In this document: positions 1 through 64,000 of the stretch, piece by piece | Position numbering within the stretch: the first letter of the stretch is position 1 | Layout of the letters: every line of letters begins with the position of its first letter | DNA from: Candidatus Pacearchaeota archaeon | Lineage (GTDB): Archaea > Nanobdellota > Nanobdellia > Pacearchaeales > GW2011-AR1 | Length of the DNA stretch: 64,000 nucleotides | Assembly (NCBI GenBank): GCA_041649295.1 | Contig: JBAZNI010000001.1 | Location: 394,991-458,990, forward strand | Direction of reading: 5' to 3' | Notes under the pieces: generated by a model | The model's input: only the letters and a program-made list of their open reading frames with translations | Told to the model about the DNA's origin: nothing | The model's database searches: none | Made by a program: the position numbers and the translations under genes

Positions 1-270
1 ATAAACTGCATAAACTTTATTTTCAAGCTGATTTTTTTCAGCTAGAATAACAAGATAATTCAAAATAGATAAAAAAGCTGTAAGAGTTTTAGTTCCTCCT
101 GTCGGTGCGCTAATTAAAATATTTTTCCTCTCCCATATTGCACCAACCCCATATTTTTGAGTCAGAGAAAAATCACTAAACTTTGAAAAAAACCACTCTT
201 TTACAAGGGGATGCAAAGTCTCTGCTATCTTATCTGAATTTCTCTCCACAGCTTTCTTTATGCTTGTCAT
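1..270 (-). CDS. Lhr-like DEAD/DEAH helicase, N-terminal fragment (continues beyond window)
   Basis: Own reverse translation from the ATG at 270..268: MTSIKKAVERNSDKIAETLHPLVKEWFFSKFSDFSLTQKYGVGAIWERKNILISAPTGGTKTLTAFLSIL. It has a Q-motif-like LTQKY and a Walker-A-like APTGGTKT. It is absent from the ORF track because there is no stop in the window. Confidence 0.55.
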   Translation of the reverse strand, partial: MTSIKKAVERNSDKIAETLHPLVKEWFFSKFSDFSLTQKYGVGAIWERKNILISAPTGGTKTLTAFLSILNYLVILAEKNQLENKVYAVY

Positions 271-329
271 TTTACAGAAAAGTCTTAAGGATATTTATAC
301 CTGCCTCTTTTAAATTTTTATAATCGTAA

Positions 330-683
330 TTATTCTACTAAAACCCTTTGGATTCTCCCAATATGCTCTAAATACATCCTCCATCTAGAAACAGGAACTC
401 TTGGAAGCGGATTTCCCTGGTTATCTTGCCCAACTAAGTAAGTTTCATCACCTTCTGCAATTGTATTAGTATAATGTTCTCTAACAAAATTTTGAACCTC
501 ATTACTAAGAGCTGTAAGCTCTTCCATTTGTCCAGGAGTTATTCTTTTAAAAAGAGGTTCTCCGTAAAGTGCAGTAGTAAGTAATTTATTATGCCTATTA
601 AGACGTTCTTCTCCCAAGATAACTTTAAATGCCCCAGGTTCCCCTCCTCGATTATTATTGCCAGTTTCTCTTTGTGATTCCAT
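330..683 (-). CDS. hypothetical protein (117 aa, R-rich orphan)
   Basis: Long ATG-initiated ORF in AT-rich DNA. No motif recognised. Confidence 0.5.
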   Translation of the reverse strand: MESQRETGNNNRGGEPGAFKVILGEERLNRHNKLLTTALYGEPLFKRITPGQMEELTALSNEVQNFVREHYTNTIAEGDETYLVGQDNQGNPLPRVPVSRWRMYLEHIGRIQRVLVE

Positions 684-731
684 AACATCACCTAAATTAA
701 AACCTTTATAAATGTTTCGATTATAAAGTAG

Positions 732-1046
732 TTACAATTCTTCTTCTATTTCCTCATTTAAAAAATCTTCCTGCTCCTTAGAAACAACAACATCCTCTTC
801 ATCTAATCCTGCTTCAATTTTATCAAGATTCTTTTTTTGCATTGGATTCTGCTTTATCTGCTCTAAAATTCCTTTTTTTTCATCAAGCTGTTTTTTTGAG
901 TTTACCAGCTTTTGCTCTAAAAAAGAGTTTCCTTTAAACATATTAGCTAAATCATACTCTGTGTTCTTAATCCTGTTTTTAAGCTCAGCTATCTCTTCTT
1001 CTAATTTCTCTTGTTCGCTTCTTTCTTCTTCAGGCACCATTTCCAT
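732..1046 (-). CDS. hypothetical acidic coiled-coil protein (104 aa)
   Basis: ORF with E/K-rich heptad-like sequence (EEIAELKNRIKNTEYDL...). Confidence 0.45.
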   Translation of the reverse strand: MEMVPEEERSEQEKLEEEIAELKNRIKNTEYDLANMFKGNSFLEQKLVNSKKQLDEKKGILEQIKQNPMQKKNLDKIEAGLDEEDVVVSKEQEDFLNEEIEEEL

Positions 1047-1431
1047 ACTTTACCCAAAATTTAATAAAAAATCAAGGAACTAAGGGTTTTTATAGCTTTA
1101 GTTTTCCAGGTTATTTAATCTGACAAGCACTAATTTTATTGCTTCCTAGAACAAAATTGTTTAACTTGGTTTGCCATTATTTCTATAATAAGATAAACTC
1201 TTCTCGCTCTTGTTAAAGAACTTCTGAGAATCCACTCTCCATTCCAGTCAGGAGAACATTCAACTACCTTAACATCTTTGGGTAAGCAGTAAGCTACATC
1301 CGGCAACTCGCAAGAGCCACAACTTCCAAATAAATCTCTTTCAGATTGTTCTATTTGTGGCAAAAAATCAGTATTATACCTTTTAAGACAAATGAACCAA
1401 CCTTTAAAAATACTCTTATATTTAATTTAAG

Positions 1432-3159
1432 ATGACAATCAGACAGCCAATTGTAACAGTAGCCGGGCATGTTGACCACGGAAAAACATCTCTTTTAGAT
1501 GCGCTTAGATGCAGCTCTGTTGCAGAATGTGAAGCCGGGGCGATTACTCAAAAAATTTCATTCACATTATTTCCACAAAGTGCATTGAAAAAATCATGTC
1601 CTCTAATTGAAACTCGGAAGATAGCATTAGAAATACCTGGGTTTTTATTCATAGACACCCCAGGGCATGCAGCATTTAATAACATTAGAAAAAGAGGAGG
1701 AAGCCTAGCAGACCTGGCAATTCTTGTAATAGATTTAAATGAAGGTATAAAACCGCAGACAGCAGAAGTAATACAAATTTTAAAATCTAACAAAACTCCA
1801 TTTATAATTGCACTCAATAAAATTGACAAGATAAAAGGATGGCAAAAAATATCAAATGATTTAAAAGAAAATATAGAAAAACAGCCTATAAATGCAAAAC
1901 AAGAATTCGAAGAAAAATTTTACACTTTGGTTGGAAGTTTAAATTCTTACGGGTTTGAATCAGATTTATTTTACAAAATAACAGACTTTACAAAAAAAAT
2001 TGCAATGGTTCCATGCTCTGCAAAAACAAAAGAGGGATTGCCTGAATTAATAATGGTATTATGTGGCTTATCTCAGAAATTTCTTAAAGAAAATCTAAAA
2101 TTAGGAAAAAAAGCAAAAGGAGTTGTATTAGAAATTAAAAAAGAAAATGCAATTAACTGCATAGAATCAATTTTATATGATGGAGAGTTGAAAATAGGGG
2201 ATAAAATTGCAATTGCAAGTTTTAATAAGCTAATTTTCACAAAAGTAAAGGCGATTCATGAAATAATGCCGATGTCTGACAAGTTCAGACAGGTTGAAAA
2301 AGTTAGGTCTGCATCAGGAATCAGGATTTATTTAACTGATAAAGCAGAAATTCTTCCGGGAATGCCTTTTATAACTTATGAAAATGAAAAAGAAGCTGAA
2401 AATGAATTTAAAGAAATTACAGGAGAAGCAATAAAAACTGACAAACAGGGGATAATTATCAAAGCAGATTCTTTGGGGAGTTTGGAAGCTATGATTGTTT
2501 TGTTAAAACAGTCAAATATTCAAATAGTAAAAGCAGGAATAGGTTCAATAAACAAATCAGATATTCTTGCAGCAAAAGCGAATTTAGAAATAAATCCAAT
2601 TGACGCAGTTATTCTTGGATTTAATGTAGAAAAAGAGGAGGAAATTAGCAATACTACAAATATAAAAATAATAACAAACGATGTAGTTTATAAATTAATT
2701 GAAGACTTGCAAAAATACCGGGAAGAAAAAAACAAAGAAATTGAAAAAGAAAGGCTTATGGGATTGTCAAATATCTGCAAACTCGAAATACTCCATAAAT
2801 ATATGTTCAGAAACAGCAATCCAGCAATATTTGGAATCAACATAACTACAGGAAAATTAAAGGCAAACACAGAATTAATAGATGAAAATGGGGAATATAT
2901 TGGAAGAATAAAACATATTCAATCAGAAAAGAGTTCAGTAGAAGAAGCTTCTCATGGAATGGAAGTTGCCATTTCAATACCGGGAATTAATTTCGAAAGA
3001 AAATTAGGAAATAAAAAATACCTTTATTCAGCTTTAAGCGACAAGCAAATTAAAACACTGCTGAATAACAAAGATATTTTGTCAGGAGAAGAAATTTCAG
3101 TAATAAGAGAACTGCAAGTTATAAAAGAAAAAGCGCCGCAAAGAGCTGTAAAAAACTAA
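1432..3159 (+). CDS. infB: translation initiation factor aIF5B (IF2-type GTPase)
   Basis: G1 motif VAGHVDHGKTSLLDAL, G3 DTPGH, G4 NKID. The 575-aa length and domain order are typical of aIF5B. Confidence 0.9.
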   Translation: MTIRQPIVTVAGHVDHGKTSLLDALRCSSVAECEAGAITQKISFTLFPQSALKKSCPLIETRKIALEIPGFLFIDTPGHAAFNNIRKRGGSLADLAILVIDLNEGIKPQTAEVIQILKSNKTPFIIALNKIDKIKGWQKISNDLKENIEKQPINAKQEFEEKFYTLVGSLNSYGFESDLFYKITDFTKKIAMVPCSAKTKEGLPELIMVLCGLSQKFLKENLKLGKKAKGVVLEIKKENAINCIESILYDGELKIGDKIAIASFNKLIFTKVKAIHEIMPMSDKFRQVEKVRSASGIRIYLTDKAEILPGMPFITYENEKEAENEFKEITGEAIKTDKQGIIIKADSLGSLEAMIVLLKQSNIQIVKAGIGSINKSDILAAKANLEINPIDAVILGFNVEKEEEISNTTNIKIITNDVVYKLIEDLQKYREEKNKEIEKERLMGLSNICKLEILHKYMFRNSNPAIFGINITTGKLKANTELIDENGEYIGRIKHIQSEKSSVEEASHGMEVAISIPGINFERKLGNKKYLYSALSDKQIKTLLNNKDILSGEEISVIRELQVIKEKAPQRAVKN

Positions 3160-3212
3160 AAATCAGTTTAAACTCCCAATATGTTTATAAACTCGGCACC
3201 ATAAAATAAATT

Positions 3213-3716
3213 ATGTCAGATAAAAAGAAAGATGAATGTTATAAAGGCGATGCAGAAGAAATAAGAGAGCAATATGAAAAATTAAGCAAGAAATATTCTC
3301 TGCCCTTGTTTAAAGAGCTTAACGAAGACTTTGATATTGTAAAAGCAGAGTTTGGATGTGAAACTTTGCTAAGAGATATAAGAAAAGAAATTTCAACCAA
3401 ATATCTTTCTGCATTAAACATTGTTGAACTTCTCTTAAACCCAAGCAATGGCTCTATGTTCCATATGTTTCTGGTTAAAAGTATTTCAAAAGAAGAAAAA
3501 GACATCCTGGATAATTTATTTGATAAAATCGGGGAGATTCAAATAGAGGGCTTTGAACTAGATGTTTATTATAATGAAAAAAAAGAGGCGGAATTTATTA
3601 AAAAAACATTCCACTTATGGCAGGAAATTAAACCAGATTTAGCAAAAGTTATCAAGTCGCTTAAGGATAACTGGAGAAAAACAAGTTTTAAAAAAGAAAA
3701 AAGTTATTTTGGTTGA
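3213..3716 (+). CDS. hypothetical protein (167 aa)
   Basis: ORF with core-like K-rich composition. No motif recognised. Confidence 0.5.
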   Translation: MSDKKKDECYKGDAEEIREQYEKLSKKYSLPLFKELNEDFDIVKAEFGCETLLRDIRKEISTKYLSALNIVELLLNPSNGSMFHMFLVKSISKEEKDILDNLFDKIGEIQIEGFELDVYYNEKKEAEFIKKTFHLWQEIKPDLAKVIKSLKDNWRKTSFKKEKSYFG

Positions 3717-3768
3717 TAATTATTTAACGCTTCTAAAGCTTTATAAAACATTGTATTTTTATTATATT

Positions 3769-4677
3769 ATGGGAAAAGAAGGCAGAATTGTGTTTTATGA
3801 GCAAATTGCCAAGAATAAAAGAAATTCTGTGTTTTTAATGTTTTTAATAATCCTAGTTATAATTGCCTTAGGTTCTGCTATTGGGCTGGCAGTTGGCGAA
3901 GGATATTTTTTTATTATAATGATTTTTGCAATTATTATTTCCGTATCATATGTTACAATTGGATTTTACAATTCTGACAAAATTGCATTAGCTTCTGTAA
4001 ATGCCAAAGAAGCAGATAAAGTTGAGTATAAAACGCTTTATAATAGTGTTGAGTCAATGAGTCTGGCTTCTGGTATGCCGATGCCAAAAGTATATGTTAT
4101 GCCCGGGGAGCAAATAAATGCATTTGCAACAGGAAGAAACCCCCAACATTCTGCTATCTGTGTTACAGAAGGAGCTTTGAAAAAACTTGACAAGCAGGAG
4201 TTAGAAGGAGTTATTGCACATGAAATTGGGCATGTTGCTAATTATGATATCAGATTCATGACTTTAACAGCTGTTTTAATCGGATTAGTTGCAATTATTT
4301 CTGAGATGTTTTTAAGAAGTTTATGGTATTCTGGTGGAGGAGGTTCAGGAGAAAAAGACAAGGGGCAGGCAATTTTTTTAATAATTGGGATTGTTTTAGC
4401 AATCCTTGCACCAATTTTAACTTACTTTGTTCAGATGGCAATTTCAAGAAAAAGGGAATACACGGCAGACGCAACTGCTGTCAAATTCACAAGAACTCCT
4501 ACAGGTTTGATAAGTGCATTAAAAAAAATTAAAAATGACGCCCCAATGGAAAAAGGGAAAATCAGCAAAGCAATTGCCCCTTTATTTATCTCCGACCCAT
4601 TTAGAAAAAAAATGGCAAATCTAAGTTCAACTCACCCGCCTATTGAAAAAAGGATTGAAATTCTGGAAAGAATGTAA
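3769..4677 (+). CDS. htpX: HtpX-type M48 zinc metalloprotease
   Basis: HEIGHV (HExxH) motif, multiple TM segments and a C-terminal STHPP motif. Start moved to the ATG at 3769; the track ORF begins at a TTG at 3709. Confidence 0.85.
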   Translation: MGKEGRIVFYEQIAKNKRNSVFLMFLIILVIIALGSAIGLAVGEGYFFIIMIFAIIISVSYVTIGFYNSDKIALASVNAKEADKVEYKTLYNSVESMSLASGMPMPKVYVMPGEQINAFATGRNPQHSAICVTEGALKKLDKQELEGVIAHEIGHVANYDIRFMTLTAVLIGLVAIISEMFLRSLWYSGGGGSGEKDKGQAIFLIIGIVLAILAPILTYFVQMAISRKREYTADATAVKFTRTPTGLISALKKIKNDAPMEKGKISKAIAPLFISDPFRKKMANLSSTHPPIEKRIEILERM

Positions 4678-4721
4678 AAAACGACAACAAAATTTAAAAA
4701 TGCTTTTTTCTAAAATAGATT

Positions 4722-5654
4722 ATGAAACATAAAAAAAGGAGTTTGGTTATATTGTTTGTATTCTTGATTCTATTTAGTATCAGCTTAACTTCAGCTACAC
4801 TTTCAACAAACAAAATAGTCGATAAAAATGTAACTATCGGATTATATCTCCTTAACCTAGGAAAATTTGATATAGCAACCGGGGCTTTCACCGCAGATTT
4901 TTACCTTTCATTTAACTGTGAAAATACCTGTCCTCAGCTTGAATTTGAATTTATGAACGGAAGAGCATCAAGCTTAGAAAAGATAATAGATACTCCAAAT
5001 GAAAAATTTTACAGAGTTCAGGCGAACTTAGTCAGTCCAATAGATTTAAAAAAATTCCCTTTTGATAAACAGAAATTGGAAATAATATTAGAAGATAAAA
5101 AAAAGACAACTGAAGAATTAGTTTATATTCCAGATGAAGAATCAAGTGGGATTGATGAATCAATTATTTTCATTGGATGGGAGATGGATAATTGGACAGC
5201 TTATAACAAAAATCACAAATATGACATTTATGGCGAAACTTATTCCCAGTATGTTTTTGAGATTCCAATATCAAGAATCACTGTAAACGCTTTTTTTAAA
5301 ACATTTCTGCCAATTACTTTTATAATCCTTGTTATGCTTTCAAGTTTTGTACTTGATCCAGATAAGATAACTACAAGATTAGCAATGGTAGGTTCTGCAT
5401 TAGTAGCGAGTGTTATGTTCCATGTCTCTCTTGCAAACCAAATACCCCCAGTGGGATATCTTACATTCATTGATAAATTTATGGTGTTAAGTTACTTTGT
5501 GATACTTATGAGTTTTATATTTAATGTGTTGTTGCTTGAACTTCATGAGCAGAAAAAAGACGAGCTTGTTGCAAAACTTCACAAAGCAACAGAATTCACA
5601 ATGTTCATATTGGTTCCAATACTTTATATTATTTTATTCCTGATTTTTCTATAG
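4722..5654 (+). CDS. prokaryotic pentameric ligand-gated ion channel (GLIC/ELIC-like) homologue
   Basis: Signal/TM at the N-terminus, then a ~190-aa beta-rich ectodomain with FPFDKQ (Cys-loop-position motif). Four TM helices follow, with an M1 Pro (FLPITF) and the post-M2 motif QIPPVGYLTFIDKF. Confidence 0.7.
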   Translation: MKHKKRSLVILFVFLILFSISLTSATLSTNKIVDKNVTIGLYLLNLGKFDIATGAFTADFYLSFNCENTCPQLEFEFMNGRASSLEKIIDTPNEKFYRVQANLVSPIDLKKFPFDKQKLEIILEDKKKTTEELVYIPDEESSGIDESIIFIGWEMDNWTAYNKNHKYDIYGETYSQYVFEIPISRITVNAFFKTFLPITFIILVMLSSFVLDPDKITTRLAMVGSALVASVMFHVSLANQIPPVGYLTFIDKFMVLSYFVILMSFIFNVLLLELHEQKKDELVAKLHKATEFTMFILVPILYIILFLIFL

Positions 5655-5670
5655 ATGGGTTTAAAGTTAA

Positions 5671-5683
5671 ATGCCCCCCACGA
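5671..5683. repeat. partial copy of the tRNA-Arg 3' end (att/TSD-like)
   Basis: atgccccccacga, compared with atgcccccacgagg at the tRNA (10144..10157). Confidence 0.55.
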
Positions 5684-5693
5684 TTACTTAACA

Positions 5694-5741
5694 CCAAGAA
5701 TCAAAGATTCTTGGATGCCATCAAGAATTATTAATTCTTGA
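5694..5741. terminator. two tandem perfect hairpins between convergent genes
   Basis: ccaagaatc-aaa-gattcttgg (5694..5714) and tcaagaatt-att-aattcttga (5721..5741), each with a 9-bp stem. Confidence 0.4.
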
Positions 5742-5776
5742 GGTCCTAAGGATTAACTCCCTAACATTTTCCTCAA

Positions 5777-7039
5777 TTATTCTAAAAGCCATTTCCATAA
5801 AGGCACAAATTTAATAATCTCTCCTCCAAATTTTTCTTCTGTTTCATAATCCCAAGTTATAACTATGAGATTCTTACATCTTAATTCCTTACTTGCTTTA
5901 AGTAAAGCATTAATCTCTCTTTCTTTTATTTCTTCTTTTGAATTTATGTAAGTTACTTGAATTAAAATTTCTATTTTTTTATCTCTTTTTATAACAAAAT
6001 CAACTTCATTTTGCTGATAATCTTTCCAGTAATAAACTTCAAATGAGTTTTCTTTTGCTTTTCTCCTTTGCAATTCAAGAGCAACCTCATTTTCTATAAC
6101 CTTTCCCTTGTTTTCTGAAAATTTGAATCCTATAGTATTCATTAACCCAGAATCAATACAATAAACTTTTTTAGGAGCTATAAATTGCTGTTTCAATTTA
6201 AAATCAAATCTTTCTAATCTAAATATTAAAAAAGTATTTTCAAGATATGAAATCCAATTAGATATTGTAGATACATGTTTAATATTAAATATCCTTGCTA
6301 ATTTGCTGTAAGTTATTTCTTCAGAAGAATTTGTTATGAGATATTTAGCAAGTTTCTTTATTTCTTCTTTTTTAGAAATATTATATCTCAATAAAATATC
6401 TTTTGTGAGTATATCTTCATAAATTTTTGAGATCATTCCCTTTCCAAATTTATATGCTTCTGGAAATCCTCCAATTTCCAAATATTCCTGCAAAGTCTTC
6501 ATAATTTCTGCTTTTTCTTGTGTGGTATATACTTTATTTTCTTTAACTTCCTTTAATTTTAAAAATTCTTTAAATGAAAAAGGAAATAGAATTATATCTA
6601 AATATCTCCCAGTTAAATGAGTTGATAGCTCTCCAGATAAAAGTTTAGAGTTGCTTCCAGTTAGAATTATCTTTTTTGTCCTTCTTAATCTGTTTACAAA
6701 TAGTTCCCAATTATCTACATTTTGAATTTCATCTAAAATTATGTAATCTATGTCTTCATAAAGTTCATAGAATGATTCTAAAATCTTATTCAAATCGTCA
6801 CTTTTTAATCCTGCTAACCTTTCATCATCAAAGTTAATATATGCGAATTTGTGAGGTTTTGCTAATAAATAAGAAAAAATAGATTTTCCACATCTTCTTA
6901 TTCCTAAAATGGCGAGTATGTTAGGATATTTTAAGGATTCTTTGCTTTTGTTTAATCCAGTTCTTTCTATTATTTTTTCTTCTTTTTCTATCTTTTCCAG
7001 TTCTTCTCTTTGCTCTTTGATTATACTCTTAAAGTCCAT
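5777..7039 (-). CDS. AAA+ ATPase of the AAA_14/DUF4143 type
   Basis: Walker A ILGIRRCGKS, Walker B YIILDEIQ. The 420-aa architecture is typical of the archaeal DUF4143 ATPase family. Confidence 0.75.
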   Translation of the reverse strand: MDFKSIIKEQREELEKIEKEEKIIERTGLNKSKESLKYPNILAILGIRRCGKSIFSYLLAKPHKFAYINFDDERLAGLKSDDLNKILESFYELYEDIDYIILDEIQNVDNWELFVNRLRRTKKIILTGSNSKLLSGELSTHLTGRYLDIILFPFSFKEFLKLKEVKENKVYTTQEKAEIMKTLQEYLEIGGFPEAYKFGKGMISKIYEDILTKDILLRYNISKKEEIKKLAKYLITNSSEEITYSKLARIFNIKHVSTISNWISYLENTFLIFRLERFDFKLKQQFIAPKKVYCIDSGLMNTIGFKFSENKGKVIENEVALELQRRKAKENSFEVYYWKDYQQNEVDFVIKRDKKIEILIQVTYINSKEEIKEREINALLKASKELRCKNLIVITWDYETEEKFGGEIIKFVPLWKWLLE

Positions 7040-7105
7040 ATTATAGTAATAGAAAGGTTATTTATAAAGCTTTCTATTGTTATTAGTAAGCTTTAGGGTG
7101 TTAAC

Positions 7106-7116
7106 GCCCCCACGAG
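7106..7116. repeat. partial copy of the tRNA-Arg 3' end (att/TSD-like)
   Basis: gcccccacgag is identical to 10146..10156. Confidence 0.65.
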
Positions 7117-7234
7117 ATGTTAAACCTTAGGTTAAGGTTCTCACGAGGAAAATGGAGACTTTCTCGACGATAAGGTTTTTTCATGTTTTAAGTTAAGGTT
7201 TCATTTGAACTTTTATAAAATTAATAGAAATAAC

Positions 7235-7243
7235 GCTCCCGAG
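7235..7243. repeat. degenerate copy of the tRNA-Arg 3' end
   Basis: taac-gctcccgag, followed by the same palindrome (tttaaccttaggttaaggtt, 7249..7268) that follows the copy at 7106. Confidence 0.4.
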
Positions 7244-7307
7244 CAGAGTTTAACCTTAGGTTAAGGTTAGCAATATAGTAAAAGAGTTAAGTGTTTCTAT
7301 TGACTTA

Positions 7308-7808
7308 TTAAATTAGATCAACCATCCAGTCATATTTGTATTCTTGGATTACTGGAAGAATTTCAAAATCTTTAATGACTTTTAAAAATTTAGCTCTTAT
7401 TTCTTTTAAGATGCTATCGAAATCTGCATAATCCTTTGCACACACCCCTATAGAAAAATCCCATTTCCCTGAATTTTTAGCAACATAAATTATTTGCCTA
7501 TGTGATTTTAAAAAATTAATAAAGAGTTCTTCTTCTTGAGGTTTAATGTTTAATAAGGCAAATCCCACATAAACATATAAGGGATAACCCAATAAGGCAG
7601 GGTTAACAAAAGCATGGTACTGTCTTATCAACTTATTTTGTTCAAGTCTTTTAATACGATACTTAACAACATCTCTGGGTAATCTTGCTTTTTTTGCTAT
7701 CTCACTAATTGTCTGTCTCGCATTTAATTGTAATTGCTCAATAATTTTCTTATCTTTTTCATCTAATTTGAATTTTTCTCCATATTCCAATTCTATTCTA
7801 TGAGTCAT
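7308..7808 (-). CDS. Lrp/AsnC-family transcriptional regulator
   Basis: HTH ISEIAKKARLPRDVVKYRIKRLE plus a C-terminal RAM-like domain. Start moved to the ATG at 7808; the track ORF starts at a TTG at 7910. Confidence 0.8.
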   Translation of the reverse strand: MTHRIELEYGEKFKLDEKDKKIIEQLQLNARQTISEIAKKARLPRDVVKYRIKRLEQNKLIRQYHAFVNPALLGYPLYVYVGFALLNIKPQEEELFINFLKSHRQIIYVAKNSGKWDFSIGVCAKDYADFDSILKEIRAKFLKVIKDFEILPVIQEYKYDWMVDLI

Positions 7809-7911
7809 GTTATCTATATTGGATGTATATTTATAAATCTTTCTCCATTTTGGATAATTTTCTAAAGTTAAGTATTTATAGTACATAATAGAACTACTTA
7901 TTAATGACAAA

Positions 7912-8556
7912 ATGGAAAATAAGAAAATACTCCGCGTCTATGATAGTGGGGCTAAAAGGTATGAAGAAGTAATGAAAGAATATTGGCACATTCCCAGAGA
8001 GCCATTCATAGCTTCGCTTGGATTTAAGCGAGGAGAGAGGATATTAGAATCAGCTGTTGGAACAGGTCTAAACCTCCCCTACTATCCTATTGGAACTCAT
8101 ATTTTAGGAATTGATATTTCTAAGAGAATGCTTGGCGAAGCAAGAAAGAAACAAGTTTTAGCTAATATTGAACTTGAAGAAGGAGACATTCATTCTTTAA
8201 GATTTCCAGATAGTTATTTTGATTCGGCTGTTTCAACTTTTACTTTATGCGTTGTTGAGAATCCTAAGAAAGCTCTTCAAGAGATTATAAGGGTAACGAA
8301 ATCAGGATCTAAAATAACTTTGCTTGATTATTGTAAATCAAGAAATCCATCTGTTACTAAATGGCAAGAGCTAATTCATTATCATGCTTCAAATATAGGA
8401 TTTCCAAAAGATGTGATTGTTTGGGATTCTTTAATGGATTATGATAAACTAATCTATCATTCCAATCTTCCAATTGAAGTTGAGAGTGATGAAAGAATTG
8501 AGAGTGAAAATCCTTTTTCTACTGGATGTAAAATTATTTTGAGGAATAGAAAATGA
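7912..8556 (+). CDS. class I SAM-dependent methyltransferase
   Basis: Motif I LESAVGTGLN. UbiE/Methyltransf_11-like layout. Overlaps the next gene by 4 nt (ATGA). Confidence 0.75.
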   Translation: MENKKILRVYDSGAKRYEEVMKEYWHIPREPFIASLGFKRGERILESAVGTGLNLPYYPIGTHILGIDISKRMLGEARKKQVLANIELEEGDIHSLRFPDSYFDSAVSTFTLCVVENPKKALQEIIRVTKSGSKITLLDYCKSRNPSVTKWQELIHYHASNIGFPKDVIVWDSLMDYDKLIYHSNLPIEVESDERIESENPFSTGCKIILRNRK

Positions 8557-9980
8557 GAATAGCGGGTATTTACAAAACAAATAGAAATGTTGGCTCACAA
8601 TTAGTTAGAACAGGAGAAACTCCTGAAGGAGTTGATAGTGTTGATTGGCCTTTAGGTTTACAAATTATTCTTGGAATAGCAAAACAAGAAGGACATGAAA
8701 TCGACTTATTTTTACCGAATGGTTCGAAAGATAATGGGAGATTAATTCAATTTAATCCAGATATTGTCTTGTATTCTTGCATGACCAATCAGTTTCCATT
8801 TGTATTAGATTTTCATAATGGATTGAGAGGAGTTAAACCTAACTTAGTTTCTGTAATCGGGGGTTATCATCCTTCAGCAAAACCAGATGTAGTTAAAGAT
8901 GGATTTAATTACGCAGTAATTGGAGAAGGAGAACAAACTTTTAGAGAATTACTAAAAGGAATTACTTCAGAAAATAGAGATTTTTCCAATATAAGTGGAA
9001 TTTCTTTTTTAAGAGACGGACAATTAGTAGTCACACCAAGAAGGGAAAGAATTTCTAACTTGGATGATTTGCCAGAGCCGTATATTAATGATAGTCTTTT
9101 AGCTCAGAAGTCTAATTATTTGGGTTATCCTTCTCAAAGGATAAGAGTTAGTGGCTATTCTGAATTTTCAAGAGGATGCACTTTTGATTGTAACTTCTGT
9201 GCTTCACCAAATGTCTTAGGAAGAAAACTTGTTTATAGAAGCCCTGAAAAAGTCGCCAAACATTGGAGAGAACAGTATGAAAAATATGGAATAAATGATT
9301 TGTTTTTAACTGATTTGAATCCAACATTAAATCCTCAAAAATTAGAGAGACTATCGGATGCTTTAATTGAAGAAGGAATTAACGAAACAGTATCTTGGGC
9401 ATTTATGTCGGGTTTTAAGAATATAACTCCTACTCTGCTGAGAAAATTAAGTGAAGGTGGAAGTAAATTCATTTGTTGGGGGCTTGAAAATGTTACTCAA
9501 CCTTCTTGGATTAAAGATGAAACAAGAAAATTGCCTTCTATTGAAGCAATGAGAGAAACTCTTAGTTGTTCAGAAAGTAATGGAATCATGAATGAAGGAT
9601 TTTACATAATTGGTTGGCCTAATGAAACAAGACAAGATTTAGAAAGGGCAATGGAAACACTTCCATTACTACCTTTGCATATGATCAGACCATCAATTTA
9701 TACTCCTCTTCCTGGAGCAGTTAATTTTGACATTGCAGAAAAACAAGGAGTCTTAACAGAAACTAATTTCTCAAAGTATGATACTCAACACTTAGTTTTC
9801 AAACATCCTAATTTTTCACAAGGAGAATTGGAAGGTTTACAAATGGAATTTTTAAAAAGATTTTATAATCATCCAACTTATAAAACAAGAGTAAGTGAAT
9901 TTGTTAGAATTAACCCCCAATATAAAGAATGTTTTGATGATTTTTTGGGAATAATGCAAAAATATCTAAAAAGTGTTTAA
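8553..9980 (+). CDS. B12-binding-domain radical SAM enzyme
   Basis: N-terminal B12-binding-like domain (DIVLYSCMT...VIGGYHPS), then the CxxxCxxC cluster SRGCTFDCNFCAS. Confidence 0.8.
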   Translation: MRIAGIYKTNRNVGSQLVRTGETPEGVDSVDWPLGLQIILGIAKQEGHEIDLFLPNGSKDNGRLIQFNPDIVLYSCMTNQFPFVLDFHNGLRGVKPNLVSVIGGYHPSAKPDVVKDGFNYAVIGEGEQTFRELLKGITSENRDFSNISGISFLRDGQLVVTPRRERISNLDDLPEPYINDSLLAQKSNYLGYPSQRIRVSGYSEFSRGCTFDCNFCASPNVLGRKLVYRSPEKVAKHWREQYEKYGINDLFLTDLNPTLNPQKLERLSDALIEEGINETVSWAFMSGFKNITPTLLRKLSEGGSKFICWGLENVTQPSWIKDETRKLPSIEAMRETLSCSESNGIMNEGFYIIGWPNETRQDLERAMETLPLLPLHMIRPSIYTPLPGAVNFDIAEKQGVLTETNFSKYDTQHLVFKHPNFSQGELEGLQMEFLKRFYNHPTYKTRVSEFVRINPQYKECFDDFLGIMQKYLKSV

Positions 9981-10011
9981 AATAAAAGATATATTCCTTA
10001 TGTAGTTAAAC

Positions 10012-10020
10012 GCCCCCCGA
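10012..10020. repeat. degenerate copy of the tRNA-Arg 3' end
   Basis: gttaaac-gccccccga. An inverted relative, cgggagcgtttaac, lies at 10065..10078. Confidence 0.4.
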
Positions 10021-10144
10021 AACTCATTCATAAAAATTTTACATTCGCTGTGTAAACACCCTTGCGGGAGCGTTTAACCAAATTTGACAGAATTTAGGCT
10101 TGTTTTTACACATAAAGTCGTGCAATTGTTAACCTTAGGTAACA

Positions 10145-10334
10145 TGCCCCCACGAGGATTTGAACCTCGAACAATTCCTCTTCGCTGTTTCTTCCTACTC
10201 CTTAAGGAGAGGTAGTGTTAGGAGACCTAGAGAACATATTTGTTCTCTGGTCCAGAGAAAATTTATTTTCTCTTGGAACCTTGGTTCTCCCACATCCGCA
10301 AGGAATTATTATATCCAAGTTTAACTATAGGAGC
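10145..10334 (-). tRNA. tRNA-Arg (anticodon GCG) with a 116-nt intron at canonical 37/38
   Basis: Exon 1 is 10334..10296: GCTCCTA-TA-GTTA-AACTTGGATA-TAAT-A-ATTCC-TTGCGG. Exon 2 is 10179..10145: A-GGAAT-TGTT-CGAGG-TTCAAAT-CCTCG-TGGGGGC-A. A bulge-helix-bulge motif (the archaeal splice-site structure) is present: 4-bp helix TTGC/GCGA with 3-nt bulges GGA and AGA. Confidence 0.7.
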
Positions 10335-10398
10335 TGATGTTTGTATAATTTTATGTAGTTTTATATAATTTTATAAAATATAATTTATTTAATAAGTT

Positions 10399-11001
10399 AT
10401 GGTTATTAAAAGGAAAAAATTGATTTTAAATACAATTGGGATATTTTTTATAATATTGGGAATTGTGGCAGCAATTAATACTTCTGTTAAAGTTCATCCT
10501 CAGGAATTCTTGTGGTTTTGTTATTTTTCCTTGATCATTCTTGGTGTTGGGGTACTAATTAGAAATTCTTTTATTGTTTCAAGTCAAGTTAATATGCTCG
10601 CAATTCCTGCTGTAATCTGGATAGTAGATTTTGCCTACGTTTTATTTACTAAAAAAAGTTTTTTTGGAATAACTAATTATTTTTTTGAAAGAGGGGACAT
10701 ATTATCAAAGATTATAACTTTACAGCATTTTATAACAGTTCCTTTGGCTATTTTTTGTATTTTTTTGATAGGCTATAAACGAAAAGATTCTTGGAAACTA
10801 AGTTTTGTTTACATCTCTTTAATGTTTTTTATTTCTAGGTTATTTGCTAGTAGCACACGAAATGTTAATTGTGTTTACAAATTCTGTGGGAATATTTCAT
10901 TTAACCCGGTTCTTTACCCTTTTGCATGGTTCGTAATTTTATTTTTAATGGTTATTGCTACTAACCTTATCCTGAATAAATTTCTTATAAAAAAGAGTTA
11001 A
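10399..11001 (+). CDS. hypothetical polytopic membrane protein (200 aa)
   Basis: About six hydrophobic segments. No motif recognised. Confidence 0.55.
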   Translation: MVIKRKKLILNTIGIFFIILGIVAAINTSVKVHPQEFLWFCYFSLIILGVGVLIRNSFIVSSQVNMLAIPAVIWIVDFAYVLFTKKSFFGITNYFFERGDILSKIITLQHFITVPLAIFCIFLIGYKRKDSWKLSFVYISLMFFISRLFASSTRNVNCVYKFCGNISFNPVLYPFAWFVILFLMVIATNLILNKFLIKKS

Positions 11002-11071
11002 TTTTTAACATTCCACTTTCAAGTAGTTCTAAAACTTTAAATACTAATAGGGGTTAAATTAGTTACGAAAT

Positions 11072-11114
11072 ACAACTAGAAGTAAATAAAGAGGGGATAC
11101 ATACAACATATTGT
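11072..11114 (+). promoter_or_regulatory. pair of NrdR-box-like sites upstream of nrdR
   Basis: acaactagaagt (11072..11083) and the palindromic acaacatattgt (11103..11114). The 31-bp phasing matches the spacing recalled for bacterial tandem NrdR boxes. Confidence 0.45.
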
Positions 11115-11142
11115 ATGTACTATTAACTAATAATATTTAAAA

Positions 11143-11577
11143 ATGATATGTCCTTTTTGTCAGAGCGAAGAAACAAAGGTAACAGATAAAAGAGCTTCAA
11201 GCGGAGCAATTAGAAGAAGAAGAGAATGTTTAAAATGCTCTAAGAGATTTACAACTTATGAGAAAATTGAACCAATTGAAAGGTATGTTATAAAAAAAGA
11301 TGGCAGAAGAGAACCCTTCAACAGAGATAAGATATTTTTAGGCATTATAAAATCCTGTGAAAAACGAAATATAAGCCACGAACAAGTTGAACAAATTGTG
11401 TCTGAAATTGAAAATAAAATAATAAAAAAGAACAAAGAAGTTCCAACAGCTAAAATTGGAGAGGCAGTTATGAAAAACTTAAAAAAATTAGATAAGATAG
11501 CTTACATAAGATTTGCATCAGTTTATAGGGATTTTAGAGATATAAACGATTTTACAAAAGAATTGAATTCATTATAA
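11143..11577 (+). CDS. nrdR: transcriptional repressor NrdR (zinc ribbon + ATP-cone)
   Basis: MICPFCQSEETKVTDKR...CLKCSKRFTTYE zinc ribbon, followed by an ATP-cone (KKDGRREPF..KI). Confidence 0.85.
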   Translation: MICPFCQSEETKVTDKRASSGAIRRRRECLKCSKRFTTYEKIEPIERYVIKKDGRREPFNRDKIFLGIIKSCEKRNISHEQVEQIVSEIENKIIKKNKEVPTAKIGEAVMKNLKKLDKIAYIRFASVYRDFRDINDFTKELNSL

Positions 11578-11644
11578 AAATGGTTAATAAAATAAGATTA
11601 TGTAAACAGGAAATTTCCAATACCTTATTTTGTAAAGGAGAACG

Positions 11645-13783
11645 ATGGTAAACAAAATAAGGAAACGTGATGGAAGTGTTGTTGTGTTTCAGGAAGAAAA
11701 AATAAAAGAAGCTATTTGGAAAGCAGTAAAAGCTGTTGGAGGTTCTAATAGAAAAAGAGCAGAAGAATTAGGAGAAATTGTCTGTAACCAGATTAATAAA
11801 AAATATAATGAAAATGGAATTCCAGATGTAGAAGAAGTTCAGGATTTGGTTGAAAAAACATTAATTGAAGAAAAGCATGCAAAAACAGCAAAAGCATATA
11901 TTCTTTATAGAAAAAGCCACGAAGAATTAAGAAATGTAAAAGGGCTGTTTGATACTATAGAAGCTGTTGACGATTATATTGGATTAAATGATTGGATGGT
12001 TAAGGAGAATTCTAATATGGGTTTTTCTTTGCAAGGGTTAAATAATTATATTGCAACTAAAATAGTTTCAAATTACTGGATTAGAAGAGTTTATCCAGAA
12101 GCAATAAGAAAAGCTCATGAAAATGTGGATATTCATATTCATGATTTAGGCACACTTGGAGCTTACTGTGCTGGCTGGGATTTGAAAGATTTGTTATTAA
12201 CTGGATTTAGAGGTGTTCCTGGAAAAGTAGAGTCTAAACCTCCAAAACATTTTAGAACTGCGCTAGGGCAGATGGTTAATTTCTTTTATACGTTACAAGG
12301 AGAAACAGCAGGAGCACAGGCATTTTCAAATTTTGATACTTTATTAGCCCCTTTTGTTAAATATGACCATTTAGAATATGATGAAGTTAAACAGGCAATT
12401 CAGGAATTTTTATTTAACTTATCTGTTCCTACAAGAGTCGGTTTCCAAAGTCCATTTACAAATATCACAATGGATTTGAAAGTTCCAGAATATATGAAAA
12501 ATGAGCCAGTTATAATTGGAGGAAAATCTATGCAGGAAACTTATGGCGAGTTTCAGAAAGAAATGGATATGATTAATATGGCTTTTGCAGAAGGTATGAT
12601 GGAGGGAGATGCAAGTGGGAGAGTTTTTACATTCCCTATACCTACATATAATATAACTTCTGATTTTGACTGGGATAACCCCAACTATAATCTTATCTGG
12701 GAAATGACTGCGAAATATGGAATTCCTTATTTTTCAAATTTTATTAACTCAGATATGAAACCAGAAGATGCAAGAAGTATGTGCTGCAGACTTCGCCTCG
12801 ATCAGACAGAATTAAGAAAAAGAGGAGGAGGATTATTCGGAGCAAATCCTCAAACTGGAAGCATAGGTGTTGTAACTATAAATATGCCAAGATTAGGATT
12901 TACTGCAGTTGATGAACAGGATTTTTTTGCACGTTTAGGAGAGTTAATGGAATTGGCAAAAGAAAGCTTGGAAATAAAAAGAAAATCTCTTGAGAAATTT
13001 ACAGAAATTGGATTATATCCTTATTCTAAATTTTATTTAAGGCATGTTCATAAAAGATTTGGAAATTATTGGAAAAATCATTTTGCAACTATTGGATTAT
13101 TGGGTATGAATGAGGCAATTATGAATTTTATGCCTGGAGAAAATATAGCAACTGCTAAAGGAAATGAATTTGCAATTAAAGTTCTTAAGTTTATGAGGGG
13201 TAGATTAGAAGAATTCCAGAAAGAGACAGGGAATATATATAATCTAGAAGCAACTCCTGGAGAAGGGACAACATATAGGTTTGCAAGAAATGATAAAAAA
13301 AGATTTGGAAGGATAATTGTTGCTAATGAGGAAGCTTTTAAAAATGGAGCTAAACCATATTATACAAACTCGACTCAACTGCCAGTTAATTACACCCCGG
13401 ATTTATTTGAAGCTTTAGAACTTCAGGATAATCTTCAGACGCAATACACTGGAGGAACAGTTTTTCACGCATTTATTGGAGAGAAACTTTCTGGACAAGC
13501 TGTTAAGGTTCTTGTTAAGAAAGTAGCTGAAAAGTTTTCCTTGCCATACTTTACAATAACCCCCACATTTTCAATTTGTCCCATACACGGGTATTTGGCT
13601 GGGGACCATGAGTACTGCCCAAAATGTGATAATGAAAATGGTTTTTCTAATGCAACTGAAAAAGCATCACGAGCTCAGGTAATTGTTGAAGCAATTTATA
13701 ATAATAAAATTGGGGATTCTATTATAGATACCCATCATCAAGATGCAATTGACATTAATTTAAAAAAAGGAGGTGAAATTTAA
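11645..13783 (+). CDS. nrdD: anaerobic (class III) ribonucleotide reductase NrdD, lacking the glycyl-radical segment
   Basis: N-terminal ATP-cone, catalytic finger-loop SMCCRL and C-terminal Zn site CPIHGY...CPKCD. About 50 unrelated residues follow before the TAA at 13781. Confidence 0.85.
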   Translation: MVNKIRKRDGSVVVFQEEKIKEAIWKAVKAVGGSNRKRAEELGEIVCNQINKKYNENGIPDVEEVQDLVEKTLIEEKHAKTAKAYILYRKSHEELRNVKGLFDTIEAVDDYIGLNDWMVKENSNMGFSLQGLNNYIATKIVSNYWIRRVYPEAIRKAHENVDIHIHDLGTLGAYCAGWDLKDLLLTGFRGVPGKVESKPPKHFRTALGQMVNFFYTLQGETAGAQAFSNFDTLLAPFVKYDHLEYDEVKQAIQEFLFNLSVPTRVGFQSPFTNITMDLKVPEYMKNEPVIIGGKSMQETYGEFQKEMDMINMAFAEGMMEGDASGRVFTFPIPTYNITSDFDWDNPNYNLIWEMTAKYGIPYFSNFINSDMKPEDARSMCCRLRLDQTELRKRGGGLFGANPQTGSIGVVTINMPRLGFTAVDEQDFFARLGELMELAKESLEIKRKSLEKFTEIGLYPYSKFYLRHVHKRFGNYWKNHFATIGLLGMNEAIMNFMPGENIATAKGNEFAIKVLKFMRGRLEEFQKETGNIYNLEATPGEGTTYRFARNDKKRFGRIIVANEEAFKNGAKPYYTNSTQLPVNYTPDLFEALELQDNLQTQYTGGTVFHAFIGEKLSGQAVKVLVKKVAEKFSLPYFTITPTFSICPIHGYLAGDHEYCPKCDNENGFSNATEKASRAQVIVEAIYNNKIGDSIIDTHHQDAIDINLKKGGEI

Positions 13784-13918
13784 ATGACAGGTGAAAAAAG
13801 AACAAAATGCGAAAGATTTACCCGTGTGTGCGGTTATTTAAGGCCAGTTGAAATGATGAATGAAGGCAAACAAGCAGAGGTTTCTGATCGTATCATGTTC
13901 AATGTAGCTGAAAAATGA
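13784..13918 (+). CDS. stand-alone 44-aa glycyl-radical peptide (detached NrdD C-terminus)
   Basis: Own translation: MTGEKRTKCERFTRVCGYLRPVEMMNEGKQAEVSDRIMFNVAEK, carrying the RxCGY glycyl-radical motif. The ATG follows the nrdD stop directly (taaATG). A ggaggtga Shine-Dalgarno sits at 13770..13777. The stop overlaps the nrdG start. Confidence 0.7.
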   Translation: MTGEKRTKCERFTRVCGYLRPVEMMNEGKQAEVSDRIMFNVAEK

Positions 13919-14619
13919 TGAAAATCAAGGCTATTCAAAAAACAACTTTAATTGATTACCCTGGAAAAATAGCTTGCACTATATTTATTCATGGGTGTAA
14001 TTTTAAATGTGGTTTCTGCCATAATCCTGAATTAGTTATTTATGAAAAAGAAAAGGACATTAATGAAAATGAAATTTTGACTTTTTTGGAAAAACAAAGA
14101 AAATATTTAGAGGGGGTTTGTATCAGCGGAGGAGAACCCTTAATCTCCTTGAACTCAGAGTTTATAAAAAAAATAAAGTCTATGGGTTATTTGATTAAAA
14201 TTGATACAAATGGGAGCTATCCTGATAAATTAAGCGAATTAATCTCTAAAAATTTAGTTGATTATATTGCTATGGATATAAAATCAAGCAGAGAAAATTA
14301 TCCCAAGCTTGTTAATTCTAGGGTGAATTTAAATAAAATTGAAGAAAGTATTAAAATAATTTCCTCTCTTCCTGATTATGAATTTCGGACTACAATTATT
14401 GAAGAAATTCACAGCAAAGAGGAAGTCGAAAAAATAATTAAATGGGTCAGTGAATTTGCAGGTAAAAAAATAAAAAGGTTCGTTTTTCAGGGTTTTAAGA
14501 AACAACATAAAATAATTGATGATAAATTTAAAAATTACAAAGATACTAATGAAGAGTATCTATATAAATTAAAAGGAATAGCTCAAGAATACTGCAATGA
14601 GGTAATTATTAAAGCATGA
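13915..14619 (+). CDS. nrdG: anaerobic RNR activating enzyme (radical SAM)
   Basis: CNFKCGFCHN (CxxxCxxC) near the N-terminus, GGEPL motif, and operon position after nrdD. Confidence 0.85.
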   Translation: MMKIKAIQKTTLIDYPGKIACTIFIHGCNFKCGFCHNPELVIYEKEKDINENEILTFLEKQRKYLEGVCISGGEPLISLNSEFIKKIKSMGYLIKIDTNGSYPDKLSELISKNLVDYIAMDIKSSRENYPKLVNSRVNLNKIEESIKIISSLPDYEFRTTIIEEIHSKEEVEKIIKWVSEFAGKKIKRFVFQGFKKQHKIIDDKFKNYKDTNEEYLYKLKGIAQEYCNEVIIKA

Positions 14620-15317
14620 AAAAAATATGTATTGTCGGAAAGGATATGGAAAATTCAAAAAAACTTAAAGAGCATCTGTTAAAGCTGGGATTTGAATACT
14701 CTGAAGAAAATCCATCACTGGTTATTGCATATGGAGGAGATGGGACTCTGCTTATTGCTGAAAGGCAGTTTCCTGGTGTGCTTAAAATTCTTGTAAAAGA
14801 CAGCAATACATCAAGTAAAGCATGCAATTTGCATATTGAAGATATTATAAAAAAATATCTTGCCCATGATTATGAAATTGAAATTATAAATAAATTAAAG
14901 GCAATTGCAAATTTATCTTCAAAAACAAGGGAATTAACAGGAATGAATGATATTGTTATAAGAAATACTCTGCCAACAGAGGCAGTCAGATTCGAAAGTT
15001 TCATTAACAATAAACTAATTGGAGAATTTATTGGAGATGGGGTTGTAATCGCAACTCCTTATGGAAGCACAGCTTATTTCCATAGTATTACAAGAAAAAA
15101 CATTTGTAATGGTATAGGGATTGCATTTAATAATATAACTGCTGAAAAACCGCTGTTAAATTTAGAGAATAAAGAGAGAATCAAATTTAAAATATTAAGG
15201 GGCCCTGCTGTGCTGGTTGCAGACAATAACAGGGATTTTATTAATCTTGAAAAAGGGGACGAAGTGGAAATTTTTCAAGGTGATGAATTTGCAAAAATAA
15301 TCAGATTTAGGCAATGA
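14616..15317 (+). CDS. nadK: NAD kinase
   Basis: YGGDGTLL motif, later NDIV and TPYGSTAY motifs. Confidence 0.8.
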   Translation: MKKICIVGKDMENSKKLKEHLLKLGFEYSEENPSLVIAYGGDGTLLIAERQFPGVLKILVKDSNTSSKACNLHIEDIIKKYLAHDYEIEIINKLKAIANLSSKTRELTGMNDIVIRNTLPTEAVRFESFINNKLIGEFIGDGVVIATPYGSTAYFHSITRKNICNGIGIAFNNITAEKPLLNLENKERIKFKILRGPAVLVADNNRDFINLEKGDEVEIFQGDEFAKIIRFRQ

Positions 15318-15365
15318 TTTAAATAAATTAAATGTCTAAAGATTAAAGCAAGCAGGTTAAAATAT

Positions 15366-15797
15366 ATGGTAAAAATAAAACTTAAACGAATTAATAATGA
15401 TGCAGTAACCCCTTTCTATGCAAAAGAAGGGGATGCAGGACTGGATTTATTTTCTGTAAGTGAGCATATATTAAAGCCAGGAGAAAGATGCCTTGTAAAA
15501 ACAGGATTAAGTTTTGAAATACCAAGGGGCTATGAAATTCAAATTCGCCCAAGAAGTGGATTAGCTTTAAAAAATGGAATTTCTCTTGTAAATTCTCCAG
15601 GGACAGTTGATTCAGGTTATAGGGGGGAAATCTGCATTATTGTAATAAATCATGGAAATGAAAATTTTGAAATCAATAAAGGCGACAAAATAGCACAGGC
15701 TGTTTTAAATAAATTTGAAAATGCAGAAATCGAAGAAGTTGAATGTCTTGAAGGAAGTTTAAGAGGTGAAGATGGTTTTGGAAGTACAGGAAATTAA
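15366..15797 (+). CDS. dut: trimeric dUTPase
   Basis: Motifs AGLDL, RPRSG, GTVDSGYRGE, KIAQ and C-terminal RGEDGFGSTG. Confidence 0.9.
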   Translation: MVKIKLKRINNDAVTPFYAKEGDAGLDLFSVSEHILKPGERCLVKTGLSFEIPRGYEIQIRPRSGLALKNGISLVNSPGTVDSGYRGEICIIVINHGNENFEINKGDKIAQAVLNKFENAEIEEVECLEGSLRGEDGFGSTGN

Positions 15798-15854
15798 TAA
15801 ATATATATTTTAACTTATAATATTATTTATAAATAAACAGAGTTTTTTATTTTA

Positions 15855-17120
15855 ATGAATAACAAATGCATCAAGTTAACAGGAATGTTATTGCCAGTTA
15901 ATGGAGATGATCCTGAAGCATTCGCTACATCAGGAGCAAGAGGATGTTTTAGTGAAAAACCCTCATTTAAAATTCAGGAAGATGAAGAGAAAAGAGAGGA
16001 TTACAATCAAAGAAAAGAGTTAATCTTCAGAGAAACATCTGGAAGAGGTCATGGAGCTGTTTTAGACCAGTCTGCTTTTTTATTTTCAGCTGATAATTTA
16101 AGCAGGGCATCAACTTTATTTTTGTGTGCTCCGCAATACGCTTCTCACTTGCAGCAGTCATTAAGAAGAGCAACTGCTGAGAGAGGATTTGTAAATGCTG
16201 ACAAAGATGCGGATAAATTAATGAGCCATCAATTTAGGCTATATGAAAAAATGTTGGAAGGAGGTATTCCTCCTGAAGATGCAAGGTTTATACTTCCTTT
16301 AGGTACAAAAACAGCAATACAAACAAAATTAGATGCAAGAGAATTAATACACCTTTATTCAATGTCTAAAAGAGCAAACGCCCCTGATGAAGTAAAAGAT
16401 ACTGTCAGGGAAATGTATCGTTTGGCACAGGAAGTAGCTCCAAGAATGATGGAAGATAGAGAAAATAGTATGGAAGTCTTGTCGTGGTTGCCCGCACCCC
16501 AATTATTTGCATTAGATAATAAAACAATCGAAAATTTAGTAAGATCTGCACAAGATAAAGTTACACTTTTGGGGTCTGAAACAATACTTATAGATAAGGA
16601 TGAAATAGAACAAGCTATTAAAAAAAGAAATGAAGCATTACTATCATGTTTAAAACATGTTCATTTTACATATTTAGCTCCAATGTCTATTGCAACATTT
16701 CATCAGGCAACAAGACAGAGAACATGGGACCAAAGTGTTCAGGCTATTCCAAATGCAGTTCGCAAAAGACAATATGTTACTCCTCCAACTATCTCTGAAA
16801 CTAGATTTAAAACTCCTTATTCTTCCTTATTAAATGATTCTTTTGATTATGCTAATGCAAACACCCACCCAAATTCTTTTTTAGCATTGCCTCATGCATT
16901 AGAAGTTTATGATATAATCCATATAAACGGGTGGAATGCTATTCATTCTATTGCAAAAAGAACATGCGCAAAAGCTCAATGGGAAATAAGAGATATTGCC
17001 TGCAAAATGGCTGATGAAATTAAAAAAGTTTATCCTGAATTGGGAGAGTTTATAGGGCCTCAATGTGAAGTTTATAGCAGATGTCCTGAAAGCAACCCAT
17101 GTAAAACAGATTTTAGATAA
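15855..17120 (+). CDS. ThyX-like protein, apparent tandem (pseudo-dimeric) ThyX fold with degenerate signature motifs
   Basis: GRGHGAVLDQSAFLF..LSRAST resembles the ThyX GHxSvlEH..ftf..SR motif. The first repeat has ...ASHLQQSLRR and the second ATRQRTWDQSVQ in place of RHR..S..QxSxRY. At 421 aa it is about twice a normal ThyX. Confidence 0.5.
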   Translation: MNNKCIKLTGMLLPVNGDDPEAFATSGARGCFSEKPSFKIQEDEEKREDYNQRKELIFRETSGRGHGAVLDQSAFLFSADNLSRASTLFLCAPQYASHLQQSLRRATAERGFVNADKDADKLMSHQFRLYEKMLEGGIPPEDARFILPLGTKTAIQTKLDARELIHLYSMSKRANAPDEVKDTVREMYRLAQEVAPRMMEDRENSMEVLSWLPAPQLFALDNKTIENLVRSAQDKVTLLGSETILIDKDEIEQAIKKRNEALLSCLKHVHFTYLAPMSIATFHQATRQRTWDQSVQAIPNAVRKRQYVTPPTISETRFKTPYSSLLNDSFDYANANTHPNSFLALPHALEVYDIIHINGWNAIHSIAKRTCAKAQWEIRDIACKMADEIKKVYPELGEFIGPQCEVYSRCPESNPCKTDFR

Positions 17121-17121
17121 T

Positions 17122-17649
17122 ATGAAAAAACAAAAAGACAGACCTAATTGGGATGAAAGTTTTATGTCAGTAGCTGTTGATGCAGCAACAAGGTCAAGTT
17201 GCAAATATCTTCACACAGGAGCAGTTATTGTAAAAGATAAAAGAATAATTGCTACCGGATATAATGGTGCTCCTCCAGGAATTGAAAACTGCTTAAATAT
17301 AGGGTGCAGAAAAGATAAAGAAAACATAAAATTTAATGATAAGGGAAAAGGTATTTGCAGAGGAACTCATGCAGAAATGAATGCAATGGGGTTAGTCGAA
17401 AGAGAAAGATTAATTGGAACTACCATGTATAGTGTTTATTTTCCCTGTTCTGCATGTGCAAAAGCAATTGTAGCACAAGGAATTAGAAAAGTTGTATATT
17501 GTTTTGTTTATGCTGAACCAGATTCATTAACAAACGAACTTTTTGATGAAAGTAATACCACTCTTAGAAAGCTTAATTTTGATGTTGAAGCTCAAAATTT
17601 AAGGAGATTAAGAATATTCGAACAGCAAAATCTTAATAAAAGCCGTTAA
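17122..17649 (+). CDS. dCMP deaminase (ComEB-type cytidine/deoxycytidylate deaminase)
   Basis: HAEMNAM and PCSACAKAI zinc motifs. Start moved to the ATG at 17122; the track ORF begins at 17065, inside the upstream gene. Confidence 0.85.
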   Translation: MKKQKDRPNWDESFMSVAVDAATRSSCKYLHTGAVIVKDKRIIATGYNGAPPGIENCLNIGCRKDKENIKFNDKGKGICRGTHAEMNAMGLVERERLIGTTMYSVYFPCSACAKAIVAQGIRKVVYCFVYAEPDSLTNELFDESNTTLRKLNFDVEAQNLRRLRIFEQQNLNKSR

Positions 17650-17650
17650 A

Positions 17651-18103
17651 ATGATGTACCCTTTAATAGCTCAAAAAAGAAGTTATTGGTGTGTTCCAGC
17701 ATGCCTTGAAAGTATTTTAAAAGCAGAATCTTTTGGTGTTTCACAAGAAGAAATCGCAAATAACTTAGGCATTAAAGAAAATGGATTTAATTTTAATAGA
17801 GCAAGATTAACTAATTTTACGGGCAGTTATGGATTATATCTTGGATTTGAAAGTCCGTTTTTAGGGGCAATAGAAGATGACTTAATTTTAAAACAAATTA
17901 ATAAAAAACATATTTTAATTGCAGGAAAATTTAGAGGAAAAAAGCATTGTATTCTTGTTTTAGATTATAATTATCCAAGTGATTTTGCTTTTGTTTATGA
18001 CCCGTCTTTAAAAAGACCATTCCAAATAAGTATTCCTAAAATTAAAGAAGCAATTAATGCAAGGGAAGATTTAAGAAACGGATATTACCTAATATCTAGT
18101 TAA
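17651..18103 (+). CDS. hypothetical protein, possibly a papain/C39-like cysteine peptidase fold
   Basis: N-terminal YWCVPACLESIL and a later KKHCILVLDY could form a Cys/His pair. This is weak. Confidence 0.35.
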   Translation: MMYPLIAQKRSYWCVPACLESILKAESFGVSQEEIANNLGIKENGFNFNRARLTNFTGSYGLYLGFESPFLGAIEDDLILKQINKKHILIAGKFRGKKHCILVLDYNYPSDFAFVYDPSLKRPFQISIPKIKEAINAREDLRNGYYLISS

Positions 18104-19132
18104 CTAATGATAAACTCTTGCTAATTTAGAAATATCTGGATCAGCATTCCATGAATCAGGATACCTGTCCCATTCTTCAGGATAATCATCAATTTTATAT
18201 CCTAATTCTTCTAATTTTGACCTTGACTGATTTCGCCCATGCCCTTCTGCTTCTGCTTTTGATTGTGCCGCAATAAGTTTTTTTAAATCTTCTGCTGAAC
18301 CTGCTTCTGCTCCAGCATACATAAGAAAATTGTCAATGGGAAAGCTTAAATCTTTATAAGACGATTCTCTAATTTGGTCTATTTGGTTTTCTAATCTATC
18401 TCTATCAATATAAAGTCCGTATAAGTGTAATGAACTGCTTCTGTCTATATAAGAACCAACCTTTATAGGAACTCCTAGCATATCTGAAATTTTTTGTGCT
18501 AACAATTTCTGAAGTTCTACCTGCCCTATATTATTTTCATTCCATGCTTTTAACAAATCTCTTGACCTCCATTCAGTTAAATAGTTCATTACAATATCCC
18601 CACTCTCATCTTCTAAAAATCTTAAATTTCCTCTCTGCCAACAAGGCGGATCCTCTTGTTCTAAAATAATATCTTCTCCTGGACGCCATGTTGTAAACTG
18701 ATAATCTCTTCCAGTTATTCTTCGTTTTTCATCCCAGTCATTTTTAATTCTTCTAAAAACAAAAGGCAACTGATCTACAATTCTTTCATTATATGTATAT
18801 CCCCAAAAGTCCGGATTTTCAGGAGATTTTTTCCAATGGTTATGTATGCCGTGTGTAACTTCCAGAATATATTGCATAACTCCGCGAGCATCATCATGAA
18901 CTGCTGGTGAAAAAACTTTTGGTTCACTTAATGGATGTGATATATTTACAGTTATATCTGCATCATAACCTAAAGTCATGCCATCTGTTTGTTTTGGTGT
19001 CTCTACCCTCGCCCCATAATCGTGGCAGGCAATAATTGATTTACACACTCCTTCTGCAAGATTTTCTGCATTAATCACAATTGAAGGGATTCTGCCATCT
19101 CTTCTTAAATAACTTTGCTCATCTCCTTTCAT
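18104..19132 (-). CDS. thymidylate synthase (ThyA)-family protein with a long N-terminal extension
   Basis: DPPCWQRGNLRF (catalytic Cys region) and WRSRDLLKAWNENNIG correspond to ThyA (L)PPCH..fQF and QRSxDxxLGxPFNI. 342 aa. Confidence 0.6.
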   Translation of the reverse strand: MKGDEQSYLRRDGRIPSIVINAENLAEGVCKSIIACHDYGARVETPKQTDGMTLGYDADITVNISHPLSEPKVFSPAVHDDARGVMQYILEVTHGIHNHWKKSPENPDFWGYTYNERIVDQLPFVFRRIKNDWDEKRRITGRDYQFTTWRPGEDIILEQEDPPCWQRGNLRFLEDESGDIVMNYLTEWRSRDLLKAWNENNIGQVELQKLLAQKISDMLGVPIKVGSYIDRSSSLHLYGLYIDRDRLENQIDQIRESSYKDLSFPIDNFLMYAGAEAGSAEDLKKLIAAQSKAEAEGHGRNQSRSKLEELGYKIDDYPEEWDRYPDSWNADPDISKLARVYH

Positions 19133-19197
19133 GATTTAACTAAATAAACTTTATTTAAAAACTAAACTATACTGAAAAATATATAATTAAATTATTT

Positions 19198-19235
19198 AAC
19201 CTGTTCAAATCCCAGATTAAAAATGGACCCGAAGG
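19198..19235. repeat. 38-nt direct repeat of the tRNA-Lys 3' end plus trailer
   Basis: aacctgttcaaatcccagattaaaaatggacccgaagg matches 19290..19327 with one mismatch. The last 12 nt are the tRNA 3' end. Confidence 0.8.
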
Positions 19236-19315
19236 TACTCAAGAAGAAACTTCTTGGTAAGTTTTATTTTTGCAAATAAAACTGATTTGAACCTGTTCAA
19301 ATCCCAGGTTAAAAA

Positions 19316-19390
19316 TGGACCCGAAGGGATTTGAACCCTCGACACCTGGCTTAAAAGGCCAGTGCTCTGACCAGACTGAGCTACGGATCC
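19316..19390 (-). tRNA. tRNA-Lys (anticodon TTT), no intron
   Basis: Reverse complement: GGATCCG-TA-GCTC-AGTCTGGTCA-GAGC-A-CTGGC-CTTTTAA-GCCAG-GTGTC-GAGGG-TTCAAAT-CCCTT-CGGGTCC-A. 75 nt with a full cloverleaf. Confidence 0.9.
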
Positions 19391-19478
19391 ATGTATTACA
19401 GTTGATTTTAAAAGATAAAATTAGTTTTTAAACCTTATCTCCCTAAAGATTTAAAAATAAAATCTTCCATTAATTAAG

Positions 19479-19820
19479 ATGAACAGAAACCAAATAGTTA
19501 GCATTGTTATGGTTGCAATTTTTATCTTAATAGTTGCGGCTTATATTTTGTATAAGAATAATCCTGGCAATGTTGATGAACAAGTTGCAAAGTGCATAGG
19601 TGAAAAAGCAGTTGTATGCACACAAACTGGATGCCATGCATGTGAGATTCAGGAAAATTTGTTCGGAGAAAATTTCAAATATATTAATGAAATAGACTAT
19701 CGTAACGACACTGAAAAAATATGTGCGGAAATTACAGCAACACCCACATGGATTATTAATGGGGAATTATATAAAGGTGTTAAATCAATAGATGAATTAA
19801 AGGAGATTACAAGATGTTAA
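19479..19820 (+). CDS. membrane-anchored thioredoxin-fold thiol-disulfide oxidoreductase
   Basis: N-terminal TM followed by a CHAC (CxxC) motif. Confidence 0.6.
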   Translation: MNRNQIVSIVMVAIFILIVAAYILYKNNPGNVDEQVAKCIGEKAVVCTQTGCHACEIQENLFGENFKYINEIDYRNDTEKICAEITATPTWIINGELYKGVKSIDELKEITRC

Positions 19821-19821
19821 A

Positions 19822-20553
19822 ATGGTTGAACTAACTTTGCCTGCTGTTATTACCCTTGCACTTGCAGATTCTGTTAATCCGTGTGAATTAGCTGTTTTAT
19901 TTATGATTTTAATTGCTATAATGATGTATAATCCTAATAAAAAATCTAAAGTTTTATTTGCAGGATTAGCATTTACTTTTTCTGTTTTTGTTATGTATTT
20001 TATTTATGGAGCAATTATAATTACCTTATTTACCGGACTTAAAGAAGTTTTAAGTGAGTTAAGCAAATATATTTATGTGTTTTTTGGATTTTTGGCAATT
20101 GCTTTAGGACTGCTGGGGATAAAGGATTTTATTGCTTATCGCCCAGGCACAATTGGAACAGAAATGCCTTTGATGTTACGTCCAAAAGTTAAGAAGATAA
20201 TTTCTAAAATTACTTCTGTAAAAGGGGCATTTTTAACAGGTATTTTTGTAACTTTATTTTTGCTTCCATGCACAATTGGGCCTTATTTTGTTTTTGGGAG
20301 TTTAATAAGCCAGAGCTTGATTTTAAGCATGAGTGAAAAATTTGGCATAATTGTTAAGTCTCTCCCTTGGCTTTTGATTTATAATATTATTTTTGTTCTT
20401 CCAATGCTGATTATTACTTTTTTAGTTTATTTTGGAGTAACAAGTGTCCAGAAAGCTCAGAACTGGAAAGATAGAAATATTAAATATCTACATTTAATTG
20501 CGGGAATTGTTCTTCTAGCACTTGGAGTTGCAATGATTTTCGGATTGATTTAA
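19822..20553 (+). CDS. ccdA: CcdA/DsbD-family transmembrane electron transporter
   Basis: Conserved membrane cysteines in DSVNPCEL and LLPCTIGPY. About six TM segments. Directly follows the thioredoxin-like gene. Confidence 0.75.
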   Translation: MVELTLPAVITLALADSVNPCELAVLFMILIAIMMYNPNKKSKVLFAGLAFTFSVFVMYFIYGAIIITLFTGLKEVLSELSKYIYVFFGFLAIALGLLGIKDFIAYRPGTIGTEMPLMLRPKVKKIISKITSVKGAFLTGIFVTLFLLPCTIGPYFVFGSLISQSLILSMSEKFGIIVKSLPWLLIYNIIFVLPMLIITFLVYFGVTSVQKAQNWKDRNIKYLHLIAGIVLLALGVAMIFGLI

Positions 20554-20619
20554 ACTGAAGAAACATTTAAATAGCTAGTATGCATATCAAATGCATACTA
20601 AATACACATTAAATCACAT

Positions 20620-20880
20620 ATGGCTGAAACAATATCTGCACGAGTTGAACTTGACGATTATACTAATCGGGTTCTTGGGATAATTAAAATAAAATTCGGG
20701 CTTAAAGACAAATCAGAAGCTTTAAACAAATTTATTGAACTTTATGGAGATGAGGTAATTGAAAAAGATGCGACAGAAGAATATGCAAAAAAAGTTATTC
20801 TGACAGTAAAAAAGCACATGGAAAAATACAATTCTCGAAAAATGAGTATAGAAGAACTTGATGAATTATGCGAGGTTTAA
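20620..20880 (+). CDS. putative antitoxin (86 aa)
   Basis: Small gene whose stop abuts the start of the RelE-like gene (taaATG). Confidence 0.5.
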   Translation: MAETISARVELDDYTNRVLGIIKIKFGLKDKSEALNKFIELYGDEVIEKDATEEYAKKVILTVKKHMEKYNSRKMSIEELDELCEV

Positions 20881-21177
20881 ATGTTTAATTTTGATTTGAC
20901 AGATGAATTAAGAGTTATAATCAAAAAACTTGCAAGAAAAGATAAAAAAAGAGTAGAGATAATAAATAAAAAAATAAAAGAGATTATAAACTGTGATTAT
21001 ACTTCTATCCAGCATTATAAAAACCTAAGGCATGATTTAAAAGATTTCAAAAGCGTCCATATAGATACAAGTTTTGTTTTAATATTTAAAGTAAATTTAT
21101 CTTCTAATTCTGTCCTATTTGTTGACTTTGACCATCATGATAAGATATACAGCAAAAGATGTATTAATTACATATAA
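20881..21177 (+). CDS. RelE/ParE-superfamily toxin-like protein
   Basis: 98 aa. The layout ...KKLARKDKKRVEIINKKIKEI...LRHDLKDFKSVHID..FVLIFKV....VLFVDFDHHDKIY is typical of RelE-like mRNA interferases. Confidence 0.55.
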   Translation: MFNFDLTDELRVIIKKLARKDKKRVEIINKKIKEIINCDYTSIQHYKNLRHDLKDFKSVHIDTSFVLIFKVNLSSNSVLFVDFDHHDKIYSKRCINYI

Positions 21178-21221
21178 AACATCGCAATAATATTTTTAAA
21201 TAGGTTTATTATTCTTGTTTT

Positions 21222-21404
21222 ATGTTAACAAGAAACGAGTGCCTTCAAAAAGCAGATGAACACTTAAGAGAAGCAGAAGAACTTTTAAAGAAGTCTAAGA
21301 AGCATCTTGAAATTGAGACAATTTATAGAAGCGATGTGCTTATAATAGGGCAGTCTCTTTTAGCTCAAACTTACTTAGAAAGAGCTAAATATGATAAAAA
21401 ATAA
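21222..21404 (+). CDS. hypothetical small helical protein (60 aa)
   Basis: ORF only. Confidence 0.35.
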   Translation: MLTRNECLQKADEHLREAEELLKKSKKHLEIETIYRSDVLIIGQSLLAQTYLERAKYDKK

Positions 21405-21474
21405 TCCTATTTTCTCTCAATTTTCCAGTTTCTAATTCAGAAAGCCTTAAATCCTAGATTATTTTATTATTAAT

Positions 21475-22293
21475 ATGATTAGAAACAAATTCAGGATTAA
21501 AACATGGCAGATACCTAAGAATACAGATATGACTCCTTATTGGAGAGTTATTGAAAAAATTATAAAGGAATCTGATATTATTATCGAAGTTCTTGATGCA
21601 AGAATGCCTGAGCTTTCACAAAATGAGCAAGTTGAAGAACTTGCAAAGAAATTTAAAAAAGAGCTTATTTTTGGCTTAAATAAATCTGATTTAGTTCCTG
21701 AAAAACAGCTTAGAAATAAATTAAGGAAATTAAAGAAATCGGGAAATGCATTTATCTTGTCTTCATCTGCAAAATTTGGAATCAGCAAGTTAAGAGATTA
21801 TATTTTTAATTTGGCGCATGGCAAAGAGGATTTTAAAATAGGTATTTTAGGGTATCCAAATACTGGCAAGTCATCTTTGATAAATGCTTTACTAAGAAGG
21901 CATAAAGTTAAGGTAACTTCACGGGCAGGAACAACTCACGGACAGCAATGGGCACGACTTAAAGAAAATATATTAATTATAGACAGTCCTGGGGTAATTC
22001 CATTAGGAAATGATGATGAAGTAAAATATGCTCTTATTGGCTCTAGAAATGTTGAGAGAATTCACAATTTAGAAGCAGTTGCAGAAGCAATAGTAAATTT
22101 ATTTGAAGAAAAAAACAACTTTAAAAAATTTTATAACATTTCTAATTCAGAAGATGATTTTGAATCTCTTATAAATGCAATAGCACTTGAAAAAAAATTC
22201 CTTAAAAAAGGCGGAATACCAGACGAAACGCGTGTTTGGGAGCTTATTGTAAGAGATTGGCAGTCAGGAAAGTTAAACTTAAAAGTGAATTAA
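21475..22293 (+). CDS. circularly permuted ribosome-biogenesis GTPase (YlqF/RbgA/Nug-like)
   Basis: G4 LNKSDL precedes G1 GYPNTGKSSLINAL and G3 DSPG. Confidence 0.75.
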   Translation: MIRNKFRIKTWQIPKNTDMTPYWRVIEKIIKESDIIIEVLDARMPELSQNEQVEELAKKFKKELIFGLNKSDLVPEKQLRNKLRKLKKSGNAFILSSSAKFGISKLRDYIFNLAHGKEDFKIGILGYPNTGKSSLINALLRRHKVKVTSRAGTTHGQQWARLKENILIIDSPGVIPLGNDDEVKYALIGSRNVERIHNLEAVAEAIVNLFEEKNNFKKFYNISNSEDDFESLINAIALEKKFLKKGGIPDETRVWELIVRDWQSGKLNLKVN

Positions 22294-22333
22294 TATTAGT
22301 AACATTTTAAATAAATTGGGCATAACTTTAGCA

Positions 22334-22918
22334 CTAAAAATTCTTTTGTGCATTAAATGGCTTATTCATTTTTGTTATCATAAATCTTGGGCTTCCAAAA
22401 CCAGAATCAACAGAGTTTATCATTAAATTATCGACAACTGCTTTGAAAAATCCTCCTATTCTTGGAATTCTTGACTGCTGTGAGAATAAATTAATTATAT
22501 CATTTATTTCTTCCTTATTAAGCATAATTTTTGTATGAATAATTGAATTCATCTTTCTTGCACTTACTATTTTCCCAGGCCCGGGGCAGTCAACACTTGC
22601 AACTGATAAATCATCAATTAATGTCTGAATTTTTCCCAAATCAAGATGCCTTATCTCCTGTTTTAAAACTCTTTGTGGTTGTTTTATAAATATTTTGGGA
22701 TTTGTCCTTGTTCTCTGAACAAAAAACCTGCCTGATTGCGGTTCATAGACAGCGGGATATGAAGGTATTAACCTAACTGATTCTTCTGCCTGATTTTCTT
22801 TTGTTAAAATTGGCTCAGTTCTTTCTATTATTTCAAGTTCATCCCTTGGGATAAAATTAAAGAGAACTGCTTTTGTAAATTCCCTTAAAAAGTGCAAAGA
22901 ATATATTTGCTCTGCCAT
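22334..22918 (-). CDS. N-terminal domain of a type II/IV secretion (VirB11/FlaI/PilB-like) ATPase, without the ATPase domain
   Basis: IQTLIDDLSVASVDCPGPGKIVSARK....INDIINLFSQQSRIP....FKAVVDNLMINSV....GSPRFMITK follows the T2SSE pre-Walker-A pattern (..D..V.dI..nGp.kv.v......f..ee....i..ia.......dg.Ri.a....G..f.IRK). It ends there. Confidence 0.5.
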   Translation of the reverse strand: MAEQIYSLHFLREFTKAVLFNFIPRDELEIIERTEPILTKENQAEESVRLIPSYPAVYEPQSGRFFVQRTRTNPKIFIKQPQRVLKQEIRHLDLGKIQTLIDDLSVASVDCPGPGKIVSARKMNSIIHTKIMLNKEEINDIINLFSQQSRIPRIGGFFKAVVDNLMINSVDSGFGSPRFMITKMNKPFNAQKNF

Positions 22919-22925
22919 TTATAAA

Positions 22926-23426
22926 TTAAGATTTGTTTATATTGTCTTGTTTTATTGAAGGGAACATATTTGTTCTTTGAGCAGCTGGCTGGGGCAAATG
23001 CCCTGCCGGATTTGCCGGAGGATATTGTGGTAAGGTGTTTATCTGAGGCTGTTGTAAGGGATGCCCTCTCACTCTTTCTTCCATAAGTGTAAGCCCTTTT
23101 GCAATAATTTTATTTTGCTCAAGAAGCTTATCTAATTTATCAATAAATTCTTTTTCTTCTTTTGTAATGCCTGCACTTCCATGTTTATCAATGAAAGTTT
23201 TTGCAGAAATTTCAAAAAGGTTAATCATCCTTGTAAGATTATCTGAAAGTTCATCAAATTTTTTAGAAAGATTTGTTAAAACTCTCTGCAATGTAACAAA
23301 ATTCTCAACTAAAAGCTTATCCATCTCAATTCTTCTCGCATCAGCAGAATGTATTATATTCTGTGGTTTTTCAGCATGATTAATGCTCCCTTTTTTCTTA
23401 ACCATATAATTCATAAGGAATATCAA
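22926..23426 (-). CDS. hypothetical coiled-coil protein with a P/Q-rich tail (166 aa)
   Basis: ORF. The start codon is uncertain. Confidence 0.45.
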   Translation of the reverse strand: MIFLMNYMVKKKGSINHAEKPQNIIHSADARRIEMDKLLVENFVTLQRVLTNLSKKFDELSDNLTRMINLFEISAKTFIDKHGSAGITKEEKEFIDKLDKLLEQNKIIAKGLTLMEERVRGHPLQQPQINTLPQYPPANPAGHLPQPAAQRTNMFPSIKQDNINKS

Positions 23427-23548
23427 TTTATAAATTTATTGAAAGACATAGATTAGCTATCAAATTTAACCAACAAGGTAAATAAAAAGAAGTTTGTAAA
23501 TGTAGTTATATCAATCTTAACATATTAAAATACAAATAATCTGCTGTT

Positions 23549-25201
23549 TTATCCAAATAAATTCTTTGCCTTATGCTGAAGCTCTTTTGCAAGCTCTGCT
23601 TTTTTCCTTGCAAGCTCCTGCTCCTGAATAATCTCATGCTCTTTTAATTTATGTTCAAAATGTTTTCTCATATTTTCCTTAAGCAAATTCTCTCTTTTTT
23701 TAAGTTCATTAAGCATCTCACGATGCATTCTTTCTGCAAGGTCTCTTTTTAATTTTTCTTTTTCATGCCTGAACTTTAGCTCTTCATTTTTTTTGACAAG
23801 CTGAAGTTTTTCTGCCAAGGTTCTTTTTTCAGAAGCAAGATTTAATGCTTTTGCTCTCTGAGATTCAACAATTGCTTTTTCTTTTAACTTTAATCCCTGT
23901 TCTCTTGCCTTATACTTCTCTTCAAGCTCCTTAATGTGATTTTCAAGTCTTGCTCTTTCAATCATGACTCTGTTTGCCAAATTATATGAATATTGTTTCT
24001 TCAAATTTTCTGTCAGCTCACTTGTTTTTTCAGAGATGCTCTTTCTCAAAATTTCCCCGTATTCTCTTTGCAATTTTTGTTTAAATGCCTTTTTACTTTT
24101 TGAAGAAACAACCTCTGTTTTTCTTTTCCACTCCCTTACTTTTTGCCTATACTCTTTATACAATCTTTTCTTCTCAGTTTTTGTATGCTCGCCAAGTTTC
24201 TTATCAAAAGCATTATTAAAATGTTTTTTTAATCTTTCAGACAGATTTTTTATCTCCCTTTTATGAGCCTGAATAAGTAAGTCATGCTCCTGATTTAGTT
24301 TTCTAGCCTCTTCCTGCTTTAATAAGCTCTGTTGGTCTACCAAAGATTTATTCTTCTCTCTTAATTGGTCAATAAGATATTTCTTCTCAATAAGGTGATT
24401 TTTAAGCATTTCATTGAACTTTTCATTTCTTTCAAGCAATTCATGAAAATGTTTTATCTTCTCCTCATTTTCTTTTTCATACCTATCCCTCTCTCTCTTT
24501 TTTTGAGCCTCCATTTCAGAAAGCTTTTTCTTAAATTCTTCCACATTCTTAAATTTCTGGCTGTACTGCTCTCTCAAGGATTTTTCCATCAAATGATACT
24601 TTTCATTAAGCTCTTTTTTCTTAAGAATAAGATCTTTTTTAAGTCTAAACCTAACCTCTTCCTGCTTAAGACGGATTTTATCAGAAATATTTGATTTCAA
24701 TCCGTTTAAAAATGATTGAAATTCACTATCAACAATAATTCCGACTTCTGAATCAAAATTGATTTTTTTATCAAGATGAACATTTACTTTATCTTCAAGA
24801 TTTTTAATTTCTTTTTTTATCTGCATATTCGAATGAGATATTCCTTCAACATTTTCCACAACTTCTTCAACATTTTCCCCTATTTTCTTAAGCGGAGATT
24901 TTCTTTTTATCTCACGCCGTTCCATTATTTCTTTTCTTAGTAAATGCATCTGTTTTTCAAGTTCAGGTATGGCTGTTGTATCTTTTAATCTGGATTTTAT
25001 TATCGCAATTTCTTTCTCCAGCCCTTTTGTAAGCCCCCTATTTTCAAGAGAAAAAATTTCACGCCGTATTTCCTCAAGTTTTTCTACTTTTTTCTGAAAC
25101 CTATAAAAATTTTCTCTTAATCTCTTCTCTTTTTTATCCAGATTATGTGCCTCGCTGTATCTTTTTTTACCAGGATGTTTAGACTTTTTATTTTTCACCA
25201 T
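23549..25201 (-). CDS. K/E-rich coiled-coil protein (550 aa), no signal peptide
   Basis: Uninterrupted 550-codon ORF of charged heptad-like sequence. Confidence 0.6.
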   Translation of the reverse strand: MVKNKKSKHPGKKRYSEAHNLDKKEKRLRENFYRFQKKVEKLEEIRREIFSLENRGLTKGLEKEIAIIKSRLKDTTAIPELEKQMHLLRKEIMERREIKRKSPLKKIGENVEEVVENVEGISHSNMQIKKEIKNLEDKVNVHLDKKINFDSEVGIIVDSEFQSFLNGLKSNISDKIRLKQEEVRFRLKKDLILKKKELNEKYHLMEKSLREQYSQKFKNVEEFKKKLSEMEAQKKRERDRYEKENEEKIKHFHELLERNEKFNEMLKNHLIEKKYLIDQLREKNKSLVDQQSLLKQEEARKLNQEHDLLIQAHKREIKNLSERLKKHFNNAFDKKLGEHTKTEKKRLYKEYRQKVREWKRKTEVVSSKSKKAFKQKLQREYGEILRKSISEKTSELTENLKKQYSYNLANRVMIERARLENHIKELEEKYKAREQGLKLKEKAIVESQRAKALNLASEKRTLAEKLQLVKKNEELKFRHEKEKLKRDLAERMHREMLNELKKRENLLKENMRKHFEHKLKEHEIIQEQELARKKAELAKELQHKAKNLFG

Positions 25202-25233
25202 CTTTTTACAAGATTATTTAGTTATCTTTATTT

Positions 25234-28200
25234 TTATACCTTTCCATTCCTAAAAAAATTGTTATTTTCAAATTTATCAATCTTCTTATGAAGATTTGTT
25301 GTATTATAATACCCTTTTTTATTCCATTCAGCCAGCTTTTTCTTTAAGTCAGCAAGTTCAGCTCTCGATAATTCCCCTCTTCTTATCTTCTTTTTTATTA
25401 TTTTAGCTTCTTTTTTTGCCGTCTTTTTTTCTCTGCGAATTATTCTTCTTTTTGCCTTCTTCATTATTTTAGCTTCTTTTTTTGCTTTCTTAAATTTATT
25501 TTTCCTTGCTCTCTTCATAGACTTTGCCATTTTTCTTTCTTCTCTGTTGCGCTTCCACTTGCTAATTTTCTCTTCCAGCAATGTATCAAGATTATACTTA
25601 AGTGAGGCTGTTGCATAATGCCCTTTCCATTTCTTTAGTTTTGCCTTTAAATCTGCTAAGATTGGAGGAACTCTTTCAGCACGCACCTTTTGCCTTGCAA
25701 TTCTTATTTCTTTCTTTTTTATTTTTCTTTCTCTTCTTATTCTTTTTCTTCTTGCAATAGCGTTTTTAATTCTTATCTTAATCTCAATTCTTGGAAGTTT
25801 CAATCTTAACTTTCTTGCTCTTGGAATAGACACTTTTTGAGTTCTGATTTTTCTTAACCTTCTTAAAACTATTAATATGCTGCTTTTTACCTTCATTAAA
25901 CTCTTCCATAAACTGTTTCTTTCTCTTGCTTCTTTCCTTGTTGTTAATATTAGAGTTACAGTCAGCAACAACACTATAACCCACAAGGTTATCTTTACAT
26001 AAATAAACCAGTCAAAGAACTCCCCTCTTTCAGCACAAAGAGGGCATCCAGAACCTCCGCAATCAACAGCTTCTTCATCATAATTTTTAATTCCATCATA
26101 ACAGTAATCACAATACCCTTCAAATTCTGATGCAATAAACCCAATATTTAGTTTTTTAACATTCATTTCAGAATATTCTTTTATTCTGCTAACTAATTTA
26201 TTTGTGGGAATTTCATAAATTTCAACATAAGACTCAAAACACCATACTGCTCTTCTTATATCAACAGGCACACTTAAACTGCAATTCTCATATTCTATTT
26301 TAATACCCTCGCAGCCAGTAGAATCTTTGCACACTCTTTCTTTTATCCCGGTTTTTACAACTCTTCCATGCACAATTGAAGTAAGATTGTAATCAATATG
26401 GCATCCTTCCCATTCCATACATTCATATTCTGGAATACACAAACATTTTCTTCTTATAGGGGGCTGGTTAATTCTTGTCCCGCATTTATTCAAATCCACG
26501 CAATACCTCACATCTTGATACCCATCTTCTCCACAAGTGTAATATTCGCAAACCCAGTCTTCTTTGCAATCTAATCTCGCAGTATTATTTACTATTATCT
26601 GCCATGCCACATCCTGATTTTGCACTCCTGCAGTTATCTTTGCTTCAACATAAGAGTTTTTTGATAATAATTTTGAATAACTGCTGCTTAAAGAACCAAC
26701 TTGTGAATCTCCTTTCTGGAAAATTGAATCAAGATACCATTTTGTTTCAAGAATATTCAATCCTCCATTTTTTATATCAACACTAAAATCCAGATTTGTA
26801 TTATTAGCAACTACTATAAACAAATTTTCCGGGGTATAATTAATTACTAATCCTAAAATACATTCCTGAACTTCTAAGGGTTTTTCAGTTAAGTATCCAC
26901 AGCTATTCAAATCAATGCAGCTCCTTGTTTGCACCCATCCTCCTGCAGGACTTAATAAACCAGCTGGAATATAAGATTCATTGAAAAAACAATCACCCCA
27001 CCCTGTACATTGCCAGTTTGCAATACATGTACACTCTCTAAATTCTGTTTCAGAACTTCCACAACCATCTGATCTTGTTCTTATCTCCCTTCCATCAATA
27101 CAGGTGCCCCAATTACCCCACTCTCCCCAAACAGGGGTACAATCATCTCCATCATCTCCTCCCCCTGACTCTCCACATGTTTGGGTTTCTACTTCTGTAC
27201 AGCTGCTGGAATCTGTTCTGCTTCTTGTCTGACTACCTCCAGAACAAGTGCTCCAATCACTCCACGAACCAAAATCTCCTTTGCAAATATCCTCATCTCC
27301 ATGAACTGTTGTTGCAAGGTATGTTGTATAGTTATTATCGCTTGCCAGAACTACCCACTTTATTAATGCCCCAAGCGTGTAATTTGTAGTTGCATTGGCT
27401 GAAAAATGCCCCAAAGCAGTTTTTATAATACTGCCGGTATAATATCTTGGACTTTCAGGATATACAGCTCCGGCAGAAGTTGTTGCATTTGCACTCATAT
27501 TTTGGGGGTCGTAATAAAAAGTTCCAGATAAATTCGCTTTTAATAAAGTTATTTCAAGAATTGAAACATCTCCATCATAATATTTTCCAATTGTTCTAAG
27601 ATTTGTCATTGTTCTGCCAATTGTATAAGTTATCAAAGAAAAATTAACAAGAGAATAATTAATATTTATAGTATCTGCTGTTGAAATAGAATAATTAACA
27701 AATATCTCCTTATTGCTGATACTCAATGAGGATTTAGTATAATTCATTATGCAATCACCAGATGAATTTGTAGAAGAATTTCCAATTAAAATCCGGTTAT
27801 TATAAAAATAGCACATCGCCCCTGAAAATCCAGTTGTTGTTCCTGACTGATATACTTTAGCAGTCAAATTTATTGCATCTGGAATTAATCCCTTATCATC
27901 TTCTCCAGAAACAGCATCGTTGCCTCTTATTATTTCTGAATTATTTATAGGATAAGTCAAATTAATATCTAAAATTAAATCCTCTCCTAAAATTCCAAAC
28001 CTTCCTGTAAACGTTGCTGAAACATATTGAGAAACTGCCTTTAATCCTCCGACCAGTCTCTGCGTCAAGGTAGTTGAAGTTGCATTTGTAACTGCAAACG
28101 AATCCTCTTTTGAATCTAGAGTATAACTCGTAGAAACTCCCTGTAAAGAAGAAACGATATTCATTAAAAATATTAGGGAGATAATAATAGCTATTGCAAT

Positions 28201-28239
28201 CCACAAATTCTTTTTAATATTGGTATGAATTTTACTCAT
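25234..28239 (-). CDS. large Cys-rich surface protein: N-terminal anchor, ectodomain with TSP1-like repeats, C-terminal TM and ~235-aa basic cytoplasmic tail
   Basis: N-terminal hydrophobic WIAIAIIISLIFLMNIV and many N-x-S/T sites. GSWSDWSTCSGGSQTRSRT and WGEWGNWGTCIDGREIRTRS occur at residues ~318-405. Further spaced-Cys modules and a membrane-proximal DCGGSGCPLC are present. The TM spans residues ~744-766 and is followed by a K/R-rich tail. Confidence 0.75.
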   Translation of the reverse strand: MSKIHTNIKKNLWIAIAIIISLIFLMNIVSSLQGVSTSYTLDSKEDSFAVTNATSTTLTQRLVGGLKAVSQYVSATFTGRFGILGEDLILDINLTYPINNSEIIRGNDAVSGEDDKGLIPDAINLTAKVYQSGTTTGFSGAMCYFYNNRILIGNSSTNSSGDCIMNYTKSSLSISNKEIFVNYSISTADTININYSLVNFSLITYTIGRTMTNLRTIGKYYDGDVSILEITLLKANLSGTFYYDPQNMSANATTSAGAVYPESPRYYTGSIIKTALGHFSANATTNYTLGALIKWVVLASDNNYTTYLATTVHGDEDICKGDFGSWSDWSTCSGGSQTRSRTDSSSCTEVETQTCGESGGGDDGDDCTPVWGEWGNWGTCIDGREIRTRSDGCGSSETEFRECTCIANWQCTGWGDCFFNESYIPAGLLSPAGGWVQTRSCIDLNSCGYLTEKPLEVQECILGLVINYTPENLFIVVANNTNLDFSVDIKNGGLNILETKWYLDSIFQKGDSQVGSLSSSYSKLLSKNSYVEAKITAGVQNQDVAWQIIVNNTARLDCKEDWVCEYYTCGEDGYQDVRYCVDLNKCGTRINQPPIRRKCLCIPEYECMEWEGCHIDYNLTSIVHGRVVKTGIKERVCKDSTGCEGIKIEYENCSLSVPVDIRRAVWCFESYVEIYEIPTNKLVSRIKEYSEMNVKKLNIGFIASEFEGYCDYCYDGIKNYDEEAVDCGGSGCPLCAERGEFFDWFIYVKITLWVIVLLLTVTLILTTRKEARERNSLWKSLMKVKSSILIVLRRLRKIRTQKVSIPRARKLRLKLPRIEIKIRIKNAIARRKRIRRERKIKKKEIRIARQKVRAERVPPILADLKAKLKKWKGHYATASLKYNLDTLLEEKISKWKRNREERKMAKSMKRARKNKFKKAKKEAKIMKKAKRRIIRREKKTAKKEAKIIKKKIRRGELSRAELADLKKKLAEWNKKGYYNTTNLHKKIDKFENNNFFRNGKV

Positions 28240-28423
28240 TTGATTTTTTTATTATAATTTCCTCTTTTTCAACATCAAGCATAATTTCAACTCCATCACT
28301 GGTTTTAAGATTAAGATTATCGAGCAAAGAACTTGGAATTGCAACTCTGTTTAATTTCTGGATTCTCGAACTGCCAAATTTAATTCTTTTTTTCATTAAA
28401 TTATAAATACTATTTTTATACAT
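28232..28423 (-). CDS. AbrB/SpoVT/MazE-type DNA-binding domain protein (63 aa)
   Basis: RVAIPSSLLDNLNLKTSDGVEIMLD swapped-hairpin-like pattern. Overlaps the start of the 1001-aa gene by 8 nt. Confidence 0.5.
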   Translation of the reverse strand: MYKNSIYNLMKKRIKFGSSRIQKLNRVAIPSSLLDNLNLKTSDGVEIMLDVEKEEIIIKKSNE

Positions 28424-28457
28424 TAATGATACTAAATTTAGTATTTAAACATTTCTA

Positions 28458-29945
28458 TTACAAAGTGTACTCGTTCAAGAAGTCGTCGGCTTGTTCACTG
28501 ACTGTTTTATCTTCAGACAGTTGTTTAGCTAGAATTTTAAGCCATTTAGCTCTGTCTAAGTCAATTAAATTTTTTAATTCGTCAATATCCCCATAATAAT
28601 ATGACTTTTCTATCCAATAATCTCCTATTTCAAATCTAATCACCAACCTATCATTAACAACTTCTGACTTTGTTATTTTAACACTATTATCTCCGGTTTT
28701 TGCCTTTAAAACAGACAATTCTTCATCAGTTAATGCATAATCAGATATATTCTCTGTTAGTATAGTTGCATTTGCAACAGTTTCATTTATAGAAGTCATA
28801 TTTTTTAATGTTTCATTTTCTGTCTGAACTTCTTCACTTTGAACTGGAGATTCAACACTCAAAATCGTTGAAACAGATAAAATCTCGCTGTCTTCATACA
28901 TTAATGCAGTAATCATTTCCCCTTCAACAGCTTTTATATTCAAAGAAGAAATATCAATAACTAATTCATATTCAAAACTATCTCCCAGGTAATCTTCTCC
29001 AAATCCTTTTTCAGTTTCAGAATAATCTGTTGTAATGGTTATTAAATTGCCTTCAGTTATTAATTTGATTTCTTTATCTGATGAGATTATTTCTGCTGTC
29101 TCTCCCTCGCCAAGCTCATAAGTATATGAATTTCCCTTAGAGGTTTTCCCACTAACAATGTTTTCTAATTCTGCAACTACCTGTCCTGTTAAAATAGAAC
29201 CTCCAGATTCTGCTGTCTCACTTGTTTCACTTTCTCCTGCAGTTTCTTCAGTTGTACTAGTTTCTTCGCTCTCACCTGTTGTTTCCTCTGCTGTCTCGCT
29301 TGTTTCACTTTCTTCAGTTGTACTAGTTTCTTCACTCTCGCTTGTTGTTTCCTCTGCTGTATCACTTGTTTCACTTTCTCCTGCAGTTTCTTCAGTTGTA
29401 CTAGTTTCTTCACTCTCACCTGTTGTTTCCTCTGCTGTCTCACTTGTTTCACTTTCCCCAGTTGTACTAGTTTCTTCACTCTCGCTTGTTGTTTCCTCTG
29501 CTGTATCACTTGTTTCACTTTCTCCCTTTTTACCCCCGCTCGATTCTTTTTTAGATATTTTTAATTTAAAATTTACTTCAGGATTAGCCTCTTTTTCCCC
29601 AGCTACTCCATATCCACTTCCACTTCCAGATAGTCCTGCGTCTTCAATATAATAATCTCCCTGCACTGCTTCTTCTGAAACCAAATCTGATAAAATAAAA
29701 TCATATGTGCTATTTGAAACAGAAATAGAGACAATTGAATCTGCAGGGATTAATTCTCCTGCTTTTGATTCTAACCTAAAACTTCCCTGAAGAGATTCAT
29801 TCTCTGCATAATTTGTTTCTACATTAAGAAGAACTTTTCCAGTTATTCCTTTCTGAGAATAAGTTATAAAATAAATAAATAAAACTGCTGTAAGTATTAA
29901 TAATAAAGTGCTTAAGATAATTTTATGTTTTTGTTTTTGTTTCAT
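28458..29945 (-). CDS. secreted/anchored protein with an acidic S/T/E tandem-repeat region (495 aa)
   Basis: N-terminal TM ILSTLLLILTAVLFIYFI. Central repeats ETS[ED]TAEETT[GS]ESEETSTTEE. Confidence 0.7.
   Translation of the reverse strand: MKQKQKHKIILSTLLLILTAVLFIYFITYSQKGITGKVLLNVETNYAENESLQGSFRLESKAGELIPADSIVSISVSNSTYDFILSDLVSEEAVQGDYYIEDAGLSGSGSGYGVAGEKEANPEVNFKLKISKKESSGGKKGESETSDTAEETTSESEETSTTGESETSETAEETTGESEETSTTEETAGESETSDTAEETTSESEETSTTEESETSETAEETTGESEETSTTEETAGESETSETAESGGSILTGQVVAELENIVSGKTSKGNSYTYELGEGETAEIISSDKEIKLITEGNLITITTDYSETEKGFGEDYLGDSFEYELVIDISSLNIKAVEGEMITALMYEDSEILSVSTILSVESPVQSEEVQTENETLKNMTSINETVANATILTENISDYALTDEELSVLKAKTGDNSVKITKSEVVNDRLVIRFEIGDYWIEKSYYYGDIDELKNLIDLDRAKWLKILAKQLSEDKTVSEQADDFLNEYTL
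29200..29530. repeat. in-frame coding tandem repeat (unit ~60-75 nt, several copies)
   Basis: Repeated tgtttcactttc[tc]c..gttgtactagtttcttc[ag]ctctc.c.tgttgtttcctctgctgt[ac]tc blocks. Confidence 0.8.
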
Positions 29946-29953
29946 TTTAATTC

Positions 29954-30658
29954 TTAACTGCTTGTAGTTTCAACTATAGTAGTTGCATCTCCAAAAACCA
30001 TTCCTCCTGTTTTTTCAAGATAAACAGAAATTACATCCCCTGCATTAAATGTTACTATATTTTCAGATTGCAAGTCATAATCAATATTTGCAGAATCTGA
30101 AGAATAGAAAGTATTTGAAAATCCTGTGTCTTCGCCGTTTTTATAAACCTTAATTTCAATTTTCCCGTCTCCAGAAATAATATCCAAACTAGTGGATATT
30201 CCTGTTATGCTTCCCTTAGAAAGCATCACATATCCCTTATTCTCTCCAGAAGTCACCCCTGCACTTGTTTTAAGATACAAAGATTCTTCAGATGTTCCAG
30301 AATATCCAAAATACAATTGCTGGATATTCTTAACTATAGTTTGTTTTTTCTTAAATTCATCTGCTGAATAAGTTATTACAAACAAACTTTTCTCTTCCTG
30401 TTCATCAGTATAATTAACTTGGTAAATCCCAACCTGATTGTTCTCAATCTCTTTTATTTCAACATCATCTGGAAGATTGCTTTGGTCTATTTGATTTATT
30501 GTTTTAACTTTATCTTTTGCTATGCCCCCTTTTTCCATAAACGAACCAATATAATTTTTAACCTCGCTACTTACAGAATTATCACTTAAAACTTCTGCAA
30601 AAGCTCCTGCTGATAAAATCAAAATTAAACAAGCAACAATTACCCCTCTTTTTTTCAT
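29954..30658 (-). CDS. secreted protein (234 aa)
   Basis: Signal peptide MKKRGVIVACLILILSAGAFA, then a beta-rich sequence. Confidence 0.6.
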   Translation of the reverse strand: MKKRGVIVACLILILSAGAFAEVLSDNSVSSEVKNYIGSFMEKGGIAKDKVKTINQIDQSNLPDDVEIKEIENNQVGIYQVNYTDEQEEKSLFVITYSADEFKKKQTIVKNIQQLYFGYSGTSEESLYLKTSAGVTSGENKGYVMLSKGSITGISTSLDIISGDGKIEIKVYKNGEDTGFSNTFYSSDSANIDYDLQSENIVTFNAGDVISVYLEKTGGMVFGDATTIVETTSS

Positions 30659-30659
30659 T

Positions 30660-30905
30660 TTAAATTTGTGTCTGATTTTCAGGCTGATAGTTTATTAAAA
30701 CAATTGTCCTTTCACCATCAGTCAATTGAACATAACCATTTGTTTCTGCCTGATTTATTATTGTTTTAACAACAACTTCCTGGGCAGTTAATTGTTTGTT
30801 TATTATATATCCCTGCAAACTTGGACCTATTAATGTCACATAAACAAGAGCAACTGCAAGAATTATAATAATGCCAATTGCAATCAAAAGTTTTTTATCT
30901 TTCAT
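30660..30905 (-). CDS. small N-terminally anchored protein (81 aa)
   Basis: MKDKKLLIAIGIIIILAVALVYV TM. First gene of the minus-strand cluster. Confidence 0.5.
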   Translation of the reverse strand: MKDKKLLIAIGIIIILAVALVYVTLIGPSLQGYIINKQLTAQEVVVKTIINQAETNGYVQLTDGERTIVLINYQPENQTQI

Positions 30906-31054
30906 TTTCCCTCCATTTATATAAGAATTAGTATTTAAGAGTTTAAAAATTATTCTATATTATTAAGAATAATTTTTGGGTCAATAATCAATATCTTTGG
31001 TAAAGAGGTTAATATGAAGAAAATCTTTATAGCGGGATAAGCTAATCATACCAT

Positions 31055-31130
31055 AGAATCGTTGTCTTGCCAATTAAAGGAAATATTGCCGGGATATTTG
31101 CATTATTAACAATAGCGAGCGAGGCGAGCA
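31055..31130 (+). repeat. conserved intergenic element, copy A
   Basis: gaatcgttgtcttgccaattaaaggaaatattgccgggatatttgcattattaacaatagcgagcgaggcgagc aligns with 47145..47252. Shared parts: gtctt.c, the dyad aaatat-N7-atattt, attatta.caa, and agcgagcg..gcgagc. Confidence 0.6.
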
Positions 31131-31183
31131 GTGTTTTTTAGATATAGAGCAATATTTAAAAATGCATTTTCATATAGCTGATT

Positions 31184-31441
31184 ATGGCAACGTTAAAAAG
31201 TGGTTCTAAATCAATCGAAGTCAAAGATGGTGAAAATATAAGTAAAGCTGCAGAAGAATTAGGAGTTCCTATTCCATGCGGACAGGGAATTTGCGGAGCG
31301 TGTAAAATACAAGTTATTAAAGGAATGGAAAACCTTTCCTCTGTAACAAGCAAAGAAAAAGACATGGGAATAAACCCGCCTTATCGCCTTGCATGCCAGT
31401 GCAAAATTAAAAAAGGCGTCGTAGAGTTTAGGGCTTGTTAG
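31184..31441 (+). CDS. [2Fe-2S] ferredoxin-like protein (85 aa)
   Basis: CGQGICGAC...ACQC follows the Cx4Cx2C...C pattern. Confidence 0.65.
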   Translation: MATLKSGSKSIEVKDGENISKAAEELGVPIPCGQGICGACKIQVIKGMENLSSVTSKEKDMGINPPYRLACQCKIKKGVVEFRAC

Positions 31442-31481
31442 TTTATAACAAATTTTTTAAACTATTAGTTTATTAATTTTC

Positions 31482-31766
31482 ATGCAAACTTTAAAGGAAT
31501 TATGCTGGGGAGAGCAGGATTTAAGTGACGCGTATTACAGTTCTTTCTGGGCATGTCCTTTTAGTTTATGTCCGAATTCAAAACCCGGTAGCATATTGGA
31601 TAATAAAAAAAGAGTGTTGGGAATTGTGTATTTAGGCAAAGAATCATATCAAGAATTTGCTATTCTTTATCAATGTGCTATTTGCGGAAGAAAATATCTC
31701 TCTCATGCTGGCCCAGAGGTTATTAAAGGGCTGCGAGAAAGATTGGGATTAATTAATCTCTTCTAA
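31482..31766 (+). CDS. hypothetical Cys-containing protein (94 aa)
   Basis: ORF. The CAICGRK motif suggests a possible zinc ribbon. Confidence 0.4.
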   Translation: MQTLKELCWGEQDLSDAYYSSFWACPFSLCPNSKPGSILDNKKRVLGIVYLGKESYQEFAILYQCAICGRKYLSHAGPEVIKGLRERLGLINLF

Positions 31767-32489
31767 CTCATTAATAGCATTAAAAGCCTGTTTTATATTT
31801 ACAATTGTTTTTTCTGTGTGTAGTATGTCATCTATTGCAATTCTCGGGCATGCACTATTTACCCATGCTTTGATAAATGGGAAGTTTTCTAATTCGTTGA
31901 AGGTTAAGCTGTCTGTTATAAAAATAAATACTTTCTTTTTTTCTTTTTCAAGTTTTTCTTTTAGTTTTAGTGCAAGTTCTAAATGCTCCTGTCCTGGTTT
32001 TACAGAAACAACAATTCCTATTTTGTCTGCTAAAACGAATTTCCTTAGATTTGATTTTATTTTATTTATTTGTTGCTCTATGTCCTTTTGAGTTAATATT
32101 TTAAACTGCTTTGAAACTGGATTATATAAAATAACCTGCTTTTTTTGCTTATTTTTTATCTGTGAAAGTAAAATAGCCTTTGGATGAAACAGCCCGTCGC
32201 CAATATAAAGAACAATATCTGATTTATTTATTATGTCTGAATTAAAAGAATCATTGAAACAATCACACCCTAAAATCTGAGATTCTTTATCACAGCGAAT
32301 TGCTTTTGTTGTATTAGCTGCTGCTCCAATTTTTCTAAGTTGTTGTTTAACAATCATCAAATCCAAAAACTGAACAGATGCAAATAAAGCAGCGGATTTA
32401 ACGCCTTGTTTTTTTAAATGATTAATTAATCTTCCGGATAATTTTATTTTTTTATTATATCTCGCATCTATATGTATTGTTTTTGTCAT
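31749..32489 (-). CDS. dph2: diphthamide synthase Dph2, C-terminal piece (246 aa from the ATG at 32489)
   Basis: MTKTIHIDARY...VQFL...ILGCD...YIGDGLFHP...ACPRIAIDD continues the Dph2 homology. The ATG lies 1 nt after the upstream TAG (tggTAGaATGaca). Confidence 0.7.
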   Translation of the reverse strand: MTKTIHIDARYNKKIKLSGRLINHLKKQGVKSAALFASVQFLDLMIVKQQLRKIGAAANTTKAIRCDKESQILGCDCFNDSFNSDIINKSDIVLYIGDGLFHPKAILLSQIKNKQKKQVILYNPVSKQFKILTQKDIEQQINKIKSNLRKFVLADKIGIVVSVKPGQEHLELALKLKEKLEKEKKKVFIFITDSLTFNELENFPFIKAWVNSACPRIAIDDILHTEKTIVNIKQAFNAINELEEIN

Positions 32490-32490
32490 T

Positions 32491-32757
32491 CTACCATTCC
32501 TTGCTCTTAACAAATTTATTGTGCCCGAACTGAATAATTAAATCAATTCCGAGATTATTAACCTCAAGGGGAAAATCACATCCGCCATAACATTCTCCAA
32601 GAAATATAAAAATATCTGCATTGGTTTTTTTATTAAGAAAATTTACAGCTTCTTCTGCCTTAGGTTTCAACCCGTCAGGAAACTGCAAAAGCACTTTTCC
32701 AGCCTGGAATTTTTTAATCTCTTCTGCAATTTTATTTAACTCCAAATTATAATTCAT
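32491..32757 (-). CDS. dph2: diphthamide synthase Dph2, N-terminal piece (88 aa)
   Basis: NYNLELNKIAEEIKKFQAGKVLLQFPDGLK...GECYGGCD...IIQFGHN matches the Dph2 N-terminal domain as recalled for Pyrococcus Dph2. Ends at the TAG at 32493..32491. Confidence 0.7.
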   Translation of the reverse strand: MNYNLELNKIAEEIKKFQAGKVLLQFPDGLKPKAEEAVNFLNKKTNADIFIFLGECYGGCDFPLEVNNLGIDLIIQFGHNKFVKSKEW

Positions 32758-32791
32758 ATTTTATTAAAATAAGCTGTTTATTAAAATGTTT

Positions 32792-33097
32792 CTAGTTACA
32801 TTCTGCTATCAAAGAAAAAGCAACATCTTTGGCATTTAAAAGCGCCATATTAATTCTTTCTCTTGCTTCCCGATACATTGCCCCATGAAATTCAGGGATT
32901 ATTCCGCATTTATCTAATAAATCCATTCTGCATCTATCTGCCTTGTTTTTATCCAAAACTAACTCGTACAATACGCATGCATTAAATAAGTCAAGAGTTG
33001 CTAATTCCATTTCTTCCTGGATTATTGCATCCTGAGCATCTATATAACAACTATCAGCAAATTCTCTTAATTGCATCTCATTTAATCCTAGATTCAT
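32792..33097 (-). CDS. hypothetical protein (101 aa)
   Basis: ORF only. Confidence 0.45.
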   Translation of the reverse strand: MNLGLNEMQLREFADSCYIDAQDAIIQEEMELATLDLFNACVLYELVLDKNKADRCRMDLLDKCGIIPEFHGAMYREARERINMALLNAKDVAFSLIAECN

Positions 33098-33117
33098 GTT
33101 AATTCAGCCCAACCACC

Positions 33118-34056
33118 TTATTTAAACCCTATTATTTCTTCAACTTCCTGGATAGTATTTGCTTTTGAAATTCTCTGCCTTAATCTTGCGCTACCTTCAA
33201 TTCCTTTTGTAAACCATATCGCCTGCTGCCGTATTTGTTTAAATCCCACCTTATATTTCTTTGCAAAATTAATATATTCTAAAAACTGAATTTTTTTGCT
33301 CTTTTGCTGATATTTCCCAGTTTTTAAAAAATCATTTATCTGTTTGAAAATATAAGGATTTCCAATTGCCCCTCTCCCAATCATTATATAATCTACTTTG
33401 CTTTCTTCTAGTCTTTTTTTAGCTATTTCCGGAGAAACAATATCCCCATTTCCAATAATTATAACATTTGAATTTTCTTTTATTTTTTTTATTGTCTGCC
33501 AGTCCGCTTTCCCGCCATAACCCTGTTCAACATTTCTCCCATGAATTGCAACAGCACAAGCTCCTGCATCTTCTGCAATTTTAACAATTTTTTCAGCAAG
33601 AGAGTTATTATTTATTCCTAATCTAATTTTTATTGTAACTGGCTTGCCAGTTATTTTTTCAACAGAAGCTATTATCTCCCTTATTTTTTCAGGATTTTTT
33701 AACAACCCGCTTCCACAGTTATTCTTAATTATTTTATAAGCAGGGCATCCGCAGTTAATATCAAAAATATCAAATTTGTTTTTTAATTTTTTAACTGCAT
33801 TTACAAAATCTTCTTTTTCAGAGCCAAAAATCTGAACTGCACTTGGAGATTCTAACTTTGAAGTTTTTAACATTTCTATTGTTTTTTTATTATTTCTGCC
33901 AATGGCAATTGCATTTACAAATTCTGTGTATGTTAATCCTGCTCCATATTTCCTGCATAATTCCCTAAAAGCAACATCTGTTACCCCTGCCATTGGAGCC
34001 AGCAATACCCTGGATTTTAATTTTGGAAATTTCATAATACAATTTACAATGTCCAA
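33118..34056 (-). CDS. dus: tRNA-dihydrouridine synthase
   Basis: LAPMAGVTD motif, FDINCGCP, TIM-barrel FMN pattern. Confidence 0.85.
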   Translation of the reverse strand: MDIVNCIMKFPKLKSRVLLAPMAGVTDVAFRELCRKYGAGLTYTEFVNAIAIGRNNKKTIEMLKTSKLESPSAVQIFGSEKEDFVNAVKKLKNKFDIFDINCGCPAYKIIKNNCGSGLLKNPEKIREIIASVEKITGKPVTIKIRLGINNNSLAEKIVKIAEDAGACAVAIHGRNVEQGYGGKADWQTIKKIKENSNVIIIGNGDIVSPEIAKKRLEESKVDYIMIGRGAIGNPYIFKQINDFLKTGKYQQKSKKIQFLEYINFAKKYKVGFKQIRQQAIWFTKGIEGSARLRQRISKANTIQEVEEIIGFK

Positions 34057-34100
34057 TTTATATAATTAAGTTATTTCAAATTTAGTGAATATTCCAAATA

Positions 34101-34322
34101 TTATTCAACAATACTATTAAGTTCGCGCAGAAGTGTTCTAATCTCTTTATCTTTTAATCCATGGCTTTTTGCACCTTGTTCAATTGTTTCTATATTTGAA
34201 ACAGAACAACCGACACAATGCATTCCAGAAACAATCATAGCTTCTGCAAGATTGTTTGCCTGTTCAGGGTATTGTTCAAATATCTCTGAAATTAAATCAT
34301 CTTTTGTTATTTTAGTAACCAT
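34101..34322 (-). CDS. DUF1858-type small redox-disulfide domain protein
   Basis: 73 aa with the MHCVGC motif and an overall DUF1858-like pattern. Confidence 0.55.
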   Translation of the reverse strand: MVTKITKDDLISEIFEQYPEQANNLAEAMIVSGMHCVGCSVSNIETIEQGAKSHGLKDKEIRTLLRELNSIVE

Positions 34323-34354
34323 CTAAATTTTTTAATTTTAAGCATTTAAATATT

Positions 34355-35584
34355 TTACGATACAATCTCTCCATAGCCAATTAATCTCCAGTGCCCGTTT
34401 ATATTCCTTGCAATTCCCACGTTATCCCCTGCAAAAACAACAACAGGGATATTAAGTTCAAGTTCAAATTCCTCATCTTTTATTTTTGACACCTTCCCTA
34501 CAGTTATAGAAGTATTTAAGCTCAACATAAGAATTTCGCTCATCTTAAGCCCCTCTGTTTTTATTTTTTCTTCAGTTCCAAAAACTTCGCCAAATAGTTT
34601 TGATTTCATTTTAATTTTATAAGTAATATCTGGAAGTTCTCCTTTTAATCCTGCTGCACACCCTGACAAATTATCTGCTTTAGTTAAATTCATATCCAAC
34701 TCTGTTTCAATTGCCAGATTTCCGCCAGGAGTTGCTTTTGTTAAAGAATTATTGCCTCTATATATTGACATTATCTTAGTAGTAACAGTTTCATATTTTT
34801 TCTGATTTTTTTCAATTACATTTAATCCAGGTTTTATCTCAATTATATCCCCTAGGTTTAATTCTCCTTTTTTTAAACTTCCTCCTAAAACCCCCCCATT
34901 TAATTTCCCTGCTTTTGTTCCTGGGCGATTAATATCAAAACTTCTAGCAATTATAAAAAGAGGTTTTGATTTTATATCTCTTTTTGGAATTTCTATCTCG
35001 CCAAGTGCTTTATAAATTTTATCTATATTAATCTTCTGCTGGGCAGAAACAGGAATTATCATAGAGTTTTCAGCTATTGTGCCTTTTACAAATGCTTTAA
35101 TCTGCTGGTAATTTTTCAATGCCTGTTCTTTAGTAACTAAATCTATTTTGTTTTGAACTATTATTATTTTTTTTATATTTTTTGCCTGCAATGCTAAAAG
35201 GTGTTCTCTTGTCTGAGGTTTAATGCCCTCATTTGCAGCTACTAATAGTATTGCAGCGTCGATTATTGCAGCTCCGGACAGCATTGTTGCCATTAGCATC
35301 TCGTGCCCTGGAACATCTATGAATGTAAGATATCTATAAGGAGCTCCTTCTTTAACTCCGTATTCATTTCCATTTTTCTTAAGAACTATGTCTGCATAAC
35401 CTAATTTGATTGTAATTCCTCTTTTAAGCTCTTCAGAGTGAACATCTGCAAACTTTCCTGTCAGCGACTGCAAAAGAGTTGTCTTGCCGTGGTCAATATG
35501 CCCAACCATACCTACATTTAACACTGGCAACTCTTCAATATTAATTTGATTATTTTCAATTTCTGTCATAGAAATTATTAGCAT
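34355..35584 (-). CDS. eif2g: translation initiation factor aIF2 gamma
   Basis: NVGMVGHIDHGKTTL, DVPGHE, NKIDL. EF-Tu-like three-domain length. Confidence 0.9.
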   Translation of the reverse strand: MLIISMTEIENNQINIEELPVLNVGMVGHIDHGKTTLLQSLTGKFADVHSEELKRGITIKLGYADIVLKKNGNEYGVKEGAPYRYLTFIDVPGHEMLMATMLSGAAIIDAAILLVAANEGIKPQTREHLLALQAKNIKKIIIVQNKIDLVTKEQALKNYQQIKAFVKGTIAENSMIIPVSAQQKINIDKIYKALGEIEIPKRDIKSKPLFIIARSFDINRPGTKAGKLNGGVLGGSLKKGELNLGDIIEIKPGLNVIEKNQKKYETVTTKIMSIYRGNNSLTKATPGGNLAIETELDMNLTKADNLSGCAAGLKGELPDITYKIKMKSKLFGEVFGTEEKIKTEGLKMSEILMLSLNTSITVGKVSKIKDEEFELELNIPVVVFAGDNVGIARNINGHWRLIGYGEIVS

Positions 35585-35606
35585 GAAGGTTTTTTAAATG
35601 TGATGT

Positions 35607-35903
35607 TTAAGCAGAATCAAGATTATATATATAGTTTGGATAGTAATATCTAATCATAATACGCTGAGCCCAGACCCTTGGAAGTATTTTTCTTTTACTA
35701 GTAACTAGTTCATCAATAATATTATTTTCATCTAATATCTTTCCAAATATCCATATGTCATTTGTTCCGGCTTTGAATGCAGGATAAGTTCCTTCAACTT
35801 CTATGAATCTTTTATTCGCTCTTTCAGCATACCAAGCCATTGCTTTAACTAATGCACTTCTAACTCTTCTTTTATCATCTGAATAAAAATTTTGATCTAC
35901 CAT
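35607..35903 (-). CDS. hypothetical protein (98 aa orphan)
   Basis: ORF only. Confidence 0.45.
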   Translation of the reverse strand: MVDQNFYSDDKRRVRSALVKAMAWYAERANKRFIEVEGTYPAFKAGTNDIWIFGKILDENNIIDELVTSKRKILPRVWAQRIMIRYYYPNYIYNLDSA

Positions 35904-35964
35904 TAATTTCCTTATAATTCGTGGTTTTTAAACGTTATATTTAAGCAGAATAAGCAAAAATCAA

Positions 35965-36165
35965 TTATCTGTATGTTTTATCCAGACTTGGAATAATTGA
36001 ACCTACTACCTGATTTTCATGACTTATAACCTCATAATCAATAGGCATATATCCAAAAACTATTCTTGCAATATTATTAACACAATCTCCAAGATATCTT
36101 CTATTTTCGGGTTTTCCAAAATGGTTGAGTTCTTTAATAATCATAGAAATTCTAGATTGTTTCAT
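35965..36165 (-). CDS. hypothetical protein (66 aa from the ATG at 36165)
   Basis: The ATG lies 1 nt after the stop of the 250-aa gene. The longer track ORF (to 36273) overlaps that gene out of frame. Confidence 0.4.
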   Translation of the reverse strand: MKQSRISMIIKELNHFGKPENRRYLGDCVNNIARIVFGYMPIDYEVISHENQVVGSIIPSLDKTYR

Positions 36166-36166
36166 T

Positions 36167-36919
36167 TTAATCAATTTTTGCAGACGTCGTGCCTTCGGCG
36201 TCGACAACAACCCCCCTGCCCCCATCGTCGGAATAACGAAGATTGTTCCAGCCCGAGTAGGCACCGCCACCACTACAAAGGCCGAACCTCGACAAACGGG
36301 AACCGCTAGTAGTATAGCTTGTTCTTTTTCCTTTTACATCTAAAATTGGAATTCCTTTGTCACTAAATCTGTTAAACTTTCCATTTGAAATAAGTTCAGG
36401 AGCATCAATAACTTCGGCATTATCTCCTAAATCATAAACTAATCCAAATTCTGAATTTGAATCTCTTCTTAGGTTTAATCCTGAAAAATAAATTACTTGG
36501 GGAGTTGGCAAAACTATATCTCTTTTTTTAAGCTGTTTTTCTAATCTGCCTGCTAATGGTTCAGTTAATTGATAAACCTTTGCTTTAGCTCTAAAACAAA
36601 CTCCTGTGTCTGTATAACAACCTCTTAAAAAATCTTGTTCTGGATTTTCTGTTAATGCACTTCCAATATCTGCCATTGTTGCAAGTTTTAATGTTTTAGG
36701 GAGAACTTTTTTTAAAAGTATATTTGCAAAAGCATTGCTTCCTGTTAAATCTCCTTCTAAATTTTCTCCAAGAACACCTAAAGAACCTCTAACACTATCT
36801 CTATAATATGCAGGCGTATCTCTTATGTATTTTTCAGCTTCTTCTTTGTAAGCTGGCAAAACTTCGCTTGCAGATAAAGTTCTGACTCTTGGAATCATTG
36901 GTGCTGACTTAATTGCCAT
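36167..36919 (-). CDS. hypothetical protein (250 aa) with a G/R-rich C-terminus
   Basis: Long ORF. C-terminus SRLSRFGLCSGGGAYSGWNNLRYSDDGGRGVVVD is encoded by a locally GC-rich stretch. Confidence 0.55.
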   Translation of the reverse strand: MAIKSAPMIPRVRTLSASEVLPAYKEEAEKYIRDTPAYYRDSVRGSLGVLGENLEGDLTGSNAFANILLKKVLPKTLKLATMADIGSALTENPEQDFLRGCYTDTGVCFRAKAKVYQLTEPLAGRLEKQLKKRDIVLPTPQVIYFSGLNLRRDSNSEFGLVYDLGDNAEVIDAPELISNGKFNRFSDKGIPILDVKGKRTSYTTSGSRLSRFGLCSGGGAYSGWNNLRYSDDGGRGVVVDAEGTTSAKID

Positions 36920-37011
36920 AGTTTTGTTAAAAAAGAGGTATTTATAAATGTTTGTATATGTAGCCCCTTTGCAGTTAATATATTTAAGACTTTTTTCTTA
37001 TTTAAACATTA

Positions 37012-37413
37012 TTATTCTGTCTTCTCTTCTTTTTTCTTGCTCTGCTCTGGGAAGATGTCGTGGAGTTTTTTAGCTCCTTGCTTTACTACCTTAATATTTA
37101 TCTGTTTTGTCTTTGCAGATATTTCATTACCTCTTACTGATTTTTTTCTTCTGAACCCTTTATGAGGAGTTTTGTGGAGAAATTTGCCTTTAGTTAAAAG
37201 AATTTTTCTTAACTGCGGGCCTTTTTCATCTGCTTTTCCAGGAAATCCTGCTTCGTCACTTGTTCCAGTTATTTCAAGTTCGTAATCATGCAAATCAGGA
37301 AGCACTTCATTGCCTTTTATTTTATCTCCGATTTTCTTTCCAATTAATTCTTCTGATTCTAATTCCATATGGAAAGTTTTTCCAGATTCTGATATATTTA
37401 TCTTAAATGCCAT
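37012..37413 (-). CDS. rps6e: ribosomal protein S6e
   Basis: MAFKINISESGKTFHMELE...GFPG...GFRRKKSVRG pattern typical of eS6. Confidence 0.85.
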   Translation of the reverse strand: MAFKINISESGKTFHMELESEELIGKKIGDKIKGNEVLPDLHDYELEITGTSDEAGFPGKADEKGPQLRKILLTKGKFLHKTPHKGFRRKKSVRGNEISAKTKQINIKVVKQGAKKLHDIFPEQSKKKEEKTE

Positions 37414-37713
37414 ACAACTTTAAATTTAGGGTATTTTTAAACATTACTAATTTTGGCTTTGGTAAAACCATTACAAAATAAAGGAGATTGCCCTTTTACA
37501 TAAAAAGAAGATAAGTTGAAATAGTCTTTTTCAGGCATAAAACAAAAATATAGAGTTTATTTTGAGCAAATCATTTAGAGCTTAAAAAAGAATTATTATT
37601 CAGATTATTTGCATATAATATCGATAGAAAGAGTATATTGTCTTTGAGGATTACAGGAATCCACCAAAGCCCAAATCAGTTAATTTTTTAAACTTGTTTT
37701 AACTGATTTAAGA

Positions 37714-38394
37714 ATGTTTAAAAAGAAATGCATTAAGTGTGGCAAAAAAATAGGCAGGAAATATGAGTTTTGCCCTTATTGTGGATTTAACTCTAATTTT
37801 AGTTATGACTCTGAAAGAGATTACGGCTTTTTGGGCAAAGAAAATTTAAACGAGCTTGGGATTAAACTCCCTCCAGGATTTAATATGCTTTTTAAGCCAT
37901 TAATGAAGGAATTAAACAAACAAATGGTGGAGCTGAATAAGGAGTTGGGTGAGGAAGATAAATTAGCAAGAAAAAATAGCAAGCCTGTTAGAACAAGTTT
38001 TAGCATACATATTGGGATGCCAGGAGCAAAACCAATAGTCCTTGAAGGAATGAATAGTAATCTTAAATTTGCCAATAGGGAAAGAACAGAATCAAAAAAT
38101 AAAAAAGTTCTAAAACTTCCAAAGATAAAATCAGAAATACTTTCAAAAGTTAAAAAATTGCCGAGGGCAGAACCGCAGACAAGTGTAAGGAGATTAGCTG
38201 ACAGAGTTATTTATGAATTAATACTTAAAGGGGTTAAATCAGAAGATAGCCTTAATATCACCGCCTTGGAAGAGGGAGTAGAAGTAAAAGCTTTTTCAGA
38301 TAAAGAAATGTTTGTTAAGACAGTTGAATCTGGATTAAAATTTGCAGATTACTCCTTTGCACCTGAAAAACTTATTCTTGAGTTTAAATTATAG
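37714..38394 (+). CDS. zinc-ribbon protein with an Hsp20/alpha-crystallin-like C-terminal domain
   Basis: CIKCGKKIGRKYEFCPYCG at the N-terminus. The C-terminal beta-rich VIYELILKGVKSEDSLNITALEEGVEVKAF resembles an ACD/CS-like fold, which is tentative. Confidence 0.45.
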   Translation: MFKKKCIKCGKKIGRKYEFCPYCGFNSNFSYDSERDYGFLGKENLNELGIKLPPGFNMLFKPLMKELNKQMVELNKELGEEDKLARKNSKPVRTSFSIHIGMPGAKPIVLEGMNSNLKFANRERTESKNKKVLKLPKIKSEILSKVKKLPRAEPQTSVRRLADRVIYELILKGVKSEDSLNITALEEGVEVKAFSDKEMFVKTVESGLKFADYSFAPEKLILEFKL

Positions 38395-38432
38395 TTCAAA
38401 AAGCTTATATCTTTTATATTCTTTAATACGCA

Positions 38433-39095
38433 ATGAATATCCCCGAAATCTCTCCAGAATTAGCTGAAGAAGCTGGTTGGCATATTGGTGATGGAAGTAT
38501 GAATTTCTATAAAAATTATGGCAAGTTAAAAGGCATTTACCAATTAAGAGGACATATCGAAGATGATAAAGAACATTATTTAATTAGGATTAAACCCTTT
38601 TTTAAATCACTCTATGGAATTGATGTTAGTCTAAGGGAAATGCCCTCAACTAGAGTTTTTGGTTTTCAAATTTGGAATAACGAGTTAGTTGAATTCAAGA
38701 AAAAATTAGGACTATCTTTAGGTAGAAAGTTAAATATTTCAATTCCTGCAGTATTTTTAAAAGATGATATTTTAGTTGCTAGTGTTCTTAGAGGTATTTT
38801 TGATACAGATGGAGGGATTTATTTAGAAAATAAGAATAATAAACTTTATCCGAGGTTGGAAATAAGGACAATTTCATTAAAACTTGCAAATCAATTACAA
38901 TATAATTTTAATAATTTGGGATTGAGGGCTACAATGCATTCAGAATTATTTAATAAAAAAGTAAATAGACAAAAAACTTATGTTATTTCAATTCGGGGCG
39001 AAGAAATGTTTCATAACTTTATTAAAACAATTAAACCTGCTAATCCCAAACATATGTCTAAATATAGAAAATTCTTGGATTCAAAAAGCTTATAA
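38433..39095 (+). CDS. free-standing LAGLIDADG homing endonuclease
   Basis: Two LAGLIDADG motifs: EEAGWHIGDGSM and VLRGIFDTDGGIY. Confidence 0.8.
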   Translation: MNIPEISPELAEEAGWHIGDGSMNFYKNYGKLKGIYQLRGHIEDDKEHYLIRIKPFFKSLYGIDVSLREMPSTRVFGFQIWNNELVEFKKKLGLSLGRKLNISIPAVFLKDDILVASVLRGIFDTDGGIYLENKNNKLYPRLEIRTISLKLANQLQYNFNNLGLRATMHSELFNKKVNRQKTYVISIRGEEMFHNFIKTIKPANPKHMSKYRKFLDSKSL

Positions 39096-39162
39096 ACAAT
39101 CGACATTTCGAATTTGTAAATGAGTCTGCTATAACAATCCTTACCTTTAAGGAACCTGTTAT

Positions 39163-39273
39163 GAGCCTGTAGCTCAGCCAGGTTAGAGCACTGCATTTTG
39201 TTGTGATGTAAAAGTTAGACAAAAGGTGATTCTGATAAGGCAGGGGTCCCCAGTTCGAATCTGGGCAGGCTCA
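39163..39273 (+). tRNA. tRNA-Ile (anticodon GAT) with a 36-nt intron at non-canonical position 30/31
   Basis: Exon 1 is 39163..39194: GAGCCTG-TA-GCTC-AGCCAGGTTA-GAGC-A-CTGC. The intron is 39195..39230. Exon 2 is 39231..39273: T-CTGATAA-GGCAG-GGGTC-CCCAG-TTCGAAT-CTGGG-CAGGCTC-A. Bulge-helix-bulge: central helix CACT/GGTG, bulges GCA and ATT, outer helix TTTTG/CAAAA. Confidence 0.75.
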
Positions 39274-39339
39274 TTTATTTTTATATGTCTATAGACTGCA
39301 CAGTGGTTGCAGGATTATAAAAACCCGCAGGTGGTTTTT

Positions 39340-39366
39340 AATCTGGGCAGGCTCATTTATTTTTAT
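39340..39366. repeat. 27-nt perfect direct repeat of the tRNA-Ile 3' end plus trailer
   Basis: aatctgggcaggctcatttatttttat is identical to 39258..39284. Confidence 0.85.
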
Positions 39367-39419
39367 TTGTTATATTTAATTACATATATGCTTAAAAACA
39401 ATAAATATTGATTTATCTT

Positions 39420-39710
39420 ATGGCTGATAGAAATTATGGACGAAGATGCACTTCTTCTACTAACTCTGTTGGTAGTTTTGAGATGAGACAGGGTATTTAT
39501 ATTACTCTAACTGAAGAGCCTTTTACTCGATACATATATTTAGATGTTCGTAAACAATTAGAAGGACATTCACATGATGCTGTGAACCATGTTATTCATG
39601 CAGGTACGAAGAGAGTTCAAATTTCTGAGTCTATGACAGTCTATGAGTTTTTTGAGTTAATAGGAAGAACTGTTGATGATGTGATGGATAATGCTAAGTT
39701 AGAGCAATAA
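39420..39710 (+). CDS. hypothetical protein (96 aa orphan)
   Basis: ORF. ATG at 39420 is preferred over the TTG at 39408. Confidence 0.45.
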   Translation: MADRNYGRRCTSSTNSVGSFEMRQGIYITLTEEPFTRYIYLDVRKQLEGHSHDAVNHVIHAGTKRVQISESMTVYEFFELIGRTVDDVMDNAKLEQ

Positions 39711-39748
39711 TACATAAGGTTTAAAAACCAATTTTTTCTTTGATATCT

Positions 39749-40270
39749 ATGACTAAAGGAATGTATCATTACATAAGAGATGCATGGAAAAAACCAGATG
39801 CTAAAACTCTTCGAGATAGAATGGTTGAATGGAGAAAGTCTGATTCTGTTGTTAAAATTGAAAAACCATTAAGATTAGATAGAGCAAGAGCATTAGGATA
39901 TAAAGCAAAAAAAGGATTTGTAGTTGCAAGAGTTAAAGTAATGAGAGGCGGGCATAAAAGAACACGTCCGGCTAAAGGAAGAAAGATAAGAAGATTAACA
40001 ATAAGAAAAAATTTATCTCTTAATTATCGTGCAATTGCAGAAGGCAGAGTTGCTAAGAAATTCAAAAATTTAGAAGTTCTCAATTCATATAATATTGGAA
40101 AAGATGGAATTTATTATTTTTTTGAAGTTATTTTAGTTGACCCTGAAAGGCCAGAAATAAAAAATGACAGGACTATGAAATGGATTTCTGATAAGAAAAA
40201 CAAAAATAGGGTTCTTAGAGGATTAACTTCTGCAGAAAAGAAGTCAAGAGGATTGAGAGTTAGAAATTAA
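39749..40270 (+). CDS. rpl15e: ribosomal protein L15e
   Basis: MTKGMYHYIRDAWKKPD...RGGHKRTRPAKGR pattern of eL15. ATG at 39749. Confidence 0.9.
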   Translation: MTKGMYHYIRDAWKKPDAKTLRDRMVEWRKSDSVVKIEKPLRLDRARALGYKAKKGFVVARVKVMRGGHKRTRPAKGRKIRRLTIRKNLSLNYRAIAEGRVAKKFKNLEVLNSYNIGKDGIYYFFEVILVDPERPEIKNDRTMKWISDKKNKNRVLRGLTSAEKKSRGLRVRN

Positions 40271-40307
40271 CCTTAGATTTAAATATCCTGATTAATTCTT
40301 TTTATAT

Positions 40308-41981
40308 ATGAGATATTCTGAATTGGTAGAGGTGTATGAATCTTTAGGTGCCACAACCAAGAGGCTTGAGAAAACTGAAATTCTTGCTAAATTTTTAAAA
40401 CAGCTTAAAAATTACAACAGCAAATGGATTTATCTTTTAAGAGGGAGAGTATTGCCTGATTACGATCCTACTGAATTTGGATTGTCAAGACAGCTGGCTA
40501 TTAAGGCAATTTCCAGAGCAACAGGAATATCAGAGGAAAAGATTGAAAGGGAATTTAATAAATTTGGAGATTTGGGAGAAGTTGCAGAGCATTTCATAAA
40601 TACAAAAAAACAATCAACTCTTTTCTCAAATAAATTAACTGTTGAAAAAGTTTTTGATAATTTTTCAAAAATACTTTATATTAAAGGAAAAGGAAGTGTT
40701 GATAAAAAACTTTTGCTTGTTTCAGAACTATTGGCATCTGCTACTGGAAAAGAAGCAAAATATATTATTAGGACTATCCTAAATGATTTAAGAATTGGAG
40801 TTGCTGATTCTACTTTAAGAGATGCGATTTCTGAAGCATTTTTTCCAGATGATAAAAAAGAAATGAATGAAAAAATAGAGCATGTTTATGATTTAGCCAA
40901 TGATTTTGCAGAAGTTTTTGATGCTGTTTCAAAAGGCAAAAAAGCGCTTGATAAAATAATTGTTGTTCCTGGCAAACCAATGAATGTAATGCTGCCAGTT
41001 AAAGTTACAGAAATTAGCGAGGCATTTAGAATTGCTGGAAAGCCTGCAGCTATTGAACACAAGTACGATGGATTTAGAGTTGTGATTTCTAAAAATAGAA
41101 ATGAAATAAAATTATTTACAAGAAAGTTAGAAGAAGTTACAAAGCAATTTCCAGATGTTGTTTCAGTGGTAAAAGAGCAGGTTCATGCAAAAGACTTCAT
41201 TCTTGATTCTGAGGTGGTGGGTTATGACCCAAAAACAAAAAAACCCCGTCCTTTTGAAGCAATTTCACAGAGGATAAAAAGAAAATATGATATTGAAAGG
41301 CTTGAAAAAGAACTTCCGGTAGAAGTCAATGTTTTTGATGTTATTTACTGCAACGGCGAGAGTTTAATAACAGAGCCGTTTAAAAAAAGAAGGGATATTC
41401 TTGAAAAAATTGTAAAAGAAAAACAAAATAAGATAAGGCATTCAAAACAGTTTGTAACAGACAGTGAGAAAAAGGCGCTTGAGTTTTATAGAAAAGCACT
41501 TGCTAGTGGAGAAGAGGGGATAATGATTAAAAATTTAGATGCTCCTTATAAGCCCGGAAGAAGAGTTGGTTTTATTGTTAAGATGAAGCCAGAATCAAAG
41601 GATTTAGATTTGGTGATTGTTGGTGCTGAACATGGAACAGGTAAGAGAGGAGGATGGCTCACAAGTTATATTGTTGCATGCAGAAACAAAGAAGGAAAAT
41701 TTTTAGAAGTTGGCAAGGTTTCTTCTGGATTAAAAGAAAAAGAAGAACAGGGAACAACCTATGCAGAAATGACTAAACTAATTAAACCTCTTATAACTGG
41801 AGAAAAAGGGCACATGGTTAATGTAAAACCAAAAATTATTGTTTCAGTCACTTATCAAAACATCCAGAAGTCACCAAGTTACTCTTCAGGTTATGCATTG
41901 AGATTTCCGAGGATAACTGCTTATCGTCCTGAAAGAAATACAAGAGACATTGCAACTTTTGATGAGATAAAAAGGCTTTAA
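40308..41981 (+). CDS. lig: ATP-dependent DNA ligase
   Basis: Adenylation motif EHKYDGFR (KxDG), EGIMIK and the length of an archaeal Lig1-type enzyme. Confidence 0.9.
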   Translation: MRYSELVEVYESLGATTKRLEKTEILAKFLKQLKNYNSKWIYLLRGRVLPDYDPTEFGLSRQLAIKAISRATGISEEKIEREFNKFGDLGEVAEHFINTKKQSTLFSNKLTVEKVFDNFSKILYIKGKGSVDKKLLLVSELLASATGKEAKYIIRTILNDLRIGVADSTLRDAISEAFFPDDKKEMNEKIEHVYDLANDFAEVFDAVSKGKKALDKIIVVPGKPMNVMLPVKVTEISEAFRIAGKPAAIEHKYDGFRVVISKNRNEIKLFTRKLEEVTKQFPDVVSVVKEQVHAKDFILDSEVVGYDPKTKKPRPFEAISQRIKRKYDIERLEKELPVEVNVFDVIYCNGESLITEPFKKRRDILEKIVKEKQNKIRHSKQFVTDSEKKALEFYRKALASGEEGIMIKNLDAPYKPGRRVGFIVKMKPESKDLDLVIVGAEHGTGKRGGWLTSYIVACRNKEGKFLEVGKVSSGLKEKEEQGTTYAEMTKLIKPLITGEKGHMVNVKPKIIVSVTYQNIQKSPSYSSGYALRFPRITAYRPERNTRDIATFDEIKRL

Positions 41982-42304
41982 TGTTGCTGTTTAACTATTT
42001 GTTCCAAAATGTAATTAGTTAAATAGTCCATTTGTGTAGAGTTAAGTGGTTTGTGGTGGCTTAGTGGTATCTCTGATGTTGTAAATGCACCCTTGGGTAT
42101 TCTTATATCTTCAGACAAAATAGTCTTAACAAAATCTATAGAATTACTAACAATAAATGTTGCTAAATCCCTTAATGTGGTAAATCTGTGATGTCCTACT
42201 CCTTCAGGATAATATGGATTACCATATCTAGCTATGCCATAAGCTGTGGTTGTGCGAGTTTTAGTACGATCTATTACTTCATATATTCTAAAATCTTCGT
42301 CCAT
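41978..42304 (-). CDS. hypothetical protein (108 aa orphan)
   Basis: ORF. R/T/H-rich and K-poor. Confidence 0.45.
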   Translation of the reverse strand: MDEDFRIYEVIDRTKTRTTTAYGIARYGNPYYPEGVGHHRFTTLRDLATFIVSNSIDFVKTILSEDIRIPKGAFTTSEIPLSHHKPLNSTQMDYLTNYILEQIVKQQH

Positions 42305-42319
42305 TTTTTTAATATTAAT

Positions 42320-42649
42320 TTATTCCAAGAAAGTGTCCACAGACCCATCAGCTCTATTAGGGTAAATACCCCATCCTGAAATTGTTGGAATATATTCGGG
42401 AAGATTTTCCCTTCTTACATGTGTGTTGGGATTTTCCCTTCTTGCAGGTGCTTCACTAACACTTGAATCTATAGAAAATAATTTATCAAAGCTAGCTTTG
42501 ATTCTTTCGACAAGTCTAATTGTCCCAGAAGTATATAGAGCATCTACCTTACGACCATCTCTAATAGAGTCTCTTCTTACTGTTTCCAGTCTTTCCAACT
42601 CGCCATCTAAATCGTTGCGATAAGCTCTTATACGTTGTTCGTAGTCCAT
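42320..42649 (-). CDS. hypothetical protein (109 aa orphan)
   Basis: ORF. R/D-rich, with CG-containing codons that are rare in neighbouring core genes. Confidence 0.45.
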   Translation of the reverse strand: MDYEQRIRAYRNDLDGELERLETVRRDSIRDGRKVDALYTSGTIRLVERIKASFDKLFSIDSSVSEAPARRENPNTHVRRENLPEYIPTISGWGIYPNRADGSVDTFLE

Positions 42650-42722
42650 CTTATTCTTGATAAAATAGAGTTTAAAAACCTTGTGCCGAAAGATTTTTAA
42701 AGGGAGTGCCTTTATAAATGTT

Positions 42723-43268
42723 ATGACAAAGAATCTTTCTGTACAAAATATTGTTGCAACTTCCTCTTTGGGAAAACCTGTTTCACTTACTAAACTTGCA
42801 CGAACTCAGCCAAATACAGAATATAATCCCGAGCAGTTTCCAGGGTTAGTATTAAGAATTGCAAAACCAAAATCAGCTGTTCTTGTATTCTCTTCTGGAA
42901 ATTTAGTATGCACAGGAACTAAATCTATTGCACAGGTTAAAGAAGTTATTAATCAGGTTATTAAACAACTGGGCAAAATAGGGGTTAAAATTACTGATAA
43001 GCCTAAAGTTACTGTTCAAAATATTGTTGCATCTGGCAGCATTGATTTAAAGCTCAATCTTAATTATCTTGCACTTGCTCTTGAAAATACAGAATATGAA
43101 CCAGAGCAGTTTCCAGGTTTAGTGTATAAGTTAATTGAACCAAATGCCACTTTCTTGCTGTTTAGCAACGGCAAGTTAGTATGCACAGGAACTAAGAACA
43201 AGGCACAGCTTGATGAAAGCATGGTGTTGCTTAATAAGCACATAAAAGAAGCTTTGAAAGAGAAGTAA
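42723..43268 (+). CDS. tbp: TATA-box binding protein
   Basis: Internal duplication NIVATSSLG..EYNPEQFPGLVLR / NIVASGSID..EYEPEQFPGLVYK. ATG at 42723. Confidence 0.92.
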   Translation: MTKNLSVQNIVATSSLGKPVSLTKLARTQPNTEYNPEQFPGLVLRIAKPKSAVLVFSSGNLVCTGTKSIAQVKEVINQVIKQLGKIGVKITDKPKVTVQNIVASGSIDLKLNLNYLALALENTEYEPEQFPGLVYKLIEPNATFLLFSNGKLVCTGTKNKAQLDESMVLLNKHIKEALKEK

Positions 43269-43304
43269 CTAAATCTTTTTAAACAAATTATTTAACTATA
43301 TCCT

Positions 43305-43601
43305 ATGGACAGAGAAGAATTATTAGATTATGGCAGTTGCCCTGTTTTAGCTTATCTTGGGGAAACAGCATATGGGCTTGTTCATGGCGGTTCTCTTTAC
43401 CTTGTTAAAGGTGCTTACGATGGACCTACAGGATTAATTAGGTTTAGGCTGTTTCAGGTGCCTTGTAAAAATATTATTAAGATTAGCCCATTAGAAAGAG
43501 AGTTAAGCTGTGTTGAAACTGCGGTTATTAAATCTTTAGATAGGGGAGAACAGATTGTAGAATTGCCTGCAACAATCGGGGTTGGCCTGTCACTTGAGTG
43601 A
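43305..43601 (+). CDS. hypothetical protein (98 aa orphan)
   Basis: ORF only. Confidence 0.45.
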   Translation: MDREELLDYGSCPVLAYLGETAYGLVHGGSLYLVKGAYDGPTGLIRFRLFQVPCKNIIKISPLERELSCVETAVIKSLDRGEQIVELPATIGVGLSLE

Positions 43602-43693
43602 TTTTTATTTTAATGCCTTGTTTTAATTTGTCCTAATTATACTGCATATTTCTGAATAGAAATCCATATAAAGATTGGGTTTTTTAGGGATAT

Positions 43694-46600
43694 ATGGAGA
43701 TAGTTAAAAAGGAGGAGTTTTTAGGAGATGCTAAGAAATTTTTTAGTACAAACAAGAAAAAAGTAGGGGAAGCTATGCGAAAAGCTGAAAAGATTATTTA
43801 TGTCAGTTTTGAAGATTTAGCTGCATATTCACCACAGCTGTCTGAATTTATTCTTGAAAAACCTGAAGAAGCAATGGTTTTACTAGAGCAGGCATTAGAA
43901 GAATCTCTGCTTATTAAAAATCCAAGAATTAGGTTTACTGATTTGCCTGAAAACAGTTTTGTTAAAATAAGAAATATCCGAGCTAAACATCTTAATAACC
44001 TTATGTGGATTGAAGGGATTATCAGACAGGCATCAGATGTTCGTCCGCAGGTTGTAAGTGCTAAATTTGAATGTCCATCATGCGGAACAATTATTTCAGT
44101 TTTACAATTAGAGAAAAAATTTAAGGAGCCGTCAAGATGCTCATGTGGAAGAAAAGGTTTTTTTAAGCTAGTTAGCAAACAAATGGTTGATGCTCAAAGG
44201 TTGGTGATAGAAGAATCTCCAGATGCACTTATCGGTGGAGAACAGCCAAGAAGGATTAATGTTTTTTTAAAAGAAGATTTAGTTGAACCAAAAATGGAGG
44301 AGAAAACTACTCCTGGTGCCAAAGTCAGGGTTTTTGGGGTTTTAAATGAGGTTCCTGTCCCTCTTCCAACAGGCAGTTTTTCAACAAGATTTGATTTGGC
44401 AGTTGATGCTAATAATGTTATGCCATTAGAAGAAACTTATGAAGATTTGCAGATAAGTGAAGAAGATGAAACACAGATAAAGGAATTGTCCTTGGATTCT
44501 GATATTTTTAATAAACTCTCACAAACTATTGCTCCAAGTATTTATGGACATGAAAAAATAAAACAAGCCCTGGTTTTGCAGTTGTTTGGAGGTGTTAAAA
44601 AGAAAAAAGCAGATGGTTCTGCTTCAAGAGGAGATATCCATATTCTTTTAGTAGGTGACCCAGGAGTTGCAAAATCTGTTATTCTTAAATTTATTTCAAC
44701 TATTGCTCCAAAAGGAAGATATGTTGTTGGAAAATCAGCATCTGGAGCAGGACTTACAGCAACTGTTGTAAGAGATGAGTTTCTTAAGGGCTGGAGTTTA
44801 GAAGCAGGTGCAATGGTTTTGTCAAATAAAGGTATTGTCTGTATTGATGAAATTGAGAAAATGGACCAGACAGACAGAAGTGCAATGCACGAGGCATTGG
44901 AGCAACAATGTATGCTGCCAGATTTTAAACTAACTTTTGCTGATGGACGTTCTGTGGATATTGGCAGTTTTGTTGATGGGTTACTTGAGAAAAACAAAAA
45001 ACAAGTTTACAAAGGCAAGGATTGTGAAATCCTGCCTGTTGAGAACATTAAATTGATTTCTACTGATTTTAATACCTCTTTCCCCATTAATGCAGTTAGA
45101 GTAAGCAGACATATTGCCCCTAAGGAATTTGTTAAAATTCAGTTAACAAATGGAAAAGAAATAATTGTAACTCCTGAGCATCCTTGTTGGATTGTTGAAA
45201 ATGGCAAAATAACTACTATTCCTGCTGAAAAATTAAATCCTAAAATGTTTTTTCCAATTCCCTCAAAAATTAAGATTCAAACTATACCATACAAAATAGA
45301 AAATGATTATTTATGCAAGATTTTAGGATACCACCTAAGTGATGGTTGTTACGAACTGAATAGGGGCAAAAAGACAGGAATTCAATTTTGGAATAATAAT
45401 AAACTTTTAATTGACGATTATAAAAATTCAATTGAAAAATATTTTAAACTAAACCCAATAATTACAACGAGGAATCATCAGTTTGCAGTAAGAGTTATTT
45501 CTAAAAAAGTTGTAGAAGAATTTAATAAATTAGACAAAGGTTTGATGGAAAAGGGGGATATTAAAAAGATACCTTCTTATGTAATGCAGCTACCAAATGA
45601 AAATATTAAATATCTGTTAAGAGCATTATTTGATGGAGATGGGACTGTTGTATTTCAGAAGAGAAATGGATGCAGAGCTTCATTATCATCTCAAAACCGG
45701 CAACTTTTAGAACAGGTTTCAGATTTGTTATTGAGATTTGAAATTCAATCTTCTATATTTCAAGATAAAACAGGACATGTTTGGATTTTAGATATTTCTG
45801 GGCAGGAAAATCTTAGTAGATTTTTAATGAATATAAGTTTTTTGTCTCAGCATAAAAAACAAAGATTAAAAGAATACTGTGAAAAGAATAAGACATATAG
45901 AACTATTAAAGATGTTGTCCCAGGATGTACAGATAAAATAAGTAAGATATTTAAAAAATTAAGGATTTCAATGAGGAAAGAGATAGGACATTCAATTGAT
46001 TTGGGTGTTGAGAAACAGAGAATATTTTTGCAAAAACTAGTAAGTGTAGCAGAAATCAAACTTAATAGCTTATTAAAAGAAAAGCCAAATGTTATTGCAG
46101 ATTATGGAGATATTATTTATGATTTGTCTGAAATTAAAAAATTAGCATTTGGCTACGCGAGATGGATGAAAATCAAATCTGTTGAAAAAGTTAAAAATAA
46201 CAATATTCCGTGGGTATATGATGTTACTGTAGAACCTTACCATACATTTATATCTAATGGGATGATTTTACATAATACAGTAACAATTTCAAAGGCAAAT
46301 GTTCAGGCATCTTTGCGTTCTGAAACAAGTGTTTTGGCAGCAGGTAATCCAAAATTCGGGAGATTTGACCCTTACCAGGCAATTGCTTCACAAGTAGATA
46401 TTCAACCAACTCTTTTAAACAGGTTCGATGTTATTTTCATGCTAAGAGATTTGCCTGATAAAATAAAAGATGAAGCAATTGCAATGCATGTTTTAGCTGA
46501 GCATCAAAATCCTTCTCAAAGAGGGGTTATTGATGTTGATTTATTCAGGAAGTATATCGCATATGCAAAACAAAGTGTTCACCCAAAATTAACTGATGAA

Positions 46601-47074
46601 GCTGTTGAAGAGATAAAAAATTTTTATGTTACTTTGAGAAATGCACCTGTTGCTTCTGATTCTACTTCACGCCCAATTCCTATTACTGCAAGGCAGTTAG
46701 ATGCTCTTATAAGATTAAGCGAAGCTTCTGCAAAGACAAGATTATCAGATAAAGTTGAGAGAATGGATTCGCAAAGAGCAATTGAACTTCTTAAATATTA
46801 TATGATGCAGGCAGGTTATGATTATGAAACAAAGAGTTTTGATATTGATAAAATTGCAACAGGAATCACAAGTTCTAAAAGAGGCAAGATTCTTCAAGTT
46901 AAAGAGGTTATTTCTAACCTGGAATCTAAAATCGGAAAACCTCTTCCTATTGAAGAAGTTGAAAACGAGCTAAAGGGCAAAATGACAGCTGAAGAAATAA
47001 CAGAAGCTTTGGATAAATTAAGGCTTGCAGGAGACATTTTCCAGCCAAAGAAAGGGTTTATTCAAAAGGTTTAG
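43694..47074 (+). CDS. mcm: MCM replicative helicase interrupted by an intein
   Basis: Zn finger CPSCG...CSCG, Walker A GDPGVAKS, Walker B CIDEIEKM, HEALEQQ|intein|TVTISKA, arginine finger NRFD. Confidence 0.92.
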   Translation: MEIVKKEEFLGDAKKFFSTNKKKVGEAMRKAEKIIYVSFEDLAAYSPQLSEFILEKPEEAMVLLEQALEESLLIKNPRIRFTDLPENSFVKIRNIRAKHLNNLMWIEGIIRQASDVRPQVVSAKFECPSCGTIISVLQLEKKFKEPSRCSCGRKGFFKLVSKQMVDAQRLVIEESPDALIGGEQPRRINVFLKEDLVEPKMEEKTTPGAKVRVFGVLNEVPVPLPTGSFSTRFDLAVDANNVMPLEETYEDLQISEEDETQIKELSLDSDIFNKLSQTIAPSIYGHEKIKQALVLQLFGGVKKKKADGSASRGDIHILLVGDPGVAKSVILKFISTIAPKGRYVVGKSASGAGLTATVVRDEFLKGWSLEAGAMVLSNKGIVCIDEIEKMDQTDRSAMHEALEQQCMLPDFKLTFADGRSVDIGSFVDGLLEKNKKQVYKGKDCEILPVENIKLISTDFNTSFPINAVRVSRHIAPKEFVKIQLTNGKEIIVTPEHPCWIVENGKITTIPAEKLNPKMFFPIPSKIKIQTIPYKIENDYLCKILGYHLSDGCYELNRGKKTGIQFWNNNKLLIDDYKNSIEKYFKLNPIITTRNHQFAVRVISKKVVEEFNKLDKGLMEKGDIKKIPSYVMQLPNENIKYLLRALFDGDGTVVFQKRNGCRASLSSQNRQLLEQVSDLLLRFEIQSSIFQDKTGHVWILDISGQENLSRFLMNISFLSQHKKQRLKEYCEKNKTYRTIKDVVPGCTDKISKIFKKLRISMRKEIGHSIDLGVEKQRIFLQKLVSVAEIKLNSLLKEKPNVIADYGDIIYDLSEIKKLAFGYARWMKIKSVEKVKNNNIPWVYDVTVEPYHTFISNGMILHNTVTISKANVQASLRSETSVLAAGNPKFGRFDPYQAIASQVDIQPTLLNRFDVIFMLRDLPDKIKDEAIAMHVLAEHQNPSQRGVIDVDLFRKYIAYAKQSVHPKLTDEAVEEIKNFYVTLRNAPVASDSTSRPIPITARQLDALIRLSEASAKTRLSDKVERMDSQRAIELLKYYMMQAGYDYETKSFDIDKIATGITSSKRGKILQVKEVISNLESKIGKPLPIEEVENELKGKMTAEEITEALDKLRLAGDIFQPKKGFIQKV
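44909..46276 (+). mobile_element. MCM intein (456 aa) with a LAGLIDADG endonuclease domain
   Basis: Starts with Cys (CMLPDF) after HEALEQQ. Block B is VTPEHPCW. The endonuclease motifs are LGYHLSDGC and LRALFDGDGT. It ends ...GMILHN, followed by Thr (+1). Confidence 0.88.
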
Positions 47075-47144
47075 GTTTTAGGTTAATGTAGGTAAAATTT
47101 ATATTGGTTGAGAGGTAGTTGTTTTTTTGATTTAAGGCTAAACA

Positions 47145-47252
47145 AATCGTAGAAACGCTGTCTTACAGATTAGGGGAAATATTGCAGAGATATTTGTATT
47201 ATTATCAAGAACGGATTTTTCTAATATTAACATGAGCGAGCGTAGCGAGCGA
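47145..47252 (+). repeat. conserved intergenic element, copy B
   Basis: aatcgtagaaacgctgtcttacagattaggggaaatattgcagagatatttgtattattatcaag...atgagcgagcgtagcgagcga. It is copy A plus a ~23-nt insertion. Confidence 0.6.
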
Positions 47253-47316
47253 CATTATATCACTTAACTAAATAAACCTTTAAATAGCAACTTATTTTTG
47301 TTTGAGGAGAGTTAAA

Positions 47317-47925
47317 ATGGCAGGTGATTTTAAACGAGCTATAGCATATAAGGTAAAGATTGGGGATATTTTTAAGGGCAAGCATGTTTTAGATGGAGAA
47401 AGATTTAATTTTATTGAGTTGGGAGATAAAAATATTTCGAGGGTTAATGTTATTGCAAATGTTGTTGAGAAATATGAATCTGGAGAAAAGCAGTATATAA
47501 GTCTTACAGTTGATGATGCTTCTGGGCAGATAAGAATTAAAATTTTTGGAGAGGATGTGAATAAATTCCGGGGTGTTTCTCAGGGAGACAGCATCCTAAT
47601 AATTGGGTTTCTAAGGAAGTACAATGATGAGCTTTATATAACTCCCGAGATTATCAGAAAGCAGGACCCAAGATATTTAATGGTTAGGAAATTGGAATTG
47701 GCAAACTCTAATATCTCTGAAGCACCTAATAATAAAACCATTGCGCTTTCAGATAAAATAGCTAATAGGATTCGTGAATCTGAACCAAATGGAATTTTAA
47801 GTGAAACTCTTATTCTTGAAATGCACGAAAGTCCTGATTTAATCAACCAAGAAGTTAAAAAAGCTCTTGAACAGGGGATTATCTATGAACCTCGCCCAGG
47901 TATTTTAAGGTGGTTAGGGAGCTGA
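47317..47925 (+). CDS. OB-fold ssDNA-binding protein, RPA32/RPA2-like (OB + C-terminal winged helix)
   Basis: VNVIANVVEKYES..YISLTVDDASGQIRIKIFGED is a typical OB-fold pattern. Adjacent to mcm. gaggaga lies upstream of the ATG at 47317. Confidence 0.55.
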   Translation: MAGDFKRAIAYKVKIGDIFKGKHVLDGERFNFIELGDKNISRVNVIANVVEKYESGEKQYISLTVDDASGQIRIKIFGEDVNKFRGVSQGDSILIIGFLRKYNDELYITPEIIRKQDPRYLMVRKLELANSNISEAPNNKTIALSDKIANRIRESEPNGILSETLILEMHESPDLINQEVKKALEQGIIYEPRPGILRWLGS

Positions 47926-47972
47926 ATCTTCTTTACATAAATCTTTATATATCTTAATTTTAATGAAAAACT

Positions 47973-48323
47973 ATGACATCTACATTTGATGAAATTCATG
48001 ATAGATTAAGGGATTCTTATTTATTAAAAAGTATTACCGAAGAAATTGCAAAGGTGTTAAGAAAATTTGAAACTGCAAGAGAAGGAGAATCTATAGTAGT
48101 TTATGACCAAGAACAAGATGGGTCTTATAGGTCTGGACATTTTGAGAGATATCCAAGAACATTTTTTTTCTTTAATACCTTGGGTTTATTAGATAATGTC
48201 GGCAAACCTTATGATTGGGAGAAATATGTTCTGAATAAACGGGCTAGAGAAGTTTATGAACAACTAAAGCGTGAAGGATATTATTCTGAATCTCCTGAAC
48301 AACCTGAATTACATTTTAGTTAA
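47973..48323 (+). CDS. hypothetical protein (116 aa orphan)
   Basis: ORF only. Confidence 0.45.
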   Translation: MTSTFDEIHDRLRDSYLLKSITEEIAKVLRKFETAREGESIVVYDQEQDGSYRSGHFERYPRTFFFFNTLGLLDNVGKPYDWEKYVLNKRAREVYEQLKREGYYSESPEQPELHFS

Positions 48324-49072
48324 ATTTCTACCAACAGCAATCCTGCCATAACACATATTCCAAGAATAAAAAGAGCCAGCTGAATTAATGATTTTTTTAA
48401 TTCAGAGTGTTTGTGCAGTTCTGGAATTAAATCTGCTGTTGCAATATAAATAAAATTTCCTGCTGCAAATGGAATTACAAATGATGCAATTTGAGACGAA
48501 TAATTTCCTATTAACACTGATAAAATTACTCCGATAATTGAGGTCAAAGCTACCAAAAAATTAAATAATATTGCTTTTGATTTTGAAAATCCTCCGTAAA
48601 CTAACATGCTGAAATCTCCTATTTCCTGAGGTATTTCGTGGAATAAAACTGCTATTGTTGTTGCAATTCCTGTTGGTATTGAAATAATATAGCTTGCTCC
48701 GATAATTATTCCATCAAGCAAATTATGAATTCCGTCTCCGAATAAGCTCATGGTGGTTATTGGGTGAGGATGAGAAGGGGTTGTTGGATGGTGGCAGTGG
48801 CGCCAGTGAATTATTTTTTCAAGAAAAAATGAAAATCCTATTCCAAATAATATAAGTGATGATGACTGCAAAACCGCAATGTTTTTTTCTGCTATTTCTG
48901 GTATTAAATGAAGAAACGCATCTCCTAAAAGTGTTCCTGCAGAAAAAGCAATCATATATGTAAGAATTTTTTCAAGGTTTGATGTTTTTATTGATAGAGT
49001 TGTAATTCCTATTAGAGAAGCTAAACTGATAATAATTACACTTATTAAAGCGTATATAAAAATTTCCCACAT
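48320..49072 (-). CDS. ZIP-family metal (Zn/Fe) transporter
   Basis: HNLLDGIIIGASY and HEIPQEIGDF motifs, about eight TM segments, His-rich loop HWRHCHHPTTPSHPHP. Confidence 0.8.
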   Translation of the reverse strand: MWEIFIYALISVIIISLASLIGITTLSIKTSNLEKILTYMIAFSAGTLLGDAFLHLIPEIAEKNIAVLQSSSLILFGIGFSFFLEKIIHWRHCHHPTTPSHPHPITTMSLFGDGIHNLLDGIIIGASYIISIPTGIATTIAVLFHEIPQEIGDFSMLVYGGFSKSKAILFNFLVALTSIIGVILSVLIGNYSSQIASFVIPFAAGNFIYIATADLIPELHKHSELKKSLIQLALFILGICVMAGLLLVEI

Positions 49073-49101
49073 ATCATAGAATAAAATAGAAATTATTTAA
49101 A

Positions 49102-49671
49102 TTATTTCTTTTTAGAAAATAACTTTTTTAATTTGTTATTTTTAATATATTCCTTATTTATCCAGTATCCTATGAAAATCAAGACGATTAACCCAACTAA
49201 AGAAATTATAAATCTGAACATATTATTTGCATTTGGCCAGTAACTTCCAGCACCATAAATTAAAGTTACAATTCCACCGCCCATTATGCCCGCACCGATT
49301 GCTTCAATTGAAAATAAAAATGCTCCTATTGCTATTAAAATGATTCCAATAGGCACAGTTATTATAAATAAACTCTTTGAGTATTGCGTTTGAGCTTCTG
49401 TAAATTCTTGATTGCAATAGTATGTTAAATCACACCATCCAGTTGCGGAATTTTCAGGGACTGGTTTTTCATAATACATTGACGGACTCCATTTTCCGCC
49501 CGAAGCAGTACATTGTTCAGAAGTGTTTATCGGGTAAGTGTAACTTATTCCCATATTACAATAATCTTCATAAATAGGTTTATCCCCGTAAAACGTTTTT
49601 ATTCCGTAAATAGAGACAAAAGATGCCAGAATAATAACTGCAATTCCTATTAAAATATTTTTTATATCCAT
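49102..49671 (-). CDS. hypothetical membrane protein (189 aa)
   Basis: N-terminal TM, a Cys-containing loop and C-terminal TM segments. Confidence 0.5.
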   Translation of the reverse strand: MDIKNILIGIAVIILASFVSIYGIKTFYGDKPIYEDYCNMGISYTYPINTSEQCTASGGKWSPSMYYEKPVPENSATGWCDLTYYCNQEFTEAQTQYSKSLFIITVPIGIILIAIGAFLFSIEAIGAGIMGGGIVTLIYGAGSYWPNANNMFRFIISLVGLIVLIFIGYWINKEYIKNNKLKKLFSKKK

Positions 49672-49889
49672 TTTTTTCTTTTATTTTTAGGTTTTTTAAT
49701 TTTATTAAATATTAAACCAATAAGTGCACCAAGAACAAATCCTCCTAATAATAGATAAGGAGAAGCCATCCATAGATATCCAACTTCTGATGGTGCTGAA
49801 TAAAAAAGCAAAGTCCATAAACTAATAAAGATAATATAAATTACGACTAAAATAATTCCAATCAGCCCTCCTTTTAGCCACATCTTCAT
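49662..49889 (-). CDS. hypothetical small membrane protein (75 aa)
   Basis: Two TM segments. Overlaps the downstream gene. Confidence 0.45.
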   Translation of the reverse strand: MKMWLKGGLIGIILVVIYIIFISLWTLLFYSAPSEVGYLWMASPYLLLGGFVLGALIGLIFNKIKKPKNKRKKWI

Positions 49890-49930
49890 ATTATTACCAG
49901 CATTTTCTTTTTTATAAAGCTTATGATATT

Positions 49931-50317
49931 ATGTCTGAACCGAAAAGTTTAAATATCAAGTTACTAATATTTATGTGTATGAAAATTGGTAAGGAAGACT
50001 TGCTAAGAATAAATAAAGGATTTGGCGGGAATCTTAGAAGTGGCTCCAGCATTGATTATGCCTTTTATATGCTCGGCAATAAGAAGCTGGGTTTTTATAA
50101 AAAACTTGCCTATTTTTGGAGGGCAATTCTTGTAGACCATCCGTTTTCAGATGGAAATAAAAGGACTGCAGCTTTTTTAGCTTATGCTCTTGCAAGTGAA
50201 AATAAGAAGAGGGTTATTGATAGGGAATTATTAATGGAGCATATAGTATCGATTGCAAAACACAACGAAACAAATATACGGAATATAGAATATAGATTAA
50301 AGAATATTATAATATGA
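49931..50317 (+). CDS. Doc/Fic-family toxin
   Basis: HPFSDGNKRTA motif (Doc variant of the Fic motif). The true start may be an internal ATG near 49979. Confidence 0.75.
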   Translation: MSEPKSLNIKLLIFMCMKIGKEDLLRINKGFGGNLRSGSSIDYAFYMLGNKKLGFYKKLAYFWRAILVDHPFSDGNKRTAAFLAYALASENKKRVIDRELLMEHIVSIAKHNETNIRNIEYRLKNIII

Positions 50318-50523
50318 ATAAAAAACAAATTGAAAAAATATTGAAAGAGAATAAGTATGTTTTTGATAGTTTGGCAGAGTATGATCAAACAAGAGAACTG
50401 CCATCTCAAAGAAAAAGGATAGATATAACTCTTTCAGTTAAAACTATTAATAATCTCAAGAAATTAAAGAAAAAAACCGGAAAGCCCATTTCAAAGATAA
50501 TTGAAGAAAGGTTAGATTTTTAA
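50314..50523 (+). CDS. putative ribbon-helix-helix partner of Doc
   Basis: 69 aa. Overlaps the doc stop by 4 nt. C-terminal RIDITLSVKTINNLKKLKKKTGKPISKIIEERL is RHH-like. Confidence 0.5.
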   Translation: MNKKQIEKILKENKYVFDSLAEYDQTRELPSQRKRIDITLSVKTINNLKKLKKKTGKPISKIIEERLDF

Positions 50524-50545
50524 ACTCCTCAGGTGATAGATTATT

Positions 50546-50959
50546 ATGGAAAGTTATGAGCAGTTATTAGAAGAAGCATATGGGAAGATTAACCCTGCTG
50601 GGGAAATCAGAAAATTTGAAAGATGGGAAGTTCCTGCTGCTAAATCAGAGATAATCGGTGGAAAAACTGTTATCAGCAACTTTTTTCAGATTTGCTCTTA
50701 TATAAGACGCGACTGTAATCATGTTGCAAAATTTCTTTCTAAAGAATTAGCAACTCAATGCAAGTTTGAAAATGACCGGCTTATATTAAATAGAAAAATT
50801 CAGAATTCCCAGATAAATGAAAAAATAACATTTTATATACATAAAAATGTAATCTGCGCCGAGTGTAAAAAGCCAGATACAGAATTAATAAAGCAAGGGG
50901 GATTTATTTTTATGCATTGTTTGGCTTGCGGGGCCAAACATTCTTTGGGCAGGAGCTGA
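50546..50959 (+). CDS. eif2b: translation initiation factor aIF2 beta
   Basis: C-terminal C4 zinc knuckle CAECKKPDT...CLACGA and a 137-aa layout typical of aIF2-beta. Confidence 0.85.
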   Translation: MESYEQLLEEAYGKINPAGEIRKFERWEVPAAKSEIIGGKTVISNFFQICSYIRRDCNHVAKFLSKELATQCKFENDRLILNRKIQNSQINEKITFYIHKNVICAECKKPDTELIKQGGFIFMHCLACGAKHSLGRS

Positions 50960-51030
50960 TTATAGATTATAGGAATCTTTAAAAATCACTGAAACTAATA
51001 TCATTATATTTAAATTACTAAGGAGGATAA

Positions 51031-51174
51031 ATGGTTGAAGCTTATTGTGTAAAATGCAAAAAAACAGTCACTATGAAAGACGGTAAAGAAACAAAGACAA
51101 AAAGAGGCACCAGAATGATGAAGGGCAAGTGCCCATTTTGCGGGATAACTGTCTGCAGAATGTTGGGTAAATAG
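51031..51174 (+). CDS. small zinc-ribbon protein (47 aa, DUF5679-like)
   Basis: Own translation: MVEAYCVKCKKTVTMKDGKETKTKRGTRMMKGKCPFCGITVCRMLGK. aggagg lies 5 nt upstream. Too short for the ORF track. Confidence 0.6.
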   Translation: MVEAYCVKCKKTVTMKDGKETKTKRGTRMMKGKCPFCGITVCRMLGK

Positions 51175-51223
51175 GTTTATTATTAATCGAAAGGTTTTTA
51201 TCCCTTCTTTTAATTTTTTTAAT

Positions 51224-51541
51224 ATGGTAGAAAGTTCAGAAAACAATAATCCAGGAGAATTTAAATTTCGCATCCGTCTTCCAAGACGGGGGGAAGTTAT
51301 TGGTTTGATTGATCAAAGAGTCGGCGGAAGCAGAATGATTGTCAAGTGCAGTGATGGAAAAGAGAGAAATTGCAAGGTTCCTGGAAGATTAAGGAGAGAT
51401 TTATGGATACGAGAGGGGGATTATGTTATTATCCACCCTTGGGAATTTGACGATTCAAAAGGGGATATCTTGTTTAAATTCCGCCCAAGTGATGTTTCTG
51501 TTTTGAGAGGCAAGGGTTTTTTAGATACTTTTCAGAAATAA
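51224..51541 (+). CDS. eif1a: translation initiation factor aIF1A
   Basis: GEVIGLIDQRVGGSRMIVKCSDGKERNCKVPGRLRRDLWIREGDYVII is the S1-like OB signature of eIF1A. Confidence 0.88.
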   Translation: MVESSENNNPGEFKFRIRLPRRGEVIGLIDQRVGGSRMIVKCSDGKERNCKVPGRLRRDLWIREGDYVIIHPWEFDDSKGDILFKFRPSDVSVLRGKGFLDTFQK

Positions 51542-51544
51542 ACT

Positions 51545-52033
51545 ATGAAATCTTTATCAATAAAATCTGTACGGAAAATAGCTCAGAATAAGCACGAGCT
51601 GGAAGAAAAACTTAATGTTAATATTTCTATAATGGGGGGGGTTGTTGAACTTTCTGGAAATGCTGATGATGAACATTTTGCTGTTAAAGTTATACAGGCT
51701 TTAGATTTTCAATTTTTAATTGAAGATGCTTTATTGCTTTTAAGAGAGGATTATATGCTTTGCATTCTTAATATAAAAGATTATACAAATAGGAATGATT
51801 TAAATGTTATAAGGAGCAGGTTGATAGGAACTAAAGGGAAAACTTTGAAAGTTTTAGAAAGTTTGTGTGATTGCTTTTTTGCTGTTAAAGAAAATAAAGT
51901 TGCCATTATTGGCCCGTGTGGAAAGATGCAAGAAGCTGAACAGGCAATCATATCACTGATTCAAGGAGCTAAGCAGGCAAATGTTTATACTCGTTTAGAG
52001 AAGTTGAGAAAGGCTGAAAGAATGATGAGATAG
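51545..52033 (+). CDS. KH-domain RNA-binding protein (aDim2/Pno1-like)
   Basis: LIGTKGKTLKVLES (GxxG loop). Conserved archaeal position downstream of eif1a. Confidence 0.65.
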   Translation: MKSLSIKSVRKIAQNKHELEEKLNVNISIMGGVVELSGNADDEHFAVKVIQALDFQFLIEDALLLLREDYMLCILNIKDYTNRNDLNVIRSRLIGTKGKTLKVLESLCDCFFAVKENKVAIIGPCGKMQEAEQAIISLIQGAKQANVYTRLEKLRKAERMMR

Positions 52034-52069
52034 TTAGTTTTATAAACACTTTCTACTGAGTTTATATAT

Positions 52070-52367
52070 GCCTCGGTAGCTCAGCAGGTAGAGCGAACGG
52101 CTGTAAGACAAGAAGGTTGAATTAGTGAAAAAATACTTCATAAGTTAGCAGCTTCCGAAAGAAATTCCGGAATGAAAAGCGAGTAAATTCAGGGAAACCC
52201 TACATTAAAGATGAGGGCAATCCTGAGCCAAGCCAGAAATGGAAGGTGCAGAGACTAGACACTCGCCACCTAAAGCAAAAAGCTATGGTGATGGGATAGT
52301 CCTACCCTCTAAGGAATTAGAGAAGGTTGTAACCGTTAGGTCAGAGGTTCGAGTCCTTTCCGAGGCG
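52070..52367 (+). tRNA. tRNA with a ~225-nt insertion/intron in the anticodon loop; anticodon GTA (Tyr) if spliced at 37/38, identity uncertain
   Basis: 5' part: GCCTCGG-TA-GCTC-AGCAGGTA-GAGC-G-AACGG-CTGTAA (52070..52106). 3' part: A-CCGTT-AGGTC-AGAGG-TTCGAGT-CCTTT-CCGAGGC-G (52332..52367). G1:C72 and G73 are not what is recalled for archaeal tRNA-Tyr. I could not draw a canonical bulge-helix-bulge. Confidence 0.6.
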
Positions 52368-52914
52368 TAATCCTAAAAGGTACTACGCCCTAATTTCTGC
52401 AAAAGGTTTATTAAGATAATATTTTCTAAGGTTCAATGACAATTAAAGGATTACCAAATAGAGAATGGAATGGGGTACTTTATATACCATGTAAAGCAAT
52501 TCAGCTAACAGTTTTTAGTGAAACTGATAAAAGAATTTTGAGATTAATCGCACCATATAAGAGGGATAAAGAAAGACTTAAGGAAAAAAGAATTGAAGAA
52601 TTAATTTCTAATCCTGCCCTAGTGGGATATCCTGGAACTACAACCCATAGAATGATGTTAATAGATGAATTAAAAGATAATGATTTTTTGCCGATTTCAC
52701 ATCAATTACTAGACAGAAACCAAGAATATAAAGTTGATGGTATGGGTTTTGTTGCTGTTAATTTTAATAGAAAGCATGCTATTGGATATGGAAGTAGTGG
52801 CGAGTTTGGTCTTGGAATAAATGAAGAACATTTAGCTCAAGTCTTTTCTGAACTTCCTAAATGGACTTATGAATTTAGATAGTTTGTGCCCCTCACTTTC
52901 CCCTTTTAGGATTA
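52368..52914. mobile_element. 547-bp cassette with 13-bp perfect terminal inverted repeats, flanked by a 10-bp duplication of the tRNA 3' end
   Basis: Left inverted repeat taatcctaaaagg (52368..52380); right inverted repeat ccttttaggatta (52902..52914). The direct repeat tttccgaggc occurs at 52357..52366 (inside the tRNA) and at 52919..52928. Confidence 0.6.
52436..52882 (+). CDS. hypothetical protein (148 aa), sole ORF of the inverted-repeat cassette
   Basis: ORF. No motif recognised. Confidence 0.5.
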   Translation: MTIKGLPNREWNGVLYIPCKAIQLTVFSETDKRILRLIAPYKRDKERLKEKRIEELISNPALVGYPGTTTHRMMLIDELKDNDFLPISHQLLDRNQEYKVDGMGFVAVNFNRKHAIGYGSSGEFGLGINEEHLAQVFSELPKWTYEFR

Positions 52915-53001
52915 AGTTTTTCCGAGGCATTTTATATTCATAGCAAACTTTCTTAAAATGTAAAGTAAATAAATATTTAAAAATGGTGCATTTCTACAAA
53001 A

Positions 53002-53283
53002 ATGATGATTAAAGAAGAAATAGTACCTGCAAGCAAATATGTTAAGATAAATATCGGTAATTCTTTAAGGACTAAAAGGGAAGCTATTGAGGCAAATTTT
53101 GGAAGGAGAGCAATTATTACTTATAGAAATTTAGGTTCAAAAATACTTGAAGGGCCTATTTGTCTCTTTGAAGGTAGAAACGGTAGAACTAGCTCGGCTC
53201 GCTTTGGTATTGGGTTTAAACCATATCGAAGCATTATTGACTATGAAGACTTAATAGAATTATTGGTACGCCCGAAGGATTGA
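53002..53283 (+). CDS. hypothetical protein (93 aa orphan)
   Basis: ORF only. Confidence 0.45.
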   Translation: MMIKEEIVPASKYVKINIGNSLRTKREAIEANFGRRAIITYRNLGSKILEGPICLFEGRNGRTSSARFGIGFKPYRSIIDYEDLIELLVRPKD

Positions 53284-53373
53284 TTGCTTTTTTTATTTCT
53301 TACTATTTTTGATAAGATAATAAAAGATTTAAAAATAAGTGGTTAAAGCCCTTGCAAGAAATCCAATTACTTT

Positions 53374-53447
53374 AGTTGTTGGATGAATTGCAACAACTAT
53401 TTATTTCTAGAATAATTATAATCAGTGAGCGAATTACCGCTCACTGA
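53374..53447 (+). mobile_element. IS200/IS605-type subterminal hairpins (left-end remnant)
   Basis: agttgttg-N9-caacaact (53374..53398) and tcagtgagcg-aattac-cgctcactga (53422..53447, 10-bp perfect stem), immediately upstream of the tnpA fragment. Confidence 0.5.
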
Positions 53448-53529
53448 GATCTTACTTCCACTAGGAAGATAAGATTTCTTTTAACTAAATAAATCTTTGC
53501 TTTTGCGTAGCAAGAGCTGTGGAGAAAAA

Positions 53530-53697
53530 ATGTATCAGCACTACAACACATCAGTAGGAAACAATCTAAAACACATACAAATAACAACAAAGTATAGATA
53601 TAAAGTTTTGAATCAGGAAAAACTGCAGGTTCTTTGCAAAGTTGCAATCGAAGAAACATGCAAGAGACATAAGATAAATATTGTAATTTTCTTATAA
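53530..53697 (+). pseudogene. tnpA: truncated IS200/IS605 TnpA (Y1/HUH transposase) N-terminal fragment
   Basis: MYQHYNTSVGNNLKHIQITTKYRYKVLNQEKLQVLCKVAIEETCKRHKINIVIFL* matches the y.l.yHivf.tKYRrkvl... N-terminus. It stops before the HUH motif. Confidence 0.6.
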
Positions 53698-53729
53698 AAC
53701 TTTAAATAACTTATTAGACTAAAGATATT

Positions 53730-54170
53730 ATGAAAGGAAAGAGGGTGAAAAGTGGCAGAAAGTGCGCTGATAACTTGCATAAAGATTTTGTTAAAATTCT
53801 TTTGAAATCTCCTGTTACAAATATTAAATTTAATAAAAATAGAGTTTCTTTGGATTTTGTTAATCATAGAATTTCAGATAAGATTACGATTAAAAGAGAA
53901 GCGCATGTTGCAGAGTGGAGCAGAAAGAGGAGAGAAATTTTTATAGATAAAAAGTTTGGCGAAGATGAAAAGGAAAAATCATTCAGAGCTTTGTGCATTC
54001 ATGAAGTAGTAGAAAGATTTTTAGTTAAAAAATTTGGGCTTAAACTTGATGAAGAAGCCCATATTGTCGCAACACAGAAAGAAAAAGATTATTTAAAAAG
54101 TGTAAAAGGAAACTGGAGAAGCCACGAATTAAAAGTTTTTTGGGACTGGCATAAACTAGGAGAGCGCTGA
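53730..54170 (+). CDS. hypothetical basic protein (146 aa) with a CIHEVVERF motif
   Basis: ORF. The HExxE-like motif might bind metal. Its stop overlaps the next start. Confidence 0.45.
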   Translation: MKGKRVKSGRKCADNLHKDFVKILLKSPVTNIKFNKNRVSLDFVNHRISDKITIKREAHVAEWSRKRREIFIDKKFGEDEKEKSFRALCIHEVVERFLVKKFGLKLDEEAHIVATQKEKDYLKSVKGNWRSHELKVFWDWHKLGER

Positions 54171-54880
54171 TGGAATTTGAAAAAGTAAAAATTAATAAGA
54201 ACTTCTTTTACTGGACATGGAGAGATTTGCCTTTTTTACCTTATGCCTGGTTATATGAAAAAGATTTGAAAAAACTTCCAAAACCATTTATTCTTACAGA
54301 AATACATCCAGATTGCTCTATTGGATTTGAAACAGAAGAAAGAGAGGAATTTACAAATATAATAAAATTACCTAGTAGTTTTGATAATTTAAATTTAGAT
54401 AATGATTTAAGAAAAGATTTAAGAAGAGTTGAAAAAAAGAATGCAGATGTGAAATTAGTTTACAATGAAAAAGATGCTTTAGACAAAAGCAAAAAATGGT
54501 TTTTAGAGCTTTGGAAAGAAAATAAAAAAGATTTTGAAAGAAGAATGGAAATCTGGAAAGAAAAATGCTACACTATAAGTGCTTATCTTAATGGTGAGTT
54601 AATAGCTGTTCATATTGGAATGAGAGAAAAAGACACAGTATTTTATCTTGGGTGCTGGTGGGATAGAAAGTACAAATCACTTTCCACACCTATTTTCCTG
54701 CTTAAGAAAGATATAGAAAAAGCAATAAGCCAGGGAATTAAATATTATGACTTGGAAATTGGAGACCAGCCTTATAAGAAAAAATGGGGAGTTATTGAAA
54801 AACCAACAAAATACTATGCAGTTCTTACTAAAAAACTTGCAGATTATCTTGGCATAGAAAAGTATGTCGAAATGAGGTAA
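54170..54880 (+). CDS. CelD/BioF2-like GNAT-fold acyltransferase
   Basis: C-terminal YYDLEIGDQPYKKKWG resembles the fDfg.Gde.YK..w signature of the Acetyltransf_6/CelD family. Confidence 0.55.
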   Translation: MEFEKVKINKNFFYWTWRDLPFLPYAWLYEKDLKKLPKPFILTEIHPDCSIGFETEEREEFTNIIKLPSSFDNLNLDNDLRKDLRRVEKKNADVKLVYNEKDALDKSKKWFLELWKENKKDFERRMEIWKEKCYTISAYLNGELIAVHIGMREKDTVFYLGCWWDRKYKSLSTPIFLLKKDIEKAISQGIKYYDLEIGDQPYKKKWGVIEKPTKYYAVLTKKLADYLGIEKYVEMR

Positions 54881-54931
54881 ATATATTTTCTATTAAACAA
54901 ATATTTATTAACTAAGAATCTGAGGAATGTT

Positions 54932-55447
54932 ATGGGCAGAGTTGTCTTAAATGGAGAGAAGTATTCTGGAGAATTTGATGGGGAAGTAGATAGCAATTAT
55001 GAAAGAGATAATGATTATTATAGTAATCATGAAGGAGAGTGCAAAGGAACTTTTCAATGGAAAGGCCAAGGGAGAATAACCAATGGAGATGCTGAAATTT
55101 GTTTTTTGTTTAGAACTGATAGAAGGACTTATGGCGGATATGAACGTTCATATGAATCCTGTCTTAAGGAGTTTCCTTTACTGCCTGATTTTTTGTGTCC
55201 GATAAAAGAAGTTTTATATCCCGATAGATTTAATAAATTTGATAAATCAAGAGTCGTTGGTTTGCCACGACTTATAGATAAAAGTTTGTCAGACATTTTT
55301 AAAAATGCAAGCAAACAAAAAAAAGATAGAGGAGTAATTATCCCCAATGTTTGTTTGCCTGTTAAAACTTTTTCAGTTGAACAGTTAGTTGCTGATGGAA
55401 TAATATGTGAAGATTCTGGACAAATTCAGCTGGCCTTTGCTAGTTAA
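54932..55447 (+). CDS. hypothetical protein (171 aa)
   Basis: ORF only. Confidence 0.45.
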   Translation: MGRVVLNGEKYSGEFDGEVDSNYERDNDYYSNHEGECKGTFQWKGQGRITNGDAEICFLFRTDRRTYGGYERSYESCLKEFPLLPDFLCPIKEVLYPDRFNKFDKSRVVGLPRLIDKSLSDIFKNASKQKKDRGVIIPNVCLPVKTFSVEQLVADGIICEDSGQIQLAFAS

Positions 55448-55803
55448 AAGTATTATAATATTTATTAACACCTTTTCTAAAAAATTTAATAGTAATAGTT
55501 AATGAATTTATAAGGGATATATAAGATGCGGGAAGAAAGCGGGGAATAGCGACTAAGTATTTAAAGATAAGGGGATAGTTAAAAAAGAAAATACCATATT
55601 CACAGAAGTACGCGGAAATATTAAAAAGTTTTTAGATTCTTTGCCAGAAGAAGAAATGTAAATGTTTGCACAGGCATATTACGAAGTTGGACTTAATGAC
55701 GAAGCGCAACAGTTAAGAGAAAGGTATCTCGATTTAATGAGATATTTCTCTTCTTCTGATGAATACTAGAATATTTTAAAAACCCTTAATTCTTAATAGA
55801 TGT

Positions 55804-56400
55804 ATGAATAAAAAAGGGTTGATAGGAAAGTTAATTATTTTTTTGATAATAATTATTCTTATATTAGTGATATTAGTTGCTGTCGTGGGGTATTATCTAC
55901 TTTTTTCTAACCAACATATTTGTATGGGAGAGTTTAGTGTTTGGGAATATAATGATAACACTAATTTATGTGAAGAAGGTAAAGTTCGCGGGTGCGTTAT
56001 CTCTGAAGATGTTTTTCTTACAAAACAGGAATGTGAAAATGCTAATATTTTTGAGAATGTGAACTGTGCAAGGCAAGGAGAAGTGTTTGACTCATTTAAT
56101 TCATCAGATAATTTGCCAGATGCCTGTTGCTCAGGATTGATAGATGTTTCAAAACCAGATACAATCTCTATTGCTGATAAGTGCTATTGGGATGGATTAG
56201 CAAGTGGATGGCCTTTTAGTGGAGTTTGCTCTGACTGTGGAAATGGTGTTTGTGAAGATGTTGAAAGTGTATGTGGATGCCTGAAAGATTGTGGCGCTGA
56301 AAATTCAGATTATATTGCTATTCAGGATTTTTGTGATAATGGGTATGATTTATATTGCAATAAAGGTTTGTCTGATTTACCTATTTGTAGCCTTTGTTGA
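55804..56400 (+). CDS. secreted Cys-rich protein (198 aa)
   Basis: N-terminal TM/signal LIGKLIIFLIIIILILVILVAVV. About 20 Cys in the ectodomain. Confidence 0.6.
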   Translation: MNKKGLIGKLIIFLIIIILILVILVAVVGYYLLFSNQHICMGEFSVWEYNDNTNLCEEGKVRGCVISEDVFLTKQECENANIFENVNCARQGEVFDSFNSSDNLPDACCSGLIDVSKPDTISIADKCYWDGLASGWPFSGVCSDCGNGVCEDVESVCGCLKDCGAENSDYIAIQDFCDNGYDLYCNKGLSDLPICSLC

Positions 56401-56450
56401 ATTTTATTTTAACTCATTAATTTTATAAAGAGAGAATTCTTAGTTCTTCT

Positions 56451-57011
56451 ATGCAATTAGACAAGGCAATTTACGAAAGAAGAAGCATAAGAAGATTTCA
56501 TCCTCGAAAGCCAGATTGGAGAAAAATTCTAGAAGCTATTGATGCTGCCCGGCAGGCACCTGCTGCAGGAAACCTTCATTGCTTAAAATTTATCCTTGTT
56601 GATGACCCAGATAAAATTGAACGAATCGGAAAGGCATGTCTGCAGCAATTTGTTTCAACAGCAAATTATATTGTTGTTGTTTGTTCAGACCCTACAGAGG
56701 TAATAAGAAGTTATGATGAAAGAGGAGAAATATATATAAAGCAGCAAGCAGGAGCTGCAATTGAAAATTTTTTATTAAAAATAACAGATTTAGGATTAGG
56801 AAGCTGTTGGATAGGAGCTTTTGTTGATGAGCAAGTTAAAACTGCATTAAGAATTCCTGAGAATATAAATGTAGAAGCTTTATTGCCTGTCGGATATCCG
56901 ATGAATAAACCTGTAAGAGTGCCAAAAAAAGCAAATATCGACAAGTTTGTTTATTTTAATCTATGGAATAATAAGTATATGAAACCAATTATTGCTGTTG
57001 AACCTGTTTAA
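56451..57011 (+). CDS. nitroreductase-family FMN oxidoreductase
   Basis: RRSIRRF near the N-terminus, later GSCWIGAF. 186 aa. Confidence 0.8.
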   Translation: MQLDKAIYERRSIRRFHPRKPDWRKILEAIDAARQAPAAGNLHCLKFILVDDPDKIERIGKACLQQFVSTANYIVVVCSDPTEVIRSYDERGEIYIKQQAGAAIENFLLKITDLGLGSCWIGAFVDEQVKTALRIPENINVEALLPVGYPMNKPVRVPKKANIDKFVYFNLWNNKYMKPIIAVEPV

Positions 57012-57180
57012 ATTTACTTTTGATTAATGTGAATGAAATCTAGGGGTTAATAATCCCCTCTGCCCGACTTTATGTTTTGTTAACGGCAGTTTTTGTATAA
57101 TAAGTATAAAGATAAGATAAAACAGTGTATATCATAGAAAAATTTTCTTTACATTAAGTAAGTGCGAGTGTTAATTTCTT

Positions 57181-58281
57181 TTAAAGGGCATATCTCAATA
57201 GTGCGCCTATCCCGCCCAAATTCAGGAATTGCTCCCCTTCTCCTGTTTCATTGCTGACAAAATTAATTGCTGTTCCCATTTTATCCGCAATTACTGTAAG
57301 TTCCCTTATTTTTCCTTTTTCAAGTTTCTTAGATAATATTAATGTTTGAACAGCTCCAACCTCAAGAGCTTTAATTATTTCTTTTTCTTTATATAGAGCT
57401 TTGTCTGGATTTTTTCCAAGTTTATTAAAGAATTCTTCTAAAAGTTTTTTTTCTTTTGTTATCTCTAATTCTTTTAAATCATCTTTTGCAGCTTCCACAA
57501 GTAATTTTAACCCATGTTCGTCTGCATACCCAATATCCTTTACTGCTATAACTTTATTTTTTAGAGCAGTTACTAATTGCCCTTCTTCTAAAAATTCTTC
57601 TTTTGTTGGTATTGGGCCTCCAACTAAAATCCCTTTTAACCTAGTCATTTCAAAAAAATGTTTTTTCATTTCTTCAGCAACTCTCCGAAAGAAATCTTTT
57701 GCAAGCCCTTCTGTTATTCTGTGAAAACGCTGAGATGATTGGCCACCCGCCCTTATTTTTCCAGGAACACCTGATGTTAATTTTTGAAGAACTTTTATTT
57801 GAGTTCCATCTAATAATCCAATTGTAGCTTCTTTTCTTTCAATTACTAATAGTCCATATAACTCGCCGTCATTTAGCATTTCTTTAAGGGGCTCTATTAC
57901 AAATTCCTGATCGCACCGATAACTCCTTACTTTCATTGGTTTTATAGGTTCAATAACAAAAAACTGAATGTCTGGTTTTCCTTCATCTTTTGAGGTGTTG
58001 CCACAGAAAATTGCGAGTCCTTTTTTATACTTTTGAGGGCCTAATCTTAGTTCTCTTATTATCTTTTCAAGAGCTTCAATAACATTGTTTCTTGTTGTTC
58101 TGCTTTTAATATTGTTTGCTGTTGATTTTTCCGCTTCTAATTGCTTTGTTATTTCATTTACATTAAAATCAGCAGGTATCAAAACAGTTACTAACTCTGT
58201 ATGCCTTCCTCTAAAGGACTCTATTTTTTCTACAAAGTCCTTAAAATCCATCATTTGTTTTTGGGATATTTCTTCTTCCAT
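57181..58281 (-). CDS. prf1: peptide chain release factor aRF1
   Basis: NIKS codon-recognition motif (TANNIKSRTT) and GGQ motif (RAGGQSSQRF). Confidence 0.9.
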   Translation of the reverse strand: MEEEISQKQMMDFKDFVEKIESFRGRHTELVTVLIPADFNVNEITKQLEAEKSTANNIKSRTTRNNVIEALEKIIRELRLGPQKYKKGLAIFCGNTSKDEGKPDIQFFVIEPIKPMKVRSYRCDQEFVIEPLKEMLNDGELYGLLVIERKEATIGLLDGTQIKVLQKLTSGVPGKIRAGGQSSQRFHRITEGLAKDFFRRVAEEMKKHFFEMTRLKGILVGGPIPTKEEFLEEGQLVTALKNKVIAVKDIGYADEHGLKLLVEAAKDDLKELEITKEKKLLEEFFNKLGKNPDKALYKEKEIIKALEVGAVQTLILSKKLEKGKIRELTVIADKMGTAINFVSNETGEGEQFLNLGGIGALLRYAL

Positions 58282-58335
58282 TTTAGTTATATTTTATATT
58301 AAACAATAAATAAAAATGAGTTAATAAGTTTTGTG

Positions 58336-60717
58336 TCAAATTTTATGACATGCTATTAAATCTTTTTCAAAATCTTTTAGTTCTTTAGGGATTTTAATAT
58401 TGCTGATTGGTTCTCTTAATGAGATTCCTTTTTCTTTTTTTATTTTCCAGACTTCTGAATTAAATTCCATTATTTTTTTAACAAGCTTTGTATCTGATTT
58501 TCCAAGTTTTGCTTCTGGGAAGGTTTCTTTTAATAGATTAATTCCTTTTTCATTTGCAATTATTGCGGTTATTTGGGGGGTTATTGGATATAAAAGAGTT
58601 ATTAGTCTTTCAAGCAAGAAATGCAATGTGTATTTTGCAGACTCGCTTTCTTCTGCTGAAAAGTTCTTTTCCTGATTATAAGCCCTATTTTTTACAAGTT
58701 CAATATAATGTGATGCAAATGTTTCCCATAAAAATTCTCTTAGTTTTAGAGCAGGATTATGAAAGTCATATTCTTCATAATCTTTGTCAAATTCCTTTGT
58801 AAATTCTTCAATATAATCTATAAATAATTTGTCAAATTCTGTTAGTTTTACTTTTTTTGGTTTTGGAAATTGCATAACAAATCTAGATACATTCAGCAGT
58901 TTGTTAATTGTTTTTAATTCTGCAGCTATTTTTTCTTTTGAGCATGCCAAGTCTTTTTTTGAAATATCTCCTTCAATTACACTCCACAGCCTGATTGCTT
59001 CTGCACCATATTCTTTTAATAATTCTTGAGGATTAATTACATTTCCTAAAGATTTTGACATTTTCCTTCCACTTCCATCTAAAATGTGCTGGTGAATCCA
59101 CGCATCTTTGAAGCAAAGTTTTCCTGTTTCAAGATATCCTCTTAAAATAGTATAATACAACCAGGTTCTTACTATTTCTTTTCCTTGGGGACGTAAAGTA
59201 GCAGGGTATGCCTTATTGAAAAACTCGTTGTCTGATTTGTATTTTAAAATATAAAGTTCTGAAATTGATGAATCCATCCATGTATCAAAAACCCTTTCTT
59301 CTCCAATAAATTTTTTATTTTTAAAATCAGATAAATCTCCAATTTTCTTTCCATTTTGATAAACTTCAGCATCTTTTGGAGGTTCTTCGCTCCACGGGGC
59401 ATAATACTTTCCTTGTTTTGGCAAGACTATTAATTTTTTGTCTTCTGAGTGCCATAAAGGTATAGGTGTTGCATAAAATCTTCTTCTTGAAATTGGCCAG
59501 TCAATTGAAACTGAATCAATCCAGTCATCTAGTATTTTTCTTGTTTCTTCTGGATAAAAATTAAGAGCCTTGGATATTTTTTTGATTTCTTTCTTAAATT
59601 CTAACTGCTTTAAATAAAACTCAGGCATTTCAATAAATTCAACTTCTGATTTTGAACGTTCAGAAATCGGGGTTCTGTGTGAAATCTTTTCTTGTTTAAC
59701 TAAAATATTTTTTTCTTTCAGCAATTCGATTATTTTTTCCCTTGCTTTTTTTACTTTTAATCCTTTTAAAATTCCTGCATTTTCATTCATTGTTCCGTCT
59801 TTGTTAATTGCTATTACTGGTGTAAGGTTTTGTTCTCTGAAAAATTGGATATCTGATAAATCTCCTGCTGAACACATCATAACTATTCCCGTTCCTTTTT
59901 CTATATCTGCTAATGGGTGAGATTTTATTGGTATTTCTTTATTAAAAATAGGAGAGATTGCTGTTTTTCCCTCTAAACTTTTGTATCTTTCATCTTTTGG
60001 ATTAAAAATAACCATTCCGCAAGTGCATGTTAATTCTGGGCGGGTTGTTGCAATTATAATTTCTTTATTTGTTCCTTTTATTTTCCATTTTATACTGTTA
60101 AAAGTTGAAGGTATGTCTTTGTATTCTATTTCTGAATCTGCAATTGTTGTTTGTAATTCTGGGTCCCAGTTATTTATTCTTTTGTCTTCATAGATTAAGC
60201 CCTTTTTGTACAGCTCAATAAAAGTTGCCTGTGTTAGCGCTCTGTATTCTGGAGAATCTGTAAGATAAACAGAGCCTATTTGATTTCCCTGCTTGTATGA
60301 GGTAAATGAAATGCCTAATTTTGCAAAAGTGTCTTGTGTTTCAGTTGAAGTTTCTTCTAAAAGTTTTTTGCAATATTCTATAAACTTTTTTCTCCCTACT
60401 TCAAAAGCAGATATTTTGAATTTTTTTTCTGCTCCCATTTCAATTGGTAGTCCATTTCTATCTAGCCCTAATGGGAAAACAACATCAAATCCTTTCATTC
60501 TTTTATATCTTGCAAAGAAATCCATATAACAATAAGTAATTGCCTGTCCAATATGAATAGGGGCATTAACATATGGCGGCGGGGTATCTATTGAATAAAT
60601 TGGATTTTTTGTTTTAGAATCAAATCTATATAACTCAAGTTTTTTCCATTCATCGGTTATTTTGCTTTCTGTTTCAACACTCCAGTTTTTCAACTCACTG
60701 AACTTTGGTATTGTCAT
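58336..60717 (-). CDS. valS: valyl-tRNA synthetase
   Basis: IDTPPPYVNAPIHIGQ (HIGH region), editing-domain TTRPEL...NPKDERY, and KMSKS. The pattern is closest to archaeal ValRS. Confidence 0.8.
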   Translation of the reverse strand: MTIPKFSELKNWSVETESKITDEWKKLELYRFDSKTKNPIYSIDTPPPYVNAPIHIGQAITYCYMDFFARYKRMKGFDVVFPLGLDRNGLPIEMGAEKKFKISAFEVGRKKFIEYCKKLLEETSTETQDTFAKLGISFTSYKQGNQIGSVYLTDSPEYRALTQATFIELYKKGLIYEDKRINNWDPELQTTIADSEIEYKDIPSTFNSIKWKIKGTNKEIIIATTRPELTCTCGMVIFNPKDERYKSLEGKTAISPIFNKEIPIKSHPLADIEKGTGIVMMCSAGDLSDIQFFREQNLTPVIAINKDGTMNENAGILKGLKVKKAREKIIELLKEKNILVKQEKISHRTPISERSKSEVEFIEMPEFYLKQLEFKKEIKKISKALNFYPEETRKILDDWIDSVSIDWPISRRRFYATPIPLWHSEDKKLIVLPKQGKYYAPWSEEPPKDAEVYQNGKKIGDLSDFKNKKFIGEERVFDTWMDSSISELYILKYKSDNEFFNKAYPATLRPQGKEIVRTWLYYTILRGYLETGKLCFKDAWIHQHILDGSGRKMSKSLGNVINPQELLKEYGAEAIRLWSVIEGDISKKDLACSKEKIAAELKTINKLLNVSRFVMQFPKPKKVKLTEFDKLFIDYIEEFTKEFDKDYEEYDFHNPALKLREFLWETFASHYIELVKNRAYNQEKNFSAEESESAKYTLHFLLERLITLLYPITPQITAIIANEKGINLLKETFPEAKLGKSDTKLVKKIMEFNSEVWKIKKEKGISLREPISNIKIPKELKDFEKDLIACHKI

Positions 60718-60804
60718 ATCTTTTTAAGGTAAAGACAGGTTAAAAAAGTTATTGTGTGTGTTTAGCACAATAATGTTTAAAAAGTCCAGGGGTAGTATAA
60801 AACT

Positions 60805-61158
60805 ATGTCAAGATTATATGCTTTTGATGTAGATAACGGGATGACTTATGTTGGTGTAAACAATCAGACAAACCCCGGGAAGTCAATTGATGATTTTCTA
60901 ATGGATTCTCATAGTTGGATAACTCTAAGAGATGCTGCAATGTTTAGAACAGAAGGGCAAATATTTAAAGAGAGTTCCAGAGATGGGCGTTCTATTGATC
61001 CTTTAAGTCTTGAGAAAGAGTTGCGTCTTAAGTGGGAAAATATCGTAGCTACCCAAAATATGACTACTACTCTTCATGATTCAGTTTGTGTTTCTTTAGC
61101 GCATATTGTAGCTGCTTATGATTTGGGAGTTGCAAGGCAATTCTCCAATCCTGATTAG
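60805..61158 (+). CDS. hypothetical protein (117 aa orphan)
   Basis: ORF only. Confidence 0.45.
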   Translation: MSRLYAFDVDNGMTYVGVNNQTNPGKSIDDFLMDSHSWITLRDAAMFRTEGQIFKESSRDGRSIDPLSLEKELRLKWENIVATQNMTTTLHDSVCVSLAHIVAAYDLGVARQFSNPD

Positions 61159-61325
61159 ATTTATTTTTAAGTTGTTTTCAAATTCATAAATTAACTTTAA
61201 TAAACCTTTTAAATAATACATTCATTATTTTATGCAACTAATAATACAAGAAAATTCTCAGGAATTAATCCAGATTATACTATTGATTGGTGTGATAACA
61301 AAGAAAAGGGGGATAATTATACCCT

Positions 61326-61772
61326 TTATTTTTCCAGCTCTTTTAAGTAATCTCTTATTCTTTCAATGCTTGGCTCGACAATAAACTTCTGAATTTTTTC
61401 ATCAAATATTTCCCCAAGTGTCTGGAATTCAGAAAGCCAGTAAAGATTATTTTGTTTTTCTATAATCATGCTGTCTTTTAATCTTTTTAACTGCCTTCTC
61501 ACATTGCTTTCTGCAAGCCCCTTTAGTTCAAGATTATTCTGTTTTCTTAAAACCTCAACTTTGTTTTTAATATCATCAGCACTTATTTTATTCTTTAATT
61601 TTTGCTCATCTATTAATACTGCTAGAATATCTATAATAATATCCCGGCTGTCACCTGGCTGCAATAAACCAAGCGATAGGCATATTTTTTTAACTAATTG
61701 CCGTCTGTCAATATTGTAAGGTTTTTCATACTTTCTTAATATTATCTCGTTTAATGGGATATCTTTTGGCAT
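61326..61772 (-). CDS. hypothetical protein, possibly a winged-helix DNA-binding protein (148 aa)
   Basis: ORF. The central SNVRRQLKRLKDSMIIEK is wHTH-like, which is weak. Confidence 0.4.
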   Translation of the reverse strand: MPKDIPLNEIILRKYEKPYNIDRRQLVKKICLSLGLLQPGDSRDIIIDILAVLIDEQKLKNKISADDIKNKVEVLRKQNNLELKGLAESNVRRQLKRLKDSMIIEKQNNLYWLSEFQTLGEIFDEKIQKFIVEPSIERIRDYLKELEK

Positions 61773-62003
61773 AGGATAACATATAATAAACAGTTTATAA
61801 TACTTGCTCCTGTTTCTGTTTTAATTTAGTTTAACCTTACAGACAGCTTTCCACTTGCTTACTAATTTATATATTATTTTGACTGCTGTTAATGATAAAT
61901 CTTAGAAGTAAATTTTTTTATATTAAAATATATATTTATAATTCCAAAATCTCTCACTTAACACCATATAAAAACTTATAAATATGTTGCTTTTATTTAT
62001 TTT

Positions 62004-62354
62004 ATGGAGCTTGTAGCATTATTATCAAGTGGAAAAGGAACATGGGCTCAGGTTTCTGGTTTAATGAAACAGGGGGAATGGGACAAGATAATTCTAATTG
62101 GCAGTGATTTTGCAAAGGATTTTACTTCTGAAGCTAAATTTGAATTTATTCAGGTTGATTTGGATAAAAAACTTGTCGAATTAAAAAAAGAGCTTCTTGA
62201 AAAACTGAAAGGAAAAATTGATGGAACAGAAGTTGCACTTACAATTGCATCTGGCAGTGGCAAGGAACACATGGCAATTATCTCTGCTTTGCTTTCAATA
62301 CCTGCAGGGATAAGATTTACAGCTTTAACAAAAGATGGAATTGTTTATTTGTAA
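62004..62354 (+). CDS. hypothetical protein (116 aa)
   Basis: ORF only. Confidence 0.45.
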   Translation: MELVALLSSGKGTWAQVSGLMKQGEWDKIILIGSDFAKDFTSEAKFEFIQVDLDKKLVELKKELLEKLKGKIDGTEVALTIASGSGKEHMAIISALLSIPAGIRFTALTKDGIVYL

Positions 62355-62428
62355 TAAACTTAAATTTAGTTAAATTAGTAATATAAAATCAAAAATTATA
62401 AAAACTCTGATTCTTATTTAATCTTAAT

Positions 62429-62764
62429 ATGATGCCTGGAATTAATCCTGCGAAAATGAAGCAGATGATGAAACAGATGGGAATTTCCCAGGAAGAAATT
62501 GATGCCTTAAGAGTTATAATTGAAAAATCTGATGGCAAAATTATTATCGAAAATCCTTCTGTAGTTAAAATTAACATGTCTGGAAATGAAAGCTTTCAGA
62601 TTTCAGGGGATATTAGTGAAGAAAGTGGCGCTGGTGAAGAGGGGTTTAGTGATGAAGATATTGAGCTTATTATCAACAAAACAGGCAAGTCAAAAGATGA
62701 AGTGATTGAAAGCCTTGCAAAAACAGGCGACATAGCAGAGACAATTATGGAACTGAGTGAATAA
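62429..62764 (+). CDS. nac: nascent polypeptide-associated complex protein (NAC domain + UBA)
   Basis: MMPGINPAKMKQMMKQMGI N-terminus, NAC beta-barrel region and a C-terminal UBA-like DEVIESLAKTGDIAETIMEL. Confidence 0.88.
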   Translation: MMPGINPAKMKQMMKQMGISQEEIDALRVIIEKSDGKIIIENPSVVKINMSGNESFQISGDISEESGAGEEGFSDEDIELIINKTGKSKDEVIESLAKTGDIAETIMELSE

Positions 62765-62797
62765 ATGTTTTTAAAGAGTGTTTAATAATTGATTTAT

Positions 62798-63118
62798 ATG
62801 GTTAGAATAAAGGCATCATTTTGTTTCCCTTCACTTCATAAAATAACCCCGTTAAGAAGGTTAACTCCTGAAGGATTTGACCAAATTAAAGATTGTTTAA
62901 CACCTGTTTGCAGATTAGAGAAACAATGGGTTCCTTTTCCTTGTGATGAACAGAGAGGTGATATAATAAAATTGCATGCTGAACTTGGAGTTGTCCAAGA
63001 TTATGGAGAAGCTTACTTTTTAGCTAATCGGGTAAATTTAGTTTTTACTTGTGAAGATGTGCCTAATTCTAATTATGTTAACATCCATGTTTATAGAGAT
63101 AATTCTAAACATAAATAA
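62798..63118 (+). CDS. hypothetical protein (106 aa orphan)
   Basis: ORF. ATG at 62798 is preferred over the TTG at 62789. Confidence 0.4.
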   Translation: MVRIKASFCFPSLHKITPLRRLTPEGFDQIKDCLTPVCRLEKQWVPFPCDEQRGDIIKLHAELGVVQDYGEAYFLANRVNLVFTCEDVPNSNYVNIHVYRDNSKHK

Positions 63119-63166
63119 TTGTTTAATTATATAAATATTTTTAAACTTAAACATTCTTATGTTTCT

Positions 63167-63478
63167 ATGAAGGATGTTGTTTTGCTTGATACGCTTGATT
63201 TTGACCGTGAAAAAGATAATCTTATACCTATTTGTCCGCCTAGGATTTTTTTTGTAAAGGGAGATAATTTATCTGAACGCCAATTAAAAGAGCGCATAAA
63301 GGAAACAGCACGATATGAAGCAGAAAATAATAGTGGACTTTACTTAGATGAGAGGACTGTTTATTATGCTTATGATGCTAGGTCTATTGATCAAGTAATG
63401 TTTTCTCTTGGGGTATATATAAGAAGAGAGGGTTTTGAATCACAAGAAAAAACAAAAGCATCAGGCAACAGAACTTGA
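63167..63478 (+). CDS. hypothetical protein (103 aa from the ATG; track ORF starts at a TTG at 63119)
   Basis: ORF only. Confidence 0.4.
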   Translation: MKDVVLLDTLDFDREKDNLIPICPPRIFFVKGDNLSERQLKERIKETARYEAENNSGLYLDERTVYYAYDARSIDQVMFSLGVYIRREGFESQEKTKASGNRT

Positions 63479-63526
63479 GGAGATTAAATTCAATAGTTTT
63501 TTATACCTGCAGATTCTTTTAATGTT

Positions 63527-64000
63527 ATGAACATTAAAAATATTGAAATCGGAACAAGAGTTAAACTGCACACAAAACAGGGAGATTTTGAGTGTGTTGT
63601 TTTAGAAGCTCCTGAATCTGGAATAATACTTGCAAAACTTGATTCTGGATATAATATAGGAATAAAAGAAGAAGATATCCTTGATTTAAATGTTATTAAA
63701 GAAAAAGCTGAAAAAACTTCTAAAAAAATAGAGTTTAAAAAAATCACTCCAGATAAAAACCTGCCGAATATAGCGCTTGTTTCAACAGGAGGGACAATAA
63801 GCTCAAGATTAGATTATAAAACAGGAGGGGTTAAATGGCTTACAAATCCTGACGAGCTTCTTAATTTTTACCCTGAACTGCTTGGAATTGCAAACATAAT
63901 AAAAGTTGAAATGCCTTTTATGAAAGCAAGTGAGAATATGTCTTCAAAAGAGTGGAAAAAACTTTCAGATGTTGTTTCGAGATTATTAAATAATTCAAAT
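63527..64000 (+). CDS. gatD: Glu-tRNA(Gln) amidotransferase subunit D, N-terminal part (runs off window)
   Basis: Own translation: MNIKNIEIGTRVKLHTKQGDFECVVLE...PNIALVSTGGTISSRLDYKTGGV. It has the asparaginase-type TGGTI motif after the GatD N-terminal barrel. It is absent from the ORF track because there is no stop in the window. Confidence 0.8.
   Translation, partial: MNIKNIEIGTRVKLHTKQGDFECVVLEAPESGIILAKLDSGYNIGIKEEDILDLNVIKEKAEKTSKKIEFKKITPDKNLPNIALVSTGGTISSRLDYKTGGVKWLTNPDELLNFYPELLGIANIIKVEMPFMKASENMSSKEWKKLSDVVSRLLNNSN

Follow-up and report, generated by a model that had tools for sequence, protein, structure and literature searches.

Two integrase-less elements in tandem at the 3' end of a tRNA-Arg(GCG) gene in a Pacearchaeota archaeon, probably left by serial site-specific integration

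In Pacearchaeota-like DPANN archaea, the 3' end of tRNA-Arg(GCG) probably acts as an attachment site (attB) for integrative elements, and the window (i.e., the whole 64-kb stretch of DNA that was analysed) would contain two of these, both recombinase-less and CIME-like, which were inserted through serial integration by a tyrosine recombinase. This reading was given a probability of about three in four. The tRNA gene serves as the attachment site (attB/attL) of an array composed as follows:

10145..10334, minus strand: tRNA-Arg(GCG), found by ARAGORN with introns allowed (-i); 5' exon 10296-10334, intron 10180-10295, 3' exon 10145-10179
10146..10156, plus strand: core 1, the tRNA's final 11 nt before the discriminator, GCCCCCACGAG; proximal border of element 2
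7117-10145: element 2 (3.0 kb), with Lrp, methyltransferase and B12-radical-SAM genes and without an integrase
7106..7116, plus strand: core 2, an exact 11-nt copy of the tRNA end; border common to element 2 (distal) and element 1 (proximal)
5685-7105: element 1 (1.4 kb), with an AAA_14/DUF4143 ATPase gene and without an integrase
5673..5684, plus strand: core 3, GCCCCCCACGAT, slightly degenerate; outer border of the array

The tRNA intron was 116 nt long and lay at the canonical position 37/38; because of it, the gene was called neither by the default ARAGORN run nor at the Rfam gathering threshold. The sequence-only reading had placed copies of the tRNA end at 5673 and 7106, and both were recovered: the copy at 7106-7116 was exact, while the copy at 5673-5684, which begins 19 nt past the stop codon of a pLGIC-like gene, had one extra C and a terminal T. 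The latter matched the tRNA end at 9/11 positions without gaps, or at 10/10 positions of GCCCCCACGA bar the extra C. Between cores 1 and 2 the similarity reached into the T-arm (18/22 nt). That reading had counted four copies in all; the remaining two, at 7235 and 10012, exist but are conserved motifs internal to the arms of element 2 and not cassette borders, and therefore two elements were recognised, not four. An independent Logan assembly (L002) was collinear with window positions 5701-11944.

It is almost certainly wrong to attribute these repeats to chance similarity or to a generic, genome-wide intergenic repeat. The core is just 11 nt long, and three matches with up to two mismatches were found where 1.6 were expected, which is not significant. 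However, GCCCCCACGAG occurred exactly twice in 64 kb (7106-7116 and 10146-10156) and never in 100 dinucleotide shuffles. The motif GTTAA-N-GCCCCC was found in the whole window at 5674, 7107 and 10013 only, with a variant (GTAACAT-GCCCCC) at the tRNA (10147), and so is not a generic intergenic repeat; as the sequence-only reading required, the motif was limited to the array (5.6-10.2 kb), with none in the other ~59 kb of the window. Together with the strand and side bias across loci described below (p about 2e-15), these observations refuted the explanation.

Element 2 comprised two non-coding arms enclosing three genes:

9981..10145, no strand: proximal arm (P'), adjoining the tRNA, with terminal inverted repeat 10129-10145 and an att-like hairpin
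8553..9980, plus strand: B12-binding radical SAM enzyme, 475 aa (Pfam PF02310 and PF04055)
7912..8556, plus strand: class I SAM-dependent methyltransferase, 214 aa (Pfam Methyltransf_11/25/31)
7308..7808, minus strand: Lrp/AsnC-type regulator (Pfam HTH_24, HTH_AsnC-type, AsnC_trans_reg)
7117..7307, no strand: distal arm (P), with terminal inverted repeat/palindrome 7117-7135 and, further inside (7231-7268), core-like motif and palindrome in a second copy

The arms measured ~190 and ~150 nt, each with the palindrome TTAACCTAAGGTTAA beside the core. It had been proposed that 7117..10145 is an element with inverted-repeat ends inside direct repeats, and these ends were identified as 7117-7135 (ATGTTAAACCTTAGGTTAA) and 10129-10145 (TTAACCTTAGGTAACAT). 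The proposed recurrence of the near-palindrome was also real; 7231-7268 is a 38-nt direct repeat of 7102-7139 (79%). When up to two mismatches were allowed, TTAACCTTAGGTTAA had six matches against 0.48 expected, five of them at the three inverted-repeat or palindrome sites of element 2. The 'palindrome' is a conserved arm motif that flanks the core on both sides, and the outer portion of the distal arm is also a degenerate copy of the T-arm. The P' arm contains a hairpin whose 15-bp stem is formed by 10006-10020 and, at 10064-10078, a degenerate copy in inverted orientation. Aligned with its tRNA-proximal counterparts in L131, L118 and L072, behind which lies other cargo, this arm had a mean column identity of 83%; the distal arm was kept over ~190 nt in L072 and ~100 nt in L120 and L126. 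Cargo behind element-2-type arms included a His_Phos protein, a deaminase-methyltransferase fusion and an APH-like protein in L072/L078 (4.5 kb), and an AbiEii toxin-antitoxin module in L120 (2.2 kb). Conversely, L154 carried the same Lrp-methyltransferase-radical SAM module with no tRNA, core, palindrome or arms nearby, its homology to the window covering 7317-9955 only and ending at the gene borders. The radical SAM enzyme is rare (~10 homologues at >=44% identity in 5.8 billion proteins), and its nearest NCBIfam models were BchE/HpnJ-like, with scores far under the cut-offs. For the regulator, the likely start codon is the ATG at 7808 (166 aa); taken mechanically, its ORF extends to 7910.

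Element 1 had a simpler structure:

7040..7105, no strand: proximal arm (P'), Family B-like, GTTAACACCCTAAAG in the tRNA sense
5777..7039, minus strand: AAA_14 + DUF4143 ATPase, 420 aa (Pfam), with a weak Mrr_cat-like match at the C-terminus
5685..5776, no strand: distal arm (P), matching L049

The ATPase belonged to the PADLOC phage-defence-candidate family PDC-S01 (E = 5e-109), and its gene had a G-C content of 24%, against ~30-33% in the flanks. Homologues were situated directly downstream of tRNA-Arg(GCG) in L087 (68% identity) and L049 (45%). The P' arm was homologous to the tRNA-adjoining GTTAATCCTTAGGATTAA arms of L049, L101, L148, L136, L033 and others; the 16-nt TTAACGCCCCCACGAG at core 2 was identical to the tRNA junction of the L049 ATPase cassette; and the ...ACGAT variant of core 3 also terminated Family B elements in L049, L056, L101, L136 and L148. 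At the distal end, window 5675-5693 was identical to L049 4921-4939 (19/19), and window 5721-5797 was 87% identical to L049 4968-5050 although the ATPases themselves are just 45% identical; the ends of this cassette are therefore more conserved than its protein. The order of units also differed: in the window, element 2 adjoins the tRNA and the ATPase lies beyond it, whereas in L049 the ATPase cassette adjoins the tRNA and is followed by the P' arm of an element-2-like unit, which matched window 10127-10155 at 28/29 positions.

These comparisons bear on a tentative alternative, that the units are immobile fossils of once-autonomous elements, from which the integrase and most genes were deleted so that att copies remain and nothing moves now. 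The degenerate outer core, the decayed cores of the L087 ATPase cassette, a truncated integrase in L071 and the failure to find an integrase among the window ORFs tested would all be consistent with this. However, core 2 is still an exact 11-mer, the ATPase cassette comes second in the window array but adjoins the tRNA in L049, and arms are 83-95% conserved across genomes around cargo proteins that are unrelated or only 45% identical, which points to selection on the arm sequences.

The site was surveyed in 119 metagenome loci with the same tRNA 3' end (111 non-redundant, ~107 low-GC), of which 89 were tRNA-Arg(GCG), 34 of these with an intron. In the ~107 low-GC loci, the 10-nt core had 24 further exact copies, every one of them on the strand of the tRNA and downstream of it (binomial p = 1.9e-15; 320 kb sampled downstream and 337 kb upstream). 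Of 208 non-redundant tRNAs of any type, 20 had >=12 nt of their own 3' end copied downstream as a direct repeat, while none had such a copy inverted or upstream. The repeat co-varies with the tRNA: in L018, where the acceptor stem differs, the downstream repeat fits its own tRNA at 16/17 nt. Depending on the type of element, the repeats were 10-46 nt long, and those at tRNA-Lys and tRNA-Ile of the window itself were among them. The distance from tRNA to RadA ranged from 18 nt to 10.5 kb, while the RadA-RPA-HIT backbone was conserved. Two checks suggested by the sequence-only reading gave nothing: no empty site with the same flanks was found in a close relative (the nearest, L110, with NrdR 74% identical, had no cassette within 233 nt and a different neighbouring gene), and IMG/VR yielded no attP junction, excised or circular.

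Two explanations that dispense with an integrase can be judged against this survey. Genes might instead turn over by homologous recombination in conserved flanking sequence, as in a replacement-type flexible island, and the repeats would be conserved parts of the tRNA locus that function as trailers or terminators. With 100-190 nt at 83-95% identity, the arms would be long and similar enough for such exchange, and in L063 and L083, whose backbones are 99.9% identical, the segment nearest the tRNA is different and lacks clean direct repeats. Nevertheless, this is very unlikely, as it leaves unexplained a distal border that copies the tRNA's own 3' end and co-varies with it, the absolute strand and side bias, and the integrases at the junction. 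Terminal inverted repeats (17-19 bp), which in Families A and B adjoin the inner side of a direct repeat that is always 10-11 nt long, could also indicate, with no recombinase in cis, MITE- or MIC-like units, bound by a transposase in trans, for which the repeat is a target-site duplication. This was considered improbable: the orientation is fixed, with the long P' arm tRNA-proximal in all Family A, B and E cases seen; the integrase-bearing L105 element at the same site is bounded by the same 10-nt core; repeat lengths of 10-46 nt would be expected of segments identical between attP and attB, but not of a fixed stagger; and no transposase was found in the arrays.

Integrases were sought in the window and in relatives. 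The earlier cargo calls (DUF4143 ATPase, Lrp, methyltransferase, B12-radical-SAM) agreed with Pfam, which, as had been claimed, found no recombinase or transposase domain above cut-off in the cassette cargo. There was no integrase among the ORFs tested in the 64-kb window plus 5 kb upstream (contig 480-565 kb), and no pseudogene remnant of one in the window's two cassettes, whose non-coding parts (66-190 nt) are wholly taken up by arms. In relatives, the same tRNA end had a tyrosine recombinase at a distance of 60-136 nt in L105, L037, L133, L134, L124, L121 and L060; these are distant XerA-like enzymes. In L071 and L092, a palindromic arm is followed by a stretch of ~93 aa that corresponds to the N-terminus of an L060-type integrase, the L092 ORF ending at the contig end; L071, with a truncated ORF of 126 aa, shows an integrase decayed in place. 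The L105 type is the sole abundant integrase family at the site, and its arms lack the palindrome and have ACCATTTTGG-type repeats instead; the palindrome-armed cassettes are therefore tied to an enzyme only through the L060 type, which scores weakly (Pfam, 18 bits).

Serial site-specific insertion of integrase-less units, as first proposed, was upheld by the bias of core copies, arms conserved around swapped cargo, differing array orders, and integrases or their remnants at the same tRNA site in other genomes. Each element would enter when its attP recombined with the T-arm/acceptor end of the tRNA, and attP would consist of arm P, the 10-nt core TCGTGGGGGC and arm P'. A 15-17-bp palindrome in each arm, 1-5 nt from the core, would make the arms inverted repeats around it, and these palindromes are putative recombinase-binding sites. 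Crossover, presumably inside the 10-nt core, would restore an intact tRNA and leave a core copy at the far end of the element. The ATPase element probably entered first; the Lrp-methyltransferase-radical SAM element would have followed at the tRNA-proximal core, displacing its predecessor outwards. The enzyme was most likely a tyrosine recombinase supplied in trans, since such integrases occupy the same site in relatives, and the cassettes may still be mobilisable in this way. Tyrosine recombinase overlap regions are typically 6-8 bp, whereas the inverted arm motifs stand 11 nt apart, which counts against this explanation. So do the negative searches for an integrase in the ORFs tested, for an empty site in a close relative and for attP junctions in IMG/VR, the absence of integrase pseudogenes from the window's cassettes, and the weak L060 link between palindrome-armed cassettes and an enzyme.

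A further possibility, again tentative, is an integron-like platform, in which a host-encoded recombinase captures and shuffles cassettes at the tRNA-Arg end, which takes the role of attI; the palindrome-armed units would then be purpose-built and non-autonomous rather than decayed islands. Many units indeed consist of one to three unrelated genes within the same arm families and without an integrase remnant (cargo includes an ATPase, an AbiE module, peptidase S51, metallophosphoesterase, methyltransferases and nucleotidyltransferase), arms and cargo have separate histories, neighbouring units in arrays have one core in common, and a palindrome arm lies directly at the tRNA in ~24 of ~99 non-redundant tRNA-Arg loci. 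Yet no resident recombinase gene was found beside the tRNA, in the window or at most loci, and the junctions differ from attC sites. Within units, genes point in both directions, and certain three-gene units have a divergent promoter region of their own. Moreover, palindrome-arm family E is tied to an element-borne integrase that is decaying in place, which favours ordinary decay as the origin.

Other systems invite comparison. Integron attC sites span 57-141 nt and have R''/L''-L'/R' boxes; it is common for arrays to have no integrase next to them (CALINs), and archaeal integrons exist (PMC9668308). The units described here are likewise small, recombinase-less and varied in accessory or defence cargo, extend in one direction from a fixed site and have imperfect palindromes at all junctions; however, those junctions are a tRNA-derived 10-nt core with 15-17-bp palindromes, IntI is absent, units may have three genes in both orientations, and the anchor is a tRNA gene. 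MICs and cargo-bearing MITEs have inverted-repeat ends around passenger genes, no mobility gene and presumed movement in trans, as the window units do; here, by contrast, there is one tRNA-end target with fixed orientation, and the flanking repeat corresponds to an attB identity segment, which serves integrase-bearing elements as well. Additive flexible genomic islands, a pangenome concept, adjoin tRNA genes, and the segment 3' of this tRNA is similarly hypervariable within a conserved backbone, but single units and arm families can be resolved here, most without integrases. Archaeal viruses and plasmids (with SSV-type or pNOB8-type integrases) integrate into tRNA genes and create direct repeats of a tRNA segment, as seen in the window; tandem accretion occurs among archaeal tRNA-integrating elements, and trapped, degenerate elements pile up in archaeal chromosomes ('gene capture'). 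SSV-type elements split their integrase gene upon integration, leaving int(N) and int(C) halves at the borders, whereas the window borders are non-coding arms of 66-190 nt only and so hold no such halves.

The preferred reading, serial integration with retention of attL and attR in the absence of a recombinase, makes the elements behave like bacterial CIMEs. In Firmicutes, CIMEs related to ICESt1 keep attL and attR but no integration genes, and tandem accretion occurs when a newcomer enters an att site holding the target tRNA gene end, creating arrays with shared att sites (PMC5704250). The general principle is already known from bacteria; no description was found of tandem integrase-less accretion for DPANN archaea. 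The window elements also keep att ends in tandem at a tRNA without integration genes, but their host is a DPANN archaeon without conjugation machinery, they are very small (1.4 and 3.0 kb) and their arms are all of the non-coding DNA. Furthermore, the same arm families enclose unrelated cargo in many genomes with integrase remnants absent, which would not be expected if one ancestral ICE had simply decayed. Across these genomes, this tRNA end serves widely as a landing site, at which the same conserved ends enclose quite different genes.

The window lies on a contig of 480–565 kb from a low-GC DPANN archaeon (31.6% GC) and encodes archaeal translation factors; the host's aIF5B was 62–66% identical to that of Nanoarchaeia MAGs, and homologues of the neighbouring genes carry Pacearchaeota annotation. 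The genes called between 4722 and 9980 from sequence inspection were all recovered by Pfam:

Genes between 4722 and 9980, each assigned on the basis of Pfam
4722–5654, pLGIC-like protein
5777–7039, minus strand, AAA_14/DUF4143 ATPase
7308–7808, minus strand, Lrp/AsnC regulator
7912–8556, SAM methyltransferase
8553–9980, B12-binding radical SAM enzyme

Beyond the B12-radical-SAM gene the order was tRNA-Arg, a 200-aa membrane protein, NrdR and NrdD. The ATPase cassette (5800–6800) was far more AT-rich than its surroundings (GC 24% vs ~30–33%), and the unit containing the Lrp, methyltransferase and radical SAM genes (Lrp-MT-rSAM) had the base composition of the backbone. A homologue of the radical SAM enzyme (47% identical) was found in the 710-kb Pacearchaeota genome CP061211.1 (L156, 8001–10105; L-numbers denote related loci in other genomes and metagenomes). 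The gene that comes after it there weakly matches cyclodipeptide synthases (CDPS), in contrast to the window, whose methyltransferase gene precedes the radical SAM gene; this CDPS-like neighbour hints that the cargo could have a role in small-molecule or peptide modification.

The point of insertion was the 3' end of tRNA-Arg(GCG), which was left intact. With introns allowed, ARAGORN returned a good cloverleaf at c[10145,10334], interrupted at 37/38 by an intron of 116 nt, and it was because of this intron that the gene was missed by the default tRNA scan and at the Rfam gathering threshold. The sequence GCCCCCACGAG had two exact copies in 64 kb, at 7106 and, within the tRNA, at 10146, and none in 100 shuffles. 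The copy at 7106–7116 (core 2) matched the tRNA 3' segment at 11/11 positions, the similarity running on into the T-arm (18/22 nt), while the outermost core 3 (5673–5684), GCCCCCCACGAT, was a near-exact copy of the tRNA end. When all C5/G5 runs in the window were listed, GTTAA-N-GCCCCC was seen at 5674, 7107 and 10013 only, with the variant GTAACAT-GCCCCC at the tRNA itself (10147); being confined to these positions, the core is not the generic intergenic repeat that would have undone the sequence-only reading.

These cores bounded both ends of two units, element 1 (5685–7105, the ATPase, of PADLOC family PDC-S01) and element 2 (7117–10145, Lrp-MT-rSAM), the latter starting directly at the tRNA end. 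Each unit had a conserved distal (P) and tRNA-proximal (P') arm, so that both attL and attR were kept. Terminal inverted repeats on element 2 were confirmed, and its palindrome copies lay where they had been read by eye. Four upstream recurrences of the tRNA end had also been counted; the copies do exist, but those at 7235 and 10012 are motifs internal to the arms of element 2 and not borders, because the arms align with L072, L131 and L118 across them, leaving two elements rather than four. The arrangement is not an artefact of one assembly, since an independent Logan assembly was collinear with the window over 5701–11944.

The Logan assembly of SRR8542065 (L004, L002) broke between 5696 and 5701, 12 nt beyond core 3 and off the core itself, at a 9-bp perfect hairpin, CCAAGAATC-AAA-GATTCTTGG; this break at the array border could reflect strain heterogeneity or an assembly effect. 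The tRNA-Arg(GCG) intron (10180–10295) was present or absent among loci with an identical 3' exon end (L110, L018 and 55 others were compared), and was 65, 66 or 116 nt long, from which intron content at this gene is seen to change fast among the genomes compared.

No close relative of the host was found in the collections, and JGI metagenomes were therefore scanned with the 23-nt tRNA 3' end, which returned at least 119 loci; at least 89 of those listed had tRNA-Arg(GCG) on low-GC contigs. Among the ~107 low-GC loci of the 111 non-redundant ones listed, every extra exact copy of the 10-nt core (24/24) lay downstream of the tRNA 3' end and on the tRNA strand, a bias of side and strand with p = 1.9e-15, where nearly equal amounts of sequence had been sampled on both sides. 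Of 208 non-redundant tRNAs of all kinds, 20 had 12 nt or more of their own 3' end copied downstream in direct orientation, and for none was such a copy found inverted or upstream; 5'-end controls gave 3 matches. In L018 the acceptor stem of tRNA-Arg(GCG) differs, and the downstream copy tracks that tRNA's own sequence. Co-variation of this kind is what marks site-specific integration at the 3' end of the tRNA. The array does not stand alone as a curiosity; it belongs to a modular system that is widespread at tRNA-Arg(GCG).

Sorting the sequences 3' of the tRNA, together with those ahead of each distal core, separated the arms into families. Element 2 belongs to Family A, in which the proximal arm begins R-TGTTACCTAAGGTTAA and the distal arm ends (GCGGGAG/CTCGTGAG)AACCTTAACCTAAGGTTAAT-yATC, followed by TCGTGGGGGC. 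Its proximal arm showed 83% mean column identity over 100–150 nt with L131, L118 and L072, a stretch that takes in the hairpin formed by the att-like motif and its inverted copy; with 4 sequences, covariation in this hairpin was uninformative. The distal arm aligned with that of L072 over ~190 nt, across the stretch at 7231–7268 that carries the palindrome and the second core-like motif. The cargo between these arms was wholly different: Lrp-MT-rSAM in the window, a His_Phos protein, a deaminase-methyltransferase fusion and an APH-like protein in L072 and L078, and AbiEii with a partner in L120. Conversely, the Lrp-MT-rSAM module occurred in L154 with 67% nucleotide identity across window positions 7317–9955, and tRNA, core and palindrome were all absent near it. 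Arms and cargo have had separate histories, because cargo swaps between the same arms and occurs armless in L154.

In Family B, to which the ATPase element belongs, TTAATCCTTAGGATTAA flanks the core on both sides. In L049, an ATPase only 45% identical to that of the window occupied a unit of 1471 bp that abuts the tRNA. The ends of the two units agreed at 19/19 nt at one junction and 16/16 nt at the other, with 87% identity over 83 nt, and distal to the L049 unit was a 29-nt junction identical at 28/29 positions to the junction of the tRNA with element 2 in the window. The two element types thus stand in opposite order at the two loci, which implies that they inserted independently. In L087 an ATPase 68% identical to that of the window followed closely downstream of the tRNA, and the cores there had decayed. 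Further Family B cargo comprised a nucleotidyltransferase module, a metallophosphoesterase, a peptidase S51, methyltransferases and unknown proteins. The possibility that the DUF4143 ATPase is the necessary mover of its own cassette was ruled out, as Family B arms also enclose cargo that has no ATPase.

The claim that the cassettes lack a recognisable integrase or transposase held in the window by each approach applied. Neither PF00589 nor any other recombinase or transposase domain scored above the Pfam cut-off in the five cassette ORFs, and an integrase HMM built from related loci matched none of the window ORFs of at least 60 aa; tblastn was also negative. Ten further large ORFs in the window were housekeeping genes or had no Pfam match, with no integrase near the array.

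Recombinases were present at the same tRNA elsewhere. In L105 a 409-aa Phage_integrase protein begins 136 nt from the tRNA end, within an element bounded by the same 10-nt core as in the window and followed by a Family B unit. L037 and L133 have homologues 52% identical to it at a distance of 80 nt from the tRNA, and L134 has a fragment at a contig edge. Public data contain >2,300 members of the family, their annotation being that of integrases from Nanoarchaeota or Pacearchaeota; other members adjoin tRNA-Asp and precede genes for reverse transcriptases and conflict systems. A member of this abundant family heads an island next to tRNA-Asp in L149 (10001–18630), with a reverse transcriptase and an AAA_5 ATPase, and another in L151 (10001–15013) heads an island with CTD10, MC6/MC7 and DUF2326 proteins; both are DPANN defence islands. 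Other recombinases comprised a XerA-like protein in L124 (82 bits), a truncated one in L121 and a weak-scoring one in L060, the arm of which bears the GAACTTAAAGGTTC palindrome. In both L071 and L092, an arm homologous to that of L060 leads into the N-terminal ~93 aa of an integrase of the L060 type; the integrase ORF of L071, in a repeat-bounded region of 10.9 kb, is only 126 aa long, and L092 stops at the contig end. This ties palindromic arms to a tyrosine recombinase and shows the integrase decaying in place.

The terminal inverted repeats would suit a transposon derivative (MITE or MIC) flanked by target-site duplications. However, orientation is fixed and the site invariant, and the same 10-nt repeat bounds integrase-bearing elements, all of which argues against this explanation. 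Serial integration by a tyrosine recombinase is the most economical reading. The attP site would be P-TCGTGGGGGC-P', with palindromes making both arms inverted repeats about the core, and the distal arm resembles the tRNA T-arm, as would be expected of a core-type site mimicking attB. Newcomers would enter at the intact tRNA-proximal core, and because of this the Lrp-MT-rSAM element would be the younger unit. The original proposal of serial, site-specific insertion at one tRNA by non-autonomous cassettes is supported by the bias of side and strand, the co-variation, the swapped cargo and the opposite orders. The two units in the window may be still mobilised in trans, may be dedicated cassettes or may be fossils; arms conserved well above their cargo, and array orders that differ, favour at least recent mobility.

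Among described systems, the bacterial CIME with tandem accretion at tRNA 3' ends (PMC5704250) was the closest in kind: the window units carry no integration genes, and decay of such genes was seen in L071 and L121. An SSV-type ('suicidal') element, in which integration splits the integrase and leaves int(N) and int(C) at the flanks, was rejected; the borders are 66–190 nt of conserved non-coding arm with no room for such fragments, and no int fragment ORF was found in the window. The integron and its CALIN derivatives (PMC9668308) were the closest functional analogue, failing on attC and IntI. Integron attC sites are imperfect palindromes of the form R''-L''...L'-R', 57–141 nt in length, whereas the window junctions consist of a P palindrome, a tRNA-derived 10-nt core and a P' palindrome. 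A GTTAAAC...GTTTAAC hairpin invites an attC reading, but its boxes match only with mismatches, and a permissive Rfam scan of 5500–10500 gave chance-level matches only. The integrases of related loci scored far below the NCBIfam integron-integrase cut-off, and none adjoins the array in the window.

The relatives were all distant, aIF5B being at most 66% and the 200-aa neighbour at most 48% identical. An empty site was sought through aIF5B synteny in GTDB genomes and not found, the relatives there being too distant (62–66%) and not syntenic. The 200-aa neighbour had only 5 distant homologues, among them L018 with its co-varying repeat. The nearest relative, L110 (NrdR 74% identical), had no cassette in the 233 nt available; a convergent gene ends 90 nt from its tRNA and the adjoining gene is not the pLGIC gene of the window. 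In another lineage, a RadA-RPA-HIT backbone downstream of the tRNA was common to at least 17 loci, with a highly variable tRNA–RadA gap of 18 nt to 10.5 kb. L063 and L083 were 99.9% identical in the backbone and differed in their tRNA-proximal segments, without clean direct repeats, a difference that supports a hot spot rather than a clean cassette event. No reconstructed attP junction of Family A or Family B was found in IMG/VR; the matches to the tRNA 3' end there were all tRNA-Thr genes of bacteriophages and have no bearing on the array.

Repeats or an insertion also marked three other tRNA genes in the window. At tRNA-Lys(TTT) (19315–19391, minus strand), the last 12 nt and ~28 nt of trailer (19287–19326) are repeated directly at 19196–19235, 92 nt downstream, the two copies being separated by ~54 nt of unique sequence rich in hairpins. 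The arrangement is a miniature of the tRNA-end-downstream signature, too short for any gene. At tRNA-Ile(TAT) (39162–39274, plus strand, with a 36-nt intron), a 27-nt direct repeat of the last 16 nt and 11 nt of trailer (39259–39285) recurs at 39340–39366, 82 nt downstream. Similar units of 72–130 nt follow tRNA-Arg in L018, L038, L073, L086, L111, L145 and L098, and tRNA-Lys in L059; these short repeat units may be either minimal remnants of att sites or very small elements. Lastly, the anticodon loop of tRNA-Asn(GTT) (52069–52368) carries an insertion of 225 nt, which fits the group I intron model of Rfam (52128–52323, 78 bits, E = 4e-18). Introns of this group are unusual in archaeal tRNA genes.

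Taken further, the locus might represent an integron-analogous form of tRNA-anchored gene capture in DPANN archaea of the Pacearchaeota/Woesearchaeota type. Recombinase-less cassettes with conserved arms of 100–190 nt, a palindrome by a 10-nt tRNA-derived core and interchangeable cargo of 1–3 genes, often of defence type, would be inserted serially at the 3' end of tRNA-Arg(GCG) by trans-acting tyrosine recombinases, with short versions at other tRNAs. This reading is tentative, with a probability of about 0.3. A literature search of incomplete coverage found no description of such an organisation in DPANN archaea.

DPANN genomes are very small and their means of gene gain are little known. 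This locus and ~24 related ones present a concrete and recurrent route, in which one tRNA end gathers small modular units that carry defence candidates (the PDC-S01 ATPase, AbiE, the nucleotidyltransferase module) and a rare metabolic module (B12-radical-SAM plus methyltransferase). The attP/attB pair and the associated integrase families would be candidate site-specific integration tools for organisms without a genetic system. If the cassettes do move in trans, archaea would have their own counterpart of gene capture as known from CIMEs or integron-like systems, and the question would arise of how cargo enters between fixed arms.

Follow-up and report, generated by a model that had tools for sequence, protein, structure and literature searches.

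It was found that the class III ribonucleotide reductase (RNR) of a Candidatus Pacearchaeota archaeon is encoded in two pieces: the large nrdD gene ends after the zinc site, and the glycine loop lies on a separate 44-codon gene. Most probably, this locus produces a functional class III RNR whose catalytic polypeptide has undergone gene fission, an obligate two-subunit enzyme with the small chain as its regular radical-bearing part. The window, that is, the whole stretch of 64,000 nucleotides analyzed, carries the operon nrdR-nrdD(large)-44-codon gene-nrdG on the + strand. The first gene, nrdR (11143..11577), encodes a 144-residue zinc ribbon and ATP-cone repressor of nrd genes (PF22811 Zn_ribbon_NrdR, E 1.9e-17; PF03477 ATP-cone, E 6e-25). 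A perfect palindrome, TACATACAA-CATA-TTGTATGTA (11098..11119; an inverted repeat with 9-nt arms, 100% complementary), sits 24 nt upstream of nrdR and resembles the consensus of the NrdR box, being a candidate site only. The last gene, nrdG (13915..14619), encodes a radical-SAM activase of 234 residues (PF04055, E 3.5e-18; TIGR02495 NrdG2, E 2.5e-58, 196.6 bits against a cut-off of 131). A scan of 10.9-16 kb for sigma-70 promoters and terminators stayed at chance level, the sigma-70 model being uninformative for an archaeon, and gave no + strand terminator-like site inside the operon.

The large ORF ends with ...CPIHGYLAGDHEYCPKC, a C-terminal tail of 51 residues (13628..13780; DNENGF...ASRAQVIVEAIYNNKIGDSIIDTHH...KKGGEI), and a TAA stop codon (13781..13783). 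The ATG of the small gene (13784..13918; MTGEKRTKCERFTRVCGYLRPVEMMNEGKQAEVSDRIMFNVAEK) follows directly, with 0 nt between and the frame unchanged, while its TGA stop codon (13916..13918) overlaps with the ATG of nrdG (13915) as ATGA. A sequence-only reading of this DNA had described the abutting and overlapping codons in the same way. It had also proposed a strong Shine-Dalgarno (SD) sequence 6 nt upstream of the ATG; the SD sequence GGAGGTGA (13769..13776) is indeed present, embedded in the last codons of the large-chain tail, and the distance is 7 nt. SD-like sequences precede only 6 of the 45 long ORFs in the window.

The 712-residue large subunit (11645..13783) consists of an ATP-cone (residues 4-94), a catalytic barrel (residues 121-671), the zinc site, and the tail. 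It matches the NRDD family PF13597 from position 1 to 533 of 562 (E 3.2e-181; 604 bits, cut-off 26.2) and NF006126 from position 2 to 658 of 684 (1056 bits, cut-off 548); the polypeptide thus stops at profile position 533 of 562 and has no RVxGY glycine loop of its own. Translation and the homologue alignment place a finger loop of the double-cysteine MCCR type at 12779..12790. In its context of S-M-C380-C381-R-L-R, residues M379, C380, C381, and R382 do not vary among 78 homologues, and the cysteine position is the putative thiyl-radical site. Motif classes of the cysteine finger loop, including the double-cysteine MCCR, are given in the relevant part of PMC9669993. The predicted Cys3His zinc site, C645-x2-H648 ... 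C658-x2-C661 (13577..13627), lies wholly on the large chain. Its ligand pattern is predicted from translation, the four residues are invariant in the large-chain alignment (A2), and T4 and P. copri NrdDs have Cys where this archaeon has His. In a Foldseek comparison, the AF2 model matched solved NrdDs with E values of about 1e-30 to 1e-21 and TM scores of 0.60-0.75 (target-normalised) or 0.50-0.64 (query-normalised).

The sequence-only reading had regarded the tail as about 50 unrelated residues. The tail is there, but it is not unrelated: a motif D-x-E-x-G-[YF] followed by a helix module is common to a sub-family of homologues (ASRAQVIVEAI...DTHH or ANRAQVIDAI...DSP in P0027-P0032, G004, and others). 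In the AF2 model, the helix (669-685) has a pLDDT of about 57, and residues 688-715 fall below 50. Among the 120 best large-chain homologues (75-82% identical), 117 stop after the zinc site without a glycine loop. A few relatives, P0089 and P0127, are truly fused with an expanded loop, and the identity to fused relatives of the same order reaches about 60-77% over the C-terminal part. In fused relatives, a 16-residue connection joins the zinc knuckle to the RTKCE strand, and the break point is this loop between the knuckle (CPKC-D-x-E-x-G) and the strand.

The small gene encodes the RTKCE strand, the RVCG17Y glycine loop, and the RP..MNEGKQ.E..DR helix and tail. Its product matches positions 531-562 of PF13597, the last 32 positions (E 3.5e-9), and positions 649-683 of NF006126. 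Since the large ORF covers positions 1-533 of PF13597, the two pieces are exactly complementary, which confirms the split seen in the sequence, and together they have the RVxGY glycine loop. PF13597 was the sole Pfam match of the peptide at E <= 0.1, with no match to PF01228, and among NCBIfam-type models only NrdD models were matched. There are 25 stand-alone relatives of 40-58 residues. In an alignment of 27 peptides (A1), 17 columns are invariant, including that of Gly17, the predicted radical glycine (GGT codon, 13832..13834), which aligns with the glycine of RITGY in P. copri NrdD. The peptide profile matches 4884 library representatives; of the best 150 of these, 149 measure 42-106 residues and 135 begin with M and have no barrel residues.

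How might the two chains work together? The 712-residue chain would supply three parts: the ATP-cone, the ten-stranded barrel in which the MCCR cysteine loop lies, and the whole of the predicted Cys3His zinc ribbon. The 44-residue chain, probably translated from its own SD and ATG with coupling to the end of the large ORF, would supply the β-hairpin with the radical Gly17 as well as the C-terminal helix and tail. When a readthrough fusion was modeled by AF2, a canonical hairpin (723-728/731-734) and helix (740-748) were obtained with pLDDT of 81-86, the linker being disordered. The peptide alone gave a pLDDT of 59 and no hairpin, from an alignment that differed from that of the fusion run. This comparison rests on pLDDT and secondary structure, with the docking of the hairpin read from confidence values only; it is consistent with a peptide that folds only upon binding. 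In such a non-covalent complex, the hairpin would enter the barrel beside Cys380/381, like the attached C-terminus of fused NrdDs. NrdG would take the Cα hydrogen of Gly17 while the hairpin is outside the barrel and the peptide is free or loosely held, and the complex, once activated, would turn over as an ordinary NrdD. In P. copri NrdD, the glycyl radical domain (GRD) has high mobility and exits the barrel, according to the pertinent sections of PMC11226230, and a passage of PMC13450708 states that a 7-mer peptide of the glycine loop can be the substrate of an activase.

No RNR other than the nrdD locus was detected in the genome, which is about 90% complete; class I/II RNR (PF02867) had no match in this assembly, and the missing part might contain a second RNR. 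Since DPANN archaea may obtain deoxynucleotides from their hosts by scavenging, a sole RNR is not strict proof of need. The genome has one NRDD body without the loop and one loop gene, with no extra peptide copy. Since the large chain lacks a glycine loop and the genome lacks a second copy, the peptide is the regular subunit and not a spare.

This bears on the likeness to GrcA/YfiD that had been suggested from the sequence. As an analogy it holds: like GrcA/YfiD of E. coli (and T4 Y06I / vs.6), the peptide is a small free-standing glycine-loop protein, and it would likewise need a radical-SAM activase and dock into the barrel of another chain. The spare-part role does not carry over. GrcA has 127 residues, belongs to PF01228, duplicates the GRD of full-length pyruvate formate-lyase (PFL), and replaces it after oxygen damage. 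In contrast, the present peptide has homology to PF13597 only and none to the PFL-type domain. It provides the only glycine loop to a body that has none, and the source genome has no full-length enzyme with its own loop. In the passages of a 2026 review that deal with them (PMC13450708), spare parts are named for formate lyases only.

Is the split conserved? The sequence-only reading had proposed an alignment with NrdD orthologues from related DPANN genomes to check this. The split architecture occurs in 63 of 80 related named loci from independent assemblies, which span Pacearchaeota, Woesearchaeota, Aenigmatarchaeota, Micrarchaeota, Thermoplasmatota, Saccharibacteria, Azambacteria, and Parcubacteria. 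Among 41 relatives, the five genomes of the family of the source archaeon in which NrdD was found are all split (G000, G003, G004, G021, and G022). Because the peptide profile served to retrieve the locus sets, these are biased toward split forms. A phylum sample of 301 genomes, which is less biased, included about 70 genomes with NrdD, and about 29 of these have the split form. Of 71 related loci, at least 45 have a radical-SAM motif downstream of the peptide. Judging from these sequences, ultra-small archaea and bacteria often have the two-gene layout.

The glycine loop has been detached elsewhere as well. A second NrdD clade (type B) is split inside the zinc ribbon, at a different point from the split described above (type A), and glycine-loop detachment therefore arose more than once. 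In type B, a zinc site shared between the chains looks real. For type A, the idea that the invariant Cys9 of RTKCE completes a two-chain zinc site was also considered, the first knuckle being CxxH; it was unsupported and was rejected because fused CxxH/CxxD relatives lack that cysteine (CGAKTEVY in G030, CGAETEIY in G037, CNKSTEVY in G032) and the fused P0127 has RTKPE instead of RTKCE.

A more far-reaching possibility is that the fission was selected because oxygen cuts the chain at the glycyl radical. Only the 44-residue peptide would then be remade and swapped into the intact 712-residue body, NrdG would charge the free peptide, and lone peptides of phages and oxidative-stress operons would act in trans on host enzymes. 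I regard this as rather unlikely. In its favor, fission at the glycine loop occurred at least twice at different points. In addition, 24 of 33 viral-contig loci have a peptide gene without a large-subunit match within flanks of up to 4 kb per side, and one genome (G247) has two fused NrdDs together with two lone glycine-loop mini-proteins of 81 and 95 residues directly upstream of rubrerythrin. For PFL, it is established that oxygen cuts the chain at the radical site and that GrcA rescues the enzyme, as the relevant part of PMC13450708 has it. On the other hand, the source genome has just one peptide gene, in tight coupling with nrdD and nrdG. In the tree, fused forms are nested among split ones with at least six to seven state changes, which near-neutral gain and loss fits as well as selection does; the sampling is biased to split forms, and the tree gives the changes without a direction between fission and re-fusion. 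A broader form of the idea, which I consider unlikely, is that the glycyl radical resides on a free, exchangeable mini-protein in many DPANN, CPR, and other organisms: NrdG would charge a peptide of 40-60 residues that is reversibly loaded into a loop-less NrdD, only the peptide would be replaced after oxygen cleavage, and the module, detached at least twice independently, both after the zinc ribbon and inside it, would also occur alone on viral contigs and, in genomes with fused NrdDs, beside rubrerythrin. If true, pyruvate formate-lyase would no longer be the only glycyl radical enzyme with a spare-part or cartridge system.

Returning to the obligate two-subunit enzyme, the arrangement of the ORFs among relatives tells whether the small gene is a gene at all. 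In the source archaeon, both ORFs are in frame with one TAA between them, so that programmed readthrough could give a single-chain NrdD with a 50-residue loop insertion and the 44-codon gene would be illusory. The genuine fusions with an expanded loop in P0089 and P0127, and an in-frame arrangement in roughly one third of related loci, would agree with this. However, the peptide uses all three frames relative to the large ORF (19, 22, and 24 loci), and in-frame cases are not enriched (19/65). The gap between the large ORF and the peptide ranges from -74 to +144 nt (median 12), with overlap in 11 loci. Of the family members, G003 and G022 have in-frame stops by direct translation, while G004, from the genus of the source archaeon, and G021 have the peptide out of frame with several stops in the spacer. 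All three frames, the overlaps, and the variable gaps indicate that neither readthrough nor frameshifting is the general mechanism. Furthermore, TAA is the commonest ordinary stop codon in the window (32 of 45 long ORFs), and Rfam gave no recoding element at the site. The SD and ATG are kept directly before RTKCE in relatives, with a GGAG/GAGG core at the same place upstream of the peptide ATG in 56 of 71 loci. Readthrough is thus very unlikely.

An assembly or sequencing error, or a decaying pseudogene of a host-dependent symbiont, was also considered, since the source is a metagenome-assembled genome and one base change would make the TAA. This is extremely unlikely, as the same architecture is found in dozens of independent assemblies with differing stops, frames, and spacers. 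The further inactivating lesions that the sequence-only reading had named as the mark of a pseudogene were not found: both ORFs are otherwise intact, and the catalytic motifs are all invariant. Among seven close pairs of peptide genes, synonymous codon differences clearly exceed non-synonymous ones in five; the counts (synonymous/non-synonymous) are 16/2, 11/0, 12/4, 13/5, 5/1, and 3/0 in six pairs and 9/9 in one. By this codon comparison, the peptide is under purifying selection, and it belongs to the sole RNR locus of the genome. The split is conserved across many independent genomes and in all three frames, the peptide gene has an SD and an ATG of its own, and purifying selection acts on it; the separate peptide that was suspected from the sequence is therefore real and neither an assembly error nor a pseudogene.

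The chance that the halves are rejoined after removal of an element (a group I or BHB intron, an intein or split intein, or trans-splicing) is close to nil: phage nrdD is often broken by introns, inteins, and homing endonucleases, as the part of PMC3653736 on these genes describes, and inteins (PF14528, PF14890) occur elsewhere in nrdD of the relatives P0032, P0060, and P0104, but here the spacer from the zinc site to the peptide is only 0-144 nt and non-conserved, or the ORFs overlap, neither piece has an intein or endonuclease (HEG) domain in Pfam, Rfam gave no intron match at 13.5-14.0 kb although it found a group I intron elsewhere in the window, and tails down to 9 residues are too short for intein halves. 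The same part of PMC3653736 lists interrupted nrdD genes in T4 (nrdD/sunY), Lactococcus phage 949, Clostridium phage c-st, and Aeromonas phage phiAS4. As in those phages, the coding sequence is annotated in more than one piece. The phage genes are interrupted by mobile elements and rejoined at the RNA or protein level, or their functionality is unknown. Unlike them, the archaeal pieces have no group I intron, intein, or HEG between them; the position of the break, at the boundary of the glycine loop, is constant, and the second piece comes with an SD sequence and an ATG of its own.

In most respects, this two-subunit NrdD resembles the canonical single-chain enzymes (phage T4, 1H78/1HK8; T. 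maritima, 4COI/4U3E; P. copri, 8P23; S. thermophilus, 9D3X). The ATP-cone, the barrel, the MCCR-type loop, the RVxGY glycine loop, the adjacent NrdG, and the putative control by NrdR are the same, and a C-terminal zinc site is predicted here too. The difference lies in the large chain, which closes with a tail behind the zinc site, and in the glycine loop and C-terminal tail, which a separate gene encodes as a 44-residue product; the NrdDs solved or biochemically studied are all single chains. The GRD as defined for P. copri NrdD, in the section of PMC11226230 concerned, includes the zinc ribbon; in contrast, only the hairpin and the C-terminal tail are detached here, and the zinc ribbon stays on the large chain. 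Natural fission of an RNR catalytic chain has a precedent in class II: NrdJa/NrdJb of Pseudomonas aeruginosa (Crona et al. 2015, PMC4520616, as cited in a part of PMC9669993), and the nrdJa/Jb genes of Synechococcus phage P60 overlap, according to the lines on this phage in PMC3653736. As in the present case, a large N-terminal piece and a smaller C-terminal piece must assemble. NrdJa/NrdJb differ in belonging to the B12-dependent class and in that the detached part is large and has no radical cofactor.

The split of the NrdD glycine loop had been presumed to be undescribed, and no description of it was found in the openly accessible literature searched. No curated model for the small gene was found among NCBIfam-type models, none of its 25 database copies comes from NCBI annotation, and the loop-less large genes are named just "ribonucleoside triphosphate reductase." As a consequence, reconstructions of DPANN and CPR metabolism either overlook an essential gene or could take the enzyme for a truncated one. 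Few radical enzymes have been studied as well as class III RNR, which is regarded as a single-chain α2 protein activated by NrdG. If the loop is a separate protein, this would be the first glycyl radical enzyme with its radical site regularly off the catalytic chain. The 44-residue peptide would then be a minimal natural activase substrate, with which the presentation of the buried loop to NrdG would become directly testable.

The split layout of nrdD put forward in the sequence-only reading, with the glycine loop on an ORF of its own, was confirmed by translation, Pfam, and NCBIfam. On the + strand, nrdR (11143..11577) is followed by nrdD (11645..13783; 712 aa), a 44-codon ORF (13784..13918), and nrdG (13915..14619; TIGR02495 of NCBIfam), whose ATG overlaps with the TGA of the 44-codon ORF. 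The nrdD product ends with ...TPTFSICPIHGYLAGDHEYCPKC, 51 further residues, and a TAA (13781-13783), which is the ordinary stop here (32 of the 45 long ORFs of the window). The ATG of MTGEKRTKCERFTRVCGYLRPVEMMNEGKQAEVSDRIMFNVAEK follows directly and in frame, and GGAGGTGA lies ahead of this small ORF at 13769-13776. The two ORFs are exactly complementary on the NrdD profile: the large ORF, which also has an ATP-cone, covers positions 1-533 of the 562 of Pfam NRDD (E 3e-181) and the small ORF 531-562 (E 3.5e-9), while on NF006126 (NCBIfam; 684 positions) they cover 2-658 and 649-683.

The ATG of an NAD-kinase-like gene (14616-15317; PF20143, E 3.5e-10) overlaps with the TGA of nrdG (ATGA), and a dUTPase gene (15366-15797; PF00692, E 1.5e-32) follows; with nrdG they make up a compact nucleotide-metabolism cluster. 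A perfect 9+9 palindrome (TACATACAA CATA TTGTATGTA, 11098-11119) lies 24 nt ahead of the nrdR start and, by its resemblance, is a putative NrdR box. Since this palindrome precedes nrdR and no + strand terminator-like site was found inside the operon (by a sigma-70 promoter/terminator scan of 10.9-16 kb, uninformative for an archaeon), the nrdR-nrdD-peptide-nrdG cluster is probably co-transcribed. The NrdR repressor encoded by this archaeal genome is of the bacterial type. Out of frame and 65 nt 5' of the true nrdD start (11645-11660, ATGGTAAACAAAATAA) lies a 16-nt near-copy of it (11580-11595, ATGGTTAATAAAATAA; both read MVNKI), which may be a duplication relic or a short leader ORF. Elsewhere in the window, a group I catalytic intron (Rfam, 78 bits, full-length model; 52128-52323, +) lies in an apparently intergenic stretch, after an ORF end at 52033 and before an ORF start at 52436, and outside rRNA and tRNA genes. 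A 111-nt Rfam tRNA match (39163-39273, +), not called by ARAGORN, is probably an intron-containing archaeal tRNA.

Is the split conserved? Orthologue alignment had been proposed as a check, and among 41 relatives all five same-family genomes with NrdD (G000, G003, G004, G021, and G022) have it split. In G003 and G022, an in-frame stop separates body and peptide; in G004, of the window's genus, and G021, the peptide is in a different frame after a spacer with several stops. Five genomes of other families of the order have a fused NrdD (e.g., CPKC-SKS-CEVYSRIVGY). When 185,579 species genomes were scanned with the peptide profile, 555 stretches were confirmed, of which the best 80 loci were classified: 63 are clearly split, 8 fused, and 9 unmatched by the classification patterns. 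These 80 include archaea (Pacearchaeota, Woesearchaeota, other Nanoarchaeota, Aenigmatarchaeota, Micrarchaeota, and Thermoplasmatota) and bacteria (Saccharibacteria, Azambacteria, Parcubacteria, and Doudnabacteria). Of the 65 measurable loci, 19 have the peptide in the frame of the large ORF, 22 in frame +1, and 24 in frame +2; the stop-to-ATG distance has a median of 12 nt (range -74 to +144), and 11 pairs overlap. A GGAG/GAGG core precedes the peptide ATG at 56 of 71 loci; in the window, an SD-like sequence precedes just 6 of 45 long ORFs. Seven close pairs of peptide genes show 16/2, 11/0, 12/4, 13/5, 5/1, 3/0, and 9/9 synonymous/non-synonymous codon differences, and 17 of the 44 positions are invariant among 27 peptides.

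Protein libraries gave the same picture. Of the large chain's homologues, more than 8000 were scored; in the best 120 (75-82% identity), the protein stops past the zinc site in 117 and includes the glycine loop in 3. A peptide-profile search of 1.84 billion cluster representatives yielded 4884 matches. Among the best 150, 149 fall within 42-106 aa, and 135 of these begin with Met and lack barrel residues. In 301 genomes drawn evenly from the phylum, about 70 have NrdD: about 24 with the window's split (type A), at least five with a second kind, and about 35 fused. Thus, conservation of the split in relatives, homologues, libraries, and phylum sample, in all frames, with its own SD and under selection, excludes assembly error, pseudogene, and readthrough as general explanations. 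Loss of function had also been considered for this copy; the catalytic motifs of its body are intact, and related genomes are likewise split.

The layouts of the two forms show where the break lies. In fused relatives (CPKC-KDEG-KTTKCEVYSRVVGY), a stretch of 16 residues leads from zinc knuckle to glycine, whereas split bodies read CPxC-D-E-E-I-G-Y followed by a variable tail of 9-112 aa and a stop, and split peptides M, 1-40 residues, and RTKCE[VR]YSR[VI][VC]GY. Thus, the fission point is in the loop that joins the zinc ribbon to the strand entering the glycine hairpin. The "glycyl radical domain" of Prevotella copri NrdD, as delimited in PMC11226230 (residues 676-739), includes the zinc ribbon; here the ribbon remains on the body, with the hairpin and C-terminal tail alone detached. 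The large chain's 51-residue tail, earlier called unrelated residues, turned out to belong to a conserved sub-family (ASRAQVIVEAI...DTHH; ANRAQVIDAI...DSP). The module E.ANRAQVIDAI.G....I.DSP/DTHH (13628-13780) is kept in about one third of split homologues, and AF2 predicts a helix at 669-685 with modest confidence. Inteins or LAGLIDADG domains (PF14528, PF14890, and PF14527) also occur at other places in the barrel of several split-type bodies of about 1040-1065 aa (P0032, P0060, and P0104).

The second kind of split (type B) was found in a divergent clade of the same phylum (L137 in G057; L138, G131:C12; L139, G132:C1). The body, which has an NrdR-type zinc ribbon fused N-terminally, breaks off past the first zinc knuckle with ...TVCMDCNQVGRGYDRD, and the 52-aa small protein, which starts MAKCEHCGSTNVYGISRVVGYFSRINNWNKSKQAEF and whose ATG is preceded by GAGGTGA at 6 nt, supplies the second CxxC together with the glycine loop; the zinc site would thus be built from two chains. 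In L137 (G057:C11), body and small gene lie at 20..2533 and 2575..2733. In G131, the small gene is about 1.2 kb away from the body. Since this break lies elsewhere than that of type A, detachment of the glycine loop has occurred at least twice. Another genome, G334 (95% complete), encodes a type-B peptide of 79 aa that stands alone (..AKCPNCLSTNVYGMSRVVGYYSIIENWNDSKKAE..; L141, G334:C22, minus strand, 3235..3474), and no NrdD body was detected there.

A quick IQ-TREE tree built from tail-trimmed bodies (64 rows) requires at least 6-7 switches between the split and fused states, and fused forms sit inside split groups (e.g., L037 next to L023, 97% SH-aLRT). The state is thus labile, which argues that both forms work. 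Two fused proteins keep the expanded loop (CDEEIGYSENSEQELKRTKPEIYSRIVGY in P0127, and P0089). P0089, P0127, and L032 combine the D-E-E-I-G-Y extension with the KRTK(C/P)E peptide start in one chain and look like re-fusions or pre-fission intermediates.

Is the loop an adaptive, swappable mini-protein? I consider this unlikely, as neutral drift explains the lability equally well. In its favor, at 24 of 33 viral-contig loci no large-subunit match accompanies the peptide gene within flanks of up to 4 kb on each side. These viral peptides (L104-L131, IMG/VR; e.g., L112, 3989..4144) are 38-100 aa long with an NrdD-type glycine loop, and PHROGs has no family for them save a weak match to phrog_4132. 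The 38-aa ORF of L107 (3998..4114) overlaps the stop of a 296-aa ORF, and three viral loci (L116, L118, and L125) have 120-134-aa versions with a Cys-rich N-terminal part. Also in its favor, G247, which has two fused NrdDs, encodes tandem 81- and 95-aa glycine-loop mini-proteins (L140, G247:C63; 3149..3394 and 3378..3665) immediately 5' of rubrerythrin genes (3962..4513). With their Cys-rich N-terminal part and C-terminal PF13597 match, they are candidates for a genuine NrdD spare part linked to oxidative stress.

The window's peptide, in contrast, is the regular part, because it is a single gene coupled to nrdD and nrdG and the body lacks the loop. The likeness to GrcA/YfiD drawn in the sequence-only reading holds for a free-standing glycine-loop peptide but not for a spare part; the peptide is not a member of the GrcA family, and only PF13597 matches. 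The 0.81-Mb genome (about 90% complete) has a sole NRDD locus, one body and one loop, and no class I/II catalytic domain (PF02867) was found in it by a search that recovered the control genomes. The MCCR finger loop and the zinc-site residues C645, H648, C658, and C661 of the body are invariant across 78 homologues.

Since the ORFs are in frame, the 757-aa readthrough translation (TAA to Q) was modelled as a single chain by AF2 with an alignment of the 78 homologues (mean pLDDT 80.9, pTM 0.77). Residues 688-715 (tail end, stop, and peptide N-terminus) are below pLDDT 50, while the peptide is predicted to form a canonical glycine hairpin (strand 723-728, Gly730 at the tip, strand 731-734, and helix 740-748; pLDDT 81-86). 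Foldseek matched the model to solved NrdDs of P. copri, S. thermophilus, T. maritima, and T4 (E about 1e-30 to 1e-21; TM 0.60-0.75 target-normalised, 0.50-0.64 query-normalised). The peptide alone, with its own alignment, gave no hairpin (pLDDT 59, pTM 0.25), which fits folding upon binding, and I infer from the model's confidence values that the hairpin would dock beside Cys380/381.

PMC11226230 describes the glycine loop as wholly buried in the active state and the GRD as very mobile and not visible in inhibited states, and PMC13450708 describes pyruvate formate-lyase activase as putting the radical on a 7-residue peptide of the cognate loop. From these properties, a detached glycine loop seems mechanistically plausible. 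Translation of the peptide would be coupled to the nrdD end; NrdG would charge it while it is free or only loosely bound, after which the charged peptide would occupy the barrel and swap the radical with the finger-loop cysteine. Judged by its type A break, in-frame TAA, and tail with an ANRAQ-like helix, the window is a typical member of a two-subunit class III RNR variant, which is real and conserved and apparently undescribed.

Follow-up and report, generated by a model that had tools for sequence, protein, structure and literature searches.

The attachment organelle of Mycoplasma pneumoniae couples the membrane adhesins P1/P30 to an HMW1/HMW2 coiled-coil scaffold. A similar pairing is encoded in the 64,000-nucleotide stretch of DNA analysed herein (the window), which derives from a tiny Pacearchaeota-type archaeon (DPANN): as in M. 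pneumoniae, a small-genome, host-dependent cell encodes a tailed surface protein, here of 1001 aa (g1001), together with a long cytoplasmic coiled coil, here of 550 aa (g550). The two systems share neither sequence nor fold homology, however, and the present one is archaeal and has basic partners. A second parallel is provided by halobacterial loci associated with type IV pili (T4P), in which an S-layer-like protein is accompanied by an intracellular coiled-coil protein, arCOG07564, that is presumed to be regulatory (PMC4858521). Here too the gene for a secreted surface protein lies beside that for a cytoplasmic coiled coil. The likeness is one of description only. The halobacterial system is part of a T4P operon that also encodes an ATPase and TadC (PMC4858521); the g1001/g550 locus lacks any core gene of type IV filaments (T4F), and its coupling apparently proceeds via a basic tail.

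The first-pass annotation had read the locus as a single trans-envelope apparatus of eight tightly spaced genes. All eight open reading frames are present on the minus strand, their coordinates agreeing exactly with those claimed, and most of the sequence-based calls were borne out; the exceptions were the charges, the truncation of the 194-aa protein, the spacing and the start of the 166-aa frame. None of the eight proteins reached Pfam or NCBIfam cut-offs. Synteny was partial, with g81-g234-g495-g63-g1001-g550 forming a collinear block across the genus and the g166-g194 pair lying mostly on the opposite strand. We consider it fairly probable that three conserved units (g81-g234-g495, g63-g1001-g550 and g166-g194) have come to lie side by side here rather than forming one apparatus, a reading that draws on how the genes are built and arranged, on the folds and topology predicted for their products, and on the phyletic patterns and joint losses documented here. 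Adjacency alone is weak evidence, because gene order is generally stable in this family, as exemplified by the gene for PPDK, which adjoins the g166-g194 pair in 7 genera.

The first unit comprises cell-surface proteins, either exported by Sec or anchored at the N-terminus, that are limited to one subgroup, about 16 genera, of a single Pacearchaeales-type family. Its first gene, g81 (30660..30905, minus strand, as for all eight genes), encodes a small surface protein with an N-terminal anchor at residues 8-26 by hydropathy, and is closely preceded by both a TATA-like TTATATAAA and a GGAGGG element. Orthologs with 41-58% identity are collinear in the genus, and g81 is also present in other genera. 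The product of g234 (29954..30658) is exported by a conserved Sec-type signal peptide ending AFA/Q; its C-terminal half is likewise conserved in the ortholog alignment and may be beta-rich. This gene occurs in 31 of the 151 genomes of the order, again in about 16 genera of one family. The third protein, g495 (28458..29945), is anchored at residues 9-27 and has conserved N- and C-terminal domains around an acidic, S/T/E-rich repeat stalk, giving an overall composition of 22% D+E and 25% S+T. The repeats are encoded by a 144-nt tandem repeat (29209-29525; 2.2 copies, 97% matches), and orthologs of g495 are found in the genus as well as in other genera.

The second unit opens with g63 (28232..28423), which overlaps g1001 by 8 nt and encodes a small DNA-binding protein of the AbrB/SpoVT type, as previously suggested. 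Searched against the PDB, its ortholog profile spans the whole DNA-binding domain of about 45 residues of these swapped-hairpin proteins, with SpoVT (2RO5) as the best match (E 8e-5), followed by Abh (2FY9) and AbrB (1Z0R) to 5e-4. Its scores against TIGR01439 (E 1.6e-4) and PF04014 do not reach the curated cut-offs, and it differs from the known members in being archaeal, 54-63 aa long, without a toxin partner and encoded by a gene that overlaps one for a surface protein. We found g63 in 11 of the 16 genus loci fetched; in one genome (G162) its position is taken by another small protein, which weakly matches winged-HTH domains. g63 is probably a local regulator, and would control the operon while being translationally coupled to g1001.

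The product of g1001 was correctly described as a Cys-rich, type-I-like membrane protein: it has an N-terminal hydrophobic segment, 34 Cys that all lie in the ectodomain, one transmembrane helix and a 235-aa tail. The best-conserved part of the ectodomain is the N-domain (residues 31-355; 27175..28149), with 46-56% identity in the genus and 16 of the 23 N-x-S/T sequons, and a search of 5.8 billion proteins yielded no more than 24 homologues of it. It is followed by Cys-rich/Ig-like modules (residues 356-745; 26005..27174) with W-x-x-W/Cys repeats and 28 Cys, for which no Pfam match, TSP_1 included, was obtained. The ortholog alignment contains invariant Cys columns. Hydropathy places the transmembrane helix at residues ~746-764 (25948..26004), and AF2 predicts a long helix from residue 744. 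The AF2 model as a whole is partly confident (pLDDT 59), with a confident beta-sandwich at residues 460-600 (pLDDT 80-90) and a partly confident one at residues 120-200. Between species the ectodomain ranges from 664 to 2101 aa, and inserts of the Hint, beta-helix, Ig, PA14 and MopE types are swapped in it among orthologs. g1001 is a mosaic surface protein whose ectodomain is a chain of beta-sandwiches, with variable inserts in its orthologs; such an ectodomain would suit an adhesin, but an ordinary envelope protein just as well.

The latter alternative, in which g1001 together with g81, g234 and g495 is an ordinary S-layer-like envelope set and the tail and g550 anchor the envelope with no part in host recognition, we regard as unlikely. 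The gene is single-copy with a conserved position across the genus, its product combines a signal sequence and numerous N-glycosylation sequons with an anchor at the C-terminal side, and the S-layer protein SbsC appears among the generic Ig, FN3 and macroglobulin matches returned by the fold search of the ectodomain. Against this, no similarity to known S-layer families was detected in Pfam or NCBIfam, the N-domain family is confined to its two dozen members, and three members of the genus do without the tail and g550. Moreover, strong variation of the ectodomain between species, in both length and inserts, is what one sees more typically in adhesins or in variable antigens.

The cytoplasmic tail of g1001 (25237..25947) is predicted to be helical, with 38% K+R and a net charge of +69. 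Near its end lies a motif (residues 938-997; 25249..25428; ...ELADLKKKLAEWNKKGYYNTTNLHKKIDKFE...) that is predicted to form a helix-turn-helix hairpin. On the basis of 13 aligned orthologs and a search with an HMM, this motif reads W-x3-GYY(D/N)TT, then KKLD.YE; within this genome it is unique to g1001, where residues 831-887 form a degenerate second copy, and in other genera it recurs in the tailed proteins encoded next to g550. The candidate submembrane partner of the tail, g550 (23549..25201), is a K/E/R-rich coiled coil without transmembrane segments or Cys. Its coiled-coil assignment was upheld by heptad periodicity in 42% of windows, as compared to 13 +/- 8% in shuffled sequences. Relatives of g550 span 534-1131 aa, with conserved N- and C-terminal parts and a variable middle.

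The distribution of the tail follows that of g550. A long basic tail with the terminal motif was present in 13/13 g1001 orthologs that co-occur with g550, and orthologous tails of 160-570 aa were found only where g550 is. Conversely, g550 is absent genome-wide from G004, G007 and G009, whose g1001 tails are 0-58 aa long and lack the motif. G004 and G007 look alike. A further genome, G019, which is 72% complete, has a truncated tail and no g550. The co-loss may represent only two or three independent events. Beyond the genus, g550 was identified in 9 other genera of 100 sampled, and at all six informative loci it is preceded by a membrane protein of type I whose tail is 120-250 aa long and contains 29-40% K+R. 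The tailed protein directly adjoins g550 in five of these six loci, the two being separated by 7 kb in one (L068), and in three of the six its ectodomain is small, Cys-poor and unrelated to that of g1001. This co-occurrence, co-absence and neighbourhood despite unrelated ectodomains supports the earlier suggestion of a link across the membrane between a surface protein and an internal scaffold.

The rationale originally offered for that link, opposite charges on the tail and the coiled coil, was mistaken: g550 is itself basic (net +47), and with both partners strongly basic a simple electrostatic fit is excluded. A shared polyanionic partner, such as a nucleic acid or lipid, is possible. A further reading holds that the tail and g550 each bind a polyanion (DNA, RNA, ribosomes or acidic lipids) rather than each other, with the membrane protein tethering nucleic acid or shaping the membrane. 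We judge this improbable. The two net charges, and the long predicted helices without hydrophobic segments in both partners, are what it would lead one to expect; yet no nucleic-acid-binding domain is detectable, and what tracks g550 within the tail is the highly conserved, non-polybasic W-x3-GYYDTT...KKLD.YE, which points to a specific protein-protein contact.

The third unit is separated from g550 by a 143-nt spacer (23406..23548), at which the claim of tight spacing fails. The spacer contains an oligo-T tract followed by a TATA-like TTTATAAA (23427-23434), 22-29 nt upstream of the ATG at 23405; with the usual archaeal promoter layout as a guide, these elements are likely a terminator and the pair's own promoter. 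That ATG is the most likely start of g166 (22926..23405), which exists as annotated but would encode 159 aa, in agreement with both the ortholog alignment and the length on record. This small helical protein belongs to a class-wide DPANN family with >2,100 homologues, every one of them annotated as hypothetical and lacking Pfam domains, and gave no match in the PDB. The published description of the NEQ484-containing cluster (small, helical, DPANN-wide, with a housekeeping gene context) fits g166, although the likeness is by description only. In the sample of the phylum, the gene was identified in 120 of the 201 genomes, representing 96 of the 158 genera, and it lies immediately upstream of g194 in 18/18 loci from 9 families and in 11/11 short-frame matches in other orders.

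The pair is usually oriented against the surface genes. Of the 12 genomes of the genus whose fetched locus includes the pair, 11 have it on the strand opposite to the surface block and co-directional with a GTPase gene, as do two metagenomic relatives; the gene order read in eight loci from the other genus genomes shows this GTPase preceding the pair on the same strand. In the window, the gene (21475..22293, plus strand), assigned to the MMR_HSR1 type by Pfam tags on its orthologs and probably of the circularly permuted YlqF/RbgA type by sequence, is instead convergent with g194, which marks a local inversion of the pair. The inversion put g166-g194 on the same strand as the other six genes.

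These observations bear on the original proposal of one trans-envelope host-attachment machine comprising all eight genes, with the ATPase fragment and the small coiled coil as integral parts, which we now hold to be very unlikely. All eight genes do run in one direction here, as they do in one other genome (G005), the ATPase N-domain fold of g194 is real, and the pair neighbours the surface module, with g234 and g194 1.4-11.3 kb apart, in 23/23 genomes that have both on one contig. In 22 of these 23 genomes of the family, however, the pair is convergent with g234, and here it has an apparent promoter of its own. Outside the genus the gap between g194 and g234 measures 1.4-3.7 kb in 19/20 genomes, leaving no room for g1001 and g550. 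The pair is furthermore class-wide and mostly found without the surface genes, g194 being present in 136 of the 151 genomes of the order in which g234 occurs in 31, and the unrelated PPDK is as faithfully beside it. Finally, no ATPase, platform or pilin genes are found within the locus. What stands of the trans-envelope interpretation is the coupling of g1001 to an internal coiled coil, not the eight-gene apparatus.

The last gene, g194 (22334..22918), encodes a protein that is paralogous to the N-terminal domain of secretion ATPases of the FlaI/GspE/CpaF type but stands alone. Profile, AF2 and Foldseek results agree on this fold: the profile weakly matched the N-domain of FlaI (4ii7) at E 0.0095, the ATPase-N-domain-like part (residues 90-185; 22364-22651) was modelled with pLDDT >90, and Foldseek returned CpaF (6e-6), afGspE (7e-6; rmsd 2.3 A over 97 columns) and FlaI (1e-5). 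The C-terminal domain of g194 shares the alpha-beta3-alpha-beta3 fold of the N-domains of FlaI/ArlI (4II7), A. fulgidus GspE (2OAP), CpaF/TadA (9E24) and VirB11 (2GZA), with 18-24% identity over 97-111 aligned residues and an rmsd of 2.3-2.5 A to GspE and FlaI. Unlike these enzymes, g194 lacks both a Walker A/B ATPase domain and a Pfam T2SSE match, exists as a separate protein of about 150-315 aa, is encoded after a small helical protein with which it is conserved across the whole archaeal class, and carries conserved N-terminal helices of its own (residues 1-33), joined by a disordered linker. It is not a truncated ATPase, as had been claimed, but an ancient stand-alone N-domain paralogue, a type of protein that is not described in the archaeal T4P/T4F surveys PMC4858521 and PMC13705601. 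That it is a functionless, decaying remnant or split-off half of a pilus or archaellum ATPase gene, as its homology and fold match might suggest, is scarcely credible, given that frames of 130-365 aa with invariant residues recur in those 136 genomes, that g194 is always paired with g166 and never fused to an ATPase domain, and that the genome's own T4F ATPases, encoded far from the locus, either keep the N-domain (one) or carry a 400-aa N-terminal extension (the other), their T2SSE matches beginning at profile positions 32 and 91. The pair adjoins a T4F ATPase gene in one sampled genome only (G037). We infer that g166-g194 would most likely act with, or regulate, the type IV filament ATPases whose genes lie in other parts of the genome.

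In the three-unit reading, g1001 would be exported and held in the membrane by its single helix, with a mosaic ectodomain of beta-sandwich and Cys-knot modules, disulfides and glycosylation sites exposed outside. Its cytoplasmic W-x3-GYY(D/N)TT hairpin would dock on g550, and g550 would oligomerise below the membrane into a scaffold that anchors, clusters or positions g1001. Together the two proteins could form a contact site with another cell, and by extension may have a role in host contact. On this proposal, g63-g1001-g550 would constitute the functional core of the locus.

The eight minus-strand ORFs at 22334-30905, which we name from upstream to downstream by the length of their products in amino acids (g81, g234, g495, g63, g1001, g550, g166 and g194), are present with exactly the coordinates assigned in the first-pass annotation. 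They belong to a window of ~31% G+C within an 812 kb genome of five contigs, whose nearest database relatives are annotated as Candidatus Pacearchaeota or Nanoarchaeota; contigs of relatives point to groundwater as a possible source habitat. In Pfam and NCBIfam scans none of the eight proteins scored above a curated cut-off, and Pfam returned no match to the secretion ATPase domain T2SSE or the platform protein T2SSF among them. Sequence analysis placed hydrophobic N-terminal segments in g81, g234, g495 and g1001, the signal of g234 being of the Sec-type AxA kind, and the acidic repeats of g495 arise from a 144-nt tandem repeat with 97% matches. Close by on the plus strand (20620-21177), an 86-aa and a 98-aa ORF abut, the second beginning one base past the end of the first; the two have a toxin-antitoxin-type look, the 98-aa product being RelE/ParE-like as judged by eye only.

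The first-pass annotation had read these genes as one apparatus. Instead, the locus consists of separate units. Two of its genes, g166 and g194 (the pair), are distributed class-wide; of the 12 genomes of the genus that carry the pair in the fetched locus, 11 have it on the opposite strand. Sixteen genomes of the genus share the gene order g81-g234-g495-g63-g1001-g550, the exceptions being that g63 was undetected in five fetched loci and g550 is missing from four; the pair is flipped in the window's genome and in one other (G005) only. The usual order in the genus, also found in two metagenomic relatives, is an MMR_HSR1-type GTPase gene followed by g166 and g194, which face an oncoming g550. 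In the window, this GTPase gene (21475..22293, plus strand) is now convergent with g194. The co-directionality of the eight genes is the result of a local inversion, and a layout made in this way calls for caution with gene-neighbourhood methods. The spacer between g550 and g166 measures 143 nt and contains an oligo-T run and a TATA-like TTTATAAA 22-29 nt before the ATG of g166. A search for inverted repeats bounding the flipped pair gave only short AT-rich matches of no more than 12 nt, and a scan with bacterial promoter and terminator models, which are not applicable to archaea, gave no enrichment.

The gene g234 was detected in 31 of 151 sampled genomes of the order, in 29 of them at strong E-values. 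Where g234 and g194 share a contig they are 1.4-11.3 kb apart (23/23 genomes), with convergent orientation in 22 genomes. In 19 of the 20 genomes from outside the genus, 1.4-3.7 kb separate the two genes, a stretch occupied by g495, g81 and variable small anchored proteins alone; g63-g1001-g550 is thus a later addition, inserted between g495 and the pair. In seven genera, among them two that lack the surface genes, the metabolic gene PPDK immediately precedes the pair with equal fidelity; the adjacency of the pair to g81-g234-g495 was therefore down-weighted as functional evidence. As gene order is stable in the family and the pair is far more widespread than the surface genes, we read this adjacency as inherited and draw no functional link from it.

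The product of g194 had been described as a truncated secretion ATPase equal to the N-domain, a description that is sound as to fold and mistaken as to truncation. Searched alone, the sequence gave no Pfam family at E <= 1, placing it below the T2SSE gathering threshold, and its PDB search returned chance matches to mS29 only. The best PDB match of a profile built from 14 orthologs was the FlaI ATPase, over the FlaI N-terminal domain (E 0.0095). In an AlphaFold model based on the same alignment, residues 90-185 have pLDDT above 90, and Foldseek matched this domain to the N-domains of CpaF/TadA, A. fulgidus GspE, FlaI and VirB11 with a probability of 1.0 and E-values of 6e-6 to 9e-4; rmsd to GspE and FlaI is 2.3-2.5 A over ~97 residues. 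The protein thus shares the N-terminal (N2/PAS-like) domain fold of the T2SSE family (PF00437: FlaI/PilB/GspE/VirB11) and lacks the RecA-like ATPase domain of that family, with its Walker A/B, Asp and His boxes, ending ~10 residues past the N-domain. No ATPase ORF follows it, the next gene being the convergent GTPase.

A short protein of this kind is present and essentially single-copy in 136 of the 151 sampled genomes of the order (76/84 genera), as frames of 130-365 aa; true ATPases of 510-550 aa surface merely as weak secondary matches of the same search. A split gene was ruled out, as none of the 151 genomes has an ATPase fusion and the genome's own ATPases, which are far off, keep their own N-terminal regions. 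One of these is a 996-aa intein-containing T2SSE protein that lies with two T2SSF genes ~250 kb from the locus on contig C1, and the other is a 755-aa T2SSE protein on contig C2; their T2SSE matches begin at profile positions 32 and 91. Given the short unfused form across the order, the missing ATPase domain and the location of the genome's ATPases elsewhere, we conclude that g194 is an old stand-alone paralogue of the ATPase N-domain. No description of such a protein was found in the literature searched.

The core set of a type IV filament (ATPase, T2SSF/TadC/ArlJ platform, pilins with class III signals) is absent from the locus. The distant filament locus, outside the window at C1:168341-171331 (L065:4341-7331, minus strand), encodes the genome's main secretion ATPase, the 996-aa T2SSE protein, with its intein by the P-loop region, the intein carrying a LAGLIDADG homing-endonuclease domain; two T2SSF platform genes follow it, and the ORFs of 148-180 aa that precede it could encode pilins. 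A survey of type IV filaments describes an ATPase and two platform genes in DPANN 'system 1' loci (PMC13705601), and this locus has the same composition.

In all 18 loci, drawn from nine families, the g194 homologue is immediately preceded, on its own strand, by a g166 homologue, and the two genes overlap or are separated by no more than 56 nt. Of the 201 genomes (158 genera) in a phylum-level sample, 120 (96 genera) gave one match each to the g166 profile, and all of these belong to the same class. The 11 short-frame g194-like matches outside the order each follow a g166 match on the same strand, at a distance of a few hundred bases. The g166 family has >2,100 members in a database of 5.8 billion proteins, all of them hypothetical and none with a Pfam domain, and its profile had no match in the PDB. 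The window's g166 is recorded at 159 aa, which indicates a start at ATG 23405. Most orthologs end in a conserved RP..LPRF motif; the corresponding C-terminus in the window (22926-23000) carries a PQ-rich extension, ends in ...NMFPSIKQDNINKS and does not contain LPRF.

Most genes around the pair have housekeeping functions (PPDK, RFC and FttA, for example). A link to the GTPase was rejected because that association is confined to the genus. A link to type IV filaments by adjacency was likewise rejected: the pair directly precedes a T2SSE-T2SSF-T2SSF operon in a single sampled genome (G037), and in the other genomes the two lie on different contigs or are separated by 18 kb or more. In five loci from families f1, f2, f3 and f9 (L047, L049, L052, L055 and L058), two unannotated proteins of ~188 and ~228 aa precede the pair on the same strand, the former with only a sub-threshold Pfam match to HTH_7, and these may be members of the pair's conserved unit. 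In one genome of family f4 (G027, L050:1146-4829), six consecutive proteins of 141-271 aa are encoded divergently from the pair; each has one N-terminal hydrophobic segment and several are multi-Cys, and they could be pilins or surface proteins.

The largest protein, g1001, has a second TM helix at ~746-764, followed by a 235-aa tail of 38% K+R, and its ectodomain contains all of its 34 Cys residues together with 22 of the 23 N-x-S/T sequons. Orthologs vary in length between 664 and 2101 aa and have in common the N-domain (46-56% identity), Cys-rich modules and the membrane-proximal region. Swapped inserts among 17 orthologs comprise Hint/PT-HINT (7/17), NosD/beta-helix (4), Big_7 (4) and MopE/DUF4215 (3) domains; the Hint/PT-HINT autoprocessing domain is absent from the window's protein. 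The N-domain family has 24 members only, named in the sources by their inserts, one as PA14. Residues ~318-405 show a W-x-x-W / C / R-x-R pattern by eye, in a segment modelled at low confidence, and gave no Pfam family at E <= 1, TSP_1 included. This mosaic ectodomain fits an adhesin or a variable antigen. The protein could still be an ordinary envelope protein, its mosaic ectodomain notwithstanding. Like archaeal S-layer proteins, which have an export signal, a membrane anchor and N-glycosylation sites, it possesses an N-terminal hydrophobic segment, the TM helix at 746-764 and 23 sequons; Pfam and NCBIfam gave no homology to a known S-layer family. Its AF2 model has a pLDDT of 59, with only beta-sandwich domains and tail helices confident, and a fold search returned generic Ig/FN3/macroglobulin chains, including the S-layer protein SbsC, at TM-scores below 0.11.

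The surface cluster also varies between close relatives. A 1203-aa g1001 ortholog of one strain (L001:13269-16864) is split into 765-aa and 421-aa ORFs in a conspecific strain (L002:13207-16818), which may be a frameshift or phase variation. Two strains of a related species carry a 423-aa gene with a faint Peptidase_M10 match between the g63 and g495 orthologs (L002:17403-18674 and L003:17562-18833), and the sister contigs L001 and L004 are without it, which amounts to strain-level variation in gene content.

All 13 g1001 orthologs that co-occur with g550 have a K/R-rich tail of 160-570 aa, ending at the extreme C-terminus in a conserved motif of ~45 residues (SDLRKKLxEWKxKGYYDTTxLQKKLDEYEG) that is unique to g1001 in the window's genome. 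In three genomes of the genus (G004, G007 and G009) g550 is absent genome-wide, the tails are 0-58 aa and the motif is absent; in a further genome (G019, 72% complete) the tail is truncated and g550 is likewise missing. The homology match of g1001 in this last genome (G019:C5:18587-21568, L018) spans 16 stop codons in the tail region, and the intact ORF stops 58 aa into the tail; the tail/coiled-coil module may be in the process of decay here. Among 100 sampled genera, g550 homologues were found in nine others, and in all six informative loci they follow a type-I membrane protein with a tail of 120-250 aa and 29-40% K+R, adjacent in five and 7 kb apart in one. Three of these six have an ectodomain that is small, Cys-poor and unrelated to that of g1001. 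From the co-variation and the loci of other genera, the conserved unit is a TM helix and basic tail, with the hairpin motif as an added element, followed by the coiled-coil protein.

The g550 protein has no Pfam domain; a periodicity of 3.3-3.75 residues dominates in 42% of windows along it, versus 13 +/- 8% in shuffles, and in being a long heptad coiled coil without enzymatic domains it is like the crescentin, FilP/Scy and HMW2-type scaffolds. The earlier proposal of a link across the membrane from the g1001 tail to this coiled coil gains support from their co-variation, seen both in the 13 orthologs and in joint absence. The electrostatic basis proposed for it does not stand, since both partners are basic (net charge +69 for the tail and +47 for g550). 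Since both are net positive, contact through the specific terminal hairpin, or binding of a common polyanion by both, is the more likely arrangement. A specific contact between two proteins across the membrane would be expected from the way in which tail and coiled coil are inherited and lost together, independently of the ectodomain. The literature searched held no paper on the cluster and no account of this module.

The g63 gene shares 8 nt with g1001, and it was found in 11 of the 16 fetched loci of the genus. As a single sequence its product falls below curated Pfam and NCBIfam cut-offs; a profile of its orthologs (A6) aligns full length with the AbrB/SpoVT/MazE swapped-hairpin DNA-binding domain, matching SpoVT (8e-5), Abh (2e-4) and AbrB (4e-4) in the PDB, with E-values of 8e-5 to 5e-4 overall, over profile positions 13-55 of 57. 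In genome G162 (L073:4521-4742), a 73-aa protein with weak winged-HTH matches (HTH_24 and HTH_11, below cut-off) overlaps the start of a g1001-like gene; it is non-homologous to g63, holds the same upstream position, and looks like a non-orthologous replacement of one small predicted DNA-binding protein by another. The domain match, the overlap with g1001 and the HTH-like protein in the same place would together fit g63 as a dedicated transcription regulator and not a structural component.

The earlier interpretation was right about the link from tail to coiled coil and wrong in scope, as there is no single eight-gene machine and g194 is no truncated ATPase. We would class the locus with surface proteins that are coupled to a cytoplasmic scaffold, a type of system already known. 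A bolder reading, which we offer tentatively and consider rather improbable as a joint claim, is that of a modular DPANN 'receptor-scaffold' system accompanied by an unrecognised regulator or adaptor of type IV filament motors. Each of a set of interchangeable ectodomains would be joined to the same TM helix, polybasic helical tail and W-x3-GYYDTT hairpin; the g550 family would supply a dedicated coiled-coil scaffold in the cytoplasm to receive this hairpin; and the neighbouring g166-g194 pair, a stand-alone N-domain with a helical partner, would regulate or adapt DPANN filament motors. If true, the receptor-scaffold would represent an adhesion-receptor-to-cytoskeleton link in tiny cells, comparable to the Mycoplasma attachment organelle.

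DPANN archaea need contact with other cells, and to our knowledge hardly anything has been established about the proteins that form and arrange their surface. The proposed role of the locus in host attachment is an inference. What had been a vague 'apparatus' is now two concrete objects: a surface tail/coiled-coil pair, and a class-wide g166-g194 pair built around a free-standing secretion-ATPase N-domain and with no described function. Either would be a starting point for learning how ultra-small archaea place their surface proteins or regulate pilus motors.
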